Assembly (NCBI GenBank): GCA_045588915.1
Contig: JAZNFA010000003.1
Span: 45,407-109,406 of the forward strand
Length of the DNA: 64,000 nucleotides
Source: Clostridia bacterium
GTDB taxonomy: Bacteria; Bacillota; Clostridia; Christensenellales; UBA1242
Reading direction: 5' to 3'
The notes under the pieces were generated by a model that worked only from the letters and a program-made list of their open reading frames with translations, was not told the origin of the DNA and searched no databases. Shown piece by piece: positions 1 through 64,000 of this stretch (the stretch's first letter is position 1; the number at the start of each line of letters is the position of its first letter). The position numbers were made by a program, and so were the translations under genes.

Positions 1-173
1 CAAAATTGTACAAAAGAATGCGTTACTTCAGTTTTAATATGCTGTTGTATTTCTTCTCTGGTTTTTAATTCGCCAGATTGTAAATAATCACTGTAAAAAA
101 GATTATCGCAGATTTTAATTGCCTCATCAATTTTTTTAGGTGAATACAAATTCAAAATTTTTTTATTTTTCAT
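1..173 (-). CDS. hypothetical protein, N-terminal fragment (gene runs off the left edge)
   Basis: ATG at 173-171. Minus-strand frame MKNKKILNLYSPKKIDEAIKICDNLFYSDYLQSGELKTREEIQQHIKTEVTHSFVQF is open to position 1. No family recognised. Confidence 0.35.
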   Translation of the reverse strand, partial: MKNKKILNLYSPKKIDEAIKICDNLFYSDYLQSGELKTREEIQQHIKTEVTHSFVQF

Positions 174-270
174 TAACTTTTGCTATCGATACTTGTCGCA
201 ACAAACACCGATATTTTTCCTTTCATCATCAGTATACACTACTGCTACTTACTTTTTCAATACCCACCAC

Positions 271-298
271 AAAAAAAGTCCGTAATTTAACGGACTTT
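271..298 (-). terminator. intrinsic terminator downstream of fusA
   Basis: GTCCGT/ACGGAC stem (278-283 / 290-295) with loop aattta. It is followed on the minus strand by a run of 7 T. Confidence 0.7.
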
Positions 299-316
299 CT
301 TATTATTTAATGCAAA

Positions 317-2395
317 TTATTTTTTTGCACGTTCGCCAATAATTTTTTCAGCAACACTCTTTGGAACTTCATCATAGTGGTCGAATACCATATCGAATGT
401 ACCACGACCTTGAGTTAATGAACGCAAGTCAGTTGCATAACCGAATAATTCGGACAATGGAACCATAGCGTTAATTACTTGTGTACCTTGACGGCTGTCC
501 ATACCTTGCATTTGACCACGGCGTGAAGAAATGTTACCCATAACGTCACCCAAATATTCTTCAGGAGTTTCGATAACCATCTTCATAATAGGTTCAAGTA
601 AAACAGCATTTGCAGCACGCGCACCATCTTTGAAAGCGATTGAACCAGCAGCCTTAAACGCCATTTCCGAACTATCAACATCGTGGTAAGAACCGTCATA
701 AACAGTAACTTTAAAGTCCACAGTTTCGTAACCAGCTAAGACACCTGAACGTTTTGCTTCTTCAATACCTTTGTTAATTGCAGGGATATATTCCTTAGGA
801 ATACTTCCACCAACAGTCTTATCTTCAAAGACGTAACCTTTACCAGTTTCCAAAGGTTCCATAATAATTTTACAGTGACCATATTGACCGTGACCACCAG
901 ATTGCTTAATGTATTTACCTTCAACTTCAACACGTTTACGGATAGTTTCACGGTAAGCAACTTGTGGTTTACCAACGTTAACATCAACTTTGAATTCACG
1001 ACGTAAACGGTCAACCATAATATCCAAGTGCAATTCACCCATACCAGCGATAATTGTTTGAGCTGTTTCAGGGTCGGTGAAAGTTTTGAAAGTTGGGTCT
1101 TCTTGAGACAATTTAACCAAAGCAGCAACCATCTTATCTTGCATTTGTTTATTTGCAGGTTCGATAGCGTTTTGAATAACTGGTTCAGCGAAGTTCATAC
1201 TTTCCAACAATACAGGATTCTTTTCATCGCACAAAGTGTCACCAGTTGTTGTATCTTTCAAACCAACAATCGCACCGATATCACCAGCTACCAATTCATC
1301 AATTTCTCTACGTTGGTTAGCGTGCATTTGCACAATACGACCAACACGTTCTTTTTTATCTTTGGTACTGTTATAAACATAACTACCAGCTGTTAATTTA
1401 CCACTGTAAACACGGAAGAAACACAAGCTACCAACGAATGGGTCAGTTGCCACTTTAAACGCTAAACCAGCAAATGGTTCATCATCACTGCTCTTACGTT
1501 CAATTTCAGTTTCACCGTCCATCGTTGTACCTTTAATTGCAGGAACATCAATTGGACTTGGCAAGTAATCAACAATCGCATCCAACAATAATTGAACACC
1601 TTTGTTTTTGAAAGAAGAACCACACAATACAGGTGTAAATTTCAATGTAACGGTACCTTTACGTAAACCAGCACGAATTTCTTCTTCGGTGAATTCTTCA
1701 CCAGCAAAGAATTTTTCCATCAAAGCATCATCAGTTTCTGCAACTGCTTCAATCATATTTGCACGCAATTTCTTTGCTTCATCTAATAATTCAGCTGGAA
1801 TTTCTTCCTCGATCATATCGGTACCCAAGTCATTGGTGTAAATAATAGCCTTCATAGTAATCAAATCAATAATACCACGGAAGTCTTTTGCTGAACCGAT
1901 TGGCAATTGTACAGGCACAGGATTTGCTTTCAAACGATCACGCATAGTTTGCACTGCACGTAAGAAGTTTGCATCATCACGGTCCATTTTATTGATATAA
2001 GCAATACGTGGAACTTTATATTTATTTGCCTGACTCCAAACTTTTTCACTTTGTGGTTGAACACCAGCACGTGCACAGAAAACAGCAACACTACCGTCCA
2101 AAACTTTCAATGAACGTTCAACTTCAACAGTGAAGTCAACGTGCCCGGGAGTGTCGATGACGTTAATACGATGATTTTTCCAAAAAACAGTAACACAAGC
2201 AGAAGTAATGGTAATCCCACGTTCTTGTTCTTGCACCATCCAGTCAGTAGTTGCACCACCATCGTGTACTTCCCCTAATTTATGAGTGTTACCAGTATAA
2301 TATAGGATACGTTCGGTCGTTGTTGTTTTACCAGCGTCGATGTGCGCCATAATCCCAATATTACGATAGTCTTTTAATTCAGTCGTTCTTGCCAT
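317..2395 (-). CDS. fusA: translation elongation factor G
   Basis: 692 aa. G-domain motifs [14 protein letters not shown] and NKMD. Full-length EF-G architecture. Lies downstream of rpsL-rpsG. Confidence 0.97.
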
Positions 2396-2480
2396 AATTA
2401 AATTTTTCCCCTTCTAAATGTTTTTATTTTATATAGTTAAAAACGTCGGTGTGATTGACCGACGTGCAAACTCGATTTGC

Positions 2481-2951
2481 TTACCATTTATAATGTGCGA
2501 AAGCTTTGTTTGCTTCTGCCATACGGTGCATTTCTTCTTTCTTTTTGAAAGCACCACCGGTTTGGTTAAAAGCGTCAAATAATTCTGCTGTTAAGCAAGC
2601 TTCCATACCACGTTCACTACGTTTACGTGCAGCATCAACCAACCAACGGATAGCTAAGGTTTGGCGACGAGCTGGACGTACTTCGCATGGAACTTGGTAA
2701 TTGCTACCACCCACACGGCGAGCTTTAGTTTCCAAAACAGGCATAACGTTTTCCATTGCTTGATTAAAAGCTGTCATTGGTTCAACGTTAGTTTTCTTTT
2801 GTAATCCTTCCAAAGCATTATAAACGATACCTTGTGCGATACCTTTTTTACCATCCAACATCACTTGGTTAATCAATTTAGTAACCACAGTTGATTTATA
2901 AATTGGATCTGGCAAAACTTGTCTTGGTGTAATTCCACTACGTCTTGGCAT
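2481..2951 (-). CDS. rpsG: 30S ribosomal protein S7
   Basis: 156 aa beginning MPRR..., typical S7 sequence. Sits in str-operon context. Confidence 0.95.
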
Positions 2952-3325
2952 TATTTCTTCCCCCTCTTCGCACCGTATTTAGAACGGCTTTGATTACGTT
3001 TAGCAACACCGGCACAGTCTAACGCACCACGAACGATGTGATAACGTACACCTGGTAAATCTTTAACTTTACCACCACGTACCAAAACAACGCTGTGTTC
3101 TTGTAAGTTGTGTCCTTCACCACCAATGTAACAAGTACCTTCTTGTTTGTTTGACAAACGTACACGTGCAACTTTACGCAACGCAGAGTTTGGTTTCTTT
3201 GGTGTTGTTGTTTTTACTTGCAAACAAGTTCCGCGCTTTTGTGGATTTTCTCCCAAAATTGGCGACTTACTTTTGCTAGTGGACTTTTTACGTCCATTTT
3301 TGATTAACTGGTTAATCGTAGGCAT
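2951..3325 (-). CDS. rpsL: 30S ribosomal protein S12
   Basis: 124 aa beginning MPTINQLI, with ...[16 protein letters not shown] overlap with rpsG. SD GAAGGGAG lies upstream. Confidence 0.96.
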
Positions 3326-3357
3326 AGTTTCTCCCTTCTCTAAATGTTATAGATGTT

Positions 3358-3386
3358 ATTTTAACTTTTTTCACAAAACTTGTCAA
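3358..3386 (-). promoter_or_regulatory. sigma-70-type promoter of rpsL-rpsG-fusA
   Basis: On the minus strand: TTGACA (3386-3381), 17 nt, TAAAAT (3363-3358). A ~32-nt leader with SD follows. Confidence 0.6.
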
Positions 3387-3419
3387 TGTAGTTTTCGTTA
3401 TATTTGTAATTATCAAATT

Positions 3420-3752
3420 TTATTGATTATATTCTTGAGTGCTTTGTTGTGTATTTTCTTGAACTTGATTTGCTACTTGTTTTTCTGCAACCATTTCTTT
3501 TAAGCGACGGTTAAGTGCCAAAGCTTCTTGCGCTTCTTGAAAACCTTTACACTCTTGAATTTTTTTTACAGCATGTGTTTGGAACGATAATGAATCACTA
3601 TTTGCAACCACTTCTTTAGAGCGATTCATCATTATTGTACGGACAACTGGATTTCCATTCTCATCACGCACCAACTCACCTTTTTTGTTACGCAATAGAA
3701 TAAAACCTGACCCAGCAATATCTTTCAATTCAGTCCTGTTTTCATTTTCCAT
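3420..3752 (-). CDS. hypothetical protein (110 aa)
   Basis: Hydrophilic ORF with a Q/N-rich tail. It has its own TATAAT 6 nt upstream of the ATG. No family recognised. Confidence 0.5.
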   Translation of the reverse strand: MENENRTELKDIAGSGFILLRNKKGELVRDENGNPVVRTIMMNRSKEVVANSDSLSFQTHAVKKIQECKGFQEAQEALALNRRLKEMVAEKQVANQVQENTQQSTQEYNQ

Positions 3753-3758
3753 ACTTGC

Positions 3759-3808
3759 ATTATATCATAAATAATTTCTTTGACAAGTATCAATTTATTG
3801 CATAAAAT
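3759..3808. promoter_or_regulatory. back-to-back divergent promoters sharing the -35 region
   Basis: Plus strand: TTGACA (3780-3785), 17 nt, TAAAAT (3803-3808), 7 nt, ATG 3816. Minus strand: TTGTCA (3786-3781), 16 nt, TATAAT (3764-3759), 6 nt, ATG 3752. Confidence 0.6.
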
Positions 3809-3815
3809 TAAATAT

Positions 3816-4082
3816 ATGAAATTTACCTACCCAATGGTATTCATTTTTAATGAGGACGAGAATGTCTACAATGGTTACATTCCAGACCTTACTCTGTACT
3901 GCGAAGGTGAAACCTTGGAAACGGTTTACGCCTGTGCCGAAGAATTGATTAAGTATTATTTCGATTTGGCAGTTAAATATGATACCGAAGTACCTACCCC
4001 ATCATCAATGGAAGAAGTTGCCAATAAATGGACCGGCTATAAAGTATCACTTATCTCTGCCGACATCGCCGACAAAAAATAA
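3816..4082 (+). CDS. HicB-like / UPF0150-type antitoxin-fold protein (88 aa)
   Basis: MKFTYPMVFIFNEDENVYNGYIPDLTLYCEGETLETVYACAEELIKYYF matches the remembered HicB N-terminal pattern (Y..f..de.g.y.g.iPDL.g....G.tleEa). There is no HicA-like partner and no C-terminal DNA-binding domain. Start re-picked to the ATG at 3816. Confidence 0.6.
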   Translation: MKFTYPMVFIFNEDENVYNGYIPDLTLYCEGETLETVYACAEELIKYYFDLAVKYDTEVPTPSSMEEVANKWTGYKVSLISADIADKK

Positions 4083-4085
4083 TAA

Positions 4086-4108
4086 TAAAAGGGCCAATCG
4101 CCCTTTTT
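4086..4108. terminator. bidirectional intrinsic terminator
   Basis: AAAAGGGC-caatc-GCCCTTTT hairpin flanked by A and T runs. It lies between the convergent ORFs 3816-4082 and 4111-4959. Confidence 0.65.
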
Positions 4109-4110
4109 TA

Positions 4111-4959
4111 TTAGCCCACAATATCTACACTAAATTCATCGTTAGTAACGTTTCCACAATATTCAATACTATGCCCACAAAACAACCCATCATCATCCCA
4201 ATCCACAAAATATGTATCCCCCATTACAGAGATGGACACACAATTATTTTTTAAACGCTTTTGAATTTGCTCGGCCGTATAAAAATATTCCATACCATCT
4301 TCACGCCAATCATTCGCTAAATCAGCAATTTCGCTTGCCACCTTTTGTAAAACATTTTCACAAAAATCCTTGTCTACCTGCATTTTCCGAAAAGTATTAA
4401 TTGCCGTTGTTGCATCTGTTTTACCGTCATCAGTGTCTAAAGTAATTTTTATTTTTGCACCCTGTACCAACATTTCCCCTTCGTAACAATGAAAGCGTCG
4501 GTCCAAATTAAATTTAATTTCATCAATATTCAAGGTAATCGGCGTTAATTGTTCTTCTATAATTTGTGCAAAACGCTCATCTTTACTTTTTTTGATTTTT
4601 AATAAATAGTAATAATTTTTAAGTGTATTCTTTTGTTCTTTGATTTTTTTACACTTCACTTCATAAACACCAAGTTCATCAGTTTCAATATATTGATAAT
4701 CTTTTTTTACTTTTAAGTAATACTTAAAGGAAATTTTTTCCTGCACCATAACACCATTCCGATCAATAAACGCAATCCCAGTAATTATACTACTAGAAAA
4801 CTTTTCCCCAGCTGTCCGACAACCAACGTAATTCTGTTGTCCAACAAGCACCTTTAATTTACAAACATCTTTTTCGCATTTTTCTTGCAGATAATTTTTC
4901 TCAAACTTTTTAAATTCTTTCAGATTAAAATTTTTCACCACTAAATACAATTTTAGCAT
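4111..4959 (-). CDS. hypothetical protein (282 aa from MLKLYLVV)
   Basis: Long ORF with no TM segment or signal peptide. C-terminal block ...YFVDWDDDGLFCGHSIEYCG.... The GTG start at 4995 given in the track lies inside the rplL terminator hairpin, so the ATG at 4959 is preferred. Confidence 0.5.
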   Translation of the reverse strand: MLKLYLVVKNFNLKEFKKFEKNYLQEKCEKDVCKLKVLVGQQNYVGCRTAGEKFSSSIITGIAFIDRNGVMVQEKISFKYYLKVKKDYQYIETDELGVYEVKCKKIKEQKNTLKNYYYLLKIKKSKDERFAQIIEEQLTPITLNIDEIKFNLDRRFHCYEGEMLVQGAKIKITLDTDDGKTDATTAINTFRKMQVDKDFCENVLQKVASEIADLANDWREDGMEYFYTAEQIQKRLKNNCVSISVMGDTYFVDWDDDGLFCGHSIEYCGNVTNDEFSVDIVG

Positions 4960-4980
4960 TACACACCATTTGAAACAAAC

Positions 4981-5010
4981 AAAAAAGCAACCCACGTGGA
5001 GTTGCCTTTT
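4981..5010 (-). terminator. intrinsic terminator downstream of rplL
   Basis: Minus strand reads GCAAC-tccacgtgg-GTTGC followed by TTTTTT. Confidence 0.65.
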
Positions 5011-5035
5011 TCATATTTGAACCGTAGTTACAAAA

Positions 5036-5413
5036 TTATTTTAATTCAACGGTTGCGCCAGCTTCTTTCAATTGAGCTTCGATTTTCTTAGCTTCTTCAG
5101 CTGGAACTTTTTCTTTAATTACCTTTGGAGCTGCTTCAACCATAGCTTTAGCATCACCCAAGCCTAAACCTGTGATGTCTTTAACAACTTTAATAACATT
5201 GATTTTGTTTGCACCAACATCTTTCAACATAATGTCGAATTCAGCTTTTGCTGCTGGAGCGTCAGCTGCTGCTGCACCTGCTGCTGCTGGAGCTGCTGCA
5301 ACTGCCATAGCTGCTGCGCTAACACCAAATTTTTCTTCCAAAGCTTTAACTAAATCTGCAGCTTCTGTTAAAGTTAATTTTGCAATTTCTTCTACTAATT
5401 CTTGAGTATTCAT
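5036..5413 (-). CDS. rplL: 50S ribosomal protein L7/L12
   Basis: 125 aa. Ala-rich hinge and C-terminal ...EAGATVELK. Confidence 0.96.
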
Positions 5414-5488
5414 AATTTTTTAATTTTCCTTTTAATTTTTTAATTTAGATTTTTTTATTTTTATTGCTCAACTAAGTGTTGGTACTGC

Positions 5489-6019
5489 TTATTTCTTTGC
5501 AGCGTTAATTACCATAGCCAAGTTGCGTGGAACCGCATTGATAACGGTAGCAATACCACGTGCACCACTGTTGATTAAGCCCATCAATTGAGCAATCAAC
5601 GTTTCTTTGTTCGGCATTGATGCTAAACGAACAACTTCATCTTGAGACAAGACTTGGTTGCCAATCAAACCAAACTGGAACTGCATTTTATCTTTGAACT
5701 TTGCGTCCTTGATAATTTTTGCTGCACTTACTTCGTCACCATTTGAGAAAGCAACCGAAAGTGTTCCGTTCAATTTGTCATCAAGTTCAGTAATGCCCAA
5801 ATTATTCAAAGCGATACGCACTAAGTTGTTTTTATAAACATTATAAACAACATCAGCTTCACGGAATTTACGACGCAAGTCAGCATCTTCCTGCGTGTTC
5901 AAACCTTGATAGTTAACAAAAACAACGCTCTTCGCATTTTTTAATTTACCTTCAATTTCTTGAACAGTCGCAATTTTGCTTTGGAAATTAGCATTACTTT
6001 GCTTTGCTTTAACAGCCAT
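5489..6019 (-). CDS. rplJ: 50S ribosomal protein L10
   Basis: 176 aa, typical L10 sequence, immediately upstream of rplL. Confidence 0.93.
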   Translation of the reverse strand: MAVKAKQSNANFQSKIATVQEIEGKLKNAKSVVFVNYQGLNTQEDADLRRKFREADVVYNVYKNNLVRIALNNLGITELDDKLNGTLSVAFSNGDEVSAAKIIKDAKFKDKMQFQFGLIGNQVLSQDEVVRLASMPNKETLIAQLMGLINSGARGIATVINAVPRNLAMVINAAKK

Positions 6020-6160
6020 TAAACCTCCTTTTAAGGAAAGTAATAGCAGATACGGTGATTATCAATTACCTCGGCAAGATTTCCACTTTCGCTACTTGCT
6101 TTCTTCGGCTATTAAATTCTTAACCAAGACTAACACACACACGGTAGATTGTCAACTATG
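6020..6160 (-). promoter_or_regulatory. possible L10 (rplJ) leader / autoregulatory 5' UTR
   Basis: ~140-nt untranslated region between a TTGACA box (near 6155, minus strand) and the rplJ SD AAAGGAGG. It is GC-richer than its surroundings. The assignment is by position only; the structure was not folded. Confidence 0.35.
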
Positions 6161-6215
6161 CTTTTACTAAAAGAGTTGAAAAAATTCATTCTCCGTGCTA
6201 ACTTATTGCATTAAG

Positions 6216-6749
6216 ATGAAAACATTTTTAGTTGTTGGTTTAGGCAATCCCGAAGGTAAATATTTTGAAACATGGCACAACTTAGGTTTTAAAGCTGCTG
6301 AACGTTTTGCTAATGGTTTAACCTTTACCAAAAAAGGTAACCAGCTTTTGACAAGCACACACGAAAAAGGCGACAAGGTTATTATTTTAAAACCACTAAC
6401 CTATATGAACCTATCTGGTCAAGCTGTGGTTGCTGTTTGTCGCAAGTTCAAAATTCCAGCAACCCAAGTAATTGTTTTTGTTGATGATATTTACTTAGAT
6501 ATCGGTACAGTCCGTTTGAAAAAAAGTGGTGGCGCCGGTGGACATAACGGATTGAAGTCAATCAACGAACTTTTACAAGCAACAAACTACACGAAAATTA
6601 AAATCGGTGCTAAACCAACCACAGACATTAAAGGCAACACAGCTAATTATGTTTTATCTAAAATTCCCGACAGCGAACGCGCAACTATCGATACTGCAAT
6701 CGACCAAGCAGTCCAAATTGCTCACGATGTCATAGCAGGTGTGAAATGA
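6216..6749 (+). CDS. pth: peptidyl-tRNA hydrolase
   Basis: MKTFLVVGLGNPEGKY...HNLGF, the classic Pth N-terminus. Start re-picked to the ATG at 6216. Confidence 0.9.
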   Translation: MKTFLVVGLGNPEGKYFETWHNLGFKAAERFANGLTFTKKGNQLLTSTHEKGDKVIILKPLTYMNLSGQAVVAVCRKFKIPATQVIVFVDDIYLDIGTVRLKKSGGAGGHNGLKSINELLQATNYTKIKIGAKPTTDIKGNTANYVLSKIPDSERATIDTAIDQAVQIAHDVIAGVK

Positions 6750-8920
6750 CCTTAACAGTTGGACAAACAATTTCAATGAACGAAGTTAAAGCTTCTTTAA
6801 AAGAGCACGAATTCTCTGTACACGGTGATATTATTGATGTCCATTTGCCTAACAATACCGAAATTGTGCGTATTATGTTTTTCGATGACACCATTGAAGA
6901 TTTACGCTTAATCGATGCAAATACTCGTGCCTTTATTAAAAAACTTCCACTAGTTAATCTCGGCACCGACCTTACTTTTTCCTTAGCACTTGATATTTTG
7001 AAACAAGTCTGCCCTGACCGTGATTGGTCCAAGGTTTCTGCACCAACTGCAATTTTACCCAATTACAACAGCGCTGTTTCACTTCTTGCCGATGAATTGG
7101 CAACCGTCAAAAATCAAACCGTCTTACTTTTTGTTGGCAACACAAAAACAGCAGAAAATTATTTACGCAACAAAAAGATTGATTTTATCATTACTAAAAG
7201 CACAGCTTTCCCAAATTGTATCAATATTATTCCCAGCACTTTCCCATTATCTTGTCAAATTGATGATTTATTGATTTACAGTTTAACCGACAATACCCCT
7301 AGTAAAAATGCCGACACCAGTACCCTTCTTACCAAAACAAAACAAGAATTTATTATGCCTTTAGTTGGCGAATGTGTTGTCCACTCACTACACGGTATCG
7401 GTCGTTTTATGGGCATCAAGAAGCTTGACTTACTTGGTGACGGCAACCTGAATGATTATTTAGCTTTACAATATGATGGTGGCACAATGGTTTACCTTGC
7501 TACCGATAAAACCGATGTTTTGTCAAATTACGTTGGTGAACCAACACGTTTACATAAAATAGGAGGGCAAGACTTCGCCAATGCGAAGCAACGGGTTCGG
7601 CGACGCCTGCAAGAACTCTCCTTCAAATTAAGTGACTTATACAAACAACGTGCCGGAATGAAACGTTTACCTTACGAAATACTCGACGACAATAATCAAG
7701 CGTTTGCCGATAGTTTTCCATATAATCTCACTCCCGACCAAAATAAAGTAATGACCGACATCTACCACGATTTAACCAGTCCCAAACTAATGGACCGTCT
7801 TGTCTGTGGCGATGTCGGATACGGTAAAACCGAAATTGCTTTCCGTACAGCTTTCAATGCTGTAATGAATGGTTACCAAGTGGTTATTCTTTGTCCAACT
7901 ACAATTCTCGCAATGCAACATTACCAAAATGCCGTTGCACGTTTCCAACCTTTTGGGATTCGTGTCGCTGTTTACAATCGCTTCATCACACCCAAGCAAC
8001 AAGCGCAAACGCTTGCCGATTTACGTGACGGCAAAGTCGATATTATCATCGGCACACATAAACTACTTTCATTGACAACATCAAACTTCCACCATCTCGG
8101 TTTGTTAATCCTGGACGAAGAACAACGTTTTGGTGTCGAAGCTAAAGAAAAAATCAAAAAGTTAACACCAAACGTCGACGTTCTCACACTATCGGCAACC
8201 CCAATACCCCGTACCTTAAATATGTCACTTATGGGACTCCGTGATATTTCGGTGATTACTACACCACCCAAAGACCGTTTACCTGTCATCACTCGTGTTG
8301 CTGAATTTAGCTGGGATTTGCTTTGGAATGCAATTGACGCAGAACTAGCACGTAACGGACAAGTAATTGTCCTTTATAACACCGTTCGTGATATGGACAA
8401 ATTTGCCAACAAAATTGCAGTACGCTACCCCAACAAAGTTGCTTACGTCCACGGACAAATGCCAACATCACAAATTGAACGCACCATTACATCTGTTTAC
8501 GAACACGAAATTGATATCATCGTTGCTTCCACAATTTTAGAAAATGGTATCGACTTAACCACAGCCAACACACTTTTCGTTGTCGGTGCTGATAAATTAG
8601 GTCTAGCCCAAATGCACCAATTACGTGGCCGTGTTGGTCGCAGTACGACACAAGCCTATGCTTATCTAACTTACCCGAAAGCCGAATATACGACCGACAA
8701 AGCTATGGAACGTATCAATGCGATTAAAAACTTTTACTCAACTGGTGCTGGTTTCAATATTGCTATGCGCGACTTAGAAATACGTGGTTCAGGTGAAGTT
8801 CTCGGAGCCAATCAAAGTGGCCACATTGAAGAAATTGGTATCGAAGCCTTTGCACAAATTCTTTCAGAAATTGCTGCTGAAAATCGTCATCGCCAACAAC
8901 TCAAACAACAAGATGAATAA
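6746..8920 (+). CDS. mfd: transcription-repair coupling factor, short form (724 aa)
   Basis: CarD/RID-like GECVVHSLHGIGRFMG. SF2 helicase motifs GDVGYGKTE, DEEQRFG, LSATPIPRT and QLRGRVGR. ATGA overlap with pth. Confidence 0.9.
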   Translation: MTLTVGQTISMNEVKASLKEHEFSVHGDIIDVHLPNNTEIVRIMFFDDTIEDLRLIDANTRAFIKKLPLVNLGTDLTFSLALDILKQVCPDRDWSKVSAPTAILPNYNSAVSLLADELATVKNQTVLLFVGNTKTAENYLRNKKIDFIITKSTAFPNCINIIPSTFPLSCQIDDLLIYSLTDNTPSKNADTSTLLTKTKQEFIMPLVGECVVHSLHGIGRFMGIKKLDLLGDGNLNDYLALQYDGGTMVYLATDKTDVLSNYVGEPTRLHKIGGQDFANAKQRVRRRLQELSFKLSDLYKQRAGMKRLPYEILDDNNQAFADSFPYNLTPDQNKVMTDIYHDLTSPKLMDRLVCGDVGYGKTEIAFRTAFNAVMNGYQVVILCPTTILAMQHYQNAVARFQPFGIRVAVYNRFITPKQQAQTLADLRDGKVDIIIGTHKLLSLTTSNFHHLGLLILDEEQRFGVEAKEKIKKLTPNVDVLTLSATPIPRTLNMSLMGLRDISVITTPPKDRLPVITRVAEFSWDLLWNAIDAELARNGQVIVLYNTVRDMDKFANKIAVRYPNKVAYVHGQMPTSQIERTITSVYEHEIDIIVASTILENGIDLTTANTLFVVGADKLGLAQMHQLRGRVGRSTTQAYAYLTYPKAEYTTDKAMERINAIKNFYSTGAGFNIAMRDLEIRGSGEVLGANQSGHIEEIGIEAFAQILSEIAAENRHRQQLKQQDE

Positions 8921-10261
8921 TTACTGACGAATAAATTCCAAAACGTAAGCGTCAATCGTATCACGGTCGGTTTTGACTTTCTCACTAATTGCAACACCAC
9001 CAACTACAAAGACTTCGTGGTTCAATGCTAACACCGGAGTGGTTGGACGCAAACGAGCTGGAATTTTTTTATCTGTCATATAAGCGTTTAATTTCTTAGT
9101 ACCACCACCGATTTTTTCAAACATATCGCCATCCAAACGGAAACGCCATTTGGCTTTCTTTGGTAACTTATCGGCATCGATTACACACAAACCACGTTGA
9201 ATCGCCAATTTATAACTAATTGTCTTGGTTACCGAAACCGTACCAAAACCTTCAATCAAAGTTTTACCGACACGGAAACTATATTCCTTGAATTGTGGAC
9301 GGTTTTCACTACGCACCAAACTAATGTATTCGTATTCCTTTACAGCATAAGAATTATGTGGCAATGAAACTTTTTCACCGTTCAAACCATCAGCACTCAA
9401 AGCAATGATTGCCTTGATGTGTTTGATTTCAATATCAATACGCAAATCCAACAATTCCAAAGCGTGGTAAATCACACGAGTAATAATTGAAGACGGCATA
9501 TAGAAACGAGTCAACGGAATACGTACCACATTGCCATCACGTACAATTCCATTCATATCACATTGCTCTGTAATAAATTTATTATCACGTGCTGCAATCT
9601 TTGCAAATGAAGCCAAGTTTTCGGCTGCACCACGCCACTCACGTGTAATCTCTGGCATAATAATGTTGCGAATATAATTACGGCTGTACATATTGTCGTC
9701 GTTAGTTTCGTCTTCCACGTGTGGAATACTGTTACGATAATTGTAAGCAATAATGTCGCTTTTCTTTGTTTCCAAGAAAGGACGAATATAAAAGTCACGC
9801 ACCGGCGCCATACCTGACGCACCCTCTAAGCTGCAACCACGAAATAAGTGCATTAACACAGTTTCGGCTTGGTCATTCAAATGATGTGCCAAAGCAAATT
9901 TGGTCAGTTTGTATTTCTTCATTGCTGCTTCAAAGCATTGATAACGTAATTCACGAGCTGCCACTTCCAAACCAACTTTATTTGCCGTTGAATACTCTGG
10001 CGCATTCACCGAATATTTCGCAAAAGGAATATTATTTTCTTCGCAGTATTTTTTCACAAAACGTAAATCACGATTAGCCGCTTTGCGAATATTATGGTTC
10101 ACGTGAACAGCCAAAATTTCAAAATCTAATTGCTGCGACAAATTATTTAACAAAGTTAATAACGCCATACTATCTTCGCCACCAGAGACAGCAATACCAA
10201 CACGGTCCCCTGCGTCGATCATTTTATGATCTGTAATATATTGAATAACTGATGCTTCCAT
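8921..10261 (-). CDS. tilS: tRNA(Ile)-lysidine synthetase
   Basis: PP-loop GIAVSGGEDS about 20 aa from the preferred start (MEASVIQYI...). The track start at 10297 is a TTG lying inside the divergent rpmG promoter. Confidence 0.85.
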   Translation of the reverse strand: MEASVIQYITDHKMIDAGDRVGIAVSGGEDSMALLTLLNNLSQQLDFEILAVHVNHNIRKAANRDLRFVKKYCEENNIPFAKYSVNAPEYSTANKVGLEVAARELRYQCFEAAMKKYKLTKFALAHHLNDQAETVLMHLFRGCSLEGASGMAPVRDFYIRPFLETKKSDIIAYNYRNSIPHVEDETNDDNMYSRNYIRNIIMPEITREWRGAAENLASFAKIAARDNKFITEQCDMNGIVRDGNVVRIPLTRFYMPSSIITRVIYHALELLDLRIDIEIKHIKAIIALSADGLNGEKVSLPHNSYAVKEYEYISLVRSENRPQFKEYSFRVGKTLIEGFGTVSVTKTISYKLAIQRGLCVIDADKLPKKAKWRFRLDGDMFEKIGGGTKKLNAYMTDKKIPARLRPTTPVLALNHEVFVVGGVAISEKVKTDRDTIDAYVLEFIRQ

Positions 10262-10286
10262 TAACTCTATATTAACATATATGTGC

Positions 10287-10356
10287 TTGACAATCAAGAG
10301 CCTTGGTTATATTATATATAATAAATAAAGACATCCGCGAAAGGGGTCTTTTTTTT
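10287..10356 (+). promoter_or_regulatory. rpmG-secE-nusG promoter followed by a terminator-like leader hairpin
   Basis: TTGACA (10287-10292), 17 nt, TATTAT (10310-10315). Hairpin at 10328-10350 (AAAGAC...GGTCTTT with a GCGAAA loop), then T8, then SD AAGGAGAGGAG. Confidence 0.5.
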
Positions 10357-10373
10357 AAGGAGAGGAGAAAATT

Positions 10374-10541
10374 ATGGCAAACAAAAAAGGTAATCGCGTT
10401 CCAATGGTATTGGTTTGCACCGAATGCAACCAACGTAATTACGACACGGAAAAAAACAAGAAGAATGATCCAGAACGTAAAACGTTAACCAAATATTGCC
10501 GCTTCTGCCGCAAGCACACGGAACACAAAGAAAGCAAATAA
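10374..10541 (+). CDS. rpmG: 50S ribosomal protein L33 (55 aa, zinc-ribbon form)
   Basis: Not in the ORF track because it is under 60 aa. Hand translation: [55 protein letters not shown]. Strong SD. Upstream of secE-nusG. Confidence 0.9.
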
Positions 10542-10550
10542 GGAGGCTGC

Positions 10551-11042
10551 ATGGGTTCAAAATCAAAGCGCAGACATGCACAAAAGCAATACAACAGGGC
10601 ACAAAACAAAGCCCCTATTCCGTCTGCTAATACTGCAGTAGAAAATGATACTGCATTAGTTTCAACGGAATCAATGTCAGTTATTATGACACCAAAAGAA
10701 TTGCGCAAAGCCGAAAAAGAACGCGCAAAACAAGCTAAACGCTTACAAAAAGAACAAGCCAAAGCTAACGCCGAAAAAAACAAAGAAAAGAAAGAGAAAA
10801 AAGAAAAGAAACCATTTTTCTTGGTACGTTTCTTTAAATGGATGGCACGTGGTATTGTAAGTATTTTTAGCGAACTCAAAAAAGTTCACTGGCCAACCTT
10901 CAAACAAGTAATGAAATCAACAGGTATCGTCTTAGGAATAGTTATCATCTTTGGTATCATCTTACTTGGTATGTGGATTTTATTCGGCTTACTACACTAC
11001 TTGTTAGTCAATGGTAGTCTCTCAGATTGGAAGGTCTTTTAA
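10551..11042 (+). CDS. secE: preprotein translocase subunit SecE with a ~98-aa K/E-rich N-terminal extension
   Basis: C-terminal ...SELKKVHWPTFKQVMKSTGIVLGIVIIFGIILLG is SecE-like. SD AAGGAGG 5 nt before the ATG at 10551 supports the long form. Confidence 0.85.
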   Translation: MGSKSKRRHAQKQYNRAQNKAPIPSANTAVENDTALVSTESMSVIMTPKELRKAEKERAKQAKRLQKEQAKANAEKNKEKKEKKEKKPFFLVRFFKWMARGIVSIFSELKKVHWPTFKQVMKSTGIVLGIVIIFGIILLGMWILFGLLHYLLVNGSLSDWKVF

Positions 11043-11051
11043 GGAGGATTT

Positions 11052-11675
11052 ATGGAAGAGAACACAAATATTACAGACAACAAAATCGCCCAAGAATTGG
11101 CAAATGATATGCCACCTGAATTGAAAGTTGCTGGTAATCAACGTCGTGACAGTGAAGCTCGTTGGTACGTTTTACACACATTCAATGGTTACGAAGCTGT
11201 CGCAGAAGATAACTTAAAAAAAGTTATTGAAAAATATCATTTGGAAGACCGTGTTTTGGAAATTTATATTCCAACAGAAGATACGATGACCGAAAAGAAA
11301 GACGGCACAAAGGTAATTAAGAGTCAACACAGTATGCCAACTTACATCTTCGTTAAAATGATTTACGGCGATGATATTTGGCACACCATTACCCGTACTC
11401 GTGGTATTACTGGTTTCGTTGGTCCAAAAGGACGCCCATTACCATTGTCAAATGCCGATGTAATGAAAATGCGTTTGGAACGTAAAATTAACGCCAAAGT
11501 TTCATTCGAAGTTGATGATGTTGTTACCATTATTGACGGCCCATTGATGGGACAAACAGCAAAGATTACTAACGTTGACGCAGCCAACCACAAAATCACT
11601 GTTATGGTAAATATGTTTGGTCGCAGCAACAAAGTTGAATTACACACCAGTCAAATCAAAGCATTGGAAAACTAA
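11052..11675 (+). CDS. nusG: transcription termination/antitermination factor NusG
   Basis: WYVLHTFNGYE (NGN domain) and a C-terminal KOW domain (DGPLMGQTAKI). Follows secE. Confidence 0.93.
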   Translation: MEENTNITDNKIAQELANDMPPELKVAGNQRRDSEARWYVLHTFNGYEAVAEDNLKKVIEKYHLEDRVLEIYIPTEDTMTEKKDGTKVIKSQHSMPTYIFVKMIYGDDIWHTITRTRGITGFVGPKGRPLPLSNADVMKMRLERKINAKVSFEVDDVVTIIDGPLMGQTAKITNVDAANHKITVMVNMFGRSNKVELHTSQIKALEN

Positions 11676-11688
11676 TCTTCGCAACAAC

Positions 11689-11720
11689 AAAAAAGAGTAT
11701 CCAACCGGGTACTCTTTTTT
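11689..11720. terminator. bidirectional intrinsic terminator (nusG / clpX)
   Basis: AAAAAGAGTA-tccaaccggg-TACTCTTTTT. Confidence 0.7.
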
Positions 11721-11738
11721 AATGCCTATTTTTTTTGC

Positions 11739-13076
11739 TTACGCCGAAGCCAAAGGTTTGGATGCTGTTTTTGCTTTACTTTGATTAGCTTTCTTTTCAG
11801 TGTTTTTTTCTGTTGCATTCTCTGTTACAGTTTTTTCAGCGTGTAGGATTTTTGGTTTTGTTACTTTGTTAATTACATCAGCATTGATAATAATTTTATC
11901 AATCGTTTTATCGGCTGGCGTTTGATACATTACGTCCAATAATGCATCTTCCAAAATTGTACGCAATCCACGTGCACCCGTTTTTAATTCCAAAGCTAAA
12001 TCAGCCACACGTTCAATTGCATCTTTGGTGATTTCTAATTTTACATTATCCAAAGAAAACATTTTCACAAATTGTTTAATTAACGCATTTTTGGGTTGCG
12101 TCATAATTTTGATTAACGCTTCACGGTCTAAAGCTTCCAAACCAACAACGACCGGCACACGCCCAACAAACTCAGGAATGATACCGAACTTTACCAAATC
12201 AACTGGACTAACTTTTTTTACGTCAGTTAAAGCTGCCGATTCGTCCGTATTGTTTTTTAACTCAGCTCCAAAACCTAAACCCGAACCATTCAAACGAGCC
12301 GAAACAATTTTTTCCAAACCGACAAAAGCACCACCGACAATGAATAAAATATTTGAAGTATCAATTTGAATACATTCTTGACTTGGATGTTTACGTCCAC
12401 CCTGTGGTGGCACGTTCGCAACTGTACCTTCAATAATTTTTAATAACGATTGTTGTACACCCTCGCCCGACACGTCTCTTGTAATACTACGGTTTTCACC
12501 CTTCTTCGCAATCTTATCAATTTCGTCAACATAAACAATTCCACGTTGCGCTTTTTCAACATCATAATCACAATTTTGCAACAACTTTAACAAAATATTC
12601 TCGACATCTTCACCAACATAACCAGCTTCGGTTAATGTCGTCGCATCAGCAATTGCAAATGGAACATCCAAAATACGTGCCAAATTCTTCGCCAGTAAAG
12701 TTTTTCCCGAACCGGTCGGTCCAATCATTAAAATGTTACTTTTTTCTAATTCAACATCGTCAGGTTTACGGTCTTTCTTTTTACTGTGTTTTAAATATTG
12801 ATTGTAATTAATTCTTTTGTAGTGATTATATACAGCAACAGATAAAGTTTTTTTTGCTTCATCTTGTCCGATAATATATTCATCTAATTTTGCCTTAATC
12901 ACAGCCGGTGGCAACAAAACTAAATCTTCCGGAGTTGTATGTTCACGATGTGCCAAAAGAACATCAGCACAAGCTTCAATACAATATTCACAGATATAAG
13001 CCGACCCTGTCGGACTACCAATGATTTTTTTAACTTCGCGGCTACTACGGCCACAAAAACTACATAAAGTGTTCAT
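11739..13076 (-). CDS. clpX: ATP-dependent Clp protease ATP-binding subunit ClpX
   Basis: Zinc-binding CSFCG...CEYC. Walker A GPTGSGKT. Start re-picked to the ATG preceded by SD GGGAGG. Confidence 0.95.
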
Positions 13077-13137
13077 CACACCTCCCTTTGAAAACAATGT
13101 TAATAGTTAGTTTCCCAAAGCACGTTAGGTTTATACC

Positions 13138-13719
13138 TCAACCACGCTTTGTGAATACTTGGTCAACTAACCCATATTCTTTTGCTTCGTTTGCTGACAT
13201 ATAGTGATCACGTTCACAATCAGCCATTACTTGTTCTTGTGATTTACCACAATTCTCAGCCAAGATTTTTGTTAAACGTTTTTTCAAACGCAAGATATGC
13301 TCAGCTTGAATTTGAATATCGGTCGCTTGACCTTGTGCCCCACCCAACGGCTGGTGAATCATAATTTCACTATTTGCCAAAGCATAACGTTTTCCCTTTG
13401 CGCCAGCTGACAATAAGAATGCACCCATTGAAGCAGCCATACCAACACAAATTGTAGAAACATCGCACTTGATGTATTGCATTGTATCATAGATCGCAAA
13501 ACCATCAGTAACAGAACCCCCTGGACTGTTGATATACAAAGAAATGTCTTTATTTGGATCTTTTGCTTCCAAATAAATCAACTGCGCTACAACTAAATTC
13601 GCTGACTGCGCATTTACTTCGCCGTTCAAAAACACAATGCGGTCTTCCAACAAACGACTGTAAATATCATAACTTCTTTCACCGTTTGCTGTTTGATCGA
13701 CCACCATTGGAACTAACAT
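13138..13719 (-). CDS. clpP: ATP-dependent Clp protease proteolytic subunit
   Basis: 193 aa. [11 protein letters not shown] (active-site Ser), IMIHQP. Confidence 0.96.
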
Positions 13720-14879
13720 ATTTTGTTCCTCCCCTTTAAGAATATGGTCAAATTATTGAATTGTTTTTGTCGGTCTTTGTCGGACAATTGTTCTTTTTCG
13801 ACGATTGCATCCATAACTAAACGCATCTTTACTTGTTTAGCAGCAATTTGATGTTGTTCATCGTGAATTTTTTCAACTGTTGTTCCCATAAATTGAGCAT
13901 ACATTTCCAAGCTTGCACCTTGTGCAGCCAGTTTGTGTTCCATATCGTGAATCATTGCGTGAGCATAGTCGTGAATCATTTTGTCAGGAATTTCCACTTT
14001 TGCATTGTCCATAATTGCTTCGAACAATTTTTCTTCATCAGCATATTCTGCTTGCTTAGTTGCTTGTTCGGTTAATTTTTTCAAAATGTCTGCTTTAAAA
14101 TCTTTCATATTGTCGAATTCAGAAACTTCTTTCGCAAATTCATCATCCAAAGCAGGCATTTGTTTTTGCATAATATTGTGCAAAGTAACTTCAAATTTTG
14201 CTTTCGCATTTTTTAAATCTTCAACGTGATAAGTTGCAGGGAAAGTTACGTTAACGTCACGGCTTTCACCCATTTTCATCCCAACTAATTGGTCTTCGAA
14301 ATTATCAATGAAACTGTGGCTACCAATTTCTAATTCGTAATTTTGTGCTGTGCCACCTTCAAAGTATTTACCATCTACACTACCTTTAAAATCAATGACA
14401 GCAATATCGCCATTTTCAACTGCGTGGTCCTTATCAGCCGCGACTTGCTTTGCACGTGTTTCTTGTAAGCGACTTAAATAAGCATCAACATCTTTGTCAC
14501 CAACTTTAACTTCAGTTTTCTTAATTTCCAAGCCGGTATATTGACCCAAAGTAACTTCTGGTTCAATATCGCATTGAGCTGTTAATTTAACGCCACCATC
14601 AGCCGTAAAATCAAAATCCAAACGTGGATAGTCAATCAATTTTAATTCATCGCCAAAATTTGCCGCGAATAAATCTTGTACAGCATCTTCAAGGAAGATA
14701 CCTGCGCCATATTGTTGTTCCACCATTTTTCGTGGAGCTTTTCCCGCACGGAAACCAGCTACCTTATATTTACTTGCATTTTTCTTGTAAGCGTTTTCAA
14801 TTGCCGCTTCCCATTCTTCTTTGTTGAAAGTCATTTCGACTGTTGCTTGATTTTTTTGTTTTGTAATTTTTTTGTCCAT
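13713..14879 (-). CDS. tig: trigger factor (388 aa, compact)
   Basis: N-terminal ...[18 protein letters not shown]-like middle region. Sits upstream of clpP-clpX. Confidence 0.88.
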
Positions 14880-14898
14880 AAGGATTATTATACCTTAT

Positions 14899-15375
14899 TT
14901 ACACGGTCAATAGCAAGGAAAACAACGCAATCATTAAACCAACTTTAAATAAAATGGTAAAAACGAACCCCCATTTCCGACGACGTAAGTAACGATTTTC
15001 TTCGTCAGTAAAAGTCGCCGTCATTTCAACCATCTCACCGGCAGCTTGTTTGTCATAAACTTCTTTCAAGTGTTGATACTGGATTTCACGTATTCTTTCT
15101 AAAAAATAAACACGTGATTGCATACTGTCCCATAAAGTGCCTGCACCAACGACAAGCAAACTCAACATACCCAGATAACGCAATATGATTAAAATCTCTT
15201 GAATAAAAAAAACATCTAAATTATCACCAGCAGAGATTAACATCAACCTTAATACTAAATAAATTATCGAAATCAATGTGATAAAAACAAGTCCAAAAAA
15301 GAAAATTTTACGACCAGTATTAGCCGTAAAATAATCTTTTACTTTGGTAAATGCATTTTGGAAAAATTGCTTCAT
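14899..15375 (-). CDS. hypothetical membrane protein (158 aa)
   Basis: Several hydrophobic helices. No family recognised. Confidence 0.5.
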   Translation of the reverse strand: MKQFFQNAFTKVKDYFTANTGRKIFFFGLVFITLISIIYLVLRLMLISAGDNLDVFFIQEILIILRYLGMLSLLVVGAGTLWDSMQSRVYFLERIREIQYQHLKEVYDKQAAGEMVEMTATFTDEENRYLRRRKWGFVFTILFKVGLMIALFSLLLTV

Positions 15376-15377
15376 TT

Positions 15378-15662
15378 TTATTTAAAACGAATGTTCATAT
15401 TGCCCAAAACCAAGAACACCACGATTAACACAATGGCAACGAACCAAACAGCCAACCACCATCCTTTACGTGTACGTGCATAACCGAACGAATGGCAAGC
15501 CACTACGATGTATGACAACACTTCTGCCAATAATTTTAAAGCGCTAACAAGTTGTGCAGTCAGTCCAACCATTTCAAAAATCCAGGACAATAACAACACA
15601 AGACCAACGCCAACGATTGACAAGTATGACAACACGTTCAAAATGCTACTTCTTGATGACAT
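15378..15662 (-). CDS. hypothetical small membrane protein (94 aa)
   Basis: Three predicted TM helices. No family recognised. Confidence 0.5.
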   Translation of the reverse strand: MSSRSSILNVLSYLSIVGVGLVLLLSWIFEMVGLTAQLVSALKLLAEVLSYIVVACHSFGYARTRKGWWLAVWFVAIVLIVVFLVLGNMNIRFK

Positions 15663-15675
15663 TAATTTTACCTCC

Positions 15676-16512
15676 TTATCTTAAATAATAACATTTTTCA
15701 CAAGCTACGGCAAACTCTTTTGTCGGAGCAATAGACAAATGCACCGGTTGTTCTGTGATTGGATGCACAAAATCCAAACGCACAGCCTCTAACATTTGCC
15801 CACTACCACTATTATATTCAGGATCACCCACAATCGGATGATGAATTGCTTTACAATGAACACGGATTTGATGCGTCCGTCCTGTTTCCAAAGTAAACTC
15901 ACATAAAGTATGTCGCGCATAACGTTCTAAAACTTTTAGATGTGTTATTGCACGACGACCACCTTGTTCGGTCACCGTAAAGATTGTGCGATGTTGTGGA
16001 TGACGAATAATATTCTTATCAATTTTCATATCACAAGCAACACGCCCATCAACCAAACCGTGGTAAGTTCTTTGAATCGTATGTTGCTCAAACATTTTCG
16101 CCAAACGGCTTTGACATTCGATAGTCTTCGCGACAATTAACAAACCAGCCGTATTTTTATCTAAGCGATGCACAATTCCAGCACGTTCTAAATTTCCTTG
16201 CCCACGCCCCAACAAAGCATTCAACACTGTGCCACTTTTTACGCCAGCACCAGGATGCACCACCATTCCACGTGGCTTATTGATGACCATCAAATGTTCG
16301 TCTTCATAAACTATTTCCAATGGTAAAGCTTCCGGTTCAGCCGTTATCAATACGGGTTGCAAATCCCCAGCCACGACATCGCTTGCACGCAATTCGTAAC
16401 CAGCCTTAACTTTTTGTCCATTCACAGTAAAATCACCACGTTTAATTCCAGCTACAATTTGACTACGTGTTACATTTGAATATTTTTCACAAAGATACTT
16501 ATCGAAACGCAA
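15676..16512 (-). CDS. rluD: 23S rRNA pseudouridine synthase, RluA/RluD type with S4 domain
   Basis: S4-like N-terminus and the HRLDKNTAGLL catalytic motif. Confidence 0.85.
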   Translation of the reverse strand: MRFDKYLCEKYSNVTRSQIVAGIKRGDFTVNGQKVKAGYELRASDVVAGDLQPVLITAEPEALPLEIVYEDEHLMVINKPRGMVVHPGAGVKSGTVLNALLGRGQGNLERAGIVHRLDKNTAGLLIVAKTIECQSRLAKMFEQHTIQRTYHGLVDGRVACDMKIDKNIIRHPQHRTIFTVTEQGGRRAITHLKVLERYARHTLCEFTLETGRTHQIRVHCKAIHHPIVGDPEYNSGSGQMLEAVRLDFVHPITEQPVHLSIAPTKEFAVACEKCYYLR

Positions 16513-16888
16513 CCTGCCCCCCTACCATCATTGCACCGATAATCAATGCAATGTCAGCAATATTATTTTTAAAAATGATAAAATTCAAGAAATCGTGCAC
16601 GGCGCCACCGGTCAACATACGGTCAATCGCATTGCCTAAAACACCACCAATAAACAGCGCTAAACCGACCGTGAACCAGTATGATTTTTTACGTGGTGTA
16701 CGACAATACCAAACAGTCGCCGCAATAACAATCACCAACGATAGAATCACAACCAAGATCCATAACCACGGCAAGTGTGCACCTAATCCCCAAGCAATAC
16801 CAGCATTCAAAATACCATCACAAGTAAACTTAGTGATTAAATCCACACTAACCACAGCAAGAATTACACCGGCAAAAAGCCAAATCAT
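16499..16888 (-). CDS. lspA: lipoprotein signal peptidase (SPase II)
   Basis: 129 aa with four TM helices. GNAIDR and VHDFLNF motifs. Confidence 0.88.
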   Translation of the reverse strand: MIWLFAGVILAVVSVDLITKFTCDGILNAGIAWGLGAHLPWLWILVVILSLVIVIAATVWYCRTPRKKSYWFTVGLALFIGGVLGNAIDRMLTGGAVHDFLNFIIFKNNIADIALIIGAMMVGGQVAFR

Positions 16889-18549
16889 TGACCAACCTTT
16901 TCCAACATTGAAACAACGATGGGACGACGATTATAACTTTTTTGGAAATAATTTTGTACATCTTTACGAATTTGATTACGTACATCATTTACATCATTAC
17001 CGTTGAAAGGCATTTTTTCTAACGATTCCAAAACAACACCACGAATATCAATAATCACTTTTTCCAATTCGTGAGCATAAGCCAAACCTTTCATAATGAC
17101 ATCTGGTCCCGACAACAAATCACCCGTCTTGCCGTCATAACCCAAACCAATCACACAAATACCATCTTCAGCCAAAGCTTGACGGTCACGTAAAACTGAA
17201 CTATCAATATCACCTGCCCCAAAGCCATCAATCAAACGAGAACCGTGAGGTACTGAGCCAACTTTCTTCAAACCAGTTGCAGATAACTCCCAGCATTCAC
17301 CCAACTCTGCCATGTGGACATTACGTGCTGGCATACCCATACGCTTTGCCAAATCACAGTGCTTCTTTAACATCTTGTATTCACCGTGAATCGGAATAAA
17401 ATTACGTGGACGCAATAAAGCGTGAATAATTTTAATTTCTTCCTGACAAGCGTGACCTGATACGTGTACTGCTGCCAAACGTTCATAAACAACTTCACAA
17501 CCACGATGGACTAAATTGTTGACTACATCAGCCACAGCCCCCTCATTACCTGAAATTGGCGACGCCGAGAAAATCACAGCATCACTCGGTCCTAAGTTGA
17601 TTTGTGCAAATTCGCCATTTGCCATACGACTAAGTGCAGCATTCGGTTCACCCTGACTACCAGTTAATAAGACCAACACCTCTTCGTTTTTAAAAGCATT
17701 TATCTTACTGATTTCAATAATATTTTCTGGACGTGTTTTCATTTCGCCCAATTTAATCGCAATATCACTGACAGCAATCATACTACGCCCTAAGAAAGCA
17801 ACCTTACGTTTATACTTCTGCGCTAAATCTAAAATCTGTTGCATACGATGTACGTTCGACGCAAATGAAGTAATAAACATACGTTTGTCTTTGTATTGCG
17901 CAAATAATTCATCCAAACGTTCGCCAACCGTTGTTTCACTCATTGTGAATCCTTCACGTTCAATGTTTGTACTTTCACACAATAACAAAGAAACACCACG
18001 ACGACCAATCTCACCAATTCGCGCCAAATCAATCGGTTGATTATCCACTGGTGTTAAATCAATTTTCAAATCCCCTGTGTGGAAAACTGTTCCCAACGGT
18101 GTCGTAATTGCCACAGCAAACGCACCAGGTATCGAGTGGTTTACGTGCACAAACTCAACTGAGAACTCACCAATCTTTACCACAGCACGTGGACGCACAG
18201 CCACAGCCTTTACTTTCAAACCAGAATGTTCACGTAATTTATGTTCAATTAAACCTAAAGTCATACGACTGGCATAGATTGGTGCTGGTACTTCTTTTAA
18301 AGCGTGTGGCAAACCACCAATGTGGTCTTCGTGCCCGTGCGTAATGATGTAACCTTTGACTTTATTTTTATTGCGAATCAAATAAGTAATATCCTGCACA
18401 ACCATATCAATCCCTGGCATTTTATTTGCATCAGGAAATCCCAAGCCAGCATCAACTACGATAATATCATCACCAAATTCGAAAACGGTCATATTCTTAC
18501 CGATTTCACCCAAGCCCCCCAAGAAACTAATTTTTAAATTTTTACTCAT
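16885..18549 (-). CDS. rnj: ribonuclease J
   Basis: Metallo-beta-lactamase HGHEDHIGG. 554 aa beta-CASP architecture typical of RNase J. Confidence 0.9.
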   Translation of the reverse strand: MSKNLKISFLGGLGEIGKNMTVFEFGDDIIVVDAGLGFPDANKMPGIDMVVQDITYLIRNKNKVKGYIITHGHEDHIGGLPHALKEVPAPIYASRMTLGLIEHKLREHSGLKVKAVAVRPRAVVKIGEFSVEFVHVNHSIPGAFAVAITTPLGTVFHTGDLKIDLTPVDNQPIDLARIGEIGRRGVSLLLCESTNIEREGFTMSETTVGERLDELFAQYKDKRMFITSFASNVHRMQQILDLAQKYKRKVAFLGRSMIAVSDIAIKLGEMKTRPENIIEISKINAFKNEEVLVLLTGSQGEPNAALSRMANGEFAQINLGPSDAVIFSASPISGNEGAVADVVNNLVHRGCEVVYERLAAVHVSGHACQEEIKIIHALLRPRNFIPIHGEYKMLKKHCDLAKRMGMPARNVHMAELGECWELSATGLKKVGSVPHGSRLIDGFGAGDIDSSVLRDRQALAEDGICVIGLGYDGKTGDLLSGPDVIMKGLAYAHELEKVIIDIRGVVLESLEKMPFNGNDVNDVRNQIRKDVQNYFQKSYNRRPIVVSMLEKVGQ

Positions 18550-18565
18550 TTCCTCTCCTTACTCT

Positions 18566-20581
18566 CTAATCTAAATTCACAATTTTATTGTAAATTGCAC
18601 TTTTGTTAAGTTCGGTAGTACGTTCATTATGAATTGTTAAACGATTACGTACAACCTCATAAATTCCCAGTTGTTGAAAGACAGCGAAACAAAAAACGAA
18701 CTGGAAAATGTTTTTCTTTGGTAACACCAACTTGTTAAACATTTTTAATGGTGATTGACAAAAGTTGTTTTGATTTACCAAATTCAGCGTTGCTTTATAA
18801 TAATCAATAAACACCGACCTGTCAACACTTAACCCATCAATCACAGCTTGCAAGTTTTGATCAGGTGATACAGCCAATTCATCATTCAAATAACGTTGCA
18901 ACACCAAAGCCTTTTCTTCATCGTTAATCGCAAACGGAATCACACATTTAACAACAGCTTGTGGATTAGTTCCATCATTCTGTTGCAATTCAAAAATCAC
19001 ACTTTTCACACAAGGTGCTGCTAAAATCGCATTAAACGCAGCGCCACCAAAGAAAATAAATTTTACATTTCCACTATCAAACTTTGTATGTGCTGGATGG
19101 CTTGGCAAACTGACGGCACGTGTTTCACGCATCACTGTCATCAAGACTGGTGCTGGATTACCACAACCCGTTGGTTCCAACATCGCAATTTCTTGAAAAA
19201 ATTGTGGATTTAATTCAGCTTCGCTAATTTCAAAATCATAATACTTACAATTTTCAGCTGGCTTTTGTGCTGCTGCTTCTGCCACAATTTTTTGAAATAG
19301 CGTACGGAACTTTTCAAAGTTTTCCACTGGCAAAGACATCCCAGCCGCCATTGCGTGCCCACCAAAAGATGTCAAATACTCCGACGCTTTCGTGATACAT
19401 TCAACCAAGTGAATACCAGGAATACTACGCCCACTGCCTTTGTAAATTTCCCCTTTTCCACCCAGAACTAAACAAGGCTTCCCATATTTTTCAGCTAAAC
19501 GGACAGCAACAATACCCAACACACCACTTTCCCATTCTGGCTTAGCTACCACAATCGCTGTATCGTTTTGTAAGCTTTGTTCTTCAATAACTTTTACACA
19601 TTCGTCAAAAATTACAGAACATAATTCTTGTCGTTTGGTATTCATATACAACAAGTTCTTCACAATTCGATCCAAACGAATTTCGTCTTGTTCTAAAATC
19701 ACGTCTAAACCACGTTTGGCATTTCCCATTCGCCCACTGGCATTGATTTTTGGTCCAAGACGGAAACTAATATCACCACTTTTAATTTGTCCACGAATAT
19801 TGCAAGCACGTGCCAAGGCAGTAATTCCCGGCACAGTTCCTTCGTTTAACATCTTCAAACCGTGATGAACAATCACACGATTTTCATCAGTTAAAGATAC
19901 AATATCGGCAACCGTCGCAATCGCGCAAATATCAAAATACTGCTTTGCTGTTTCTAAACCTTCCATTGCTTGCACTAATTTCAAAGCAACCCCAGCGCCA
20001 CAAAGGTCATTAAATGGATATTCTTGGTCGGTGAATTTCGGATCAACACAAATACAATCAGGCGTTTGTTCCGGAATTGCGTGGTGGTCAGTGACAATAC
20101 AATCAATCCCTAATGATTGCGCAAACTTAATTTCAGCTGGACAAGAAATACCACAGTCGACCGTAATCAATAATTCGGGTTGAAATTTTTCGTGCAATCG
20201 TTGTATCAAATCAATATTCAAACCATAGCCGTCAGCATCACGTTCGGGTAAAAAATATGAAGTACGAACACGTTGTGATAAAAGATATTTATACAAAATG
20301 GCAGTCGCACAGATACCATCAGCATCATAATCGCCGATGATTAAAACTCTCTGTTTTCGGTTAATAGCGTCGCGCAACCTGTCTACCGCCGCTTGCATAC
20401 CTTTCAGCAAAAACGGATTGTGTAACTGGCTAGGGTCGAAGTTAAAAAACTTTTCAGCTTTTTCTCGTGTGTCGATACCCCTCTCAATTAATAAACGGAT
20501 AAATTTTTCACTATACCCTAATTGGTTGAACTCCGCCAGTTGCCGTGGGGTTAACTCCCCGCATCTGACTTTGTATTCCAT
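18566..20581 (-). CDS. recJ: single-stranded-DNA-specific exonuclease RecJ
   Basis: DHH-family motifs (GDYDADG, TVDCG, TDHH). 671 aa. Confidence 0.9.
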   Translation of the reverse strand: MEYKVRCGELTPRQLAEFNQLGYSEKFIRLLIERGIDTREKAEKFFNFDPSQLHNPFLLKGMQAAVDRLRDAINRKQRVLIIGDYDADGICATAILYKYLLSQRVRTSYFLPERDADGYGLNIDLIQRLHEKFQPELLITVDCGISCPAEIKFAQSLGIDCIVTDHHAIPEQTPDCICVDPKFTDQEYPFNDLCGAGVALKLVQAMEGLETAKQYFDICAIATVADIVSLTDENRVIVHHGLKMLNEGTVPGITALARACNIRGQIKSGDISFRLGPKINASGRMGNAKRGLDVILEQDEIRLDRIVKNLLYMNTKRQELCSVIFDECVKVIEEQSLQNDTAIVVAKPEWESGVLGIVAVRLAEKYGKPCLVLGGKGEIYKGSGRSIPGIHLVECITKASEYLTSFGGHAMAAGMSLPVENFEKFRTLFQKIVAEAAAQKPAENCKYYDFEISEAELNPQFFQEIAMLEPTGCGNPAPVLMTVMRETRAVSLPSHPAHTKFDSGNVKFIFFGGAAFNAILAAPCVKSVIFELQQNDGTNPQAVVKCVIPFAINDEEKALVLQRYLNDELAVSPDQNLQAVIDGLSVDRSVFIDYYKATLNLVNQNNFCQSPLKMFNKLVLPKKNIFQFVFCFAVFQQLGIYEVVRNRLTIHNERTTELNKSAIYNKIVNLD

Positions 20582-20645
20582 TCTAGATATAAATTAGCAT
20601 AAATTTAGTTGTTTTGCAACAAAAAACCATTTACTATAATGCTAT

Positions 20646-21488
20646 ATGGAAAAAATTAAAATCACAGCAGACAGTACCTGCGATTTACCAGCAGAATTAT
20701 TAAAGGAATTTGATATCACAACAATCCCAATGTATATTTATATGGGAGACAAAGAATGTCGAGACCATCCCCAAATTGCCGAAGAAATTTACAGCTATTT
20801 CCGTGCAACAAAAAAAACACCCAAAACATCAGCGATTAGTACTCCTGAATATCAAGAATTTTTTGAAGCTAATTTACCCGAAGGTGGCAGTTTAATTCAC
20901 TTTAATATCTCCAGCGAAATTTCTTGCACACACCGTAATGCTGTTGCTGCTGCACAAGAATTAAAGAATGTTTACGTCATTGACAGTCATAACTTAACCA
21001 CCGGCACAGCAATTCTAATTCTCCGTGCGATTAAATATCGAGAAGCAGGTTTATCTGCAGCCGAAATTGTTAATCGCATTAACGCCGAAACCGATAAAGT
21101 TCAATGCAGTTTTATTGTCGACGATTTAACTTATTTACATCGTGGTGGCCGTTGCAGTGGTACAACTAAATTCTTTGCAAGTATCTTACGCATTAAACCA
21201 CAAGTTTTTGTCAAAGATGGGAAAATGGAAACTGGAAAAAAATTTCGTGGCAATTTAAACTTTTGTGTTAAACAATACGTTGATACTGTTTTAAACGAAA
21301 ATCCAAATCCAGATTTGTCGGTGTTATTTATTACCCATACCAAAATGGCAAACCCACAAATTGTCGAAGAAATCAAAAAACAAGTTCTTGCACGCCACGC
21401 ATTCACACGCGTTATTGAAACCATTGCCAGTGGCACGGTCACAGCTCACTGTGGTGAAAATACCATCGGTATTATTTTTGGTTTATAA
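20646..21488 (+). CDS. DegV family fatty-acid-binding protein
   Basis: MEKIKITADSTCDLP... with the typical DegV N-terminus and length (280 aa). Confidence 0.88.
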   Translation: MEKIKITADSTCDLPAELLKEFDITTIPMYIYMGDKECRDHPQIAEEIYSYFRATKKTPKTSAISTPEYQEFFEANLPEGGSLIHFNISSEISCTHRNAVAAAQELKNVYVIDSHNLTTGTAILILRAIKYREAGLSAAEIVNRINAETDKVQCSFIVDDLTYLHRGGRCSGTTKFFASILRIKPQVFVKDGKMETGKKFRGNLNFCVKQYVDTVLNENPNPDLSVLFITHTKMANPQIVEEIKKQVLARHAFTRVIETIASGTVTAHCGENTIGIIFGL

Positions 21489-21526
21489 TTAGTATATTTT
21501 TCACTTATCATTCGCACTCTAACATT

Positions 21527-22201
21527 ATGGCAACACGTAAAAAAGCCAAAGTACCTTTGATTATTTTTGTGCTAGCTGTCGCTGGTTCAATTTTTTGTTT
21601 TTCATTTGGACAAAACTATAACCCTTATTTTTTGTGGGCTGGTTTGGGTCTCGCTTGCCTTGCTATTCTCTTTTTTATGATTGCTTTAACAAGATTTTTA
21701 CGCAACCGTTCCATTACGAGTGGTTTACTGATTACAACGACAACAGCCACAGCGATTTATTTTATTGCCAACCGTTTTATTGAGACAGCAGTACCACGTG
21801 CCGTCGGCAACAATTTAACTGTAGCTGGTGTCAATACAACCACAGCAACAAACGGTTGGTTTACGCCACTCTTTTTTGCACAAATCGGACTATTTGTAAT
21901 TTGGTTTTTTATTATTTTATTTATTATTTATGTTTACGTACGCCCAATCAAAAAGATTGACTACTTACTCAGTCAAATTATTGATGCCAAAGAAATTAAA
22001 AAAATGAAAATTGGCAAAGGTCGCCAGTATCAAGCAATTGCAGACAAGTTGCAAATCCTCGCAAACGAACAACACGCTGCTGCTTTGAAACGACGTGCAC
22101 GCCAAATTCAAGCCCAGAATCGCCACTCAGCCAAAAAAGCTATTGTACAAAAAATTATCAAAGAGAAAGAAAAAATGCCACGTTCGGCACGCGCCAATTA
22201 A
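21527..22201 (+). CDS. hypothetical membrane protein with basic coiled C-terminus (224 aa)
   Basis: Four hydrophobic helices followed by a K/R/Q-rich tail. Confidence 0.5.
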   Translation: MATRKKAKVPLIIFVLAVAGSIFCFSFGQNYNPYFLWAGLGLACLAILFFMIALTRFLRNRSITSGLLITTTTATAIYFIANRFIETAVPRAVGNNLTVAGVNTTTATNGWFTPLFFAQIGLFVIWFFIILFIIYVYVRPIKKIDYLLSQIIDAKEIKKMKIGKGRQYQAIADKLQILANEQHAAALKRRARQIQAQNRHSAKKAIVQKIIKEKEKMPRSARAN

Positions 22202-22473
22202 CTGTCTTTTTGTACAAAATTTTGAATATTTTGTAACATTGCATCATAGGCAGGTTTTAAAATTTGATAGAGTTGCAAAGCACGTGGCGACGGAACAATA
22301 CCACCACGTTCCACAACAAATAGTTTTTCACGCAATTCACGTTGCAATTCGTGAATATTGTAACTCACAGTTGGTTGACTAACTTTTAATTTTTCGGCAG
22401 CTTTACTAACACTCCGTTCCTCAACCACAGCCAAAAAATATTTGTATAAATTCAAGTTAACGTCAATTAACAT
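22198..22473 (-). CDS. LysR-type winged-HTH domain protein lacking an effector domain (91 aa)
   Basis: LYKYFLAVVEERSVSKAAEKLKVSQPTVSYNIHELQRELREKLF is a canonical LysR N-terminal HTH. The ORF ends ~30 aa later. Start re-picked to the ATG at 22473. Confidence 0.7.
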   Translation of the reverse strand: MLIDVNLNLYKYFLAVVEERSVSKAAEKLKVSQPTVSYNIHELQRELREKLFVVERGGIVPSPRALQLYQILKPAYDAMLQNIQNFVQKDS

Positions 22474-22534
22474 GTAATATAGAATAATTCTATAACCCTT
22501 GTTTGTAACCATTGACTTTGTTACATTTTTATAC

Positions 22535-23038
22535 ATGAACACAAACGCAATCACAAAAACTTTATTAACAATTAGGCCAGGACTCAGCGATTACGAAAAT
22601 ATGCTCGCTGAACGTGCCCACAATCACGCACTTTGCAGTTGCAATACACCACTATTAACCAATCGCATCATTGATAAAATCATTGAGCTTAACGTCAAAC
22701 AACAAACTATTCACAATCTTGCACAACGCTTAGACCGAGTTATCAGTAAATTACCGACCGATACCCAAGCTGTCTTACACAGTTATTACCAAACCTACGG
22801 TATCGCCGCCGACATTCAAACACAGGCAGCTAAATTAAACATTGCAGAAAGAACTTTTTATCGCCACCTTGACCGAGCAATTAACTACATCGCCAATCGC
22901 TTAGACGACATCGGTATCAACTTTTTTACCTGGCAAGACCTTCTTCACCAACATCACTGGATTAAAGAAACTTTTATTCGTCAATGCCCACCAAACCAGC
23001 TGCGAAAGATTGTGCATCGAAAGGAACCAAATCATTGA
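22535..23038 (+). CDS. putative transcription regulator with a sigma-70 region-4-like HTH (167 aa)
   Basis: ...AAKLNIAERTFYRHLDRAINYIANRL resembles region-4 / ArpU-RinA-type HTH. The 3' end overlaps ftsY convergently by 65 nt. Confidence 0.4.
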   Translation: MNTNAITKTLLTIRPGLSDYENMLAERAHNHALCSCNTPLLTNRIIDKIIELNVKQQTIHNLAQRLDRVISKLPTDTQAVLHSYYQTYGIAADIQTQAAKLNIAERTFYRHLDRAINYIANRLDDIGINFFTWQDLLHQHHWIKETFIRQCPPNQLRKIVHRKEPNH

Positions 23039-23876
23039 TTTGTTCACCAACACCAATATACCAAACTGGCAAATTAAATTTTTGTTTAATCGCTACCACA
23101 ATGCCACCCTTAGCTGTGCCATCTAACTTAGTCAAAATAATCCCATCCAAACCAACAGCTTCGTGGAAATATTCAACCTGGCTTAAAGCATTACCACCGG
23201 TTGTGGCATCAATTACCAATAGTTTATGATAATTCGCTTCTGGCATAACCTTACCCACCACACGGTCAACTTTTTGTAATTCAGCCATCAAGTTTGCTTT
23301 GTTATGTAAACGCCCAGCTGTATCAACAATTGTTACTTCTTCACCTTTTGCTTTCATCGAAGTCAATGCGTCAAAAACTAACGATGCTGGGTCAGCCCCA
23401 GCCCCCTGTTTCACGATACGTACACCAGCACGTTCACTCCATTCCACTAATTGCTCGGTTGCTGCTGCACGGAAAGTATCACCTGCCACCAATAATACTG
23501 ATTTACCATCTTCTTTTAATAAATTTGCTAATTTACCAATTGAAGTAGTTTTTCCCACACCATTTACACCAACCACCATTAACACCGTTGGCGCAATTAA
23601 CTCTGGTTGTTCGTCGGTCAAAATTTCAGCAATGCTTTGCACCAAACGTCGTTTTAATTCCTCTTCCGTTTTAATTTTTTCGGCTTTCACCGTTTGCTTA
23701 ATATCATCAATAATTTTTTCGGTTGCTTCGACACCAATATCAGCACTAATTAAAACAGTTTCCAAATCATCGTAAAACTCATCATCAAAAGTCTTGTTAA
23801 AAATTGCAGCAATCCCATTTGTCACGGCAGCTGCCGTTTTCTTTAAACCACCAAAAATTTTTTTAAAAAATCCCAT
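22974..23876 (-). CDS. ftsY: signal recognition particle receptor FtsY
   Basis: GVNGVGKTTSIGKLA, DTAGR, TKLDGTAKGG. Confidence 0.95.
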   Translation of the reverse strand: MGFFKKIFGGLKKTAAAVTNGIAAIFNKTFDDEFYDDLETVLISADIGVEATEKIIDDIKQTVKAEKIKTEEELKRRLVQSIAEILTDEQPELIAPTVLMVVGVNGVGKTTSIGKLANLLKEDGKSVLLVAGDTFRAAATEQLVEWSERAGVRIVKQGAGADPASLVFDALTSMKAKGEEVTIVDTAGRLHNKANLMAELQKVDRVVGKVMPEANYHKLLVIDATTGGNALSQVEYFHEAVGLDGIILTKLDGTAKGGIVVAIKQKFNLPVWYIGVGEQINDLVPFDAQSFAAGLVGIDE

Positions 23877-24313
23877 TATTTATCTCCACTGGCTAAAGCC
23901 ATACGTCTTTGATATTTTGGATCAGAATTCATCGGCGTACTTAAAAAAATATCAACTGCCGTCAATGCTGTTGCTTCTTCCATAAAGCGACCACCTAAAC
24001 ATAAAATGTTCGCATTATTATGTTCACGTGCCAAGCGTGCATAATCCACACTATGGACTAACGCAGCACGTATGCCGACGTGATGATTCGCGGCAATACA
24101 AACACCAATTCCTGTTCCACAAACTAAAATACCACGATTATCTTGGTCATTCAAAACACCGTGCACCACTGGTGTTACATAAGTTGTAAAATCATCTTCA
24201 CTATCAAATTGCGTATTTCCACAATCAGTCACAGCAATCCCTTGTTTTTCTAAATGTGTACGAATGGCTTCTTTTAAAGCAAAACCACCATGATCACAAC
24301 CTAAATAAATCAT
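23876..24313 (-). CDS. rpiB: ribose-5-phosphate isomerase B
   Basis: MIYLGCDHGGFALKEAI...CGTGIG, RpiB/LacAB family. Confidence 0.9.
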   Translation of the reverse strand: MIYLGCDHGGFALKEAIRTHLEKQGIAVTDCGNTQFDSEDDFTTYVTPVVHGVLNDQDNRGILVCGTGIGVCIAANHHVGIRAALVHSVDYARLAREHNNANILCLGGRFMEEATALTAVDIFLSTPMNSDPKYQRRMALASGDK

Positions 24314-24316
24314 ATT

Positions 24317-24736
24317 TTATGATAGCATGGGGCGTGAATTTCGCAAATCAAAAATCTGATGATAGACCCCTTCCAAATTGATTAACAGTTTTTCACAAAC
24401 TTTATCGTAAGCATCTTGACCATAACCATAAGGGTCATCATAATCACGCAAGTCAAAAATATAATCATACTGCTTTTCCATTTTGGGTAAATACTGTTTT
24501 GCTACGTGTCGTTTCTTAGGAACAGCAATGCCATTGTTTTGCAAAGCAATAATAACTTCCGGCATCATATCCGAACCAACAGCCGCCGCTGTCCCTGCAC
24601 TCCGTACAATCACACCAGTCCGTTTGTGTTTTTTACAAATTGCTTTGAAAATTACTTCAGCCATCGGACTACGGCAGGTATTCCCAGCGCACACAAACAG
24701 AATTTTTGTTTTCGGTGTTTTTGTTGTCGTCGCCAT
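24317..24736 (-). CDS. low-molecular-weight protein-tyrosine phosphatase
   Basis: Signature CAGNTCRSPMAE (C-X5-R-S). Confidence 0.88.
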   Translation of the reverse strand: MATTTKTPKTKILFVCAGNTCRSPMAEVIFKAICKKHKRTGVIVRSAGTAAAVGSDMMPEVIIALQNNGIAVPKKRHVAKQYLPKMEKQYDYIFDLRDYDDPYGYGQDAYDKVCEKLLINLEGVYHQIFDLRNSRPMLS

Positions 24737-24737
24737 A

Positions 24738-25286
24738 CTATTCTCCTAACTCTGGTACAACTGGGTATTTAAATTGTTTAAACAAAATTGCAAAAAAATC
24801 CCAAACCCACATTCCCAAAGCTAAAAGTCCCAATAAATCACCGGGGAATAAGTACCCACGAATTTCAAACATATTACGAATTTGACTGCCAGCACTTTCG
24901 CCAACTTCGGGTGGGAAAATAAAGAACGTTGCCATAAAACTAATTGTCAACAATAACATTAGAATACCACGTAAATAACGCTTAGCAACAAAGCAATGTA
25001 CTCCAAAACAACCAAAAATACCACCAACAACCATTTTCCAAAAAGGCAAAGCCGCAGGACGTACCTTCGAAAATAAAACATTGCTACCGGGTTTATACGG
25101 TGCTGTTAATTTTGCATAATAAATTTGTTCCTTTGTCAAAGCACAGTTTTTACACTTTGAAGTTCCTTTGGGCATTTTTGTTTGACAATAAGGACAACGC
25201 ATTTCGGTCATATATAAAACATCCAATCGGTCATCTGACTGAATGCGTTTACCTAAAATATCTTTTTGTTCTTCACCTGTAATCAT
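24738..25286 (-). CDS. zinc-ribbon plus TM2-domain membrane protein
   Basis: CPYCQT...CKNC ribbon, then GGIFGCFGVHCFVAKRYLRG, which is TM2-like. Confidence 0.65.
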   Translation of the reverse strand: MITGEEQKDILGKRIQSDDRLDVLYMTEMRCPYCQTKMPKGTSKCKNCALTKEQIYYAKLTAPYKPGSNVLFSKVRPAALPFWKMVVGGIFGCFGVHCFVAKRYLRGILMLLLTISFMATFFIFPPEVGESAGSQIRNMFEIRGYLFPGDLLGLLALGMWVWDFFAILFKQFKYPVVPELGE

Positions 25287-26845
25287 CCCTGCCTCCCTAT
25301 AAAGTATGACTTAATTCGTCCTAACAGCCAAACTAAAAAAGTGCCAACTCCTAAAATACAACCAATCAAGAACCAATCAATCTCACCCGTCATATTTTTC
25401 TTACTTGCAGGACGTGGGTCATCTTGTTGCGCCAATTCATAGTTAATATCTTTTAAAGTTACGACCGTATCTGTTGCAAAATCTAGAACTGTAATCGTGC
25501 CATAACCAAAATATTCGTCATAGCCAACTTCACCACGATCTGTTGCCTCTCCTGCCGCCGCAGACAACAAAGCTTTATGCGCAAAATTTAAAATGTGTTC
25601 ATCTTCGCCATCTGCATCCCAGTTTGTGAGTCCATAATCTTGCATTGTAGTTTTACTTGAATCACTATACAACATTGCATAACAAGCTGTAACATACGGT
25701 GTTGCCATACTTGTTCCACTATTACGTAAATAATATGCACCATTCAAATCCTGACGTACATACCAACTGTGAGAACTATCATACTTATAAAGACTATAAT
25801 TACCATTCACATCATTATAATTTTTTTTCGACGCCGAACTAAGTTGGTCAACAATTTCTTGACTGCACGCCGACCAAATTTCCTTACCAGGCGCAGCAAC
25901 CCCAACATAATCATTATGGTAAGAAAAATCAGCCAACTGGTAACTACTTTTTGTATTATCATAAGCCGACACTGCCAAAACGCCTTCGCACGCACTTGGC
26001 AAAGAATAATATGTATAACTTTTATATTCCCCTGACCCAACATTACCGGCTGCCGCAATCGGCAAAATATCATTATTAGTTAAGTTATCAATGACATCCT
26101 GATAACCAGTATATTGAAAACCATTGTCGAGATAACCATACTTGTCGTCACGGTACTCTGCCATATCTTCGCTGTCGTAAACATTGTAACCATCTGTTCC
26201 TATGCTCATATTCACAGCAATGATATTTAATTTCCCTGTTACCGAATTACGTCTTCGATGCGCAAGACCATTACTATCTAACAAAGAATAATATTGACTA
26301 CCATTTTTCAAAGCACACAAATAACGAACAGCATTTTCAAATGCATAATTACCTATTTCATTATCAAATCCATTAAAAATCTTAATTGGTAAAATCTTTA
26401 CATTGTCCAAAGTCATATCTGCTATGATACCTGCCACGTGCGTACCGTGTCCATTGTGGTCCTCGTGCCATTTTTTCATAGCATCATCATCATTGATACC
26501 TTCACTAAAATTAATTGCATATTCTTCCAAAATACGTCCAGCAAACACTGGGTGCGTATTATCTAAACCAGAATCGACAACAGCTACAATCACATCTCTT
26601 AAATTTTGTACAGCATCAAGGGCCGTTAAATAGTCATTGTATGTAGTAATTCCCAACGCTTCATATAAACTCTGTCGCGTGGGTTGATTATAATTATACT
26701 GATTAAAGTAATAAGTTTTTGTACTAACGGCATCGTGTGGCATTAACGCAAAAGCAGGAACAATCTTAACAACTGACTGCCCCCAGCAAAAAATAGCTAA
26801 CAAAAGAACACAAAAGAACTTATTTGCTAAATTGCGTAATTTCAT
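25283..26845 (-). CDS. subtilisin-like (S8) serine protease, secreted with a C-terminal membrane anchor
   Basis: Catalytic blocks [16 protein letters not shown] and [11 protein letters not shown]-terminal signal peptide. C-terminal hydrophobic helix. Confidence 0.9.
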
Positions 26846-26861
26846 ATATCTTAATTATATT

Positions 26862-27887
26862 ATGGCAGAACAAGAAAAAAGTAAAGCATTGCAAGCGGCT
26901 TTAGCAACCATTGAAAAAATTTATGGTAAAGGCGCAATTATGAAAATGGGTGACGGCCCCGTCGTCCGTAACATCAAAGTAATTTCAACCGGCTGTTTAA
27001 CTTTAGACTATGCTTTGGGTATCGGTGGCATTCCACGTGGACGTATTACCGAAATTTATGGTCCAGAATCCAGTGGTAAAACTACTGTTTGTTTACACGT
27101 TGTGGCTGAAGCACAAAAAATGGGATTAACCTGTGCTTACATCGACGCCGAACAAGCGCTTGACCCAATTTACGCAGAAGCTTTGGGTGTCAACGTTAAA
27201 GACTTAATCATCAGCCAACCAGACAGCGGCGAACAAGGTTTAGATATCGCCCACAAATTGGTTGAATCTGGCTGTGTTGATTTAATTATCATCGACAGTG
27301 TGGCAGCACTTACTCCACGTGCCGAAATCGACGGCGACATCGGCGATGCGCACATCGGTTTGCAAGCTCGTTTAATGAGCCAAGCATTACGTAAATTAAC
27401 TCCAATTATCAATAAAACAGAAACAGCTTTGGTTTTCATTAACCAATTACGTGAAAAAGTTGGAATGATGATGCCTGGCCAAAACCCTGAAACAACACCA
27501 GGTGGTAAAGCCTTAAAATTCTATTCATCAATGCGTTTAGACGTTCGTCGTATCGGTAGCGTTAAACAAGGCGACGAAGTTATTGCGAATAAAACTAAAG
27601 TTAAAGTCGTCAAAAACAAATTAGCATCACCTTTCAAAATTGCTGAATTTGAAATCACTTTCGGTAAAGGTATTTCAAACGAAGGTTGTATCTTAGATTT
27701 AGCGATTGCTAACGACATTATTCAAAAAGCAGGTAGTTGGTTCTCTTATCAAGGCGAACGCATCGCACAAGGTAAAGAAGCAACCAAAGCTTGGTTAGAT
27801 AGCGACCCCAAAATCAAAGAAGAGATTTTGAATCAAGTCAAAGCCACAATGACCAAAAGCAATATCGCACCAATCGAAGCCGACTAA
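26862..27887 (+). CDS. recA: recombinase A
   Basis: [14 protein letters not shown]...GPESSGKTT...IIIDSVAAL. Start re-picked to the ATG at 26862. Confidence 0.97.
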
Positions 27888-29119
27888 TACTGCTCTGGTA
27901 AATCATTGATAATCAACAATGTATCCCCACGTTTTAACCACTGGGGATATATTTTTTTAGCAGCTTCACGGTCAGCAACGTAAGCAACTTCACCCTGCCA
28001 ATCTTGTAAACCTTGCTTAAAATACACTCGGTTAAGTTCCCCCACCACAATGACAGCATCAGCTACTTCTTTGATTTGCGCACAAAACTCACGATGAGCA
28101 CTTGCTGTGTTTGTTCCCTGTTCGACAAAACCTGGCGTTTGGACAACTTTACGTCCAGTTTGTGTACGCAACACAGCTAATGCACTTTTTGCACTAACTG
28201 GATTAGCATTGTAACTGTCATCCAAAATGATGATACCATTTGGTGCTATAATTTTTTCTAAACGATGTGGCGTCGCCTGTAAAGTCTTGGCAACTTGTCT
28301 AATTTCATTATCGCTGACACCGAACAACCGTGCCAAGACTACAGCCATCTGTAAATTTTTCTGCTGGTGTTCACCACATAAGTTTGTTTCTATATGTTTG
28401 CATTTCGCCGCTTTCACAAGAATTAAATTTGGATGTTCCAATTTTTGACACCACTCATTATCACCATCCGTAATCGCAATTCCATTTTTGGGTAATGCTT
28501 GCAATAATTCAGCTTTAGTACGTGCCACCGTTTCAACATCACCAAACGTTGCCAAATGACAAGCCCCAATACTGGTAACTATTCCGTGCTGTGGTTGTAA
28601 TAAATCACACAACTCTTTAATTTCTCCCTCACGACGTGCCCCCATTTCCATAATCAAAACTTGCGTATCAGACTGCAAATTTTCATTCACGGTACGCGCT
28701 AAACCCATCGGTGTGTTAAAACTAGCAGGACTGGCCACCACACGATATTTCACACTTAACAACTGCGCCAAAATATTTTTCACCGACGTTTTCCCATAAC
28801 TTCCTGTAATTCCAATTTTAATTAAATCAGGACGTTGGCGTAAAGTTCGTTGTGCACGACACAAAAAATGTTTTTGCACACGCTTTTCATACGGTCGCAT
28901 TAACCAATTTGCGCAAGCAAGCGTTTGTGCCAAACATAACAATGGTAACCCGAAACCCAAAATAACCAAAAATACCGTCAGCCAATGCAACCGACACACA
29001 CGAGCCGTCCATCGCACTTTACCAGTGGTAACTTTGCCAATTAAATTCCAATATGCGTGATTTTGATACCCACAGATTTGCATCTTATACAACAAATCAT
29101 TCCATCGATGTAGCATCAT
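27884..29119 (-). CDS. Mur ligase family protein, MurF-like
   Basis: P-loop [13 protein letters not shown], plus Mur ligase middle and C-terminal blocks. The N-terminal ~90 aa contains a hydrophobic helix instead of a recognisable MurF N-domain. Confidence 0.7.
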
Positions 29120-29826
29120 TGCGCCCCTTGATGACTTGCCAAAAAGTTGTTCATATCATTGATAAATCGTGCACTTTCTTCCAAATATGCGAAATGGCCT
29201 TTACCACGATAAATAATTTTTTGAGCGTGTGGTATCAAAGCACACCACCGTTTCATCTGCTTTAACGGCGTATCACAATCACGACTCCCCCAAACAAGCA
29301 AAGTCGGTGCTTGAATTTGTTTTACTTCTAAACTTAAATCACGGTGAATAATGTTTTGAAAAGTTTTTTTGCCATTTTCATCTAAACGACGATAATCGGC
29401 ACTACCACCTTGCACACGCCACCCCAGCCGTCGTCCTAATTTATACCACCAAATCTTCCATCGTACACGCCAAGATTTTCCTACGGATAACCCAGCCCCA
29501 CCCGTAATAATCACCTGCGTAAATAAATGAGGATGTCGCGCGTTTAAGATTGCCACTAAGCGTGCCCCAAAAGAATGAGCGATGACGACACAGCGTGTGA
29601 TTTTGTTTTGGTACAATAATTTGTCAACGTCATCGGCATAATCTTCCAAAGTGTAAACTTTTTGTGGTGGACACGGTAAATTTGGAACAAACACACGACA
29701 AGTCAAATCACGAGCAAAGTACCGACTAATCGGCGCAAAGCTATCACTATTCCCACCCCACCCGTGCAAAAACAAAAACGTTCGCATACTGTAATATATG
29801 AATTCCACCAAAATCGGTTTCGCCAT
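29116..29826 (-). CDS. alpha/beta-fold hydrolase
   Basis: FLHGWGGNS and nucleophile elbow AHSFGA. The start could instead be the internal MRTFLFLHGWGG. Confidence 0.75.
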   Translation of the reverse strand: MAKPILVEFIYYSMRTFLFLHGWGGNSDSFAPISRYFARDLTCRVFVPNLPCPPQKVYTLEDYADDVDKLLYQNKITRCVVIAHSFGARLVAILNARHPHLFTQVIITGGAGLSVGKSWRVRWKIWWYKLGRRLGWRVQGGSADYRRLDENGKKTFQNIIHRDLSLEVKQIQAPTLLVWGSRDCDTPLKQMKRWCALIPHAQKIIYRGKGHFAYLEESARFINDMNNFLASHQGAQ

Positions 29827-29868
29827 ATTTACAATTACGAACGTTTTCCTAATTTAAGTTGCTGACAA

Positions 29869-30075
29869 TTAACGAGCCATTTCGTGATTTTGATTTTGTA
29901 CGTTTTCTTTCAAAGCATTTTTATTCACTGGAATCAATTTAGTCTTACGCACTAACTTATTTGTTTGGTTACAGATATCACTGCATTTATTACTGCAACG
30001 AACATCCATATTGTCCAAAACACCTGATTCAACTAAATCTAACATTTCTTCATTATTTAATTCAAATTTTGCCAT
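29869..30075 (-). CDS. small hypothetical protein (68 aa, three Cys)
   Basis: SD AAAGGAG upstream. MAKFELNNEEMLDLVESGVLDNMDVRCSNKCSDICNQT.... Last gene of a four-gene small-protein operon. Confidence 0.55.
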   Translation of the reverse strand: MAKFELNNEEMLDLVESGVLDNMDVRCSNKCSDICNQTNKLVRKTKLIPVNKNALKENVQNQNHEMAR

Positions 30076-30104
30076 TATTAACTCCTTTATTTTATTAAGT
30101 AAAT

Positions 30105-30326
30105 TTACAAATTCATCATATTAGCAACAGTCGATTGAATTTCTACTCCCGAAAGTTCACCAACTTCCAATACGTCTAAACCTTCTTGACTAGCTTCAAT
30201 CATTTCTTCACGTAATTTCTTTGCTTGGAAGTCACGTTTTAATGCTCTCTTCAATGAAGTATCCTTATTAAACTCTCTTAGTTTATGTAATTTTTTATAA
30301 TGCTTTGCTCTTTTTTCATTACTCAT
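30105..30326 (-). CDS. small hypothetical protein (73 aa, basic N-terminus and acidic C-terminus)
   Basis: ATGA overlap with the upstream ORF, with an SD inside that ORF. Confidence 0.55.
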   Translation of the reverse strand: MSNEKRAKHYKKLHKLREFNKDTSLKRALKRDFQAKKLREEMIEASQEGLDVLEVGELSGVEIQSTVANMMNL

Positions 30327-30586
30327 TTTATTTTATCTCCTTTTTCTTCTTGACTTATTTCCACAGTAACGGTATTTGTTTTCTTTCTTAAACTCGCTAA
30401 ACGAAAAGCACCACTCATTAAACAACGTAATTTTCCAAAAGTTGAACCACGAACATCTTCTGAAATTTCTCCTGATATAACACCATCGACAATTTGTTCT
30501 AATTCGATTTTGTTATTTAGTGCCTTTTTAGCTTTTGCATAACCTTTGTTACGCATTTTAATCAAAGTAAGGTCGCAATTATACAT
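30323..30586 (-). CDS. small hypothetical protein (87 aa)
   Basis: In-operon ORF. Start uncertain (M1 or M11). Confidence 0.45.
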   Translation of the reverse strand: MYNCDLTLIKMRNKGYAKAKKALNNKIELEQIVDGVISGEISEDVRGSTFGKLRCLMSGAFRLASLRKKTNTVTVEISQEEKGDKIK

Positions 30587-30596
30587 TTTCTTTTAA

Positions 30597-30962
30597 TTAC
30601 TTCCCAATATCGATTTGTGGTTCAAGGTTATTTGTTTTTAACGTGGTTTTCTTGAAATCAGTGTTTAACGAACTAAGTTTATGTTGGTATTGAACTTCTG
30701 GTAGTCGGTTACGTTTTTTCAATGATATCAAAATCTCTTTAATCAATTCTTTCAATTCATTAACGTTACTTAATAATTTTTTCACACCGTAACGTTCTGG
30801 CCGTAAACTATGCACCACATCAGATTTTACTTTTAATAAGAGAGCTTCGTTTTTTGCCACTTCGGCCATACGAAAATCATCCCATAAAATATCACGCACC
30901 ATCTTCTTGATTAAATAATGTAATTCTTCTTCTGCTATTTCTTCACTATAAGTTTGATACAT
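30597..30962 (-). CDS. small hypothetical protein (121 aa, helical)
   Basis: First gene of the operon. SD AAGGAG (30974-30969) lies upstream. Confidence 0.55.
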   Translation of the reverse strand: MYQTYSEEIAEEELHYLIKKMVRDILWDDFRMAEVAKNEALLLKVKSDVVHSLRPERYGVKKLLSNVNELKELIKEILISLKKRNRLPEVQYQHKLSSLNTDFKKTTLKTNNLEPQIDIGK

Positions 30963-30988
30963 AATTTACTCCTTTTGTTTGACTTGTT

Positions 30989-31018
30989 ATCTTATCATAT
31001 TTCAACAAGCAAAGTCAA
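30989..31018 (-). promoter_or_regulatory. promoter of the four-gene small-protein operon
   Basis: Minus strand: TTGACT (31018-31013), 18 nt, TAAGAT (30994-30989). A leader with SD follows. Confidence 0.55.
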
Positions 31019-31023
31019 GGTAC

Positions 31024-31410
31024 TTACTGTTTTTTATGGACGATAAACTCACCATTATAAAATGGTTGCAAAGCAAACGGACTGACAGTTTCACCTGCCT
31101 GGAATTTACGCATCGCTTCGTCGACATCAAGCCGTTCACGCAATTCAATGACAGGAATTTTTTGCGCATAAGCAAAGGCTTTGGCAACAGCTAACCCAAC
31201 ACGAATCCCCGTCCACGAACCTGGCCCAGTTACCACAGCCACAGCATCAAATTTTGGGACATTTAATTCCCGAATTAAACGGTTTATGTTTTTATCGTGC
31301 TGTCTTTGTTCATCGCAAGTCTTGGTTACCGATAATTTACCGTCCACAGCCAAAGCAACAACTAATTGCGTTTGCGTACTATCAATCAATAATAAATTCA
31401 CGATTCCCAT
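31024..31410 (-). CDS. tsaB: tRNA t6A biosynthesis protein TsaB, compact 128-aa form
   Basis: ...AVVTGPGSWTGIRVGLAVAKAFA, the TsaB core motif. Downstream of tsaE. About 100 aa shorter than usual. Confidence 0.75.
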   Translation of the reverse strand: MGIVNLLLIDSTQTQLVVALAVDGKLSVTKTCDEQRQHDKNINRLIRELNVPKFDAVAVVTGPGSWTGIRVGLAVAKAFAYAQKIPVIELRERLDVDEAMRKFQAGETVSPFALQPFYNGEFIVHKKQ

Positions 31411-31783
31411 TCTCCTTTACTTGAATTGTTACTTTAATCGCATTCGGTATTATCATTTCATTTGGCCATTCAATAAAAACATAATTACCAGCTACCATTA
31501 AATCTTCTAAACCAATACTTTGCATTGCGCTTTCCAATGTTTGATTTTCATTTTCCCACAGGCGATATAAATCAGCGTGAAAAATATTGTCGGCATACTG
31601 GTTAATAATTGTATAAGTTGGACTAGCTGGCAAAGCTGTCGGACACAAAATACGCACAATTTCGCCGACCAAAGTTGTTTTTCCTGCCCCCATTGCGCCA
31701 GACAATAAAACAACACCACCGTTATTTTGTTGCAGACGGTGGGCAATTTGTTGCGCTGTTTTGCGTGTCGCATTGAGATTCAT
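31382..31783 (-). CDS. tsaE: tRNA t6A biosynthesis ATPase TsaE
   Basis: LSGAMGAGKTT Walker A. 133 aa. ...HADLYRL. Confidence 0.85.
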   Translation of the reverse strand: MNLNATRKTAQQIAHRLQQNNGGVVLLSGAMGAGKTTLVGEIVRILCPTALPASPTYTIINQYADNIFHADLYRLWENENQTLESAMQSIGLEDLMVAGNYVFIEWPNEMIIPNAIKVTIQVKENGNREFIID

Positions 31784-32177
31784 ATTTTACTATATCATTT
31801 TTTTGTGGTGGCGCAAAGCGACTAATCGCCGCCAATGTAAAGACCAAACAAGCAATTACAATATAATAAACTTGAAACTTTACCACATAACTACTTAATA
31901 ACAAGATAAAACCTACGAAAACTAAACCTTTAGTGCGTTCACGGGCAAAAACTCGACGCCACAAATCTCGCAAGACGCTACGCCAATGACGACGTGGTTT
32001 TTTGGGTGCTTTTTTCCACGCTTGCCAAAATTTACGCCCTGCCGTTAACTCATAAATAATATTGATTGCCGCAGTTAAAAACAGCGACCACCACCAACTG
32101 CGTAACAACAAAAACAGCACGACGAAGATAAAAAAACCACGTACAAAAATATTACTTATATATGCAAAACAATTCAT
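31722..32177 (-). CDS. hypothetical membrane protein (151 aa)
   Basis: Hydrophobic helices separated by a basic loop. The 3' end overlaps tsaE by 62 nt. Confidence 0.45.
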   Translation of the reverse strand: MNCFAYISNIFVRGFFIFVVLFLLLRSWWWSLFLTAAINIIYELTAGRKFWQAWKKAPKKPRRHWRSVLRDLWRRVFARERTKGLVFVGFILLLSSYVVKFQVYYIVIACLVFTLAAISRFAPPQKNDIVKYESQCDTQNSATNCPPSATK

Positions 32178-32276
32178 TAAAATTTATTATTGACAATGCG
32201 TGCTGTAGATTGCATAATAACTCAATTTTTAATGCTTTACAGCAGAAAATAATAATAAAAGGTAGGGTTTTATGCA

Positions 32277-33707
32277 GTGGCAAAATTCACAGGAGAAAAA
32301 ATCATTGAACTAAAAAACGTCGTAAAAATCTACGACAAAGAAACGGCCGTAGATGACGTTTCCTTATCCATCAAAAAAGGAGATTTCGTAACCATTTTAG
32401 GTCCATCGGGTTGTGGTAAAACTACAATCTTACGTATGATTGCCGGTTTCGAACAACCAACGGCAGGTGCGATTTATTTGGAAGGCGTTGATGTTACATC
32501 AATTCCCCCCTATAAACGTAACATTAACACCGTCTTTCAAAAATATGCGTTGTTTCCACACTTAAACGTGTTTAATAACATCGCTTATGGTTTGAAATTG
32601 AAAACCGTTCCAGACGCAAATACAAAAAAAGGTCATCGTTTGCTTAGTCAGGAAGAAATCAACGACAAAGTTAACCGTGCATTACGTATGGTTGACCTTG
32701 AAGCGTATGGTCACCGTGATATTGACAGCCTTTCCGGTGGTCAACAACAACGTATTGCAATTGCACGTGCGATTGTTAATGAACCAAAAGTTTTACTTTT
32801 GGACGAACCATTGTCAGCACTTGATTTGAAAATGCGTAAAGAAATGCAAATTGAATTACGTCGTTTACATAAAGAATTAGGGATTACCTTTATCTATGTT
32901 ACCCACGACCAAGAAGAAGCAATGACAATGAGTGATACTATCGTAGTAATGCGTGATGGTCAAATTCAGCAAGTTGGTACACCAAAGAAAATTTATGATG
33001 AACCACAAAACGCTTACACAGCAGACTTTATCGGCGAAAGTAATATTATTTCTGGTAAAATGGTCAAAGACAACTTGGTTGAATTCTTTGGTCATCAATT
33101 CCCTTGTACTGATAAAGGATTCAAACAAAACGAACCAGTTGATATTGTCGTACGTCCTGAAGATATAAAAATCAACCCACGTGAACCTCAATTTGAAGGT
33201 ACTGTGATGAGTGTGGTTTTCAAAGGTACGTTCTATGATATTACCGTAGTTTTAGACAACTACGAATTATCGGTAAAAAACACCAAATCATATACCGTTG
33301 GTGACAAAATTACAATGAGTATTGCACCAGACGGCATTCACGTTATGCCAAAAGAAGCAATTACCAACGAATACAAAACCGAAATTGTGGGCGAAAACAC
33401 CATTACTATCGGTGAAACAGAATTCGAATTTATACCAGCCGCAGGTGAAACATTCGCCAAAGGCGACAAAGTTATCGCAACAATTAACTTTGACAAAATT
33501 GAATTAACCGACAACGAAGAAGAAGGACAAATCAGTGGTAACATTACTGATATGATTTATAAGGGCAAATATTACCAAGTTAAAATTTGGTTAGATAATG
33601 ATACGGCGTTAATCGTGGATACACCGTATGACTGGAACACCGACGACCGTGTTGGACTTGTTATCAAAAAAGAAGATATTAAGGTGCGCCACGATGAAAA
33701 AGATTAA
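32277..33707 (+). CDS. potA: spermidine/putrescine-type ABC transporter ATPase with a long C-terminal extension
   Basis: GPSGCGKTT, LSGGQQQRIAIARA, LLLDEP. GTG start. Promoter TTGACA-17-CATAAT lies ~55 nt upstream. Confidence 0.85.
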   Translation: MAKFTGEKIIELKNVVKIYDKETAVDDVSLSIKKGDFVTILGPSGCGKTTILRMIAGFEQPTAGAIYLEGVDVTSIPPYKRNINTVFQKYALFPHLNVFNNIAYGLKLKTVPDANTKKGHRLLSQEEINDKVNRALRMVDLEAYGHRDIDSLSGGQQQRIAIARAIVNEPKVLLLDEPLSALDLKMRKEMQIELRRLHKELGITFIYVTHDQEEAMTMSDTIVVMRDGQIQQVGTPKKIYDEPQNAYTADFIGESNIISGKMVKDNLVEFFGHQFPCTDKGFKQNEPVDIVVRPEDIKINPREPQFEGTVMSVVFKGTFYDITVVLDNYELSVKNTKSYTVGDKITMSIAPDGIHVMPKEAITNEYKTEIVGENTITIGETEFEFIPAAGETFAKGDKVIATINFDKIELTDNEEEGQISGNITDMIYKGKYYQVKIWLDNDTALIVDTPYDWNTDDRVGLVIKKEDIKVRHDEKD

Positions 33708-34524
33708 CTTTAATTCACGCAGCTTATTTGCCCTTCCTTATTTAATCTATATGTTCATTTTTGTTGTTGTTCCCTTGTTTATGTTACTTGGGTACGCATT
33801 CTTTGGCGACGGTAGTTTCTCTTTCGCAGAAGTTTCAGCTTTCTTCACTGATAGCAGCCAATGGGCAACTATCGGTCGCAGTCTTCGCATTGCTTTAACA
33901 GCTGCTTTAACTTGTATTTTAATCGGTTACCCACTTGCTTATGCAATTTCTAAAATTCGCTCAAAAACAGCTCAATATATGGTCTTAATGGCTTTGGTTG
34001 CTCCAATGTGGATTAACGGCTTATTACGTACCATTGCTTTAAAAGATTTGGTAACCTTGATTGATACTTTCTTTATGGAAAAACTTGGTTTTTCATTAGG
34101 CTTTGAAACTGGCGAAACCTTATTAACTTTAGGTTTAATCATCGACTATTTACCATTTATGTTAATGCCAATCTATTTGGTAATTACCGGTATTCCTAAA
34201 TCCTATTTGGAAGTTAGTGCCGACTTAGGCGCTTCACCATTCATCACTTTTACTAAGGTTGTTCTTCCTTTATCAATGTCAGGTATTATCAGTGGTTTCT
34301 TAATGGTTTTCACCCCTGCTGTTTCCACCTATTATATGAGTGAATACTTGGGTAACCAAAGCACCTTTATGATTGGTGAACAATTAAACATTATGTTTAC
34401 GAAAGACAATAAATCTGGTGCAGCCGTCATTGCTTTGGTACTTTTGGCTTTGGTTGGCTTGTCCGTGTTTATTGCAAACTGCCTTTCACGTATTGGCAAC
34501 AACAAAAAAGGAGGTATTGCCTAA
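33694..34524 (+). CDS. potB: ABC transporter permease (PotB-like)
   Basis: Six-TM binding-protein-dependent transport permease. Start re-picked to MKKINFNS. Confidence 0.8.
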   Translation: MKKINFNSRSLFALPYLIYMFIFVVVPLFMLLGYAFFGDGSFSFAEVSAFFTDSSQWATIGRSLRIALTAALTCILIGYPLAYAISKIRSKTAQYMVLMALVAPMWINGLLRTIALKDLVTLIDTFFMEKLGFSLGFETGETLLTLGLIIDYLPFMLMPIYLVITGIPKSYLEVSADLGASPFITFTKVVLPLSMSGIISGFLMVFTPAVSTYYMSEYLGNQSTFMIGEQLNIMFTKDNKSGAAVIALVLLALVGLSVFIANCLSRIGNNKKGGIA

Positions 34525-36795
34525 ATGGGAATGACTTTAATTTTAATCGTTATGGCAATTGTTTATTTGCCGATTCTCTTACTTATTTTCCTATCTTTCA
34601 GCGACGGTCTTGGATTTTACGTTCAGTTATTTACTACCACAGAATATATGACAGCTGTTGGTAACACACTGCTCATTGCTTTTGTTGCGTCTTTAATTGC
34701 AACAATTATTGCGACAATGGCAGCCACCGGTATCTTGTATTTAGGCAAACGTACCCGTGCCATTACAATGGCTGTCAACCAATTACCGGTCATTAACGCC
34801 GACATTGTTACATCTTTCGGTTTGGTTTTGTTATTCGTTGGTTTAGGAATGACCAACTTTGGTTTACTGAAATTATTGTTAGCTCACATCTTAATTGCTT
34901 TACCATTCTGCTTGTTGACTATTTTACCAAAAATGCGTCAGCTAGATGCTAACTTAATTGACGCTGCGTTAGACTTAGGTGCTTCACCTTTCAAGGCATT
35001 TACCAGCGTGATTATTCCACAATTAGTACCAGCAATGATTCAATCATTCTTACTGGGTTTCACTTTGTCATTAGATGATTTTGTTATTACACAATACAAC
35101 AACAGTGGCGTTTCGACTATTTCGACCGTAGTTTACGGTGCAATCGCTCGTCGTGATATTCCCGACGCTTTCAAAGCCTTAACCACGATTATCTTTGTTG
35201 TAATTCTCTTAGTCTTAGTTGTGATGAACTTGAATGCAGCACGTGTCCGTAAAGGAATTAAACTTAACAAAAAAGTTATTGCAGGAATTTTAGCAGGTGT
35301 TATGTTGCTCACTGGTCTTGGTGTAATCCCAGTTATTATTACAAACCTCACTCCACGTTCATTAGTTTTAAAAGTTTACAACTGGGAAGAATACATTGAA
35401 ACCGAATTATTGGACGAATTTACCGATTACTACCGTGAAAAATTAGCAGAAGACGGTGTCAAAAACGCAGACAAATTCCATGTCCAATACCATACTTTTA
35501 CCGACAACGAAGAACTTTACAGTAAAATCAATACTCAACACGCCGATTATGACTTAATTTTTCCATCCGAATATATGGTCGAAAAAATGGCACAAGACGG
35601 CTTATTGCAACCAATTAAAGAAAGCCGTATCACCGAACCAATGAATGAAACAATCTTGGCTCGTACCTCAGCTTTTACCACCGTTTACGATGAAAACAAC
35701 AACCCAATTGACAACCAAGTTTGGGCAATTCCTTATATGATTGGTACGGTCGGAATTATGTACGACACCATGGTCATCGACGCAATGGAAGAAGAAACTG
35801 GCTTTAGTTTATCTGACTTTGAAGATATCTTGAAAGAATATGGTTTCGGTATCTTGTTTGGTGAAGGTGGTACTACTGCTTATAAAGGTCGTATTACTAT
35901 GAAAAAATCAGCACGCGACTCGATCGGTATTGCGATGATTTACAGCGAACAACGTAAAAGTGACGAACACACCGTAGCCCAAGCAAACTACTTGGTTGGT
36001 CAAGGTGAGAACGAAAACTACGACAACACGATGTTGGAACAAATCTTAAATATGGACGGCGAATATTTGATTGACGCAGCACGTGAAGTTTTAATGGAAC
36101 AAATTCACACGATGAACCCATTTTACGAAAACGACAACGGCAAAAAATCTTTTATCAATCCAGAAAATGATGACTTCGCCTACGGCTTATATTGGAGCTG
36201 TGACGCTGGTACAGCAATGTGGGAACTTGACGAAGCCGGACACGATAATTATTTACGTTTCTATGCTCCCCAAGGTACTAACTTATGGACAGATAACTTT
36301 GCAATTCCAACTTACGCACAAAATACCGACGCAGCTTATGAATTTATCAACTTTATGTTAAACCATGAAAATGCCGCACGTAACATTGATTACGTCGGTA
36401 GTGAAATGGTGGCTGTTGGTGACGCTATTGATTTCTTAAAATATGACGAAGAAGAAGGTTACGGTGTACCAGTGCCTGGTGAAGAAGAATATGATATTTT
36501 TGACGCCGACACAAACTGGGCTTGCACCATTTTCCCAACTCAAGACAACATCAACTATTCGGCAATTATGCACAACTTCGACAAACAAAAAGAAAAAGCA
36601 GTCAACAGTTTAATGGTCGACGTCCAAAACAAAGCTGCCCAACTCACAGAAGACGAAGGTAAGAGCATTAACTGGTTCTTGGTTATCATTCTTATCTTAA
36701 CGGTAGCAGCGTTTGCTTGGTGGCTTATCTACAAACTCACCCACCGACGCCCACGTTTCAAACCGACACCACTGCTCCCAATAAAAACCGAATAA
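34525..36795 (+). CDS. fused ABC permease (PotC-like) and polyamine-binding protein (PotD-like) with an extra C-terminal TM helix
   Basis: Residues 1-260 are a permease (ASPFKAFTSVIIPQL). From ~285 the sequence is PotD-like (LKVYNWEEYI...YDLIFPSEYMVEKM). The last ~40 aa contain the helix INWFLVIILILTVAAFAWWLIY. Confidence 0.8.
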   Translation: MGMTLILIVMAIVYLPILLLIFLSFSDGLGFYVQLFTTTEYMTAVGNTLLIAFVASLIATIIATMAATGILYLGKRTRAITMAVNQLPVINADIVTSFGLVLLFVGLGMTNFGLLKLLLAHILIALPFCLLTILPKMRQLDANLIDAALDLGASPFKAFTSVIIPQLVPAMIQSFLLGFTLSLDDFVITQYNNSGVSTISTVVYGAIARRDIPDAFKALTTIIFVVILLVLVVMNLNAARVRKGIKLNKKVIAGILAGVMLLTGLGVIPVIITNLTPRSLVLKVYNWEEYIETELLDEFTDYYREKLAEDGVKNADKFHVQYHTFTDNEELYSKINTQHADYDLIFPSEYMVEKMAQDGLLQPIKESRITEPMNETILARTSAFTTVYDENNNPIDNQVWAIPYMIGTVGIMYDTMVIDAMEEETGFSLSDFEDILKEYGFGILFGEGGTTAYKGRITMKKSARDSIGIAMIYSEQRKSDEHTVAQANYLVGQGENENYDNTMLEQILNMDGEYLIDAAREVLMEQIHTMNPFYENDNGKKSFINPENDDFAYGLYWSCDAGTAMWELDEAGHDNYLRFYAPQGTNLWTDNFAIPTYAQNTDAAYEFINFMLNHENAARNIDYVGSEMVAVGDAIDFLKYDEEEGYGVPVPGEEEYDIFDADTNWACTIFPTQDNINYSAIMHNFDKQKEKAVNSLMVDVQNKAAQLTEDEGKSINWFLVIILILTVAAFAWWLIYKLTHRRPRFKPTPLLPIKTE

Positions 36796-36796
36796 C

Positions 36797-36826
36797 AAAA
36801 GACGCACCAATCCGGTGCGTTTTTTT
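36797..36826. terminator. bidirectional intrinsic terminator (pot operon / paralog P1)
   Basis: ACGCACC-aatcc-GGTGCGT followed by a T run. It overlaps the P1 stop codon. Confidence 0.75.
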
Positions 36827-37778
36827 AAAGTGAATTTTTAATATCTAAATCCAATAACTGTGAATTATTTTTAAACTTCTTGCATATTTGTTGTGCTTCA
36901 ACCAATAAGCATTCATATTCAAAACCCAAACATTCTACTTCATTTTGCAAGTTTTTCATTTCCGTTTTGGTTAAATTTTTTTTGTTATCATTATTACCCA
37001 AACGATTGATGATATCACGATGTTGATTTTGGTATTCACTGTAATATAAAGTTGACCAACGTGCATATAAGATATTCGCAAGATTTACTAACTTCTTCCA
37101 TTGTCTCGGCATTTTTTTGGCAAAAACACCGTCAGCACTTAACAATTGATTGACACCAGACAAATGGAAAGTATTCGCAAAAGTTTGTGCCATAACCTTG
37201 TCTTGCCATACGCCCTTACACATTTCCACACCAACTTCGGCATGGTAAGAGTCAACGCCCAAATATTTCATCGCCCCAATAATCCGATTCCGAAATAACT
37301 CACTATATTCTGGGTCACAACACTCAATTGTTTTTTCAATACTTTTCATATAAAAATCATCAACATCGGCATTTAACGTAATGCTTGCATAAGCACTTGC
37401 TAGATTATATTCATATTGACAACGTAACGCATCAAACTTTTCCGAACTTTCAATATAACTTTCAAAATAACAAAGTGGCAAACGTTTCACAGCTAATTGA
37501 TTTTTGATTGGAATCCGTGGATTATTCACATAGTAAGCATCGCAGATTTGTTCAAAATAACGAGCCAGCCAAGCCGCATCACGTGTGCGATATGGTAAAA
37601 AAGCTTTATTATAATAACTAACAAGGATTTTATTTTTTGGTGTTAAACCTTTTAAATTATTTAAAATATATTCTTGTTTGGGAAAAACAGCAGGCAAACA
37701 CGCATCTAAAAGTTCACTTACTTTCAGGTGTCCACTTTGAAAATTTCTCGCCTTAATTTGAGTTAATTTATTCATCAT
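36825..37778 (-). CDS. paralog P1 of an unrecognised family (317 aa)
   Basis: Shares the motif blocks LPYRTRDAAWL, KFDALRCQYEYNLASAY, DDFY, MKYLGVD and TFANTF with the four upstream ORFs. Confidence 0.7.
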   Translation of the reverse strand: MMNKLTQIKARNFQSGHLKVSELLDACLPAVFPKQEYILNNLKGLTPKNKILVSYYNKAFLPYRTRDAAWLARYFEQICDAYYVNNPRIPIKNQLAVKRLPLCYFESYIESSEKFDALRCQYEYNLASAYASITLNADVDDFYMKSIEKTIECCDPEYSELFRNRIIGAMKYLGVDSYHAEVGVEMCKGVWQDKVMAQTFANTFHLSGVNQLLSADGVFAKKMPRQWKKLVNLANILYARWSTLYYSEYQNQHRDIINRLGNNDNKKNLTKTEMKNLQNEVECLGFEYECLLVEAQQICKKFKNNSQLLDLDIKNSL

Positions 37779-37788
37779 AATGAATACC

Positions 37789-38709
37789 TTAAATATTTTT
37801 CCCTTGTGTGTCGCTAATTTGGCGATGGTTCACTTCACGTGCAACTTCATTCACAATTTTGTTATATTCTGTATGCGCTTGACGCACTTCGGCACTTAAT
37901 TTGTACGCTTGTGCCGAACTGATTTTCATATTCGCAGTCGCAGTTCCCACACGGTCTATCGTATCTTTGTGTTGATCATAATGTTTTTTTTCACGTTCCA
38001 ACATCCAAAGCTGGAAAAATTTTAATTCTTTACTTGCAAAACTTTCCCATAATACTGGGTTATCAATACTCAAATTTAAACGCTGTTCTCTGTTAATTTT
38101 GCCAATATTGTTTTGCTCAATACGATTATAGAATGTTTGATGCATTGTTTTATGATGCCATAAATCCAAGTTACGTTCGATATGCTCTTCAGTTGCACCA
38201 TAACTTAACCCAAGGACCATCATAACCTTAGCAACCTTTTCCGGGAAAACTTGATCAAGGTTACGATTTTTCATAAAATTTACTTTTTCTTTTTTGCTTA
38301 AGAAAAAGTCGTCAGAATTTTCGTCCAATAATTTTTTGATGTATGCTCTTACTAAATTATTTTCATATTCTTTACGCAAAGCATTAAACTTCGCTGAAGT
38401 TTTGATATAATGTTTAACACTATCAAAAGAGATTTTTATATCTTTCAAATCACATTTAAATTTTGTCATCGCCATAACATATTCAGCCAACCAGTCATCG
38501 TCATTGATATGAAAAGGCAAAAAGTTAACATTATAGATAAATGTATATTTTTTATCTGCCATATTCAAATTATCTAAAGTTTGCGTAATAAAAGCTTCCG
38601 ATGGAAATAAACCTTGTAAAGATTTATCCAAAGTCATAAATAATTGTTGTTCGTATATTTTTAAATGTAATTTATCAAAACCGTTTAATATCTTCTGCTT
38701 TAATTTCAT
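37789..38709 (-). CDS. paralog P2 of an unrecognised family (306 aa)
   Basis: LPFHINDDDWL, KFNALRKEYENNLVRAY, DDFF, TFYN, NMK. Has its own promoter. Confidence 0.7.
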   Translation of the reverse strand: MKLKQKILNGFDKLHLKIYEQQLFMTLDKSLQGLFPSEAFITQTLDNLNMADKKYTFIYNVNFLPFHINDDDWLAEYVMAMTKFKCDLKDIKISFDSVKHYIKTSAKFNALRKEYENNLVRAYIKKLLDENSDDFFLSKKEKVNFMKNRNLDQVFPEKVAKVMMVLGLSYGATEEHIERNLDLWHHKTMHQTFYNRIEQNNIGKINREQRLNLSIDNPVLWESFASKELKFFQLWMLEREKKHYDQHKDTIDRVGTATANMKISSAQAYKLSAEVRQAHTEYNKIVNEVAREVNHRQISDTQGKNI

Positions 38710-38714
38710 CCTGC

Positions 38715-38744
38715 ATTATAGCGAAGTTCCCCACTTAATGTCAA
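38715..38744 (-). promoter_or_regulatory. P2 promoter, leaderless geometry
   Basis: Minus strand: TTGACA (38744-38739), 18 nt, TATAAT (38720-38715), 5 nt, ATG (38709). Confidence 0.65.
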
Positions 38745-38767
38745 GACGACAATACGTGTTTTTCCAT

Positions 38768-38806
38768 AAAAAAAACTTGTTTTCGGAAAATCCTACTCAC
38801 AAGTCT
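38768..38806 (-). terminator. intrinsic terminator after P3
   Basis: Minus strand: GACTTGT-18 nt loop-ACAAGT followed by T8. Confidence 0.55.
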
Positions 38807-38822
38807 TTTGCAATTGATTTTG

Positions 38823-39818
38823 TTATAAATTAATCGTTGGTTCGATTGGCTTTGGTTCTCTAATTTGTTTCAAGATTGGGAATCGATTATCACATTCACG
38901 TAAACTTGCCTTGTAAACATCAATCATTTTTACATTATTTTGACGTAAGATTTCAGCTTTCTTTGGACTCATTTTCATATTTGCATTAACTTTATTTAAA
39001 CGACGGAAAACTTCGCCGTATTCTTGATATTCACTATAATCACGATAAGCATTCCAATCTTCATAAAGTTTAGTTTCCATTTTTTGCATTGCCTTCAATA
39101 CATTTGGTTGATTGTCTCTTAACCAAGCGTGGTCGTTTTTGTACAAAACACGATCCGGATTAACATTGTTCATAAAAGCAATTCTTCTTGCTTCTGGTTG
39201 CCAAATATCACTGTTTAAAACAATACTATCTTGAATAATCTTATCGTCGATACCCAAAAATTCCCCCATCTTGACCGAACGATTACGAATAATCCAATCA
39301 TAACTAATACTATTTTTTACACTTGCTTTTGCGCTAGCACTGGTGAAAAAGTCACCCACATTATCATCTGCCCCTAATTTGATACAACCTTTCATTAAGC
39401 TGTATTGATATGCTTCACGATTTTTATTGAATAAAGTTGAAGTTGCAACATATTTTTCAAAAATCTCAGCTTTAATTTCTGGTAATTCACTGTCAGCAAC
39501 GTTTTTCTTTTTATTTTCTAAAAGACTGTTTCTTGTTTTTAATTTACGGCAAATACTGTAAACATTTTCAATAAACTTAGCCAACCATTTTTCGTCATTG
39601 ATATGGAAAGGTAACAATCCCATTTCGTAATTATTTTGAGCATTTTTATTTTCACGAGTAATTGTTTTTAAATTAACTTCAAGAAATTTTTCGCTAGGAA
39701 AAAAATATTTATTGCATTCATCCAAGATTGCAAAAGCTTCTTTCATTTCTTGCTTATCTAATTCTTCCATAGTATTTTGAAAATTTTTTTCCAAAGCTAA
39801 ATGTTTTAATTTTTCCAT
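38823..39818 (-). CDS. paralog P3 of an unrecognised family (331 aa)
   Basis: LPFHINDEKWL, YVATSTLFNKNREAYQYSL, GDFF, FLGID, NMK. Confidence 0.7.
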   Translation of the reverse strand: MEKLKHLALEKNFQNTMEELDKQEMKEAFAILDECNKYFFPSEKFLEVNLKTITRENKNAQNNYEMGLLPFHINDEKWLAKFIENVYSICRKLKTRNSLLENKKKNVADSELPEIKAEIFEKYVATSTLFNKNREAYQYSLMKGCIKLGADDNVGDFFTSASAKASVKNSISYDWIIRNRSVKMGEFLGIDDKIIQDSIVLNSDIWQPEARRIAFMNNVNPDRVLYKNDHAWLRDNQPNVLKAMQKMETKLYEDWNAYRDYSEYQEYGEVFRRLNKVNANMKMSPKKAEILRQNNVKMIDVYKASLRECDNRFPILKQIREPKPIEPTINL

Positions 39819-39823
39819 ACTAT

Positions 39824-39853
39824 ATTTTAACTTACTCTACTTTTAGCTGTCAA
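39824..39853 (-). promoter_or_regulatory. P3 promoter, leaderless geometry
   Basis: Minus strand: TTGACA (39853-39848), 18 nt, TAAAAT (39829-39824), 5 nt, ATG (39818). Confidence 0.65.
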
Positions 39854-39901
39854 TAACTGTACAAAAATATTTAAACTTTTTTTATCAGTTTTTTTATTTG
39901 A

Positions 39902-40888
39902 TTATTTATTCAAATTGTCATAATCAAGATTTACCAAGTTATTAAAGATAACTGTTTGGTACGCTAAATCATATTTGCGACTCTTTAAACGTAATTCTTC
40001 AAGCTTGTCAGTATCCATTTTCATCGCCTTACTCATAACACCGTACTTATTCATCATACGTTTGTTTTTATCATAATATTCTTTTTCTTTGATATTAACC
40101 CAATTTTCCATACTGTCAGTTTTCATTTCCGACAAAACTCGCCAAGCTTGCACATCGTGTTTTTTTAACATTGTTAAATTAGGTACACTATATAAGTTAT
40201 TTCTGTTGATAAAAGTCTTACGCAATGTTGAACGCAACCAAATTCCCGTAGTTGCAGTTAATGCAATTTCAATATTCTTTTTCGCAATTCCGATGTTTGT
40301 CATCATTTGCATAATTTCAATTGGAAAATTTTTGGCAAAATTAACATCTGTTTCTATCGATTTTCTATTTGCTTCGTTGAAAAAAGCATCAGGTTGATTA
40401 GTAACAATCCATTTCGCAATGTAAGCCTTCACAAAATCTTGTTCGAACTGAGAACGACGTGCCTCAAATTTTGGTGATTTTTGGACATACGCTAAAATTG
40501 TTTTCGTATTGACTGGCGCAGATTCATAAGCTGGAGAATAATAAAAAGTACTTTTTTGTAAATTACGGTAAGGCAACATTTCTTGAGATTTTTCCTCACC
40601 AAAAACAGCTTGGTCTTTTTTCAAACTGACGATTTGCGCTAAAACCCTTTCGATAAACATCGACAACCATAAGTCATCACGAGTACGAAATGGCAAAGTT
40701 TTAAAGTGGAAAATAAAATCTGATTTTCCATCATCCTTTGTTAAACCTTTAACAATCTTTTTCGTTGTTTCTTGATTGGGGAAAATATCATCCAAATATT
40801 CATCTAATAATTGAAAATCCTTAGCTAATTGTGATTTATTCACTAAACCATTTGTTGAAAACTTTGATACAATTTTTTTTAATTTCAT
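39902..40888 (-). CDS. paralog P4 of an unrecognised family (328 aa)
   Basis: LPFRTRDDLWL, YVQKSPKFEARRSQFEQDFVKAY, DAFF, TFINRN, MKMD. Confidence 0.7.
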   Translation of the reverse strand: MKLKKIVSKFSTNGLVNKSQLAKDFQLLDEYLDDIFPNQETTKKIVKGLTKDDGKSDFIFHFKTLPFRTRDDLWLSMFIERVLAQIVSLKKDQAVFGEEKSQEMLPYRNLQKSTFYYSPAYESAPVNTKTILAYVQKSPKFEARRSQFEQDFVKAYIAKWIVTNQPDAFFNEANRKSIETDVNFAKNFPIEIMQMMTNIGIAKKNIEIALTATTGIWLRSTLRKTFINRNNLYSVPNLTMLKKHDVQAWRVLSEMKTDSMENWVNIKEKEYYDKNKRMMNKYGVMSKAMKMDTDKLEELRLKSRKYDLAYQTVIFNNLVNLDYDNLNK

Positions 40889-40893
40889 AGATT

Positions 40894-40923
40894 ATTATAC
40901 TCCTTCCAAATTCCAAAAGTCAA
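40894..40923 (-). promoter_or_regulatory. P4 promoter, leaderless geometry (an alternative reading is GGAG as an SD 11 nt upstream)
   Basis: Minus strand: TTGACT (40923-40918), 18 nt, TATAAT (40899-40894), 5 nt, ATG (40888). The -35 hexamer is also the 3' arm of the AGTCAA-13-TTGACT hairpin behind P5. Confidence 0.55.
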
Positions 40924-40953
40924 GATTGTCCGATTTTTGACTAGTCTTAGAAA

Positions 40954-41904
40954 TTAACGTAAAACTAATTCAGGTTGTTTATTTTTTTCAGAATTTAAAA
41001 TATTTAAACAATCAACAACTTGTTTTTTGTACTGATAACTTAGTTTTTGCGTATTAACAACTAATTTATATTCACTATCAGCATTGTTTTTCATATTTAC
41101 TGTTGCTGGCTTTGTTTGCTTAATTACAGATTGATGTCGTTGATTGTATTTAATATCACACAAAGCATTCCAACTTTGAAATAATTGATTTTCAGTATTA
41201 ACTAAGTTTCTTGCTGCAACCGGAGATTTCTTTAACAACATTGAACGTTCTTTCTGGCTTAAAAGTAATCTTTTTTGATTAAAGACATTAACAAATGTCA
41301 ATTTTCTCGTTGTGTCATACCACAAATCTTTTTTCAATTCGATTGTGTTTTCAACCACATCTTCATCCAAACCAAGATATTTCATTGCATTAACAACACG
41401 TTCACGGAATAAAACATCATATTCCGGACTTTTAATTTCGCGTTTTTTGGTAGCAATATCAGCATAAAAATCATCACAACAAGTCTGAGCAACTTGCAAA
41501 TAAGCAGTAACTAAATTACGTTCAAAGTCACCACATTTCTTTTCAAAAACTGGCGATTCTTCCACATACATCCGAATATAATCAACCGGAATGTATTTTA
41601 GTTCTTCCGTTGCAATACCTCTTTTGGTTAAATTGTAAATGCTCTTTAAATCATCATTGTATCTTTTGTTGATGTATTTGACTAACCATTCGATGTCGTG
41701 AAGACGAAATGGCAAATAGCGTTGATCATAAATACGCGTAATTTTTTTATCATCAGTTTTAAGCACTTTCATTACTTCCAATGCAAAAGCCTTACCTAAA
41801 AACAGGAAATCTAAATGATTATCTAAAATACTAAAATATTCGCTCTTCAATTTTTGTAAATGAGCTTGTTGAAACTTTTCTGGTAATATATTTTTTAATT
41901 TCAT
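40954..41904 (-). CDS. paralog P5 of an unrecognised family (316 aa)
   Basis: LPFRLHDIEWL, YVEESPVFEKKCGDFERNLVTAY, DDFY, MKYLGLD, TFVNVF, NMK. Confidence 0.7.
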   Translation of the reverse strand: MKLKNILPEKFQQAHLQKLKSEYFSILDNHLDFLFLGKAFALEVMKVLKTDDKKITRIYDQRYLPFRLHDIEWLVKYINKRYNDDLKSIYNLTKRGIATEELKYIPVDYIRMYVEESPVFEKKCGDFERNLVTAYLQVAQTCCDDFYADIATKKREIKSPEYDVLFRERVVNAMKYLGLDEDVVENTIELKKDLWYDTTRKLTFVNVFNQKRLLLSQKERSMLLKKSPVAARNLVNTENQLFQSWNALCDIKYNQRHQSVIKQTKPATVNMKNNADSEYKLVVNTQKLSYQYKKQVVDCLNILNSEKNKQPELVLR

Positions 41905-41911
41905 TATTTAC

Positions 41912-41941
41912 ATTATAATTTATGCTAAAATTCAAAGTCAA
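41912..41941 (-). promoter_or_regulatory. P5 promoter, leaderless geometry
   Basis: Minus strand: TTGACT (41941-41936), 18 nt, TATAAT (41917-41912), 7 nt, ATG (41904). Confidence 0.65.
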
Positions 41942-41988
41942 TACACACCCAACAAAAACTTTGTCAATTTTTGACAAATTATCAAAGA

Positions 41989-42073
41989 TGGTGCGGCCGA
42001 GAGGGCTTGAACCTCCACATCTTGCGATACAGGATCCTTAGTCCTGAGCGTCTGCCAATTCCGCCACGGCCGC
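41989..42073 (-). tRNA. tRNA-Leu with encoded anticodon AAG (type II, long variable arm)
   Basis: Hand-folded. Acceptor GCGGCCG/CGGCCGC. D arm GCG-GAATTGGCAGA-CGC. Anticodon arm CAGGA-CTAAGGA-TCCTG, giving 34-36 = AAG and G37. Variable arm TATCGCAAGATGT. T arm GGAGG-TTCAAGC-CCTCT. 3' ACCA is encoded. Confidence 0.85.
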
Positions 42074-42139
42074 AATCACAATTAGCATATCAAAAAATGA
42101 ACTACCTGTAAAGCACGGCAACGGAAGTTTATTAAATTT

Positions 42140-43381
42140 TTATAATTGACTGTGGCGTACGACTTTTTGCACGGTTTCCCAATAATTAGCACGTTTAACA
42201 TCTTCCTGTACACGCACAGGGATTTCGGCAATCACTTTTCCATTATCGGTAACCAATACTTTTCCTAAATCCATTGATGTCGTTAAAGGTGCTGTGACTG
42301 TATCAGGAATTTCCAAAGCTAAGGCAATTTTTCCTGTTTGGTCTTTTCTGGTCAAATGATAGTAATTCGCAGCAGGATAAAGTGTCACTTGTTCGGCAAT
42401 CCCATTTTTTAAGTTGACCGTTTTTAATGGTTGACTTGCATCCACAATTAACTTATTTTCAAAATTTTGATAGGCATAATCTAACAAAGCACTACTTTCA
42501 TTGAAGCGTGTTTGACTGTTCGCCGCACCAATAATCACAGCAATCGGTTGCAAATCATCACGCTGGGCAGCTACCGTAATGCAATGTCCAGCTTCATTTG
42601 TAAAACCAGTTTTTCCACCCAAACAACTTTGATAACGACGAATCAATTTATTCGTATTCGTCAACCCAGTCACACGTCCCGAAGGGTGCGTTAAATCATA
42701 CATCCATACGTGATTAAAATCCCCATAGTGTGGTGATTGCATAATTTTTTGATACATTTTTGCCATATCACGTGCACAAGAATAAGCCCCCGTTGCTGGC
42801 AAACCGGTGCAATTCACAAAATTAGTATCTCGACAACCTAAGGCTTGCGCAAAAGCATTCATTTGTGTGACAAAGTTTTCCACTGAACCACTAATATGTT
42901 CTGCCAAAGCAACACAGCTATCATTCGCCGAAGCTACCACAATTGATTGAATCAAATCACGTACACTATATTCACTACCAGCATCCAAGAAAGCTTGACT
43001 GCCACCCATTGAAGCTGCACGTTCACTCACCATTACCATTTCATCCATCTTGATTTTTCCTTGCGCCAAAGCATCATAAACTACACCTAACGTTGCAACT
43101 TTGGTCATTGATGCAATTGGTAAATGTTGGTCAGCATTGTGCTCATATAATATTTTTCCACTTTTACCTTCCATCAAGAAACCAGCTTTTGCTGTAATTT
43201 TCGGAGCATTTGTTTGTTGTTCACTGTTTTGCGTATCTTTCGCTGTTTCGACAACTTGGGTTGGTGCTGTTACAGCACAATCATATTCTTTGCAACTTGA
43301 ACTACCGTGTGCTGTGACAAAATTACAAAGCGTTGCCACCGTTAAAGCTGTGATTAAAAATTTATTTGTTTTCATAAACAT
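42140..43381 (-). CDS. D-alanyl-D-alanine carboxypeptidase (PBP5/S11-like)
   Basis: Signal peptide. Active-site ASMTK, plus SAND and KTG (GGKTGFT) boxes. Start is probably the ATG at 43381 or 43375 rather than 43414. Confidence 0.88.
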   Translation of the reverse strand: MFMKTNKFLITALTVATLCNFVTAHGSSSCKEYDCAVTAPTQVVETAKDTQNSEQQTNAPKITAKAGFLMEGKSGKILYEHNADQHLPIASMTKVATLGVVYDALAQGKIKMDEMVMVSERAASMGGSQAFLDAGSEYSVRDLIQSIVVASANDSCVALAEHISGSVENFVTQMNAFAQALGCRDTNFVNCTGLPATGAYSCARDMAKMYQKIMQSPHYGDFNHVWMYDLTHPSGRVTGLTNTNKLIRRYQSCLGGKTGFTNEAGHCITVAAQRDDLQPIAVIIGAANSQTRFNESSALLDYAYQNFENKLIVDASQPLKTVNLKNGIAEQVTLYPAANYYHLTRKDQTGKIALALEIPDTVTAPLTTSMDLGKVLVTDNGKVIAEIPVRVQEDVKRANYWETVQKVVRHSQL

Positions 43382-43394
43382 AGTTTGCGAAATC

Positions 43395-44018
43395 TCATAA
43401 AGGTTTATACACAATTTTTCCTAAGACAGTCCAAAACACCAAAAATTCCAAAACACCCAAAACCACAGCAACTACAATTAACACCGATGCTCCATAGATT
43501 ACCGTTCCCCAAGGACGTTTTCCGACACACGTACGACAATAACTTCCCCATTGAAAAGCCCAAACTAATCCCACCAACAAAATTGCCGTCACTAATAACA
43601 ACCAGACAGTATAAAAAATGATGACCAAAATTGCTGGCAAACTGTAATAAAAGAAAACCCACCAAATTGCAACACTCAGCCAATAGCCGTGCATTAACAC
43701 AACAGGAAAAATCACCAAAGCTGTCACGCGCGATAGCATCGCCAAACAAAAAACCACAATTACTGGAATCGCAAGCGATAAAATACGTTGCCAAATAAAA
43801 CTACCAATACTTGACCCAATCGCCGTTGCATTTAAAATATTTCCGTCAATCAATTGATAGTTAATACCTTCAATGTCAACATTACCAATCACAATGGTAA
43901 CAATTCCTAAAACAGCACCAACCACACACCATACAGCCAACCAAATTAACGTGCGCCGATATTTTTTCCATTGCACACGCAGTTGTTCCACTAATCGGAA
44001 CCACCAAAGTGCTTGCAT
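43395..44018 (-). CDS. polytopic membrane protein (about 207 aa; SpoIIM-like in size and topology, unconfirmed)
   Basis: Five or six hydrophobic helices. Divergent from spoIVB. The start is ambiguous: GTG 44042 or ATG 44018. Confidence 0.45.
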   Translation of the reverse strand: MQALWWFRLVEQLRVQWKKYRRTLIWLAVWCVVGAVLGIVTIVIGNVDIEGINYQLIDGNILNATAIGSSIGSFIWQRILSLAIPVIVVFCLAMLSRVTALVIFPVVLMHGYWLSVAIWWVFFYYSLPAILVIIFYTVWLLLVTAILLVGLVWAFQWGSYCRTCVGKRPWGTVIYGASVLIVVAVVLGVLEFLVFWTVLGKIVYKPL

Positions 44019-44056
44019 AAATAATTTATATGAGTTTGCCACAAAATAAATGCGAT

Positions 44057-45184
44057 ATGAAATTGAAACAAAGTTTTCGTTTTTTGCGTGGCATATTGTT
44101 TTCAGTCATTGCCTTCAGTGTTTACGCTTTTTTAATCGTACCATTTGTGCACGGCATTACCACGCCAGATCGGATTGTTTTAACCCCCAGCGAATACGCC
44201 AGCCGTGCAGATGTTTCACCCGAAAATCTCACCAGCAGCGACCCCGAAACCGAAAAATATATCACGGTTAAATTATTAGGTTTCATCCCCATCAAAAAAG
44301 TCTTAGTTGATATTCTTCCCTTTGACACAATTATTGTCGGTGGAATGCCAATCGGTATTATGGGACAAATTGACGGTGTACTTGTCACAGCAACTACCAA
44401 CGATAAAACTTTACAAAAAGGCGATGTTGTCCATTCGGTCGACGGTATTTCAGTACAAACCTGCGAAGACTTCCTTAATGCAACCAATAACAAATCACAA
44501 GTAAACGTTGTCTTAACACGTAATGGCACCAAACTAAAACGCCGATTAAAAGTCAATCAAACCATTGATTTACGTGATACAACAAACGGCGTCGGTATCC
44601 TTACTTTTATTAACCCAGAAAACAATCAGTTTTCTGCGCTCGGCCATCAAATGACAGATTTTGAAACTGGCGCTAACGTTAATTTATCTGGTGGCGAAAT
44701 TCGCACAGTAAAAACTTACGGCATTATCAAAACACAAGGTAAACAAACTGGAGTTTTACAAAGTTCAATTCAACAAAACACACCAACCCAAGGTAGTATT
44801 ACCCAAGGAACAAACTTTGGTGTAAGTGGTTGCCTTACTCCGGACAGCACGATTTTAACAATGTGCGACACCACAATGCCCGTTGCCACACGTTATTATG
44901 TACAACCTGGCAAAGCAACTTTGCGCACATCATTAGACGGCACAACCATTGAAGAATTTGATTGCGAAATTTTAAAAACACGTTACCAAAACCGACGCGA
45001 TGATAAATCGATGGTCATCCGTGTTACCGACGAACGCCTACTCGACGCAACAGGTGGCATCGTCCACGGTATGAGTGGCAGTCCAATTATTCAAAACGGA
45101 CATCTCGTCGGCACACTCACCCACGCTATGACCCACGACCCAGCCAAAGGCTATGCCCTCTACATCGACTTTATGACATATTAA
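44057..45184 (+). CDS. spoIVB: SpoIVB-type (S55) sporulation signalling peptidase
   Basis: N-terminal TM helix, then a PDZ-like region. C-terminal GGIVHGMSGSPIIQNGHLVGTLTHAMTHDPAKGYALYIDFM matches the remembered SpoIVB catalytic block. Confidence 0.85.
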   Translation: MKLKQSFRFLRGILFSVIAFSVYAFLIVPFVHGITTPDRIVLTPSEYASRADVSPENLTSSDPETEKYITVKLLGFIPIKKVLVDILPFDTIIVGGMPIGIMGQIDGVLVTATTNDKTLQKGDVVHSVDGISVQTCEDFLNATNNKSQVNVVLTRNGTKLKRRLKVNQTIDLRDTTNGVGILTFINPENNQFSALGHQMTDFETGANVNLSGGEIRTVKTYGIIKTQGKQTGVLQSSIQQNTPTQGSITQGTNFGVSGCLTPDSTILTMCDTTMPVATRYYVQPGKATLRTSLDGTTIEEFDCEILKTRYQNRRDDKSMVIRVTDERLLDATGGIVHGMSGSPIIQNGHLVGTLTHAMTHDPAKGYALYIDFMTY

Positions 45185-45201
45185 CTATTACCTAACAACT
45201 T

Positions 45202-46383
45202 TTAACGTTTTTTCTTGTTTCTTTTTTCAATTTCGGCATCAAGTGCTTGACCGATAGCTTCTAACGAGAAATCGTCTTCGGCAGGTTCGGTAATTGTTTC
45301 TGCTGTTGTGGCAGCTTCAATTACCGGTTCAACCTCCACTTCTGTTTCTTCTTCAGCTACTGGTTCGTTTGCTTGTCTTTCAGCTTCTTGCTCTGCTTCT
45401 TCTTGTTTTTTTATTTCACGACGTACATCAGCAGCTAAAATATCGTCGACCAAATAGTTGATAAACTGTTCTTTTTCTTCATCAGTTAATGGTGCTTCTT
45501 CAATTTCTTGATTTTCGGTTTGAGCTGTTTCCTCTACTGGTTCAGTTACTGGTTCGTCAACTGCATTTTCAGCTACCGGTTCCGTTGGAACTATTTCAGG
45601 TTCGACCGTTTCAGATTCTTGTGTAACTGGCTGAGGATTATTCATTTGTTCAATTTCAGCATCATTATTAACTGAGCGTAATTCAACTTTATTTTCAGCT
45701 TGTTTCTGAACAATGATATAATCACGAACTTCGACAACTTGTTCTTCGGTCAATTCACCCTTCGCATCAAACAAAGGTTTTGCTTGTTTGCCAAATTTAT
45801 CTGGGTAAGCATCCACCAAAATAAAAGGTTTAGTAATACTTAAAAAATTAATACTATTTTCTTTGAGCGCCAAAAAGATGGCATCACGGTAATTATTTTT
45901 TTCTTTGTTAAAACGTTGCAGGAACATCGCCAAAATTAGTTGTACGACAGGCATAATCAAAGCTAAACCAAGACCAATCATAAATGTTTTGGTAATTACG
46001 TTAGCAATTAAAGCAATCACAGCAATTAAAATTGATGCTGCTAAAATCAAGGTTGAAAAGTTACGCTGAGTTTTAATTCCACACGCACTGTCATATTCTT
46101 TGCGAGTCATCGCACGAACACCACCATTTTTAACGGCAATTGGATACTTACATTCATTTTCATCGAACTTACGCAAAAAGTCACGATATAAATATAAAGA
46201 TTCACGTTCTTTTGCATCTTCTGGAATAAAGTTAGCACGACGCCACAACTTGGCAATACTTGTTAAAGCATTAGCACAAAAATTCTTTTCAATTTCAATC
46301 CGACGGACAGCATTAAAAGCCCAAAAGATTGACAAAACAATCAACGCAATAATAAAGCCAATAATAATGAAGTTGTAAAACAT
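45202..46383 (-). CDS. membrane protein with a long acidic E/P/V/T-rich C-terminal region (393 aa)
   Basis: TM helices in the first 160 aa. The C-terminus carries low-complexity EPV/ETE repeats. Confidence 0.5.
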   Translation of the reverse strand: MFYNFIIIGFIIALIVLSIFWAFNAVRRIEIEKNFCANALTSIAKLWRRANFIPEDAKERESLYLYRDFLRKFDENECKYPIAVKNGGVRAMTRKEYDSACGIKTQRNFSTLILAASILIAVIALIANVITKTFMIGLGLALIMPVVQLILAMFLQRFNKEKNNYRDAIFLALKENSINFLSITKPFILVDAYPDKFGKQAKPLFDAKGELTEEQVVEVRDYIIVQKQAENKVELRSVNNDAEIEQMNNPQPVTQESETVEPEIVPTEPVAENAVDEPVTEPVEETAQTENQEIEEAPLTDEEKEQFINYLVDDILAADVRREIKKQEEAEQEAERQANEPVAEEETEVEVEPVIEAATTAETITEPAEDDFSLEAIGQALDAEIEKRNKKKR

Positions 46384-46448
46384 TTTAAACCCCCAAGTTC
46401 CTGCAATATTTTAACGGAAATTATCATAAATGGCAAATAAAATTGAGT

Positions 46449-47348
46449 TTAATTAACATTACCCAAAAAGATAATTTCAGTTTCTAAAAGTACACCTGTT
46501 GCTTTTTCTACTACATCCTGAATATGATACAAAACTTGTAAAATGTCGTGACAAGTCGCATTCCCCAGATTCACAATAAAATTACAATGTTGAGTGCTTA
46601 CCTGCGCCCCACCCACGGTATAACCACCCAAACCCAAATCTTCAATTACTTTACCAACATAGAACCCATCTTTTGGGCGTTTAAACACACTACCTGCGCT
46701 CGGTTGTCTGGGATGAGCACGTCTTTTTTGCACAATTTCTTGCATACGTGTTTTAATTTTTGACGATTCATCTTTGGTTAAACGGAAATACACACCCAAA
46801 ATCACAGCTGTTTTATCCATAAAACGTGAATGACGATAACCAAAATCTAACTGATTACGTGTTAAAGTTTTTACTTCGCCATCTTCCAAAACATCAACCA
46901 TTACCACAACATCACTGATACTATGCGCAAAAGCACCACAATTCATATAGACACCACCCCCCACCGTTGCCGGAATTCCGGTTGCCCATTCCAAACCACT
47001 CAATCCGTGCTCACACGCATATTTTACCACAGCACCTAACTTCGCCCCAGCATCAGCGTAAACAAAAACATCATTATGTTCAATGTTGGTAAAATTCAAC
47101 TTAATTACGACGCCATCAAAACCATCATCACTCGCTAAGATATTTGCCCCTAAACCTAAAATAAAATATGGATATTCTAAAAAGTCTAAAGCACTAATCA
47201 ATTTACATAATGCCGTTTTTGTTTCGACCACAACAAAATAACGTGCCGGGCCACCCACACGAAAAGTTGTCCAACTTGACAATGGTTCATTTCTTTTAAC
47301 GTTTTTCTTACCACAAATATGCTGTAAATAGTTATCTAAAATTTTCAC
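46449..47348 (-). CDS. murB: UDP-N-acetylenolpyruvoylglucosamine reductase
   Basis: FAD-binding TFRVGGPA...GLGANIL. SAGSVFKRP block. Confidence 0.92.
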   Translation of the reverse strand: MKILDNYLQHICGKKNVKRNEPLSSWTTFRVGGPARYFVVVETKTALCKLISALDFLEYPYFILGLGANILASDDGFDGVVIKLNFTNIEHNDVFVYADAGAKLGAVVKYACEHGLSGLEWATGIPATVGGGVYMNCGAFAHSISDVVVMVDVLEDGEVKTLTRNQLDFGYRHSRFMDKTAVILGVYFRLTKDESSKIKTRMQEIVQKRRAHPRQPSAGSVFKRPKDGFYVGKVIEDLGLGGYTVGGAQVSTQHCNFIVNLGNATCHDILQVLYHIQDVVEKATGVLLETEIIFLGNVN

Positions 47349-47896
47349 TAATCTATAGATATGCCACTACCAGGTCGAAGTATCTTAATTTGTGCCGGTA
47401 CTTGACTGTGGTCAAATTGAACTAAAGAACTGGCAACTTGTTTTAATTTACGACCACGTACCACTGCCACATCTTGTTCGGCAAACACCATTGCACCTTG
47501 TCGCCACGAAGTTATCACCGATTGTCCGTGTAAATTTGCACTTGTTGCCACCAAAGGAACTTTACACGCAGTCAAAAGTCGGTTCAACCAACCACTACGA
47601 ATCACACGCACAGCTTGTCCATTGATAATCACAGATGTCCGTTTTTTTAATAACATTCTTTTTTCTTCGGGAGTAATTTGTCCACAATGGAGCATCACAG
47701 CATTTATTGAAGGCAATAACCAAATTAACTGCGCATCGTTCGGTTTCCCTTTTGCTAATTTTACTTTTTGCACAGCATCTTGATTGAGCGCGTGACAACC
47801 AATCCCCCAAACAGTATCGGTTGGATAAACAATAACACCACCCTGTTTAACATAGTCTGCAATTTTTTTAATTTCGTGATGACGGAAAATTTTCAT
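47348..47896 (-). CDS. Sua5/YciO/YrdC family protein (TsaC-like threonylcarbamoyl-AMP synthase)
   Basis: YPTDTVWGIGC and ...VATSANLHG motifs. 182 aa. Confidence 0.75.
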   Translation of the reverse strand: MKIFRHHEIKKIADYVKQGGVIVYPTDTVWGIGCHALNQDAVQKVKLAKGKPNDAQLIWLLPSINAVMLHCGQITPEEKRMLLKKRTSVIINGQAVRVIRSGWLNRLLTACKVPLVATSANLHGQSVITSWRQGAMVFAEQDVAVVRGRKLKQVASSLVQFDHSQVPAQIKILRPGSGISID

Positions 47897-47916
47897 AACT
47901 TATTATAAAAAAGAAA

Positions 47917-49359
47917 TTACCAACACGTCAAACGAGCCTTAACCAAATCATTTCCCAAAACACGACAGATTGCCCACAAATCTGGAGTGTTTGTTTTACC
48001 AGTCACAGCCAAACGAATTTGAGCTGTTAAATTACGCAAAGTTGGTTTATCTGGTGCACTTTCTTTGATTTTTTGCCACCAAGTATCTTTATCATCATTC
48101 GCATCATAAATTTCGGCATACTTTTTCAACATTGCACCATCAAGGTTTTGTCCATCAACAATAATTTCATCCCAGACATAACTATACAAATCTGGAATAT
48201 CTTCAAACTTAATCAAGTCTTTACGTGGACGTTCGCCACCACGTTCGACACCAAGCATTGCTTCGATACGAGTTTTGATAGTTGGTGTTAATTTTGGCAA
48301 TTTTTGCCAATCCCACTCATTAAAAAGTTTTACCATTGTTGCGTGGTCATAACGAGCCCAAACATTTTTGGCGATATCGTTAAATTTTGGCAAATCAAAT
48401 AAAGGATTATTTGTCCCAATTTTACTAATTTTAAATTCAAAATCCGTCAAAGGTGCTGTTGGATTCGCCATACGCCACAATTCAAAATCACTATTATAAA
48501 TTGTTAATAAATACTCAAAAATTGCATCACGTGGATAACCAGCATCAACCAAATTCATTACCAAAGCTTGTGGGTCTTTGCGTTTTGAAAGTTTCCTTTT
48601 TTTTCCATTATCTTCAATATTGATAGTCGGCATATGTAAATATTGCAAACGTGGAAAACCTAACAAATCACACAATTGCATATGTTCGGCAGTGGAAATT
48701 AACCACTCTTCTCCACGTACCACCAAAGCTGTACCCATTAAAGTATCATCAATGACGTGAGCCAAATTATAAGGGGGTAAACCATTTGCTTTCAAAATAA
48801 TTGGGTCATTTTGTTGAGGTTGTAACGCAATTTCCCCACGTGCAGCATCGTGAAACACAATGCGCTCGCCCCAATCTTGATAACCAAAATTTGCACGAAT
48901 CACATAAGGTTCACCGGCAGCTAAACGTTTTTGCACTTCATCGGCACTTAAATGACGACACTTTGCATATTTACCATAATAACCCGTTGGCTCATTATTT
49001 TTGGTTTGCGTTTCACGCATCTGTGTTAAATCCTCTTCGGTACAGAAACAATAATATGCTTTTCCTTGTTGCACTAAATCGTGAGCATATTTTTGGTAAA
49101 TGGCAGCACGTTCACTTTGAACATAAGTTTCAGCAAACTCAAATCCAAAATAACGGAAAGTTTGATTCATCTTTTCCACAGCATCAGCAACATAACGTTT
49201 ACCATCAGTATCTTCAATACGCAAATAAAAGCGACCACCGTTTTGGCGTGCTAAGTAAGAATTTGCTAATGCCGTTGCCACCGTACCTAAATGGACATAG
49301 CCAGTTGGACTCGGCGCAATACGATAACCGTTAATTTTATTAGAGTGGCAATTTTTCAT
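47917..49359 (-). CDS. gltX: glutamate--tRNA ligase
   Basis: RIAPSPTGYVHLG (HIGH-type) and KLSKRK (KMSKS-type). 480 aa. Confidence 0.92.
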   Translation of the reverse strand: MKNCHSNKINGYRIAPSPTGYVHLGTVATALANSYLARQNGGRFYLRIEDTDGKRYVADAVEKMNQTFRYFGFEFAETYVQSERAAIYQKYAHDLVQQGKAYYCFCTEEDLTQMRETQTKNNEPTGYYGKYAKCRHLSADEVQKRLAAGEPYVIRANFGYQDWGERIVFHDAARGEIALQPQQNDPIILKANGLPPYNLAHVIDDTLMGTALVVRGEEWLISTAEHMQLCDLLGFPRLQYLHMPTINIEDNGKKRKLSKRKDPQALVMNLVDAGYPRDAIFEYLLTIYNSDFELWRMANPTAPLTDFEFKISKIGTNNPLFDLPKFNDIAKNVWARYDHATMVKLFNEWDWQKLPKLTPTIKTRIEAMLGVERGGERPRKDLIKFEDIPDLYSYVWDEIIVDGQNLDGAMLKKYAEIYDANDDKDTWWQKIKESAPDKPTLRNLTAQIRLAVTGKTNTPDLWAICRVLGNDLVKARLTCW

Positions 49360-49642
49360 TACGCAACTCCGTCACTTGACGTAAACATTCATTGATTACA
49401 GCAATAACTAAATCTTCTGTCATTTCAACATCATCTGGATCAACAGCTTCTGGCTTAATATGCAAATCTAATAATTCATAAGCACCTGACATTGAAGCTG
49501 TTACCATCCCACCACCAACCGTTGCTTCCACAGCAGTTTCAGCTAACTCAGCTTTGGTTTTTTCCATTTGTTTTTGCATAGCTTCAGCTTGTTTCATTAA
49601 GCTTGCCATTTGTCCATTGTTACCCATTGAAAAATTTCTCAT
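49340..49642 (-). CDS. ybaB: nucleoid-associated protein YbaB/EbfC
   Basis: ...MASLMKQAEAMQKQMEKTKAELAE...VTASMSG. Downstream of dnaX. The start may be the internal MGNNG. Confidence 0.88.
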   Translation of the reverse strand: MRNFSMGNNGQMASLMKQAEAMQKQMEKTKAELAETAVEATVGGGMVTASMSGAYELLDLHIKPEAVDPDDVEMTEDLVIAVINECLRQVTELRNEKLPL

Positions 49643-49651
49643 AAATATAGT

Positions 49652-49972
49652 TTACACGATTTCTACTTTGTCGCCAAACAAATCCTTTAAGCGTGCAACA
49701 TATTCAGCATTGTCATCCTGCGCAACAACCGAACTATCTTGCAGTACTAAGTCAATATCTTCGCCAGCAATCTTTTTCATTGTAGTTAAATGATTTTTAA
49801 TCATATTTTTTTCGGCTTCATTATGCATCTTCAAAATTATTTGACCGTCACCAAATGACACATCATCCATATTACTTAACAAACCAAACAAAGCAAAATT
49901 CTTTTCAGCACGTAAGGTTTGTAAAATTTTCACCCAGACTGCTTCTAAATTTTCCACAATTATGCACCACAA
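49652..49972 (-). CDS. stand-alone DnaX C-terminal domain ORF (up to 106 aa; start TTG 49972 or GTG 49957)
   Basis: ...AVWVKILQTLRAEKNFALFGLLSNMDDVSFGDGQIILKMHNE...VARLKDLFGDKVEIV resembles the conserved C-terminal end of Firmicutes DnaX. It is in the -1 frame relative to the dnaX ORF and overlaps it by 13 nt. Confidence 0.6.
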   Translation of the reverse strand: MWCIIVENLEAVWVKILQTLRAEKNFALFGLLSNMDDVSFGDGQIILKMHNEAEKNMIKNHLTTMKKIAGEDIDLVLQDSSVVAQDDNAEYVARLKDLFGDKVEIV

Positions 49973-50970
49973 GCAACTAATGCTGCTGTTTCAAAATAAC
50001 TATGTGGGTCATTGGCGTATTTCAAAGTTGTTTCCAAATTAGCAAAAATACGTAACGCCGTTGCCAAACGTGGACTGGGTTTTTGAACATAAGCATCCTT
50101 AATTGCATTTAATGTCCCATTTAAAATGCGTGCCGTACCCGTTGAACTATTGAAAATTTGGTTTACCGTATCACGCACAGCTTGTGGTTCACCTGCCACT
50201 ATTTGATTAACCAATTGTTGGAAAATTTGCGCATCAAGACCACCAACCACTTTGTTAATCATTGCCGTCGTAACTGCATCTTTTCCACAATATGCCGCCA
50301 CCGTATCAGCAAAAGATAAAGCATCACGAACACTGCCTTGACCTTCCTTTGCAATCAAAGTAACCGAAGCATCATCAGCAACAATCTTTTCTGCTTGAAA
50401 AACTTTTTTCACAACTTTTTCAATTTCACCCAAAGCTACATTTTGGAAATTAAAACGCAAACAACGACTTTGGACAGTTGGCAACAATTTATGTGGTTCG
50501 GTTGTTGCCAAAACAAAAATCACGTGCGCTGGTGGTTCTTCCAAAGTTTTCAACAAAGCATTAAACGCTGACCCCGAAAACATATGCACTTCGTCGATAA
50601 TGTAAACTTTATACTTACCGACAACAGGTGGATATTTTACGCTTTCAATTAAGTCACGGACAGCATCAACACCATTATTACTTGCAGCGTCAATTTCAAA
50701 GATATCCATACTTTTATTTGGATTTTGACACCACGCACATTTGCCACAAACTTTTCCATTGTGAAAATTCTCGCAATTGACAGCATCAGCAAAAATTTTC
50801 GCGACCGAAGTTTTTCCAGTACCACGTGTTCCACAAAATAAATATGCGTGTCCAATTTTTTGGTTAGCAATTTGATTGCTCAAAGTTCGGGTAATAAAAT
50901 CTTGACCAACAACTTCAGCAAAATTTTTTGGACGATAAACACGATAAAAAGATTTTACGTTACTACTCAT
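49960..50970 (-). CDS. dnaX: DNA polymerase III clamp-loader subunit, gamma-like short form (336 aa)
   Basis: YRPKNFAEVVGQ, GTRGTGKTS, zinc module CGKCAWC, IIDEVHM, SRC sensor (QSRCLRF). Confidence 0.92.
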   Translation of the reverse strand: MSSNVKSFYRVYRPKNFAEVVGQDFITRTLSNQIANQKIGHAYLFCGTRGTGKTSVAKIFADAVNCENFHNGKVCGKCAWCQNPNKSMDIFEIDAASNNGVDAVRDLIESVKYPPVVGKYKVYIIDEVHMFSGSAFNALLKTLEEPPAHVIFVLATTEPHKLLPTVQSRCLRFNFQNVALGEIEKVVKKVFQAEKIVADDASVTLIAKEGQGSVRDALSFADTVAAYCGKDAVTTAMINKVVGGLDAQIFQQLVNQIVAGEPQAVRDTVNQIFNSSTGTARILNGTLNAIKDAYVQKPSPRLATALRIFANLETTLKYANDPHSYFETAALVACGA

Positions 50971-51740
50971 TAGTCGCGTTGCCTCTTCATAAATTCAAAT
51001 GCTAATTCACGATAAGCCTTCGCACCAGGACATTTTGCATCATAAACACAAATTGGTTTTCCATAACTTGGTGCTTCTGCTAAACGCACATTGCGAGGAA
51101 TTTTTGTATTAAAAACTTTACGACCAAAGAATTTTAACAATTCGGCTTGCACTTGTTTAGTTAATAAATTGTTTGTCATCATCGTCACCAAAACACCTTC
51201 AATATCAATATCTGGATTCAAGCCTTGCTTCTTAATTAAGCGAATCACACGCACCAACTGACTAATACCTTCCAAAGCAAAGTACTCACACAAAATCGGA
51301 ATAATCACAGTATCAGCAGCCGTCATCGCATTAACCGTTAACAACGTCAAAGTCGGTGGACAATCAATAAAAATATAATCATAACTATCACGAATCTTAT
51401 TCAAGCAATTACGTAAAATTTGTTCACGTCCACTCATACGTACTAACTCAATTTCTGCACCACTTAAATCCTGTGTACTCGGCAAAATTTCCAACCCTTT
51501 CACCGAAGTTAATTGAATCGCATCAGTTGGGTCAACTTGGTCACACATTACATTATAAACTGAAACAGTTTCATCAGTTACTTCCACACCAACACCACTA
51601 CTTGCATTATGTTGAGGGTCAAAATCCACAATCAAAACTTTCTTTCCTAAATCGTGCGCCAAATATGCAGCCAAGTTGATACAGGTTGTTGTCTTACCAA
51701 CCCCACCTTTTTGCATTGCCACAGCAACAATTTTTCCCAT
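50970..51740 (-). CDS. parA: chromosome partitioning ATPase ParA/Soj
   Basis: Deviant Walker A MQKGGVGKTT. 256 aa. The stop overlaps the dnaX start (TAATG). Confidence 0.92.
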   Translation of the reverse strand: MGKIVAVAMQKGGVGKTTTCINLAAYLAHDLGKKVLIVDFDPQHNASSGVGVEVTDETVSVYNVMCDQVDPTDAIQLTSVKGLEILPSTQDLSGAEIELVRMSGREQILRNCLNKIRDSYDYIFIDCPPTLTLLTVNAMTAADTVIIPILCEYFALEGISQLVRVIRLIKKQGLNPDIDIEGVLVTMMTNNLLTKQVQAELLKFFGRKVFNTKIPRNVRLAEAPSYGKPICVYDAKCPGAKAYRELAFEFMKRQRD

Positions 51741-51862
51741 TTTTTCTTGAACTCCTTTCGCTTTTTACCTTACCAGCATAACATATAACAAAATTTTTTA
51801 CCAGTTTTCTGCCAAATTTATAATTTGGTACAACATATAGTGTAATAATATATTATATAATA

Positions 51863-52771
51863 CTATATCTTGTGGTTTTTTAAATAATTAACCACTCTTT
51901 CCAGTTCTTCAGCCGCATAATAAGCAATTACAACCTTACCACGTTCCAAAGTTCCGTCAATTTTGACCTTTGTACCAATTGCACGTGACAAGATTTTTTC
52001 TTGTTCACGAATTTCCGGCGCTTTGCTTGGTTTAGCTTTGCTTGTACCAAAATCAAAAGAAGTTGTTTTTCCTTCGATTAAATCTCCCAAAGCACGCACC
52101 GACAAACCTTCATTCACAGCACGACGCGCAAAGTCAATTTGCTTTTGTTCGTCGCTAACACTCATCAAACGAATTGCGTGACCAGCTGTTAATTGTTGAT
52201 TACTAATGTATTGTTGAATCTCCTGTGGCAAACTCAACAAGCGTAAAGAATTGGCAATTGTACTACGTGGCTTTGATAAACGCTCAGCAACCTTTTCCTG
52301 TGTCAATTTGTGTTCGTCCATTAATTTCTTAATTCCTAACGCCAACTCAATCTCATTCAAGTCAGCACGTTGTAAGTTTTCAATAATTGCAATTTCTGCT
52401 ACTTGCTTCGGATTAAATTTCTTAATCACAGCTGGAATTTCCACTAACCCAGCCATACGCGCTGCACGCCAACGACGTTCCCCAGCAACAATCATAAAAC
52501 GATTTCCCACTGGGGTGACCAGGATTGGTTGAACTACGCCATAAGTTTTAATACTTTCTGCTAACTCTCTTAAACTTTCTTGATTAAAAACTTTACGTGG
52601 TTGATCGATATTATTATCAATCATTGCAATTGCAATTTGTTGCACACCATCATCATTTGCATCTTTTACTTGTTCATTACCAGTTACATCACTCATTGGT
52701 GTTAATTCATCGTCCAAAACGATACCACCAAACAATGCACCCAGACCTTTACCTAATTTTTTTTCTGCCAT
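51863..52771 (-). CDS. parB: ParB/Spo0J family partition protein
   Basis: KGLGKGLGAL, QPRK, the GERRWRAA CTP-binding box, and HTH ...STIANSLRLLSLP. Unusually located upstream of parA. Confidence 0.88.
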   Translation of the reverse strand: MAEKKLGKGLGALFGGIVLDDELTPMSDVTGNEQVKDANDDGVQQIAIAMIDNNIDQPRKVFNQESLRELAESIKTYGVVQPILVTPVGNRFMIVAGERRWRAARMAGLVEIPAVIKKFNPKQVAEIAIIENLQRADLNEIELALGIKKLMDEHKLTQEKVAERLSKPRSTIANSLRLLSLPQEIQQYISNQQLTAGHAIRLMSVSDEQKQIDFARRAVNEGLSVRALGDLIEGKTTSFDFGTSKAKPSKAPEIREQEKILSRAIGTKVKIDGTLERGKVVIAYYAAEELERVVNYLKNHKI

Positions 52772-52808
52772 AACTTAATTGTAAATGTCTTTCACAAAAA
52801 AAGCAAAT

Positions 52809-52824
52809 TGTTTAACGTTAAACA
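52809..52824. promoter_or_regulatory. parS-like 16-bp perfect palindrome, copy 1
   Basis: TGTTTAACGTTAAACA, extended to the 22-bp palindrome AATTG...CAATT. It lies 38 bp upstream of the parB start. Confidence 0.7.
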
Positions 52825-53331
52825 ATTTTAATAAAAATACCACAAAAAAACAGCGACATAGACAACATTTTCCGAATAAACATTCAAACTCAGACAAAAG
52901 TTTTAAAAAAACAAACCAAACATAAAAACAAACAAGACAAATTTTTACTTATTCTCGCAATCATCAAAAATGACAAACAATAACTAAATACTGCGTACAT
53001 TCAATCTTACAAAGGTCTAATTCATTTATTTGCCGTTTCATTTTTAACACCTTTCAGTTTATTAAAACTTTTTTTACCAACATCACATTTTCAGAATAAG
53101 CAACACAAAATTTCAATTGAACAAATTGCATCACATTTGATTACATATATTTTACAGTGAATATTTTTATCTAGCTAAATAAAAAAACATTAAGTCATTA
53201 CAATATCAATTTTGCTTTGTCATTTTAAATTAGTTTACACACACAAACAAGGACAAACAAGCGATTTACAACCCTGGAAGTTATTAACATTATCAATGTA
53301 AACAATTATTTACAAGTCAATCAAGTTTAAT

Positions 53332-53347
53332 TGTTTAACGTTAAACA
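53332..53347. promoter_or_regulatory. parS-like palindrome, copy 2
   Basis: Identical TGTTTAACGTTAAACA with AATTG/CAATT flanks. Confidence 0.7.
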
Positions 53348-53473
53348 ATTTCAATTTAAACATAACGACAAAACACCTTAAAATAAAAAAGAAAGTTATT
53401 TACAATCACAATGTAAATAAACCTTAGTTAAAACTAACATAATAATTAACATTACTTTATTATATCAACACAT

Positions 53474-53489
53474 TGTTTAACGTTAAACA
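53474..53489. promoter_or_regulatory. parS-like palindrome, copy 3
   Basis: Identical 16-mer. Confidence 0.7.
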
Positions 53490-53562
53490 ATTCCCAAAAT
53501 ACACATAAGATTAAGGCAAATAATTTTTCCCTATTTAACACAAAAAAGCAGGCATTCGAAAA

Positions 53563-53578
53563 TGTTTAACGTTAAACA
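53563..53578. promoter_or_regulatory. parS-like palindrome, copy 4
   Basis: Identical 16-mer. Confidence 0.7.
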
Positions 53579-53610
53579 ATTTATCTTATCTGAGATTAAA
53601 CATAGCACAC

Positions 53611-53640
53611 TTGACATAATCCGACACCAAAGGGTATAAT
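53611..53640 (+). promoter_or_regulatory. cvpA promoter, leaderless geometry
   Basis: TTGACA (53611-53616), 18 nt, TATAAT (53635-53640), 6 nt, ATG 53647. Confidence 0.65.
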
Positions 53641-53646
53641 AAAAAT

Positions 53647-54213
53647 ATGAAAGCAGGATTAGTAGCAGATATCATTGTTGCAATACTTATTCTCATTAAC
53701 TTGATTGTTTGCACACGTCTTGGTTTTGTTCGCTGTGTACTTCAATTTTTTTCAACTATCTTAGCGCTATCTGTTGCTTTGTTATCAGCAACACCTCTTG
53801 CAAATTTCTGTGACAAAAATTGGAACTGGGTTTCAGCAATTGAGAATTGGCACATTCCATTTATTAGTGCAAACACAATTTTAAAACTGCTAATTGGAAT
53901 TGCTGTTTTTGTTTTAGTACGTCTGGTTTGTATTTTAATTGATAAACTCCTAAGACATTTAAAAGAAAAATTAAAAGCCGTCAATATCATCGACCGTATT
54001 CTTGGAACAGTTTTTGGATGCCTAGCAGCTTTATTTGAATTAACCTTAGCCTTTATTATTATCAACCAATTCGGTTGGGCATCAGCATTATCATTAACTC
54101 CCGAAGCAGGTGGATTCTTCGCTTATCGACTTTTTGAATTTTGTCGCACATATATGTTTAATATCATCGGCGAAATTTTTGCAATGGCTTCGGCATCAAC
54201 CCCAAAAATCTAA
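53647..54213 (+). CDS. cvpA: CvpA family membrane protein
   Basis: 188 aa. Four TM helices, with N-terminal ...DIIVAILILINLIVCTRLGFVR typical of CvpA. Confidence 0.7.
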   Translation: MKAGLVADIIVAILILINLIVCTRLGFVRCVLQFFSTILALSVALLSATPLANFCDKNWNWVSAIENWHIPFISANTILKLLIGIAVFVLVRLVCILIDKLLRHLKEKLKAVNIIDRILGTVFGCLAALFELTLAFIIINQFGWASALSLTPEAGGFFAYRLFEFCRTYMFNIIGEIFAMASASTPKI

Positions 54214-54252
54214 CTACAATCTTAATCGAACATAAAGTTATTAACATTAAAC

Positions 54253-54289
54253 AAAAAGTTACTTACATTCAAATTGTAAGTAACTTTTT
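54253..54289. terminator. bidirectional intrinsic terminator (cvpA / recF)
   Basis: 15-bp stem AAAAAGTTACTTACA-ttcaaat-TGTAAGTAACTTTTT. It overlaps the recF stop codon. Confidence 0.75.
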
Positions 54290-55329
54290 TAATCTGAACA
54301 GACAGTGCCGTTTTTAATTTGAAAGATTTTTCCAACCGGGGGAGCATCGGTTGCCGTGATAACCACCTGTGTATCGGCAATGATTTTTAGCAGTCTCTCT
54401 TGACGACTGCTATCTAACTCACTAAAAACATCATCCAACAAAAGGATTGGTTTTTCACCAGTCAAATCAGCAAATAAATCCAACTCGGCCAATTTAATCG
54501 AAAGAGCAACGGTGCGTTGTTGTCCTTGACTTCCGTACATACGCACATCTTTGCCATTGATTAAAATTGCCAAATCATCACGATGTGGACCTACCGTTGT
54601 GGTACATAATCGCATATCACGTTCTCGCGCATTTTCCAAAGCTTGCGCAAAATCAGTCGCCGTTTCATAAGTCAGACTGATTGTTTCTTGATTACCGGTT
54701 AATGCTCGATGCTTTGCAATAACATACGGTATTAGTTTTGCAATAAAGGCTTGGCGTTTTTGGATTAAAATTGAACCTTGCTTAATTAACTGCGCATCCC
54801 AAATACTTAATTCACGTAAATCGCACTTATTTTTCAGACTGGCATTACGTTGTTGCAAAATCTTATTATAACGGGAGAGTGCATAAAAATATGTTTTATC
54901 AATCTGTGATAAATCAATATTCATAAACCGACGACGATCGGCCGGAGTTTCTTTTACCAATTTTAATTCGTCTGGTGAAAAGAAAATACAATTGATTTGT
55001 CCCATCAACTCGGCAACTTTTACAATCGGCACACGGTTAATGGAAATTGATTTTTTTAATCCTAACCCCAACCGAATTGCAATTTCCACATTGCCAAATT
55101 TTTTTTGCGCATTAACTTGCACCAAAGCATTTTCTTGACCAAATTGAACCATTTCGTTATCACGTACCGTACGCCAACCACGACCAACGCAAGATAAATA
55201 AATTGCTTCTAATAAATTAGTCTTTCCTTGTGCATTCGGACCAACTAAAACATTAATGCCTGCATCCAAATGCAGAGTAGAGCATTGATGATTGCGAAAA
55301 TTATGTACAGTTAAACTGGTAATGCGCAT
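54289..55329 (-). CDS. recF: DNA replication and repair protein RecF
   Basis: MRITSLTVHNFRNH...GPNAQGKTNLLEAI...LLLDDVFSELD. Start re-picked to the ATG at 55329. Confidence 0.92.
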   Translation of the reverse strand: MRITSLTVHNFRNHQCSTLHLDAGINVLVGPNAQGKTNLLEAIYLSCVGRGWRTVRDNEMVQFGQENALVQVNAQKKFGNVEIAIRLGLGLKKSISINRVPIVKVAELMGQINCIFFSPDELKLVKETPADRRRFMNIDLSQIDKTYFYALSRYNKILQQRNASLKNKCDLRELSIWDAQLIKQGSILIQKRQAFIAKLIPYVIAKHRALTGNQETISLTYETATDFAQALENARERDMRLCTTTVGPHRDDLAILINGKDVRMYGSQGQQRTVALSIKLAELDLFADLTGEKPILLLDDVFSELDSSRQERLLKIIADTQVVITATDAPPVGKIFQIKNGTVCSD

Positions 55330-55343
55330 TACATATAGTATAC

Positions 55344-55375
55344 AAAAAAACCGTAGCAAAGCCACGGTTTTTTTT
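55344..55375 (-). terminator. intrinsic terminator after the 55396-55941 gene
   Basis: Minus strand: CCGTGGC-ttt-GCTACGG followed by T7. Confidence 0.6.
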
Positions 55376-55395
55376 ATAAGTTTGTTAGATTAAAC

Positions 55396-55941
55396 TTATT
55401 TAGCTGCTTTTGTTGTTTTTTTTGCAGGTGCTTTTTTTGGAGCTTCTGCAGGAGTTTCAACAGCTGGTTGTTCTGCAACTACTGGAGCTACAGGAGCTTT
55501 TGCAGGAATTGCAGTTGATTCTACGAAACGAGTAACACCTTTGATTAATGGATGTAAACCAAAAACAATGAATGGAACCCATAACATATAGAAACGAATT
55601 TGTGCTTCTTCACCAGCGAAAACAACTAAGTCTGCATTTTGGCATGAAGCAACAATAATGTAAACCAACAAAGCAAGAGTTGCGATGCCGCCGATTACCA
55701 TATAAATCACGCTAACAGCTTTTTTGCTTTGCAATGACTTAACGATAGTAATTGCTACCATACCGAAGAAGAATGCAATGGTCGAAACCAATAATGCAAT
55801 GCTGTTGAATTGAACTAACCAATCTTCTGATGAGAAAATTGATTTAGCATTGATTACCCATGCAATAACTGCAATCACACCGCCAATTAAATAAAGGAAT
55901 GCTAGTGAAAGTCGCGACCAGTTCTTACGAATAAAATCCAT
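55396..55941 (-). CDS. hypothetical membrane protein with an A/P/K-rich tail (181 aa)
   Basis: Four TM helices. SD AAAGGAG precedes the ATG at 55941. Confidence 0.5.
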   Translation of the reverse strand: MDFIRKNWSRLSLAFLYLIGGVIAVIAWVINAKSIFSSEDWLVQFNSIALLVSTIAFFFGMVAITIVKSLQSKKAVSVIYMVIGGIATLALLVYIIVASCQNADLVVFAGEEAQIRFYMLWVPFIVFGLHPLIKGVTRFVESTAIPAKAPVAPVVAEQPAVETPAEAPKKAPAKKTTKAAK

Positions 55942-56103
55942 GACATTTCTCCTTTTAATTTGGGCGCATCCCAAAAAATTTTTACTTAACGTAAATCTAC
56001 TTTTAGTATAACTAATTTTTTAATTTCTCACAAATCATTTTTAGCTTTTCTTCAATTTTTAACCTTGACAGGCCACTACAAAACTATGATAAGATAAAGA
56101 TAG

Positions 56104-57264
56104 ATGATCAACACAGATGTTGTTTTTCCTGATTTTCAAAATAGTATTGTTAATCTCGCATGTACGTTCGTCCAGTTTTTGGGACAAAAACCACAGCACA
56201 CCATCTTACCCAAACTTGCCGAAAAATTAAAACCAGATTATGAAAATATTGTCTATCTCGTGATTGACGGTATGGGCGCACGCATTTTAGAAAAAAATTT
56301 ACCAACAGAAAGCTTTTTCCGTCGCCACCAAATTCAAACAGTAACTTCTGTCTTTCCATCGACAACAACATCAGCAACAACTTCTTTAATCAGTGGGTTA
56401 GTACCTGCCGAACACGGTTGGTTTGCCTGGGCACTGAATTTCAATGGGGAAGTGGTCGAGTTATTCCGTAACCGTAATTTTTACACGAAAGAATTTTTAG
56501 CTAATCCGAATTTTGTCCAAAATAAATTGCCTTACCCAAATTTGTGGGACAACCAAACAACGTCACGTGCAATTTACACACTCTTTCCCCAAATTTCCTA
56601 TAAAAATTCTGCACCACACCAGCTGGAATATAATTCCTTGGGACAAATGTTCCGAAAGCTACACAAAATATGTAGTCAGCCTGCCGAAAAATTTATTTAC
56701 GCATATTATCCAGATTTTGATTCGACAATGCACCGTTACGGCACAACGGCACGACAAGCAAAAAAACTGCTACAAAAATTGGAACACAAAATTGAAAAAT
56801 TAGCCAAACGTCATCCGAAAACTTTGTTTGTGATCACAGCCGACCACGGTCAAACCGATATTCACGGTTATACCTATATCTATCAAGACACCGAAATTCA
56901 AAATTGTTTAGCACATCCGATTGCGTGGGATTCACGTGCCACATCTTTTAAAATCAAACCCGATTGCCACGAAAGATTCCAAAAAGCTTTCCAGAAATAT
57001 ACCCAAGATTATACTTTATTGACAGCCGAAGAAGCAATTCAAAAAGGTATGTTTGGCAAATTTCAATTACGTCCTGATTTACGCCAATATTTAGGTGATT
57101 ATATAGCTGTCGGTAAAGATACGGGCAATTTAATGGTACTCAAAGACCCACAAAAAAGACCATTGAATCGTGGTTCACATTCTGGAATGACAGCCGACGA
57201 AATGTATGTTCCTGTTATTGTCATTCAAGGTGGTAAACGCCAAAAAGGGAATAACAATGCCTGA
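56104..57264 (+). CDS. alkaline-phosphatase-superfamily protein (type I phosphodiesterase / nucleotide pyrophosphatase-like)
   Basis: VIDGMGARIL, FPSTTTSATTS (nucleophile Thr/Ser region), ITADHGQ, GSHSG. Confidence 0.7.
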   Translation: MINTDVVFPDFQNSIVNLACTFVQFLGQKPQHTILPKLAEKLKPDYENIVYLVIDGMGARILEKNLPTESFFRRHQIQTVTSVFPSTTTSATTSLISGLVPAEHGWFAWALNFNGEVVELFRNRNFYTKEFLANPNFVQNKLPYPNLWDNQTTSRAIYTLFPQISYKNSAPHQLEYNSLGQMFRKLHKICSQPAEKFIYAYYPDFDSTMHRYGTTARQAKKLLQKLEHKIEKLAKRHPKTLFVITADHGQTDIHGYTYIYQDTEIQNCLAHPIAWDSRATSFKIKPDCHERFQKAFQKYTQDYTLLTAEEAIQKGMFGKFQLRPDLRQYLGDYIAVGKDTGNLMVLKDPQKRPLNRGSHSGMTADEMYVPVIVIQGGKRQKGNNNA

Positions 57265-58072
57265 ATTACCCGAAGTCGAAACCGTTCGAACTGTTTTAAT
57301 ACCATATCTTGTGGAGCAAAAAATTTCCGACACAATTATTAACTTACCCAAAATCTTAAAAAACATTACCCCACAGGATTTTCAAACTAAAATAACAGGG
57401 CAGACCATCACAAATTTTACACGGCGTGGTAAGTTTTTAACTTTGCATTTACAAAACCAAGATTGCATTGTAATTCATTTTCGAATGACCGGAACATTAA
57501 CCATTGAAAACATAAATACGCCACCCGAAAAACATACACACATAATTTTAAATTTTACCAACGGCAAATCATTACGCTATATCGATTCACGAGGTTTTGG
57601 TCATTGGTGGTATTTTAATAAATACCAAGAAGATACTAGTGGTCAATTATTGCTTGGTCCTGAACCACAAAATGTAACATTAAAATATTTACAACAAAAA
57701 TTTAAGAACAGACAATGTCCACTGAAAAGTGCTTTACTCGACCAACACATTATCGCTGGCATTGGTAACATTTATGCCGATGAAATTTGCTTTCGTGCTC
57801 AAATTTTACCGACAAAATCCGTTGCCAGATTGTCTGAGCCAGAATTACAACGTCTAGTGGCACAAATTCCCACCGTAATTAACGAATTTATTCAAATCCA
57901 CCGTGTCCCATTTGAAGTCTTTGCAATTTCCAAAGGCAAAAGTTATCAAAAATCGACCAACCGAGCTGTTTACGGACGCAAAGGTTTACCGTGCGAAAAA
58001 TGCGGACACCCACTCACAGGCATCCGCATCGGACAACGCAGTTCGGTCTTTTGCGAACATTGTCAAAAATAA
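57257..58072 (+). CDS. mutM: formamidopyrimidine-DNA glycosylase
   Basis: MPELPEVETVR N-terminus and C-terminal zinc finger CEKCG...CEHCQ. Start re-picked to the ATG at 57257. Confidence 0.93.
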   Translation: MPELPEVETVRTVLIPYLVEQKISDTIINLPKILKNITPQDFQTKITGQTITNFTRRGKFLTLHLQNQDCIVIHFRMTGTLTIENINTPPEKHTHIILNFTNGKSLRYIDSRGFGHWWYFNKYQEDTSGQLLLGPEPQNVTLKYLQQKFKNRQCPLKSALLDQHIIAGIGNIYADEICFRAQILPTKSVARLSEPELQRLVAQIPTVINEFIQIHRVPFEVFAISKGKSYQKSTNRAVYGRKGLPCEKCGHPLTGIRIGQRSSVFCEHCQK

Positions 58073-58078
58073 AACAAT

Positions 58079-58909
58079 TTATTTAGTTTCTTCTTTTTCA
58101 AAGAAAGCTAAACCGACACAATTTGGTCCACCGTGCGCACCAACAATCGGGCCAATTTCACGTTTTTCAGTAAATTCAAAATTGAAAACTTTTTTAAAAT
58201 CTTCGGCTTTTTCGCTATTGTGAATGTGTCCATAATAAATTGGCATTGTTTCATCCACATTTTTTGTAAAACGTAGCATACTACGTTTCGCTAAATTATA
58301 ACCAATACCTTTTCCCACCATTTGTAATTTTTTATTTACCACACTAATAATTGGTTTCAAATGTAAAGTATCAGCTAACAAGCCTTTCACAAAACTAATG
58401 CGTCCACCTTTGACTAAATACTTGGTAGTATCAGCAATAAAATAGATACGCACACGTTCACGTAATTTTTCCAGAGTAGTGGTCAACTCGGCCAAAGTGA
58501 CACCTTTTTGGATTAACTTCCGTGCTTCCATAACTAACGCATAATAAGCCAACGTAAAAGTTTGCGAATCAAAAATTACCAATTTGTCCGAATTTAATTC
58601 AGTCGCAGCTTGTGTCAAACTGTTAAAAGTACCGGACAAGCCACTGGAAACTGACATTACAAAAACTTCATCACCAGCATCTAACAAAGGTTTAATCACT
58701 TGAATGTAATCATTCGCATTGATTTGCATCGTCTTTGGTGCTGTCTTTGTTTTTGGTAACAAATCATAAAAAGTATCATTGTCTAAATTTTCGCCAGCTA
58801 AATACTCTTGTTCATCAATCATCATTCGCATCGGCATTGAAATGAAACCCAATTCCTTTGCTTCTGCTGAACCAACTTCACAAGTGCAGTCTACAATCAA
58901 TCTAATCAT
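58079..58909 (-). CDS. DegV family fatty-acid-binding protein
   Basis: 276 aa, DegV-like throughout. It has its own extended -10 (TGaTATGAT) 5 nt before the ATG. Confidence 0.85.
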   Translation of the reverse strand: MIRLIVDCTCEVGSAEAKELGFISMPMRMMIDEQEYLAGENLDNDTFYDLLPKTKTAPKTMQINANDYIQVIKPLLDAGDEVFVMSVSSGLSGTFNSLTQAATELNSDKLVIFDSQTFTLAYYALVMEARKLIQKGVTLAELTTTLEKLRERVRIYFIADTTKYLVKGGRISFVKGLLADTLHLKPIISVVNKKLQMVGKGIGYNLAKRSMLRFTKNVDETMPIYYGHIHNSEKAEDFKKVFNFEFTEKREIGPIVGAHGGPNCVGLAFFEKEETK

Positions 58910-58965
58910 AACTAATCATATCACGATTAGAAACAAATATGCTAACAAAAATTACAAAAAACTTG

Positions 58966-59919
58966 TTAATTTACTCGAATTGCGCCGTTATCGCACTTAT
59001 TTCCCCAAGAATCAATCAATTTATTATCACGATATACACACATAATCTCGCAGTGGTTCGCACATTTTGGACATTCAAAGCCTTTCGTCTTGAAATCCAA
59101 ACCAGTAATATTGAAATCAAAATCACGTTCAATACCTGATTTTTGCGCCAAAATTGCAACACCAAATGCACCCATCAAGTGTCCGTTTGAATCCACAGTA
59201 ACTTCACAACCAACAGCATCTTCAAAGGCTTTTTTGACACCGATATTTTTACTTACACCACCTTGAAAGACGATTGGCGCTTTTACACGTTTACCTTTTC
59301 CGACGTTATTTAAGTAGTTCGTTACCACAGCTTTACATAAACCAGCAATAATATCTTCTTTTTTGTGTCCCATTTGTGCTTTGTGAACCAAGTCACTTTC
59401 GGCAAAAACAGTACAACGTGCTGCAATATTCGTTGGTTGCTTACTGGTTAAAGCAATTGAACCAAATTCTTCGACCGAAACCCCCAAACGATGCGCTTGA
59501 CTGCTCAAAAAAGAACCTGTTCCAGCAGCACAAAGTGTATTCATCGCATAATCGACAACATAACCATTTTCGATAATGATAATTTTACTATCTTGACCAC
59601 CAATTTCAAAAATTGTATTAACATCAGGGTATAGGGTAGTTGTGCCAATTGCGTGTGCTGTAATTTCATTTTTAACTACGCTCGCGTTAGTTACAGCACC
59701 AATCAATTTACGTGCACTTCCCGTTGTTCCGACCGAAACGACCTTAATGTCTTTGCCTTTGATTTGTTTTTCCAAAGATTTCAACAAACGTTTCACAGCG
59801 TTCATCGGATCGCCTTCCGTCCATAAGTAATCACTAGCCACAATTTTTTTGTCGCTATCAACCACCACACCTTTTGTCGAAATCGAACCAATATCAATTC
59901 CAATATAACCTTTTTTCAT
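58966..59919 (-). CDS. BcrAD/BadFG-type ATPase (acyl-CoA dehydratase activase-like) with a Cys-rich C-terminal tail
   Basis: MKKGYIGIDIGSISTKGVV, cluster-ligand contexts LCAAGTGSF and RCTVFAESD, tail CPKCANHCEIMC. Confidence 0.8.
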   Translation of the reverse strand: MKKGYIGIDIGSISTKGVVVDSDKKIVASDYLWTEGDPMNAVKRLLKSLEKQIKGKDIKVVSVGTTGSARKLIGAVTNASVVKNEITAHAIGTTTLYPDVNTIFEIGGQDSKIIIIENGYVVDYAMNTLCAAGTGSFLSSQAHRLGVSVEEFGSIALTSKQPTNIAARCTVFAESDLVHKAQMGHKKEDIIAGLCKAVVTNYLNNVGKGKRVKAPIVFQGGVSKNIGVKKAFEDAVGCEVTVDSNGHLMGAFGVAILAQKSGIERDFDFNITGLDFKTKGFECPKCANHCEIMCVYRDNKLIDSWGNKCDNGAIRVN

Positions 59920-61007
59920 TATTTATCTCCTTTTGTTGTATTTTTACGAGCAATAACCATATCATAAAATGCTTCTAACCGAGTTTTGATACCTGTTTCG
60001 CTGGTTTGCGAGTCAAAACTAAAATTCAAAATCGGAATGCGATAGTCATTACTAATATTTTGTAAAATTGGCATCGCATCAATTTCCGGAGTACAACCAA
60101 AAGCTTTGACTTGAATTACACCGTCCATACCTTGATGCACATAAGATAACGCTTCGGCAATCGTGAAAGTTGCCGTTGCACCAGGGTTAAACTTCGCATA
60201 TTTTTTCGCAAAGCGATGACGTTTTTTCCATTGATTGTTAATCAACGTATTCGTTAAATTCATATCACGGAAAACTTCCATTCCCATTGCTGCCAACTCT
60301 TTTTCCATATAATAATTACTAAACGGTTCTTGCACTGTATAATAATCACCAACCATACCAACTTTCAAAGTTTTTGCTGGCTTATTGACGGGAATTTTTT
60401 TCATACGGCGCAAAAAGTCTTTTTTGACACGTTTTAACTGTTTACCATTCTCAATGGTAGCCAATGCTGCCAAAAATTCCTTTTGCAAAGCTTCAAAATC
60501 GCCATCATTAACTTCAAAACCAATATTATGACGTAAGTAATCATCAAATTGGTCAATCAACTTAATCATATTGATCATCGTTGGTAAAGCTGCGACCACT
60601 TTCGTAACAGAAACATTCGGGTTAATCATTTTCATATGTTCCATAATGGAACGTGGGGAAGTCCATTTAATTTCGGCCATATTCATAAATTGGAACTTGT
60701 AACCCATATCACTGAGAATTTGTGCGGCCAATTCACCATAATAATTCAAACGACAAGCACCAAAAATCTGCATCAAACAATTTGCACCTTGTTCCAAAGC
60801 TTCAATGTAACAACCTAAACAATACTTGAAAGGTACACAGACATAATCTGGACTATGACGACTGCCTAATTCTAAGGTTCGACGAGTAATTGGTGGTGGC
60901 GTTTGGTACTTCACACCGAACCCACGTTCAATCAAAAACTTAAAAGCGTAAGAATAATTACCCCATTGAGGGAAACAAGCAATAATTTCTTGATTTACTT
61001 CAGCCAT
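59919..61007 (-). CDS. activase-associated / 2-hydroxyacyl-CoA-dehydratase-related protein (362 aa)
   Basis: Resembles the C-terminal modules of large CoA-substrate-specific enzyme activase proteins (SPDYVCVPFKYCLG). Translationally coupled to its neighbours. Confidence 0.6.
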   Translation of the reverse strand: MAEVNQEIIACFPQWGNYSYAFKFLIERGFGVKYQTPPPITRRTLELGSRHSPDYVCVPFKYCLGCYIEALEQGANCLMQIFGACRLNYYGELAAQILSDMGYKFQFMNMAEIKWTSPRSIMEHMKMINPNVSVTKVVAALPTMINMIKLIDQFDDYLRHNIGFEVNDGDFEALQKEFLAALATIENGKQLKRVKKDFLRRMKKIPVNKPAKTLKVGMVGDYYTVQEPFSNYYMEKELAAMGMEVFRDMNLTNTLINNQWKKRHRFAKKYAKFNPGATATFTIAEALSYVHQGMDGVIQVKAFGCTPEIDAMPILQNISNDYRIPILNFSFDSQTSETGIKTRLEAFYDMVIARKNTTKGDK

Positions 61008-61920
61008 TTGCGTGCTCCTTTTTGAAATTTAAAATATCAACATAACTTTCCAAACGAGTTTCCAGACCAGCCGTTCCGTCTTGTGTGTCCATTGTTAAGA
61101 CCAAAATCGGCTTATCTTTCACTTTACGGGTAATCATTTCGTTCACCATACTGTCCGGTCCACACGGGAAAGTCGTTAAAATGACAATTCCGTCAACTTC
61201 ATCACGGTATTTAGCAATTGCACCCACCAAATGTTGGTTGTAACCCCACGGCAAAGTTGAACTTAACTCTTTAAAAGAATGAATACATTCATAAGCATCA
61301 AAATATTCAGCAATAATCGGTTCACAATTTAATTGACGCAAAGTCCTTAAAATCGGCTCACCGACAAACTTATCACCAATATTGTAAGCGTGTGCGACTA
61401 CCAAAACTTTATTTTTATTGGTTTCACGTAAAGTTTGGATTTGCGCTTGGCTACGGAACATCTCAAAATACTGTTGCGCTTGACGAGCTTTGGTATACGC
61501 ATCTTTGATTACAGCCGTTTTCAAACCTAAAAACTTACCCATTTTTTTGAAAGCTTTGTATTCAGCACGTGGTCCTTTTTTATAACAGTTATAAAACAAC
61601 AATTGAATATTTTTATCACGGAAAGTATTTCTTACTAAGTCAATTTGCGCTAAAAATTTAGTACACATCTGCGCACGATAACCAAATTCCACACGTGGCA
61701 CAAAAACATAATCGCATTTATCAAGCAACCAATCAATATGTCCCAATAAAATTTTGGTCGGTAAACACGCTTCATCAATGGCTAAATTTTCACCACGAGT
61801 TACAATATCTTTGGTTGTTACCGGACTTAACACATATTCTATCCCTGCTTGGTCAAAAAAAGTTGTCCAAAACTTTTCATACTTATAATAGAGCAGTGCT
61901 CTTGGAATCCCAATTTTCAT
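61000..61920 (-). CDS. activase-associated protein, DUF2229-like (306 aa)
   Basis: MKIGIPRALLYYKYEKFWTTFF...DEACLPTK, the typical N-terminus of this family. SD AAAGGAG precedes the ATG at 61920. The longer track ORF is probably spurious. Confidence 0.6.
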   Translation of the reverse strand: MKIGIPRALLYYKYEKFWTTFFDQAGIEYVLSPVTTKDIVTRGENLAIDEACLPTKILLGHIDWLLDKCDYVFVPRVEFGYRAQMCTKFLAQIDLVRNTFRDKNIQLLFYNCYKKGPRAEYKAFKKMGKFLGLKTAVIKDAYTKARQAQQYFEMFRSQAQIQTLRETNKNKVLVVAHAYNIGDKFVGEPILRTLRQLNCEPIIAEYFDAYECIHSFKELSSTLPWGYNQHLVGAIAKYRDEVDGIVILTTFPCGPDSMVNEMITRKVKDKPILVLTMDTQDGTAGLETRLESYVDILNFKKEHANG

Positions 61921-61943
61921 AATTACTCCTTTGTTTGATTTAC

Positions 61944-62798
61944 TTATTTTGCAAAGAACGCTACGCCTAAAGCATTTGGTCCAACGTGAGTTCCAATTGT
62001 ACTTCCGTAAGGATAAACTGGAATGTCTTTCATATCTTGTACGTGTTCTTGCCATAAAGATGCGCTATCTTCTAAATATTTACGCAAATACTCATCACGA
62101 TAACCCGAGAAAACCAAACCATAAGGCATCTCAAAATCAATACCACCACATTTTTGCACAAGTTGCATCAAAAGATTGTTACTTTTTTTGCTTCCCATTG
62201 CTTTGCCAGCCATTTTTACTTCGCCCCCAATAACCGAAATTACTGGCTTAATTGACAATAATTCACCAGCAAAAGCTGTCAAAGTCGAAATACGACCACC
62301 TTTACGTAAATATTTCAAAGTATCAACAATCGCAATTACTTGTACTTTATGTTTAATTGACTCTAATTCGGTTGCCACTTGTTCGGCTGTCTTACCTTCG
62401 CCAATCAAACGCAAAGCATAATCGCATAAAATGCGTTCGCCAGTTGCCGCTGTTAAACTGTCAACCACAAAGACTTGACCAGGAAACTTTTTTGCTGCTG
62501 CTTTCGCACTATTAAAAGTTCCCGATAATTTGGAAGAAATCGTAATTGCGACAACTTGGTCACCATTTGCAGTTAATTTTTCGAATTGCTCCGTCCAACG
62601 ATATTCGTTAATTTGACTGGTTTTTGGTAATTCCGTACTTTCGGTCAATTTGTCTAAAAATTCTTGTGGCAGCAAATTAACACCATCTAAATAAACATCT
62701 TCACCAAAACGAACTTCTAATGGAATCATAGTTATTCCTTTGTTTTTTGCTTCTTCTTCACAAATGTCCGAAGCACTATCAATTAAAATTTTAATCAT
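61944..62798 (-). CDS. DegV family fatty-acid-binding protein
   Basis: MIKILIDSASDI.... SD GGAGG. Overlaps the marR-like gene by 8 nt. Confidence 0.85.
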   Translation of the reverse strand: MIKILIDSASDICEEEAKNKGITMIPLEVRFGEDVYLDGVNLLPQEFLDKLTESTELPKTSQINEYRWTEQFEKLTANGDQVVAITISSKLSGTFNSAKAAAKKFPGQVFVVDSLTAATGERILCDYALRLIGEGKTAEQVATELESIKHKVQVIAIVDTLKYLRKGGRISTLTAFAGELLSIKPVISVIGGEVKMAGKAMGSKKSNNLLMQLVQKCGGIDFEMPYGLVFSGYRDEYLRKYLEDSASLWQEHVQDMKDIPVYPYGSTIGTHVGPNALGVAFFAK

Positions 62799-63252
62799 TT
62801 TTACCTCCATAATTTTCACAAATTGCTGTTAAATTGTTCGAAACTGTAGTTAATGACTTATAAAAAATCTCACGTTCAGCATCATTGATGCCATCGCCAC
62901 CCATCGCTAACATATGATTGATTTTTTCCGTCACAATCCCAGCATTGTCTTTGCCGTGAGTTGTTAATTTAATCGGATTACGGTATTTTTGTTCACTTTT
63001 TTCATCAACATAAACTAAGTTTTTTTCCATCAATTCCTTAATGGTACGCGACATCGCACCTTTATCTTCATCACATAAGTCACAAAGTTGCGTTAAACTT
63101 GCACCTTCTGGCAATTTATGCAAAAAAAATAAGCATTGTACTTGTTTGCCTTTCAAACCTAATTCAGCCACCTCGCTGTTTTTAATTTTTTGAATACAAC
63201 GCGAAATGTTCAAAATTAAACCTGTAAAAAGTTGATACCTTTCTTCCATCAT
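62791..63252 (-). CDS. MarR family transcriptional regulator
   Basis: 153 aa winged HTH (LTQLCDLCDEDKGAMSRTIKELMEKNLV). Promoter TTGACA-17-TATCAT lies upstream. Confidence 0.8.
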   Translation of the reverse strand: MMEERYQLFTGLILNISRCIQKIKNSEVAELGLKGKQVQCLFFLHKLPEGASLTQLCDLCDEDKGAMSRTIKELMEKNLVYVDEKSEQKYRNPIKLTTHGKDNAGIVTEKINHMLAMGGDGINDAEREIFYKSLTTVSNNLTAICENYGGKND

Positions 63253-63330
63253 ATCACCCTAAATAATGATATGCAGAATTTGTTGTCGTGTCAACGATTA
63301 TTCTATAAATTTTACAAAATACATAAAAAA

Positions 63331-63365
63331 AAATCCCTATCAAGAATGATAAGGATTCTTTTTGA
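63331..63365 (-). terminator. intrinsic terminator after tRNA-Ala
   Basis: Minus strand: GAATCCTTATC-attctt-GATAGGGATT followed by T9. Confidence 0.6.
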
Positions 63366-63369
63366 ACAA

Positions 63370-63446
63370 TGGTGGAGGTGAGCGGATTCGAACCGCTGAC
63401 CCCCTGCTTGCAGGGCAGGTGCTCCGACCAGCTGAGCTACACCCCC
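63370..63446 (-). tRNA. tRNA-Ala (anticodon UGC) with C at position 33
   Basis: Hand-folded. Acceptor GGGGGTG/CACCTCC, giving the G3:U70 Ala identity pair. Anticodon arm CCTGC-CCTGCAA-GCAGG. T arm AGCGG-TTCGAAT-CCGCT. CCA is encoded. Confidence 0.8.
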
Positions 63447-63524
63447 AAGTTCTAAAAATATTTTAAAAAACTTCTAGCCTTTTGTCAAGTACTATGTTAT
63501 AATTATTTTTGTAACCAAAAAAAC

Positions 63525-63580
63525 GCACCGCTAGCTCAGCTGGATAGAGCGTCTGTCTACGGATTACAAGGTCTGGTGTT
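63525..63580 (+). pseudogene. truncated, decayed copy of tRNA-Arg(ACG), 5' two-thirds only
   Basis: Positions 1-38 match the intact gene at 63703 except for one acceptor base (GCACCGC vs GCATCGC). After the anticodon loop the similarity decays (TTACAAGGTCTGGTGTT vs ACAGAAGGTCGAGCGTT). There is no T arm or 3' acceptor. Confidence 0.7.
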
Positions 63581-63702
63581 AAAAACATAGTGAATCCTAT
63601 GGTTTTTCAGGGGTTTTCAATGGGATAGAAAGTTTTGTATAAAAAATATATAAAAAAATGTAGCCATTTTAAAAAAATTATGTTATATTAAAATATAATT
63701 AT

Positions 63703-63779
63703 GCATCGCTAGCTCAGCTGGATAGAGCGTCTGTCTACGGAACAGAAGGTCGAGCGTTCGAATCGCCCGCGATGCACCA
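63703..63779 (+). tRNA. tRNA-Arg (anticodon ACG)
   Basis: Acceptor GCATCGC/GCGATGC. Anticodon arm TCTGT-CTACGGA-ACAGA. T loop TTCGAAT (the stem has one A-C mismatch). CCA is encoded. Confidence 0.88.
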
Positions 63780-63796
63780 AATCAGTAATTTTAATA

Positions 63797-63831
63797 AAAA
63801 AAAGACAAGTTGTGAAAACTTGCCTTTTTAT
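63797..63831. terminator. bidirectional terminator (tRNA-Arg / right-edge gene)
   Basis: CAAGTT-gtgaa-AACTTG core flanked by A8 and a T-rich run. Confidence 0.55.
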
Positions 63832-63834
63832 TTT

Positions 63835-64000
63835 TTAAAAAATATCAATACCTTCAATCGGGATATCTTTATCTTCTAAAATATGATCGAGTATTTCTTC
63901 ACCATTTTTCACATTCATATACGCATAATCTAAACACTTTATGTCATTATACAAATGTGTTTTCATTTCAATTTTTCCGTGCTGCTTACCAACTTCACTA
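63835..64000 (-). CDS. hypothetical protein, C-terminal fragment (gene enters from the right edge)
   Basis: Minus-strand frame ...SEVGKQHGKIEMKTHLYNDIKCLDYAYMNVKNGEEILDHILEDKDIPIEGIDIF ends at TAA (63837-63835). Confidence 0.4.
   Translation of the reverse strand, partial: SEVGKQHGKIEMKTHLYNDIKCLDYAYMNVKNGEEILDHILEDKDIPIEGIDIF

Follow-up and report, generated by a model that had tools for sequence, protein, structure and literature searches.

The window analysed here, a whole stretch of 64 kb, carries a parB gene followed by parA, and an 875-bp gene-free region in which one palindrome is repeated four times separates parB from cvpA. The features of this part of the window are as follows.

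50970-51740, minus strand: parA/soj, 256 aa, Walker-type ATPase gene downstream of parB (Pfam AAA_31 6.1e-65, CbiA, ParA, MipZ)
51863-52771, minus strand: parB, 302 aa, with the CTP-binding box GERRWRAA and the HTH SKPRSTIANSLRLL
52772-53646, unstranded: AT-rich gene-free spacer of 875 bp between parB and cvpA, holding all four sites
52809-52824, unstranded: candidate site parS-1, exact match, the proximal copy, with its start 53 nt upstream of the parB ATG
52806-52827, unstranded: extended palindrome of parS-1
53332-53347, unstranded: candidate site parS-2, exact match, forming a 22-bp palindrome with its flanks AATTG...CAATT
53474-53489, unstranded: candidate site parS-3, exact match
53563-53578, unstranded: candidate site parS-4, exact match, the copy closest to the cvpA promoter

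The window ParB is full-length, with Pfam matches to ParB_N (1.1e-31), HTH_ParB (1.5e-31) and ParB_C (3.2e-07), and it scores 172 bits on TIGR00180 against a cutoff of 58. Its matches in the PDB include 7bnk (1.6e-51) and 6t1f (1.2e-47). The gene on the other side of the spacer, cvpA, belongs to the Colicin_V family (2.6e-16). The neighbours in the window are housekeeping genes, namely recF, dnaX, ybaB, gltX, murB, fpg, tsaC and PBP5; the synteny recF-cvpA-parB-parA-dnaX is conserved across the clade, and relatives keep the gene order parB-parA-dnaX.

The palindrome TGTTTAACGTTAAACA occurs in exactly four exact copies in the 64-kb window, at the four places reported by the first-pass annotation. 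When the window was searched with up to 3 mismatches and 100 shuffles as control, 8 matches were obtained against 1.9 expected, a number reached by 0 of the 100 shuffles. The four non-exact matches each carry 3 mismatches, which is chance level, and at up to 2 mismatches no further copy was found elsewhere in the window, so that the earlier impression that the palindrome is confined to the spacer proved right. Compared with TGTTNCACGTGAAACA, the variant differs at positions 6 and 11 only and keeps 14 of 16 positions including G2 and A7, as had been noted; all four copies thus deviate from the consensus tGTTNCACGTGAAACa at positions 6 and 11. Canonical parS at up to 1 mismatch was found neither in the window nor in 347 kb of DNA from the clade. 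The flanks ATTG...CAATT, described earlier as conserved, hold for three copies, whereas the fourth reads AATG...CAATT.

The spacer itself, 52772-53646, has no open reading frame above 46 aa, and its GC content is 25% against about 37% for the window, with G making up only 8% of the plus strand. The next-longest real ORF-free gap in the window is 419 bp (an 817-bp gap entry in the window listing is an artefact of overlapping ORFs), in agreement with the description of this region as gene-free and the longest non-coding stretch. A non-coding RNA in the 500-bp spacer was considered and rejected: Rfam gave no match in 52772-53646 at gathering score or at E up to 1, and both strands fold worse than shuffles (z +1.7 and +2.1). 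Terminator-like sites were looked for in the spacer and none was found. Among RNA runs, none was found to cover this region.

The comparison was extended to 24 related loci of the clade (347 kb, all from metagenome-assembled genomes, with I or L at ParB residue 204) and to 6 loci of the nearest outgroups, whose ParB has K or R at this residue. The clade loci hold 93 variant-type sites and no canonical one; all 93 lie within -1124 to +745 of the parB start, and a variant site is present no more than 100 bp upstream of parB in each of the 24. In the outgroup loci 16 sites were counted, all of them canonical and none of the variant type. Those of L040, L042 and L167, which form the closest outgroup, occupy equivalent places, one in L040 abutting the -35 element, and the sister clade, whose parS is canonical, likewise has 2-4 sites at these places around parB. 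Position 6, scored in 63 sites (126 half-sites), is A in 98%, G in 2% and C in 0%. Half-sites vary within the clade: L002 and L164 have G at position 6, and L003, L011, L039 and L170 have T at position 7. The site is conserved, while DNA past the flanking 4 nt on either side has diverged among relatives, and the lineage variant can be written as TGTTTAACGTTAAACA or, with its conserved flanks, as AAW-16mer-WTT. Relatives also carry copies within the parB coding sequence and at its end. In more distant clade members the variant site within the parB frame is read as LFNVKQ; in the sister clade canonical parS within the frame is read as VPRGT. In L164, the sites stand in two inverted arrays of repeats of about 65 bp. 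The sites of relatives and the full-length ParB with its GERRWRAA box support the first-pass proposal that the palindromes are parS-type sites for the adjacent ParB.

The packing of the sites, four within 770 bp, had been interpreted as plasmid-like centromere organisation, unlike dispersed chromosomal parS. This interpretation is not supported. The housekeeping chromosomal genes around the sites, the conserved synteny and the absence of clustered matches from viral contigs speak against a plasmid, and the sister clade has its 2-4 canonical sites at the same places. Clusters beside parAB are moreover known in other chromosomes: a review table gives 22 of 22 sites for Myxococcus xanthus and 4 sites near ori (parS1-4) for P. 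aeruginosa. Several sites concentrated by the par operon are common to these chromosomes and the present locus; the difference is that the sequence is canonical there and that the density of 4 sites per 770 bp is higher here.

It might also be supposed that a replication origin or DNA-unwinding element lies here, or that the repeat is of a mobile or REP-like family, as the stretch is AT-rich, unstructured and gene-free and adjoins replication and partition genes. The data speak against this supposition, which is considered extremely improbable. No DnaA box (TTATCCACA-like) was found in 52772-53646 at up to 1 mismatch, and the 22 boxes in the whole window against 24.4 expected are at chance level. 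GC skew is negative throughout the window with no switch, its 64 kb contain neither dnaA nor dnaN, and an oriC reading was rejected on these grounds. Sister-clade genomes have dnaA at 2-5 kb from parB. Contigs that would extend the window were sought, and its end gene was found only on contigs of 2-3 kb. A mobile or repeat element was rejected as well. Besides the lack of other copies in the window and of conserved DNA around the sites, a scan of 2.9 million viral contigs gave 19 matches, single and unclustered, which by rough estimate is about chance. Among the metagenome matches listed (at least 120), most are singletons from unrelated environments, and clusters were seen beside clade parB and at three unrelated multi-copy loci, L078 with 8 copies and L085 and L160 with 2 each. 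Pfam gives no match for the ORFs neighbouring the L078 array.

Signals for transcription and a further repeat are found in the same spacer.

52778-52806, minus strand: putative parB promoter, -35 TTGCTT (52801-52806), 17-nt spacer, -10 TACAAT (52778-52783), 6 nt to the ATG
53611-53640, plus strand: cvpA promoter, TTGACA-18-TATAAT, 12/12 consensus, with 6 nt between it and the cvpA ATG (53647)
53393-53420, unstranded: inverted repeat GTTATTTACA-N7-TGTAAATAA (also given as TTATTTACA-N7-TGTAAATAA), repeat family D5
53278-53305: second, weaker copy of the D5 inverted repeat

The parB promoter is proposed by consensus, and its arrangement TTGCTTTTTT-N11-TA(C/A)AAT-N6-ATG is shared by the window and 14 of the 15 loci L001-L015, L013 being the exception; TTGCTTTT is among the most widely shared intergenic 8-mers (13 of 18 regions). 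The parB start has no Shine-Dalgarno sequence and only 6 nt separate the -10 from the ATG, so the parB mRNA appears to be leaderless. Since parS-1 stops 2 nt short of the conserved -35 TTGCTT, ParB occupancy there should feed back on its own expression.

A divergent promoter region, in which one site abuts the parB -35 and another precedes the cvpA -35 by 33 nt, is also what would be expected if the palindromes were operators of an unrelated transcription factor and not ParB sites. The D5 inverted repeat, which is found in 9 of 18 clade intergenic regions and is conserved in the alignment of the window with L001, L003, L014 and L015, suggests that other factors probably bind here. Nevertheless, the palindromes are identical to parS at 14 of 16 positions, the sister clade has canonical parS at the same positions, and the copies inside and at the end of relatives' parB coding sequence stand where an operator makes little sense. 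The sites also track the DNA-binding motif of ParB, and an operator function is very improbable. The locus is probably, judging from sequence comparison, the chromosomal centromere of uncultured herbivore-gut Clostridia, with four parS sites in a lineage-specific variant.

The comparison of HTH regions across relatives that the first-pass annotation had proposed did reveal a change in ParB, although it lies outside the HTH that was quoted there: the motif affected is GHAxxL (CBM2), in a helix further downstream. The earlier quotation ends in GHA and does not reach the altered residues, I200 and R201, which directly follow and correspond to Caulobacter positions 204 and 205. The window ParB reads GHAIRLM and departs from the standard CBM2 motif GHA(R/K)(A/V)LL. 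Across the clade, GHA(R/K)xL has become GHA(I/L)RL in 95 of 95 ParBs of at least 250 residues, a form found in 0 of the 44 next-nearest homologues. Residue 204 is R or K in all 44 of these neighbours and in 128 of the 130 nearest ParB clusters represented at 50% identity, whereas R205 is invariant within the clade and position 205 is never R outside it. Other ParB columns, 172, 231, 233 and 237, also split the clades. The basic residue of CBM2 has been reported to be essential for parS binding and partition, and in two species parS binding is lost when it is mutated to alanine (Sanchez 2013, PMC3597684). The contact it makes with DNA is conserved in ParB as well as in Noc (PMC7383237).

As far as sequences can tell, the site change and the protein change on one branch are a single evolutionary event, and because only a single branch is involved, the association between site and protein is not statistically independent evidence of causation. 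An alternative view is that parS function is retained with no change in specificity, the base at position 6 being tolerated, the variant fixed by drift, AT bias or site copying, and the CBM2 change incidental. The variation of half-sites in the clade, the single transition observed and the AT-rich genomes (about 37% GC) are in its favour. However, a tolerant protein should leave a mixture of sites, and C at position 6 is found in none of the 126 half-sites and no canonical site in 347 kb, although the clade ParBs have diverged down to 53% identity. The substituted residue is, in addition, the one whose loss abolishes binding elsewhere and which is basic almost everywhere outside the clade, and R205 is exclusive to the clade. 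Simple tolerance is therefore regarded as unlikely. The earlier suggestion of a co-evolved variant holds in that C6A/G11T is fixed in the lineage together with a ParB change, and an altered specificity itself would follow by inference. Most likely, the preference has changed by co-evolution, in that the arginine was lost or re-aimed to suit the loss of the guanine contact at bp 6.

The documented specificity switch in the ParB family is that of Noc and its site NBS (ATTTCCCGGGAAAT), in which bp 2 and 7 are changed via R173Q and G201R together with the permissive K179 and K184 (Jalal et al., 2020, PMC7383237). The two cases are alike in a symmetric two-position change of the palindrome, accompanied by few substitutions at the protein-DNA interface and fixed in one lineage. 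In the clade studied here, in contrast, bp 6 changes, together with residues 204 and 205, and whereas Noc, a paralogue, has a new function and sites that are scattered, this protein is the only ParB in the window, keeps its ParA and has its sites at parB. It is not itself Noc-like. The alignment via Myxococcus ParB gives R173, S179, S184 and G201 for the window protein, that is, R173 and G201 are kept and S instead of K stands at 179 and 184; the score of 219 bits is below the NCBIfam Noc cutoff of 315, G2 and A7 are kept, and the sites are clustered at parB. The initial view of the protein as Spo0J-like and not Noc-like is thereby upheld.

Canonical ParABS systems (Soj/Spo0J of B. subtilis with TGTTNCACGTGAAACA; ParB of Caulobacter, Thermus and Myxococcus) share with this locus a three-domain ParB with the GERRxRA box, an N-terminal ParA-stimulating peptide, an adjacent Walker ParA, R173 and G201, and a 16-bp palindrome that agrees at 14 of 16 positions and is found at or inside parB. 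They differ in having C:G at bp 6 where A:T is found here, and GHA(R/K)(A/V)LL in place of GHA(I/L)RL; here, the order is parB then parA, and the known sites of the window are all in one 875-bp gap. CBM2 is not conserved on ParBs of secondary chromosomes with differing parS, and R219 of SopB, which corresponds to the CBM2 residue, recognises a particular guanine in sopC (Sanchez et al., PMC3597684). Such secondary-chromosome and plasmid systems (e.g., SopB-sopC of F) resemble the present one, by their descriptions, in having partner-specific centromeres. They belong to extra replicons, whose ParB has diverged strongly and whose sites are unrelated, whereas a housekeeping locus with conserved synteny and a minimal two-position change is found here. 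Literature searches for the sequence GTTTAACGTTAAAC found no report, and those for parS named "non-canonical" or "divergent" found nothing relevant. From the direct observations, namely sequence facts, phylogenetic co-occurrence and positional conservation, we infer ParB binding, its actual preference, the causal residue and autoregulation.

By analogy with known ParABS systems, ParB dimers would nucleate on each palindrome via the HTH, with R169 (Caulobacter R173) in the place of the arginine by which G2 is read. ParB would then bind CTP at the GERRWRA box, close as a clamp and slide onto flanking DNA. With loading sites set close together, a dense ParB complex could build up and leave essential genes uncovered, the 875-bp gene-free spacer serving as the presumed platform for ParB accumulation. 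The N-terminal peptide LGKGLGALF would stimulate the ATPase of the adjacent ParA and so segregate the region, and ParB on parS-1 may feed back on expression of the parB-parA operon. The lineage has swapped base pair 6 from C:G to A:T in both half-sites, and the near-universal Arg/Lys of its CBM2 has given way to Ile/Leu, with an Arg placed one residue later. It is conceivable, at somewhat less than an even chance, that the centromere has been reprogrammed across the clade, such that the arginine shift (R/K204 to I/L, 205 to R) selects A:T at bp 6 and makes the pair orthogonal to the canonical one, with restriction-modification conflict as a possible driver of the spelling.

In relatives that avoid ACGT genome-wide, the parS core is mutated to ATCGTT, and this core change arose repeatedly in such ACGT-purging relatives. 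The genomes behind L003, L011, L015, L166 and L170 avoid ACGT, while their relative L014 does not. The avoidance suggests that restriction-modification pressure can reshape a centromere, no report of which came up in the literature searches on parS. That conflict with restriction-modification systems drove the spelling of the centromere is a possibility, and a similar cause may lie behind the ancestral loss of CACGTG. Present-day avoidance of CACGTG as the driver of the main switch was rejected, as it is not seen in the window (38 observed against 33 expected).

Chromosomal parS is regarded as among the most conserved protein-binding sites in bacteria, and to our knowledge the only well-studied natural specificity change in the ParB family is the switch from ParB to Noc. 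If ParB binds both sites equally, the present case would be reduced to a taxonomic sequence variant of modest interest. If the change in preference is true, it would be a second and minimal natural switch, in which one base pair per half-site changes alongside a relocated CBM2 arginine, and thus an independent test case of how protein and site change together while remaining essential. It would also open a way to identify the base that the CBM2 arginine reads and offer a candidate orthogonal ParB/parS pair for the multicolour DNA-labelling tools that use such pairs.

Exact matches to the palindrome TGTTTAACGTTAAACA were found in the whole 64-kb window only at 52809, 53332, 53474 and 53563. When up to three mismatches were allowed, eight matches were recovered against 1.9 expected, a number reached in 0 of 100 shuffles. 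The four non-exact matches each carry three mismatches, which is chance level, and thus nothing similar to the palindrome occurs elsewhere in the 64 kb; the first-pass annotation had likewise described four identical palindromes and noticed no other in the window. Its conserved ATTG...CAATT flanks hold for three copies, the fourth reading AATG...CAATT. All copies lie in the gap between parB and cvpA, at 52772-53646, where the largest ORF is at most 46 aa. The gap has 25% GC compared with about 37% in the window, with only 8% G on the + strand, and was rightly recognized as the longest non-coding stretch, the next real ORF-free stretch measuring 419 bp.

Features of the parB-cvpA region
51863-52771, - strand: parB, complete, with ParB_N, HTH_ParB and ParB_C, reading away from the gap
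52772-52806, - strand: predicted parB promoter, -10 ending 6 nt before the ATG, without Shine-Dalgarno
53278-53305 and 53393-53420: two copies of the inverted repeat TTATTTACA-N7-TGTAAATAA (also given as GTTATTTACA-N7-TGTAAATAAC)
53611-53647, + strand: cvpA promoter, perfect TTGACA-18-TATAAT, -10 ending 6 nt before the ATG, without Shine-Dalgarno

Related loci were gathered via ParB, and variant-type and canonical sites were counted at no more than one mismatch. The comparison of ParB residues and parS across relatives, suggested in the earlier annotation, separated two groups without overlap.

parS sites in related loci, grouped by ParB residue 204
I/L204 ParB (54-100% identical to the window's): 24 loci, 347 kb, 93 variant-type, 0 canonical
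K/R204 ParB, nearest outgroups: 6 loci, 83 kb, 0 variant-type, 16 canonical

None of the 93 clade sites is farther from the parB start than -1124 or +745: 86 precede it, 7 lie within the reading frame, and the rest of the 347 kb has none. Each of the 24 loci carries a copy in the 100 bp immediately before parB. Judged from these loci, the variant is a fixed lineage trait, always at parB. Conservation ends about 4 nt outside the sites, whereas the sites themselves are conserved; therefore, they are under selection and have not simply persisted along with the DNA around them. A 22-bp unit, AAW-TGTTTAACGTTAAACA-WTT, is conserved, with A at -1 in 98% and at -2 in 87%, and flanks of the AAAW...WTTT type also surround most canonical sites of the closest outgroup loci. 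Over 126 half-sites, position 6 is A in 98% and G in 2%, and never C. Outgroup sites read TGTTCCACGTGGAACA or TGTTTCACGTGAAACA, and in the closest outgroup loci (L040, L042, L167) their places correspond to those in the clade, namely just upstream of parB, within it and at its 3' end. The order recF-cvpA-gap-parB-parA-dnaX is common to the clade loci examined and outgroup L042, the other outgroup loci being rearranged.

The lineage consists of uncultured Clostridia of herbivore and other gut metagenomes. Its members are all MAGs and bear the label Clostridia, Eubacteriales or Christensenellaceae bacterium, except for three "Prevotella sp." MAGs (L005, L008, L013) with a Clostridia-type recF-cvpA-parB-parA locus and 65-78% identical ParB, whose contigs are probably mis-binned or mislabelled. 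In another relative, parB (L014:5992-6906) seems interrupted, as its ORF stops after 112 codons, yet tblastn matches residues 1-302; the cause would be a frameshift or an error in the assembly.

Gap length varies among relatives from about 150 to 1117 bp. In the longest (L164:8884-10000), upstream of parB, sites are carried by ~65-bp repeats; two arrays, one of 4 units and one of 3, stand in inverted orientation on either side of a ~600-bp spacer. Three units of the 4-unit array match the variant site with at most one mismatch and one is degenerate. This centromere is more plasmid-like, being iterated, than that of the window. Distant clade members carry variant parS inside the parB frame, translated LFNVKQ (proteins P0083-P0097; loci L038:6335 and 6704, L166:7937, and L170 and L171 at about +745), in the linker near residue 250 or the N-terminal domain near residue 115. 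Embedded canonical parS in sister-clade ParB reads VPRGT or FHVEQ instead, so the site type is readable from protein sequence alone. Eight exact copies of TGTTTAACGTTAAACA also form a ~126-bp periodic array, interleaved with a second repeat AATTGTTTCACACTTTGTTTTACACCC, at a contig end in an unrelated genome (L078:1-500, Ga0210057_1006758). ftsH and a sigma-factor-like ORF lie nearby; the fragment holds no ParB, and Pfam finds nothing on the neighbouring ORFs. The array may represent independent use of the same site.

A MAEKKLGKGLGALF peptide lies at the N terminus of the window ParB, which also carries the GERRWRAA box; its score with the ParB/Spo0J model is 172 bits. Residues were placed in Caulobacter numbering by gap-free alignment to Myxococcus ParB together with the residues listed by Jalal et al. 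(2020, PMC7383237), according to which G2 is read by R173, and A7 is accompanied by G201 in place of R. The window protein keeps Q162, K171, R173, N178 and G201. The retention of R173 and G201 makes it parS-type and not Noc-type, in agreement with the first reading as Spo0J-like, and its Noc-model score of 219 bits is below the threshold of 315. Position 204 is the conserved DNA-contacting arginine of GHA(R/K)(A/V)LL, the second centromere-binding motif (CBM2). Sanchez et al. (2013, PMC3597684) report that in Pseudomonas putida and Burkholderia neither parS binding nor partition survives the change of this arginine to alanine. In the window this motif is GHAIRLM, the basic residue being replaced. 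GHA(I/L)RL is present in 95/95 clade ParBs that are 250 residues or longer and in 0/44 next-nearest homologues, which read GHAK/Rx. An exhaustive search of 1.84 billion representatives placed the whole clade in one 50%-identity cluster (382 bits; next match 259). Among the 130 nearest representatives that could be anchored, 128 have R or K at residue 204. The sole other ParB without a basic CBM2 residue among these 130, P0209 (GHAMPL, HTH GKSRVYVTNVTRLL), may be another specificity variant. Columns 172, 204, 205, 231, 233 and 237 of the DNA-binding domain split both groups without overlap; 172, a DNA-contact position, is P/T in the clade versus S/N outside, and 205 is always R in the clade and never outside. 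The HTH had been singled out earlier, but the change that tracks the variant sits just past the quoted "GHA" and not in the recognition helix.

The simplest reading of these sequences is one coupled change. With the loss of the guanine paired to C6, the clade would also have given up the Arg/Lys reading that part of parS; a hydrophobic residue would have replaced Arg/Lys204, with an arginine placed one position further along the helix. Because site and protein changes represent one evolutionary event, their co-occurrence does not prove cause. Drift, in which ParB tolerates both parS spellings, is weakened by the lack of canonical sites and C6 half-sites across ParBs diverged to 53% identity, and by the near invariance of residue 204 elsewhere. 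The four-copy cluster is very probably the functional parS of the window ParB. A true shift in ParB preference is somewhat favoured, and the assignment of its cause to residues 204/205 is tentative, at slightly below an even chance.

Beyond parB lie a Walker-type parA, dnaX, ybaB and gltX; across the gap, cvpA (+) and recF (-) are followed by a phosphodiesterase-family gene, a putative fpg (assigned from ORF position and synteny with relatives) and a DegV-family gene. GC skew is negative over the entire window, no DnaA boxes were found in the gap, and searches of the window for dnaA, dnaN and a second ParB paralogue found none. The gene neighbours, the skew and these absences indicate that the region is housekeeping chromosome and not a plasmid; the gap as oriC itself was rejected on the same skew and missing DnaA boxes, dnaA and dnaN. 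Clustering at parB had been taken as plasmid-like, which does not stand, as the canonical sister clade clusters too and chromosomal clusters are documented elsewhere. In the sister clade, divergently transcribed dnaA and dnaN lie 2-5 kb from parB (L040:8728-11552, L042:8062-10595, L167:12758-16076). In the window clade dnaX directly follows parA, and dnaA/dnaN are not within the window's 64 kb; therefore, the par locus has come to lie apart from dnaA. Elsewhere in the window, five tandem ORFs of 306-331 aa (36825-41904, - strand) occupy a 29-30% GC island, and Pfam gave no match for the three searched.

The proximal site, parS-1, ends 2 nt before a conserved TTGCTT, followed by 17 nt, TACAAT (or TAAAAT), 6 nt and the parB ATG. 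This layout is conserved in the window and 14/15 of loci L001-L015. The parB-parA transcript is predicted to be leaderless, with its -35 overlapped by the extended parS. The three distal copies (53332-53578) adjoin the cvpA promoter, and both divergent genes appear leaderless; the more distant relatives L038, L039 and L040 have ordinary GGAGG leaders instead. In outgroup L040, canonical parS likewise abuts a TTGACA -35, and in L038 and L039 the Shine-Dalgarno is separated from the -10 by a site; thus, the link between parS and the parB promoter is older than the variant. Such a link suggests ParB autoregulation. The inverted repeat is kept in nearer relatives (9/18 clade intergenic regions). 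Apart from it, no conserved element was found in the 500 bp between parS-1 and parS-2, nor any RNA family match or excess structure.

A second change affects the parS core, in which AACGTT is altered to ATCGTT, AACGAT or AACATT in ACGT-avoiding genomes. The asymmetric sub-variant TGTTTATCGTTAAACA occupies 4/4 sites in L003, its reverse complement 3/3 in L011 and 2/2 in L039, and L015 and L170 have a mixture. Outside parS, the avoiding genomes are nearly free of the tetranucleotide.

ACGT observed/expected and parS sites without ACGT
L003: 0/21.6; 4/4 sites
L015: 0/24.6; 2/4 sites
L011: 3/31.8; 3/3 sites
L170: 0/21.4; 3/3 sites
L166: 4/30.9; 0/3 sites
Window: 329/320; 0/4 sites
L014 (89% identical to L015): 34/32; 0/5 sites

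ACGT was lost from 12/17 sites in the five avoiding loci versus 4/76 in the other 19. Exceptions are L039, with the sub-variant but without present avoidance, and L166, which avoids ACGT yet keeps its sites. L170 had been picked as a prediction from its ParB peptide FNDKQ (= AACGAT), which its ACGT count bore out. ACGT positions of L014 are mostly GCGT, ACGC or GCGC in L015 and L003, which argues for selection and not CpG decay. At the orthologous proximal site, one half-site is altered in L003 and the opposite one in L015; therefore, these were independent events. The likely cause is ACGT-specific restriction-modification pressure that came into conflict with the centromere; A7-to-T in one half-site would be a tolerated escape. 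In the window, GATC and CATG are strongly depleted (34 and 18 observed, each against 156 expected), and other clade members avoid AGCT, GCGC, CGCG or CCGG, which points to varied restriction-modification loads. The present-day window shows no avoidance of CACGTG, so a restriction-driven origin of the main parS switch is only speculation.

A literature text search found TGTTTAACGTTAAACA in no paper, and no description was found of a chromosomal ParB without the CBM2 basic residue plus a matching site change. The gap may serve as a platform on which ParB clamps load and accumulate, and multiple parS sites would raise the ParB loading rate. With all its parts present, the window system would work like other ParABS systems, but it departs from the family in two correlated sequence features: its sites differ from consensus parS, and its CBM2 lacks the basic residue.
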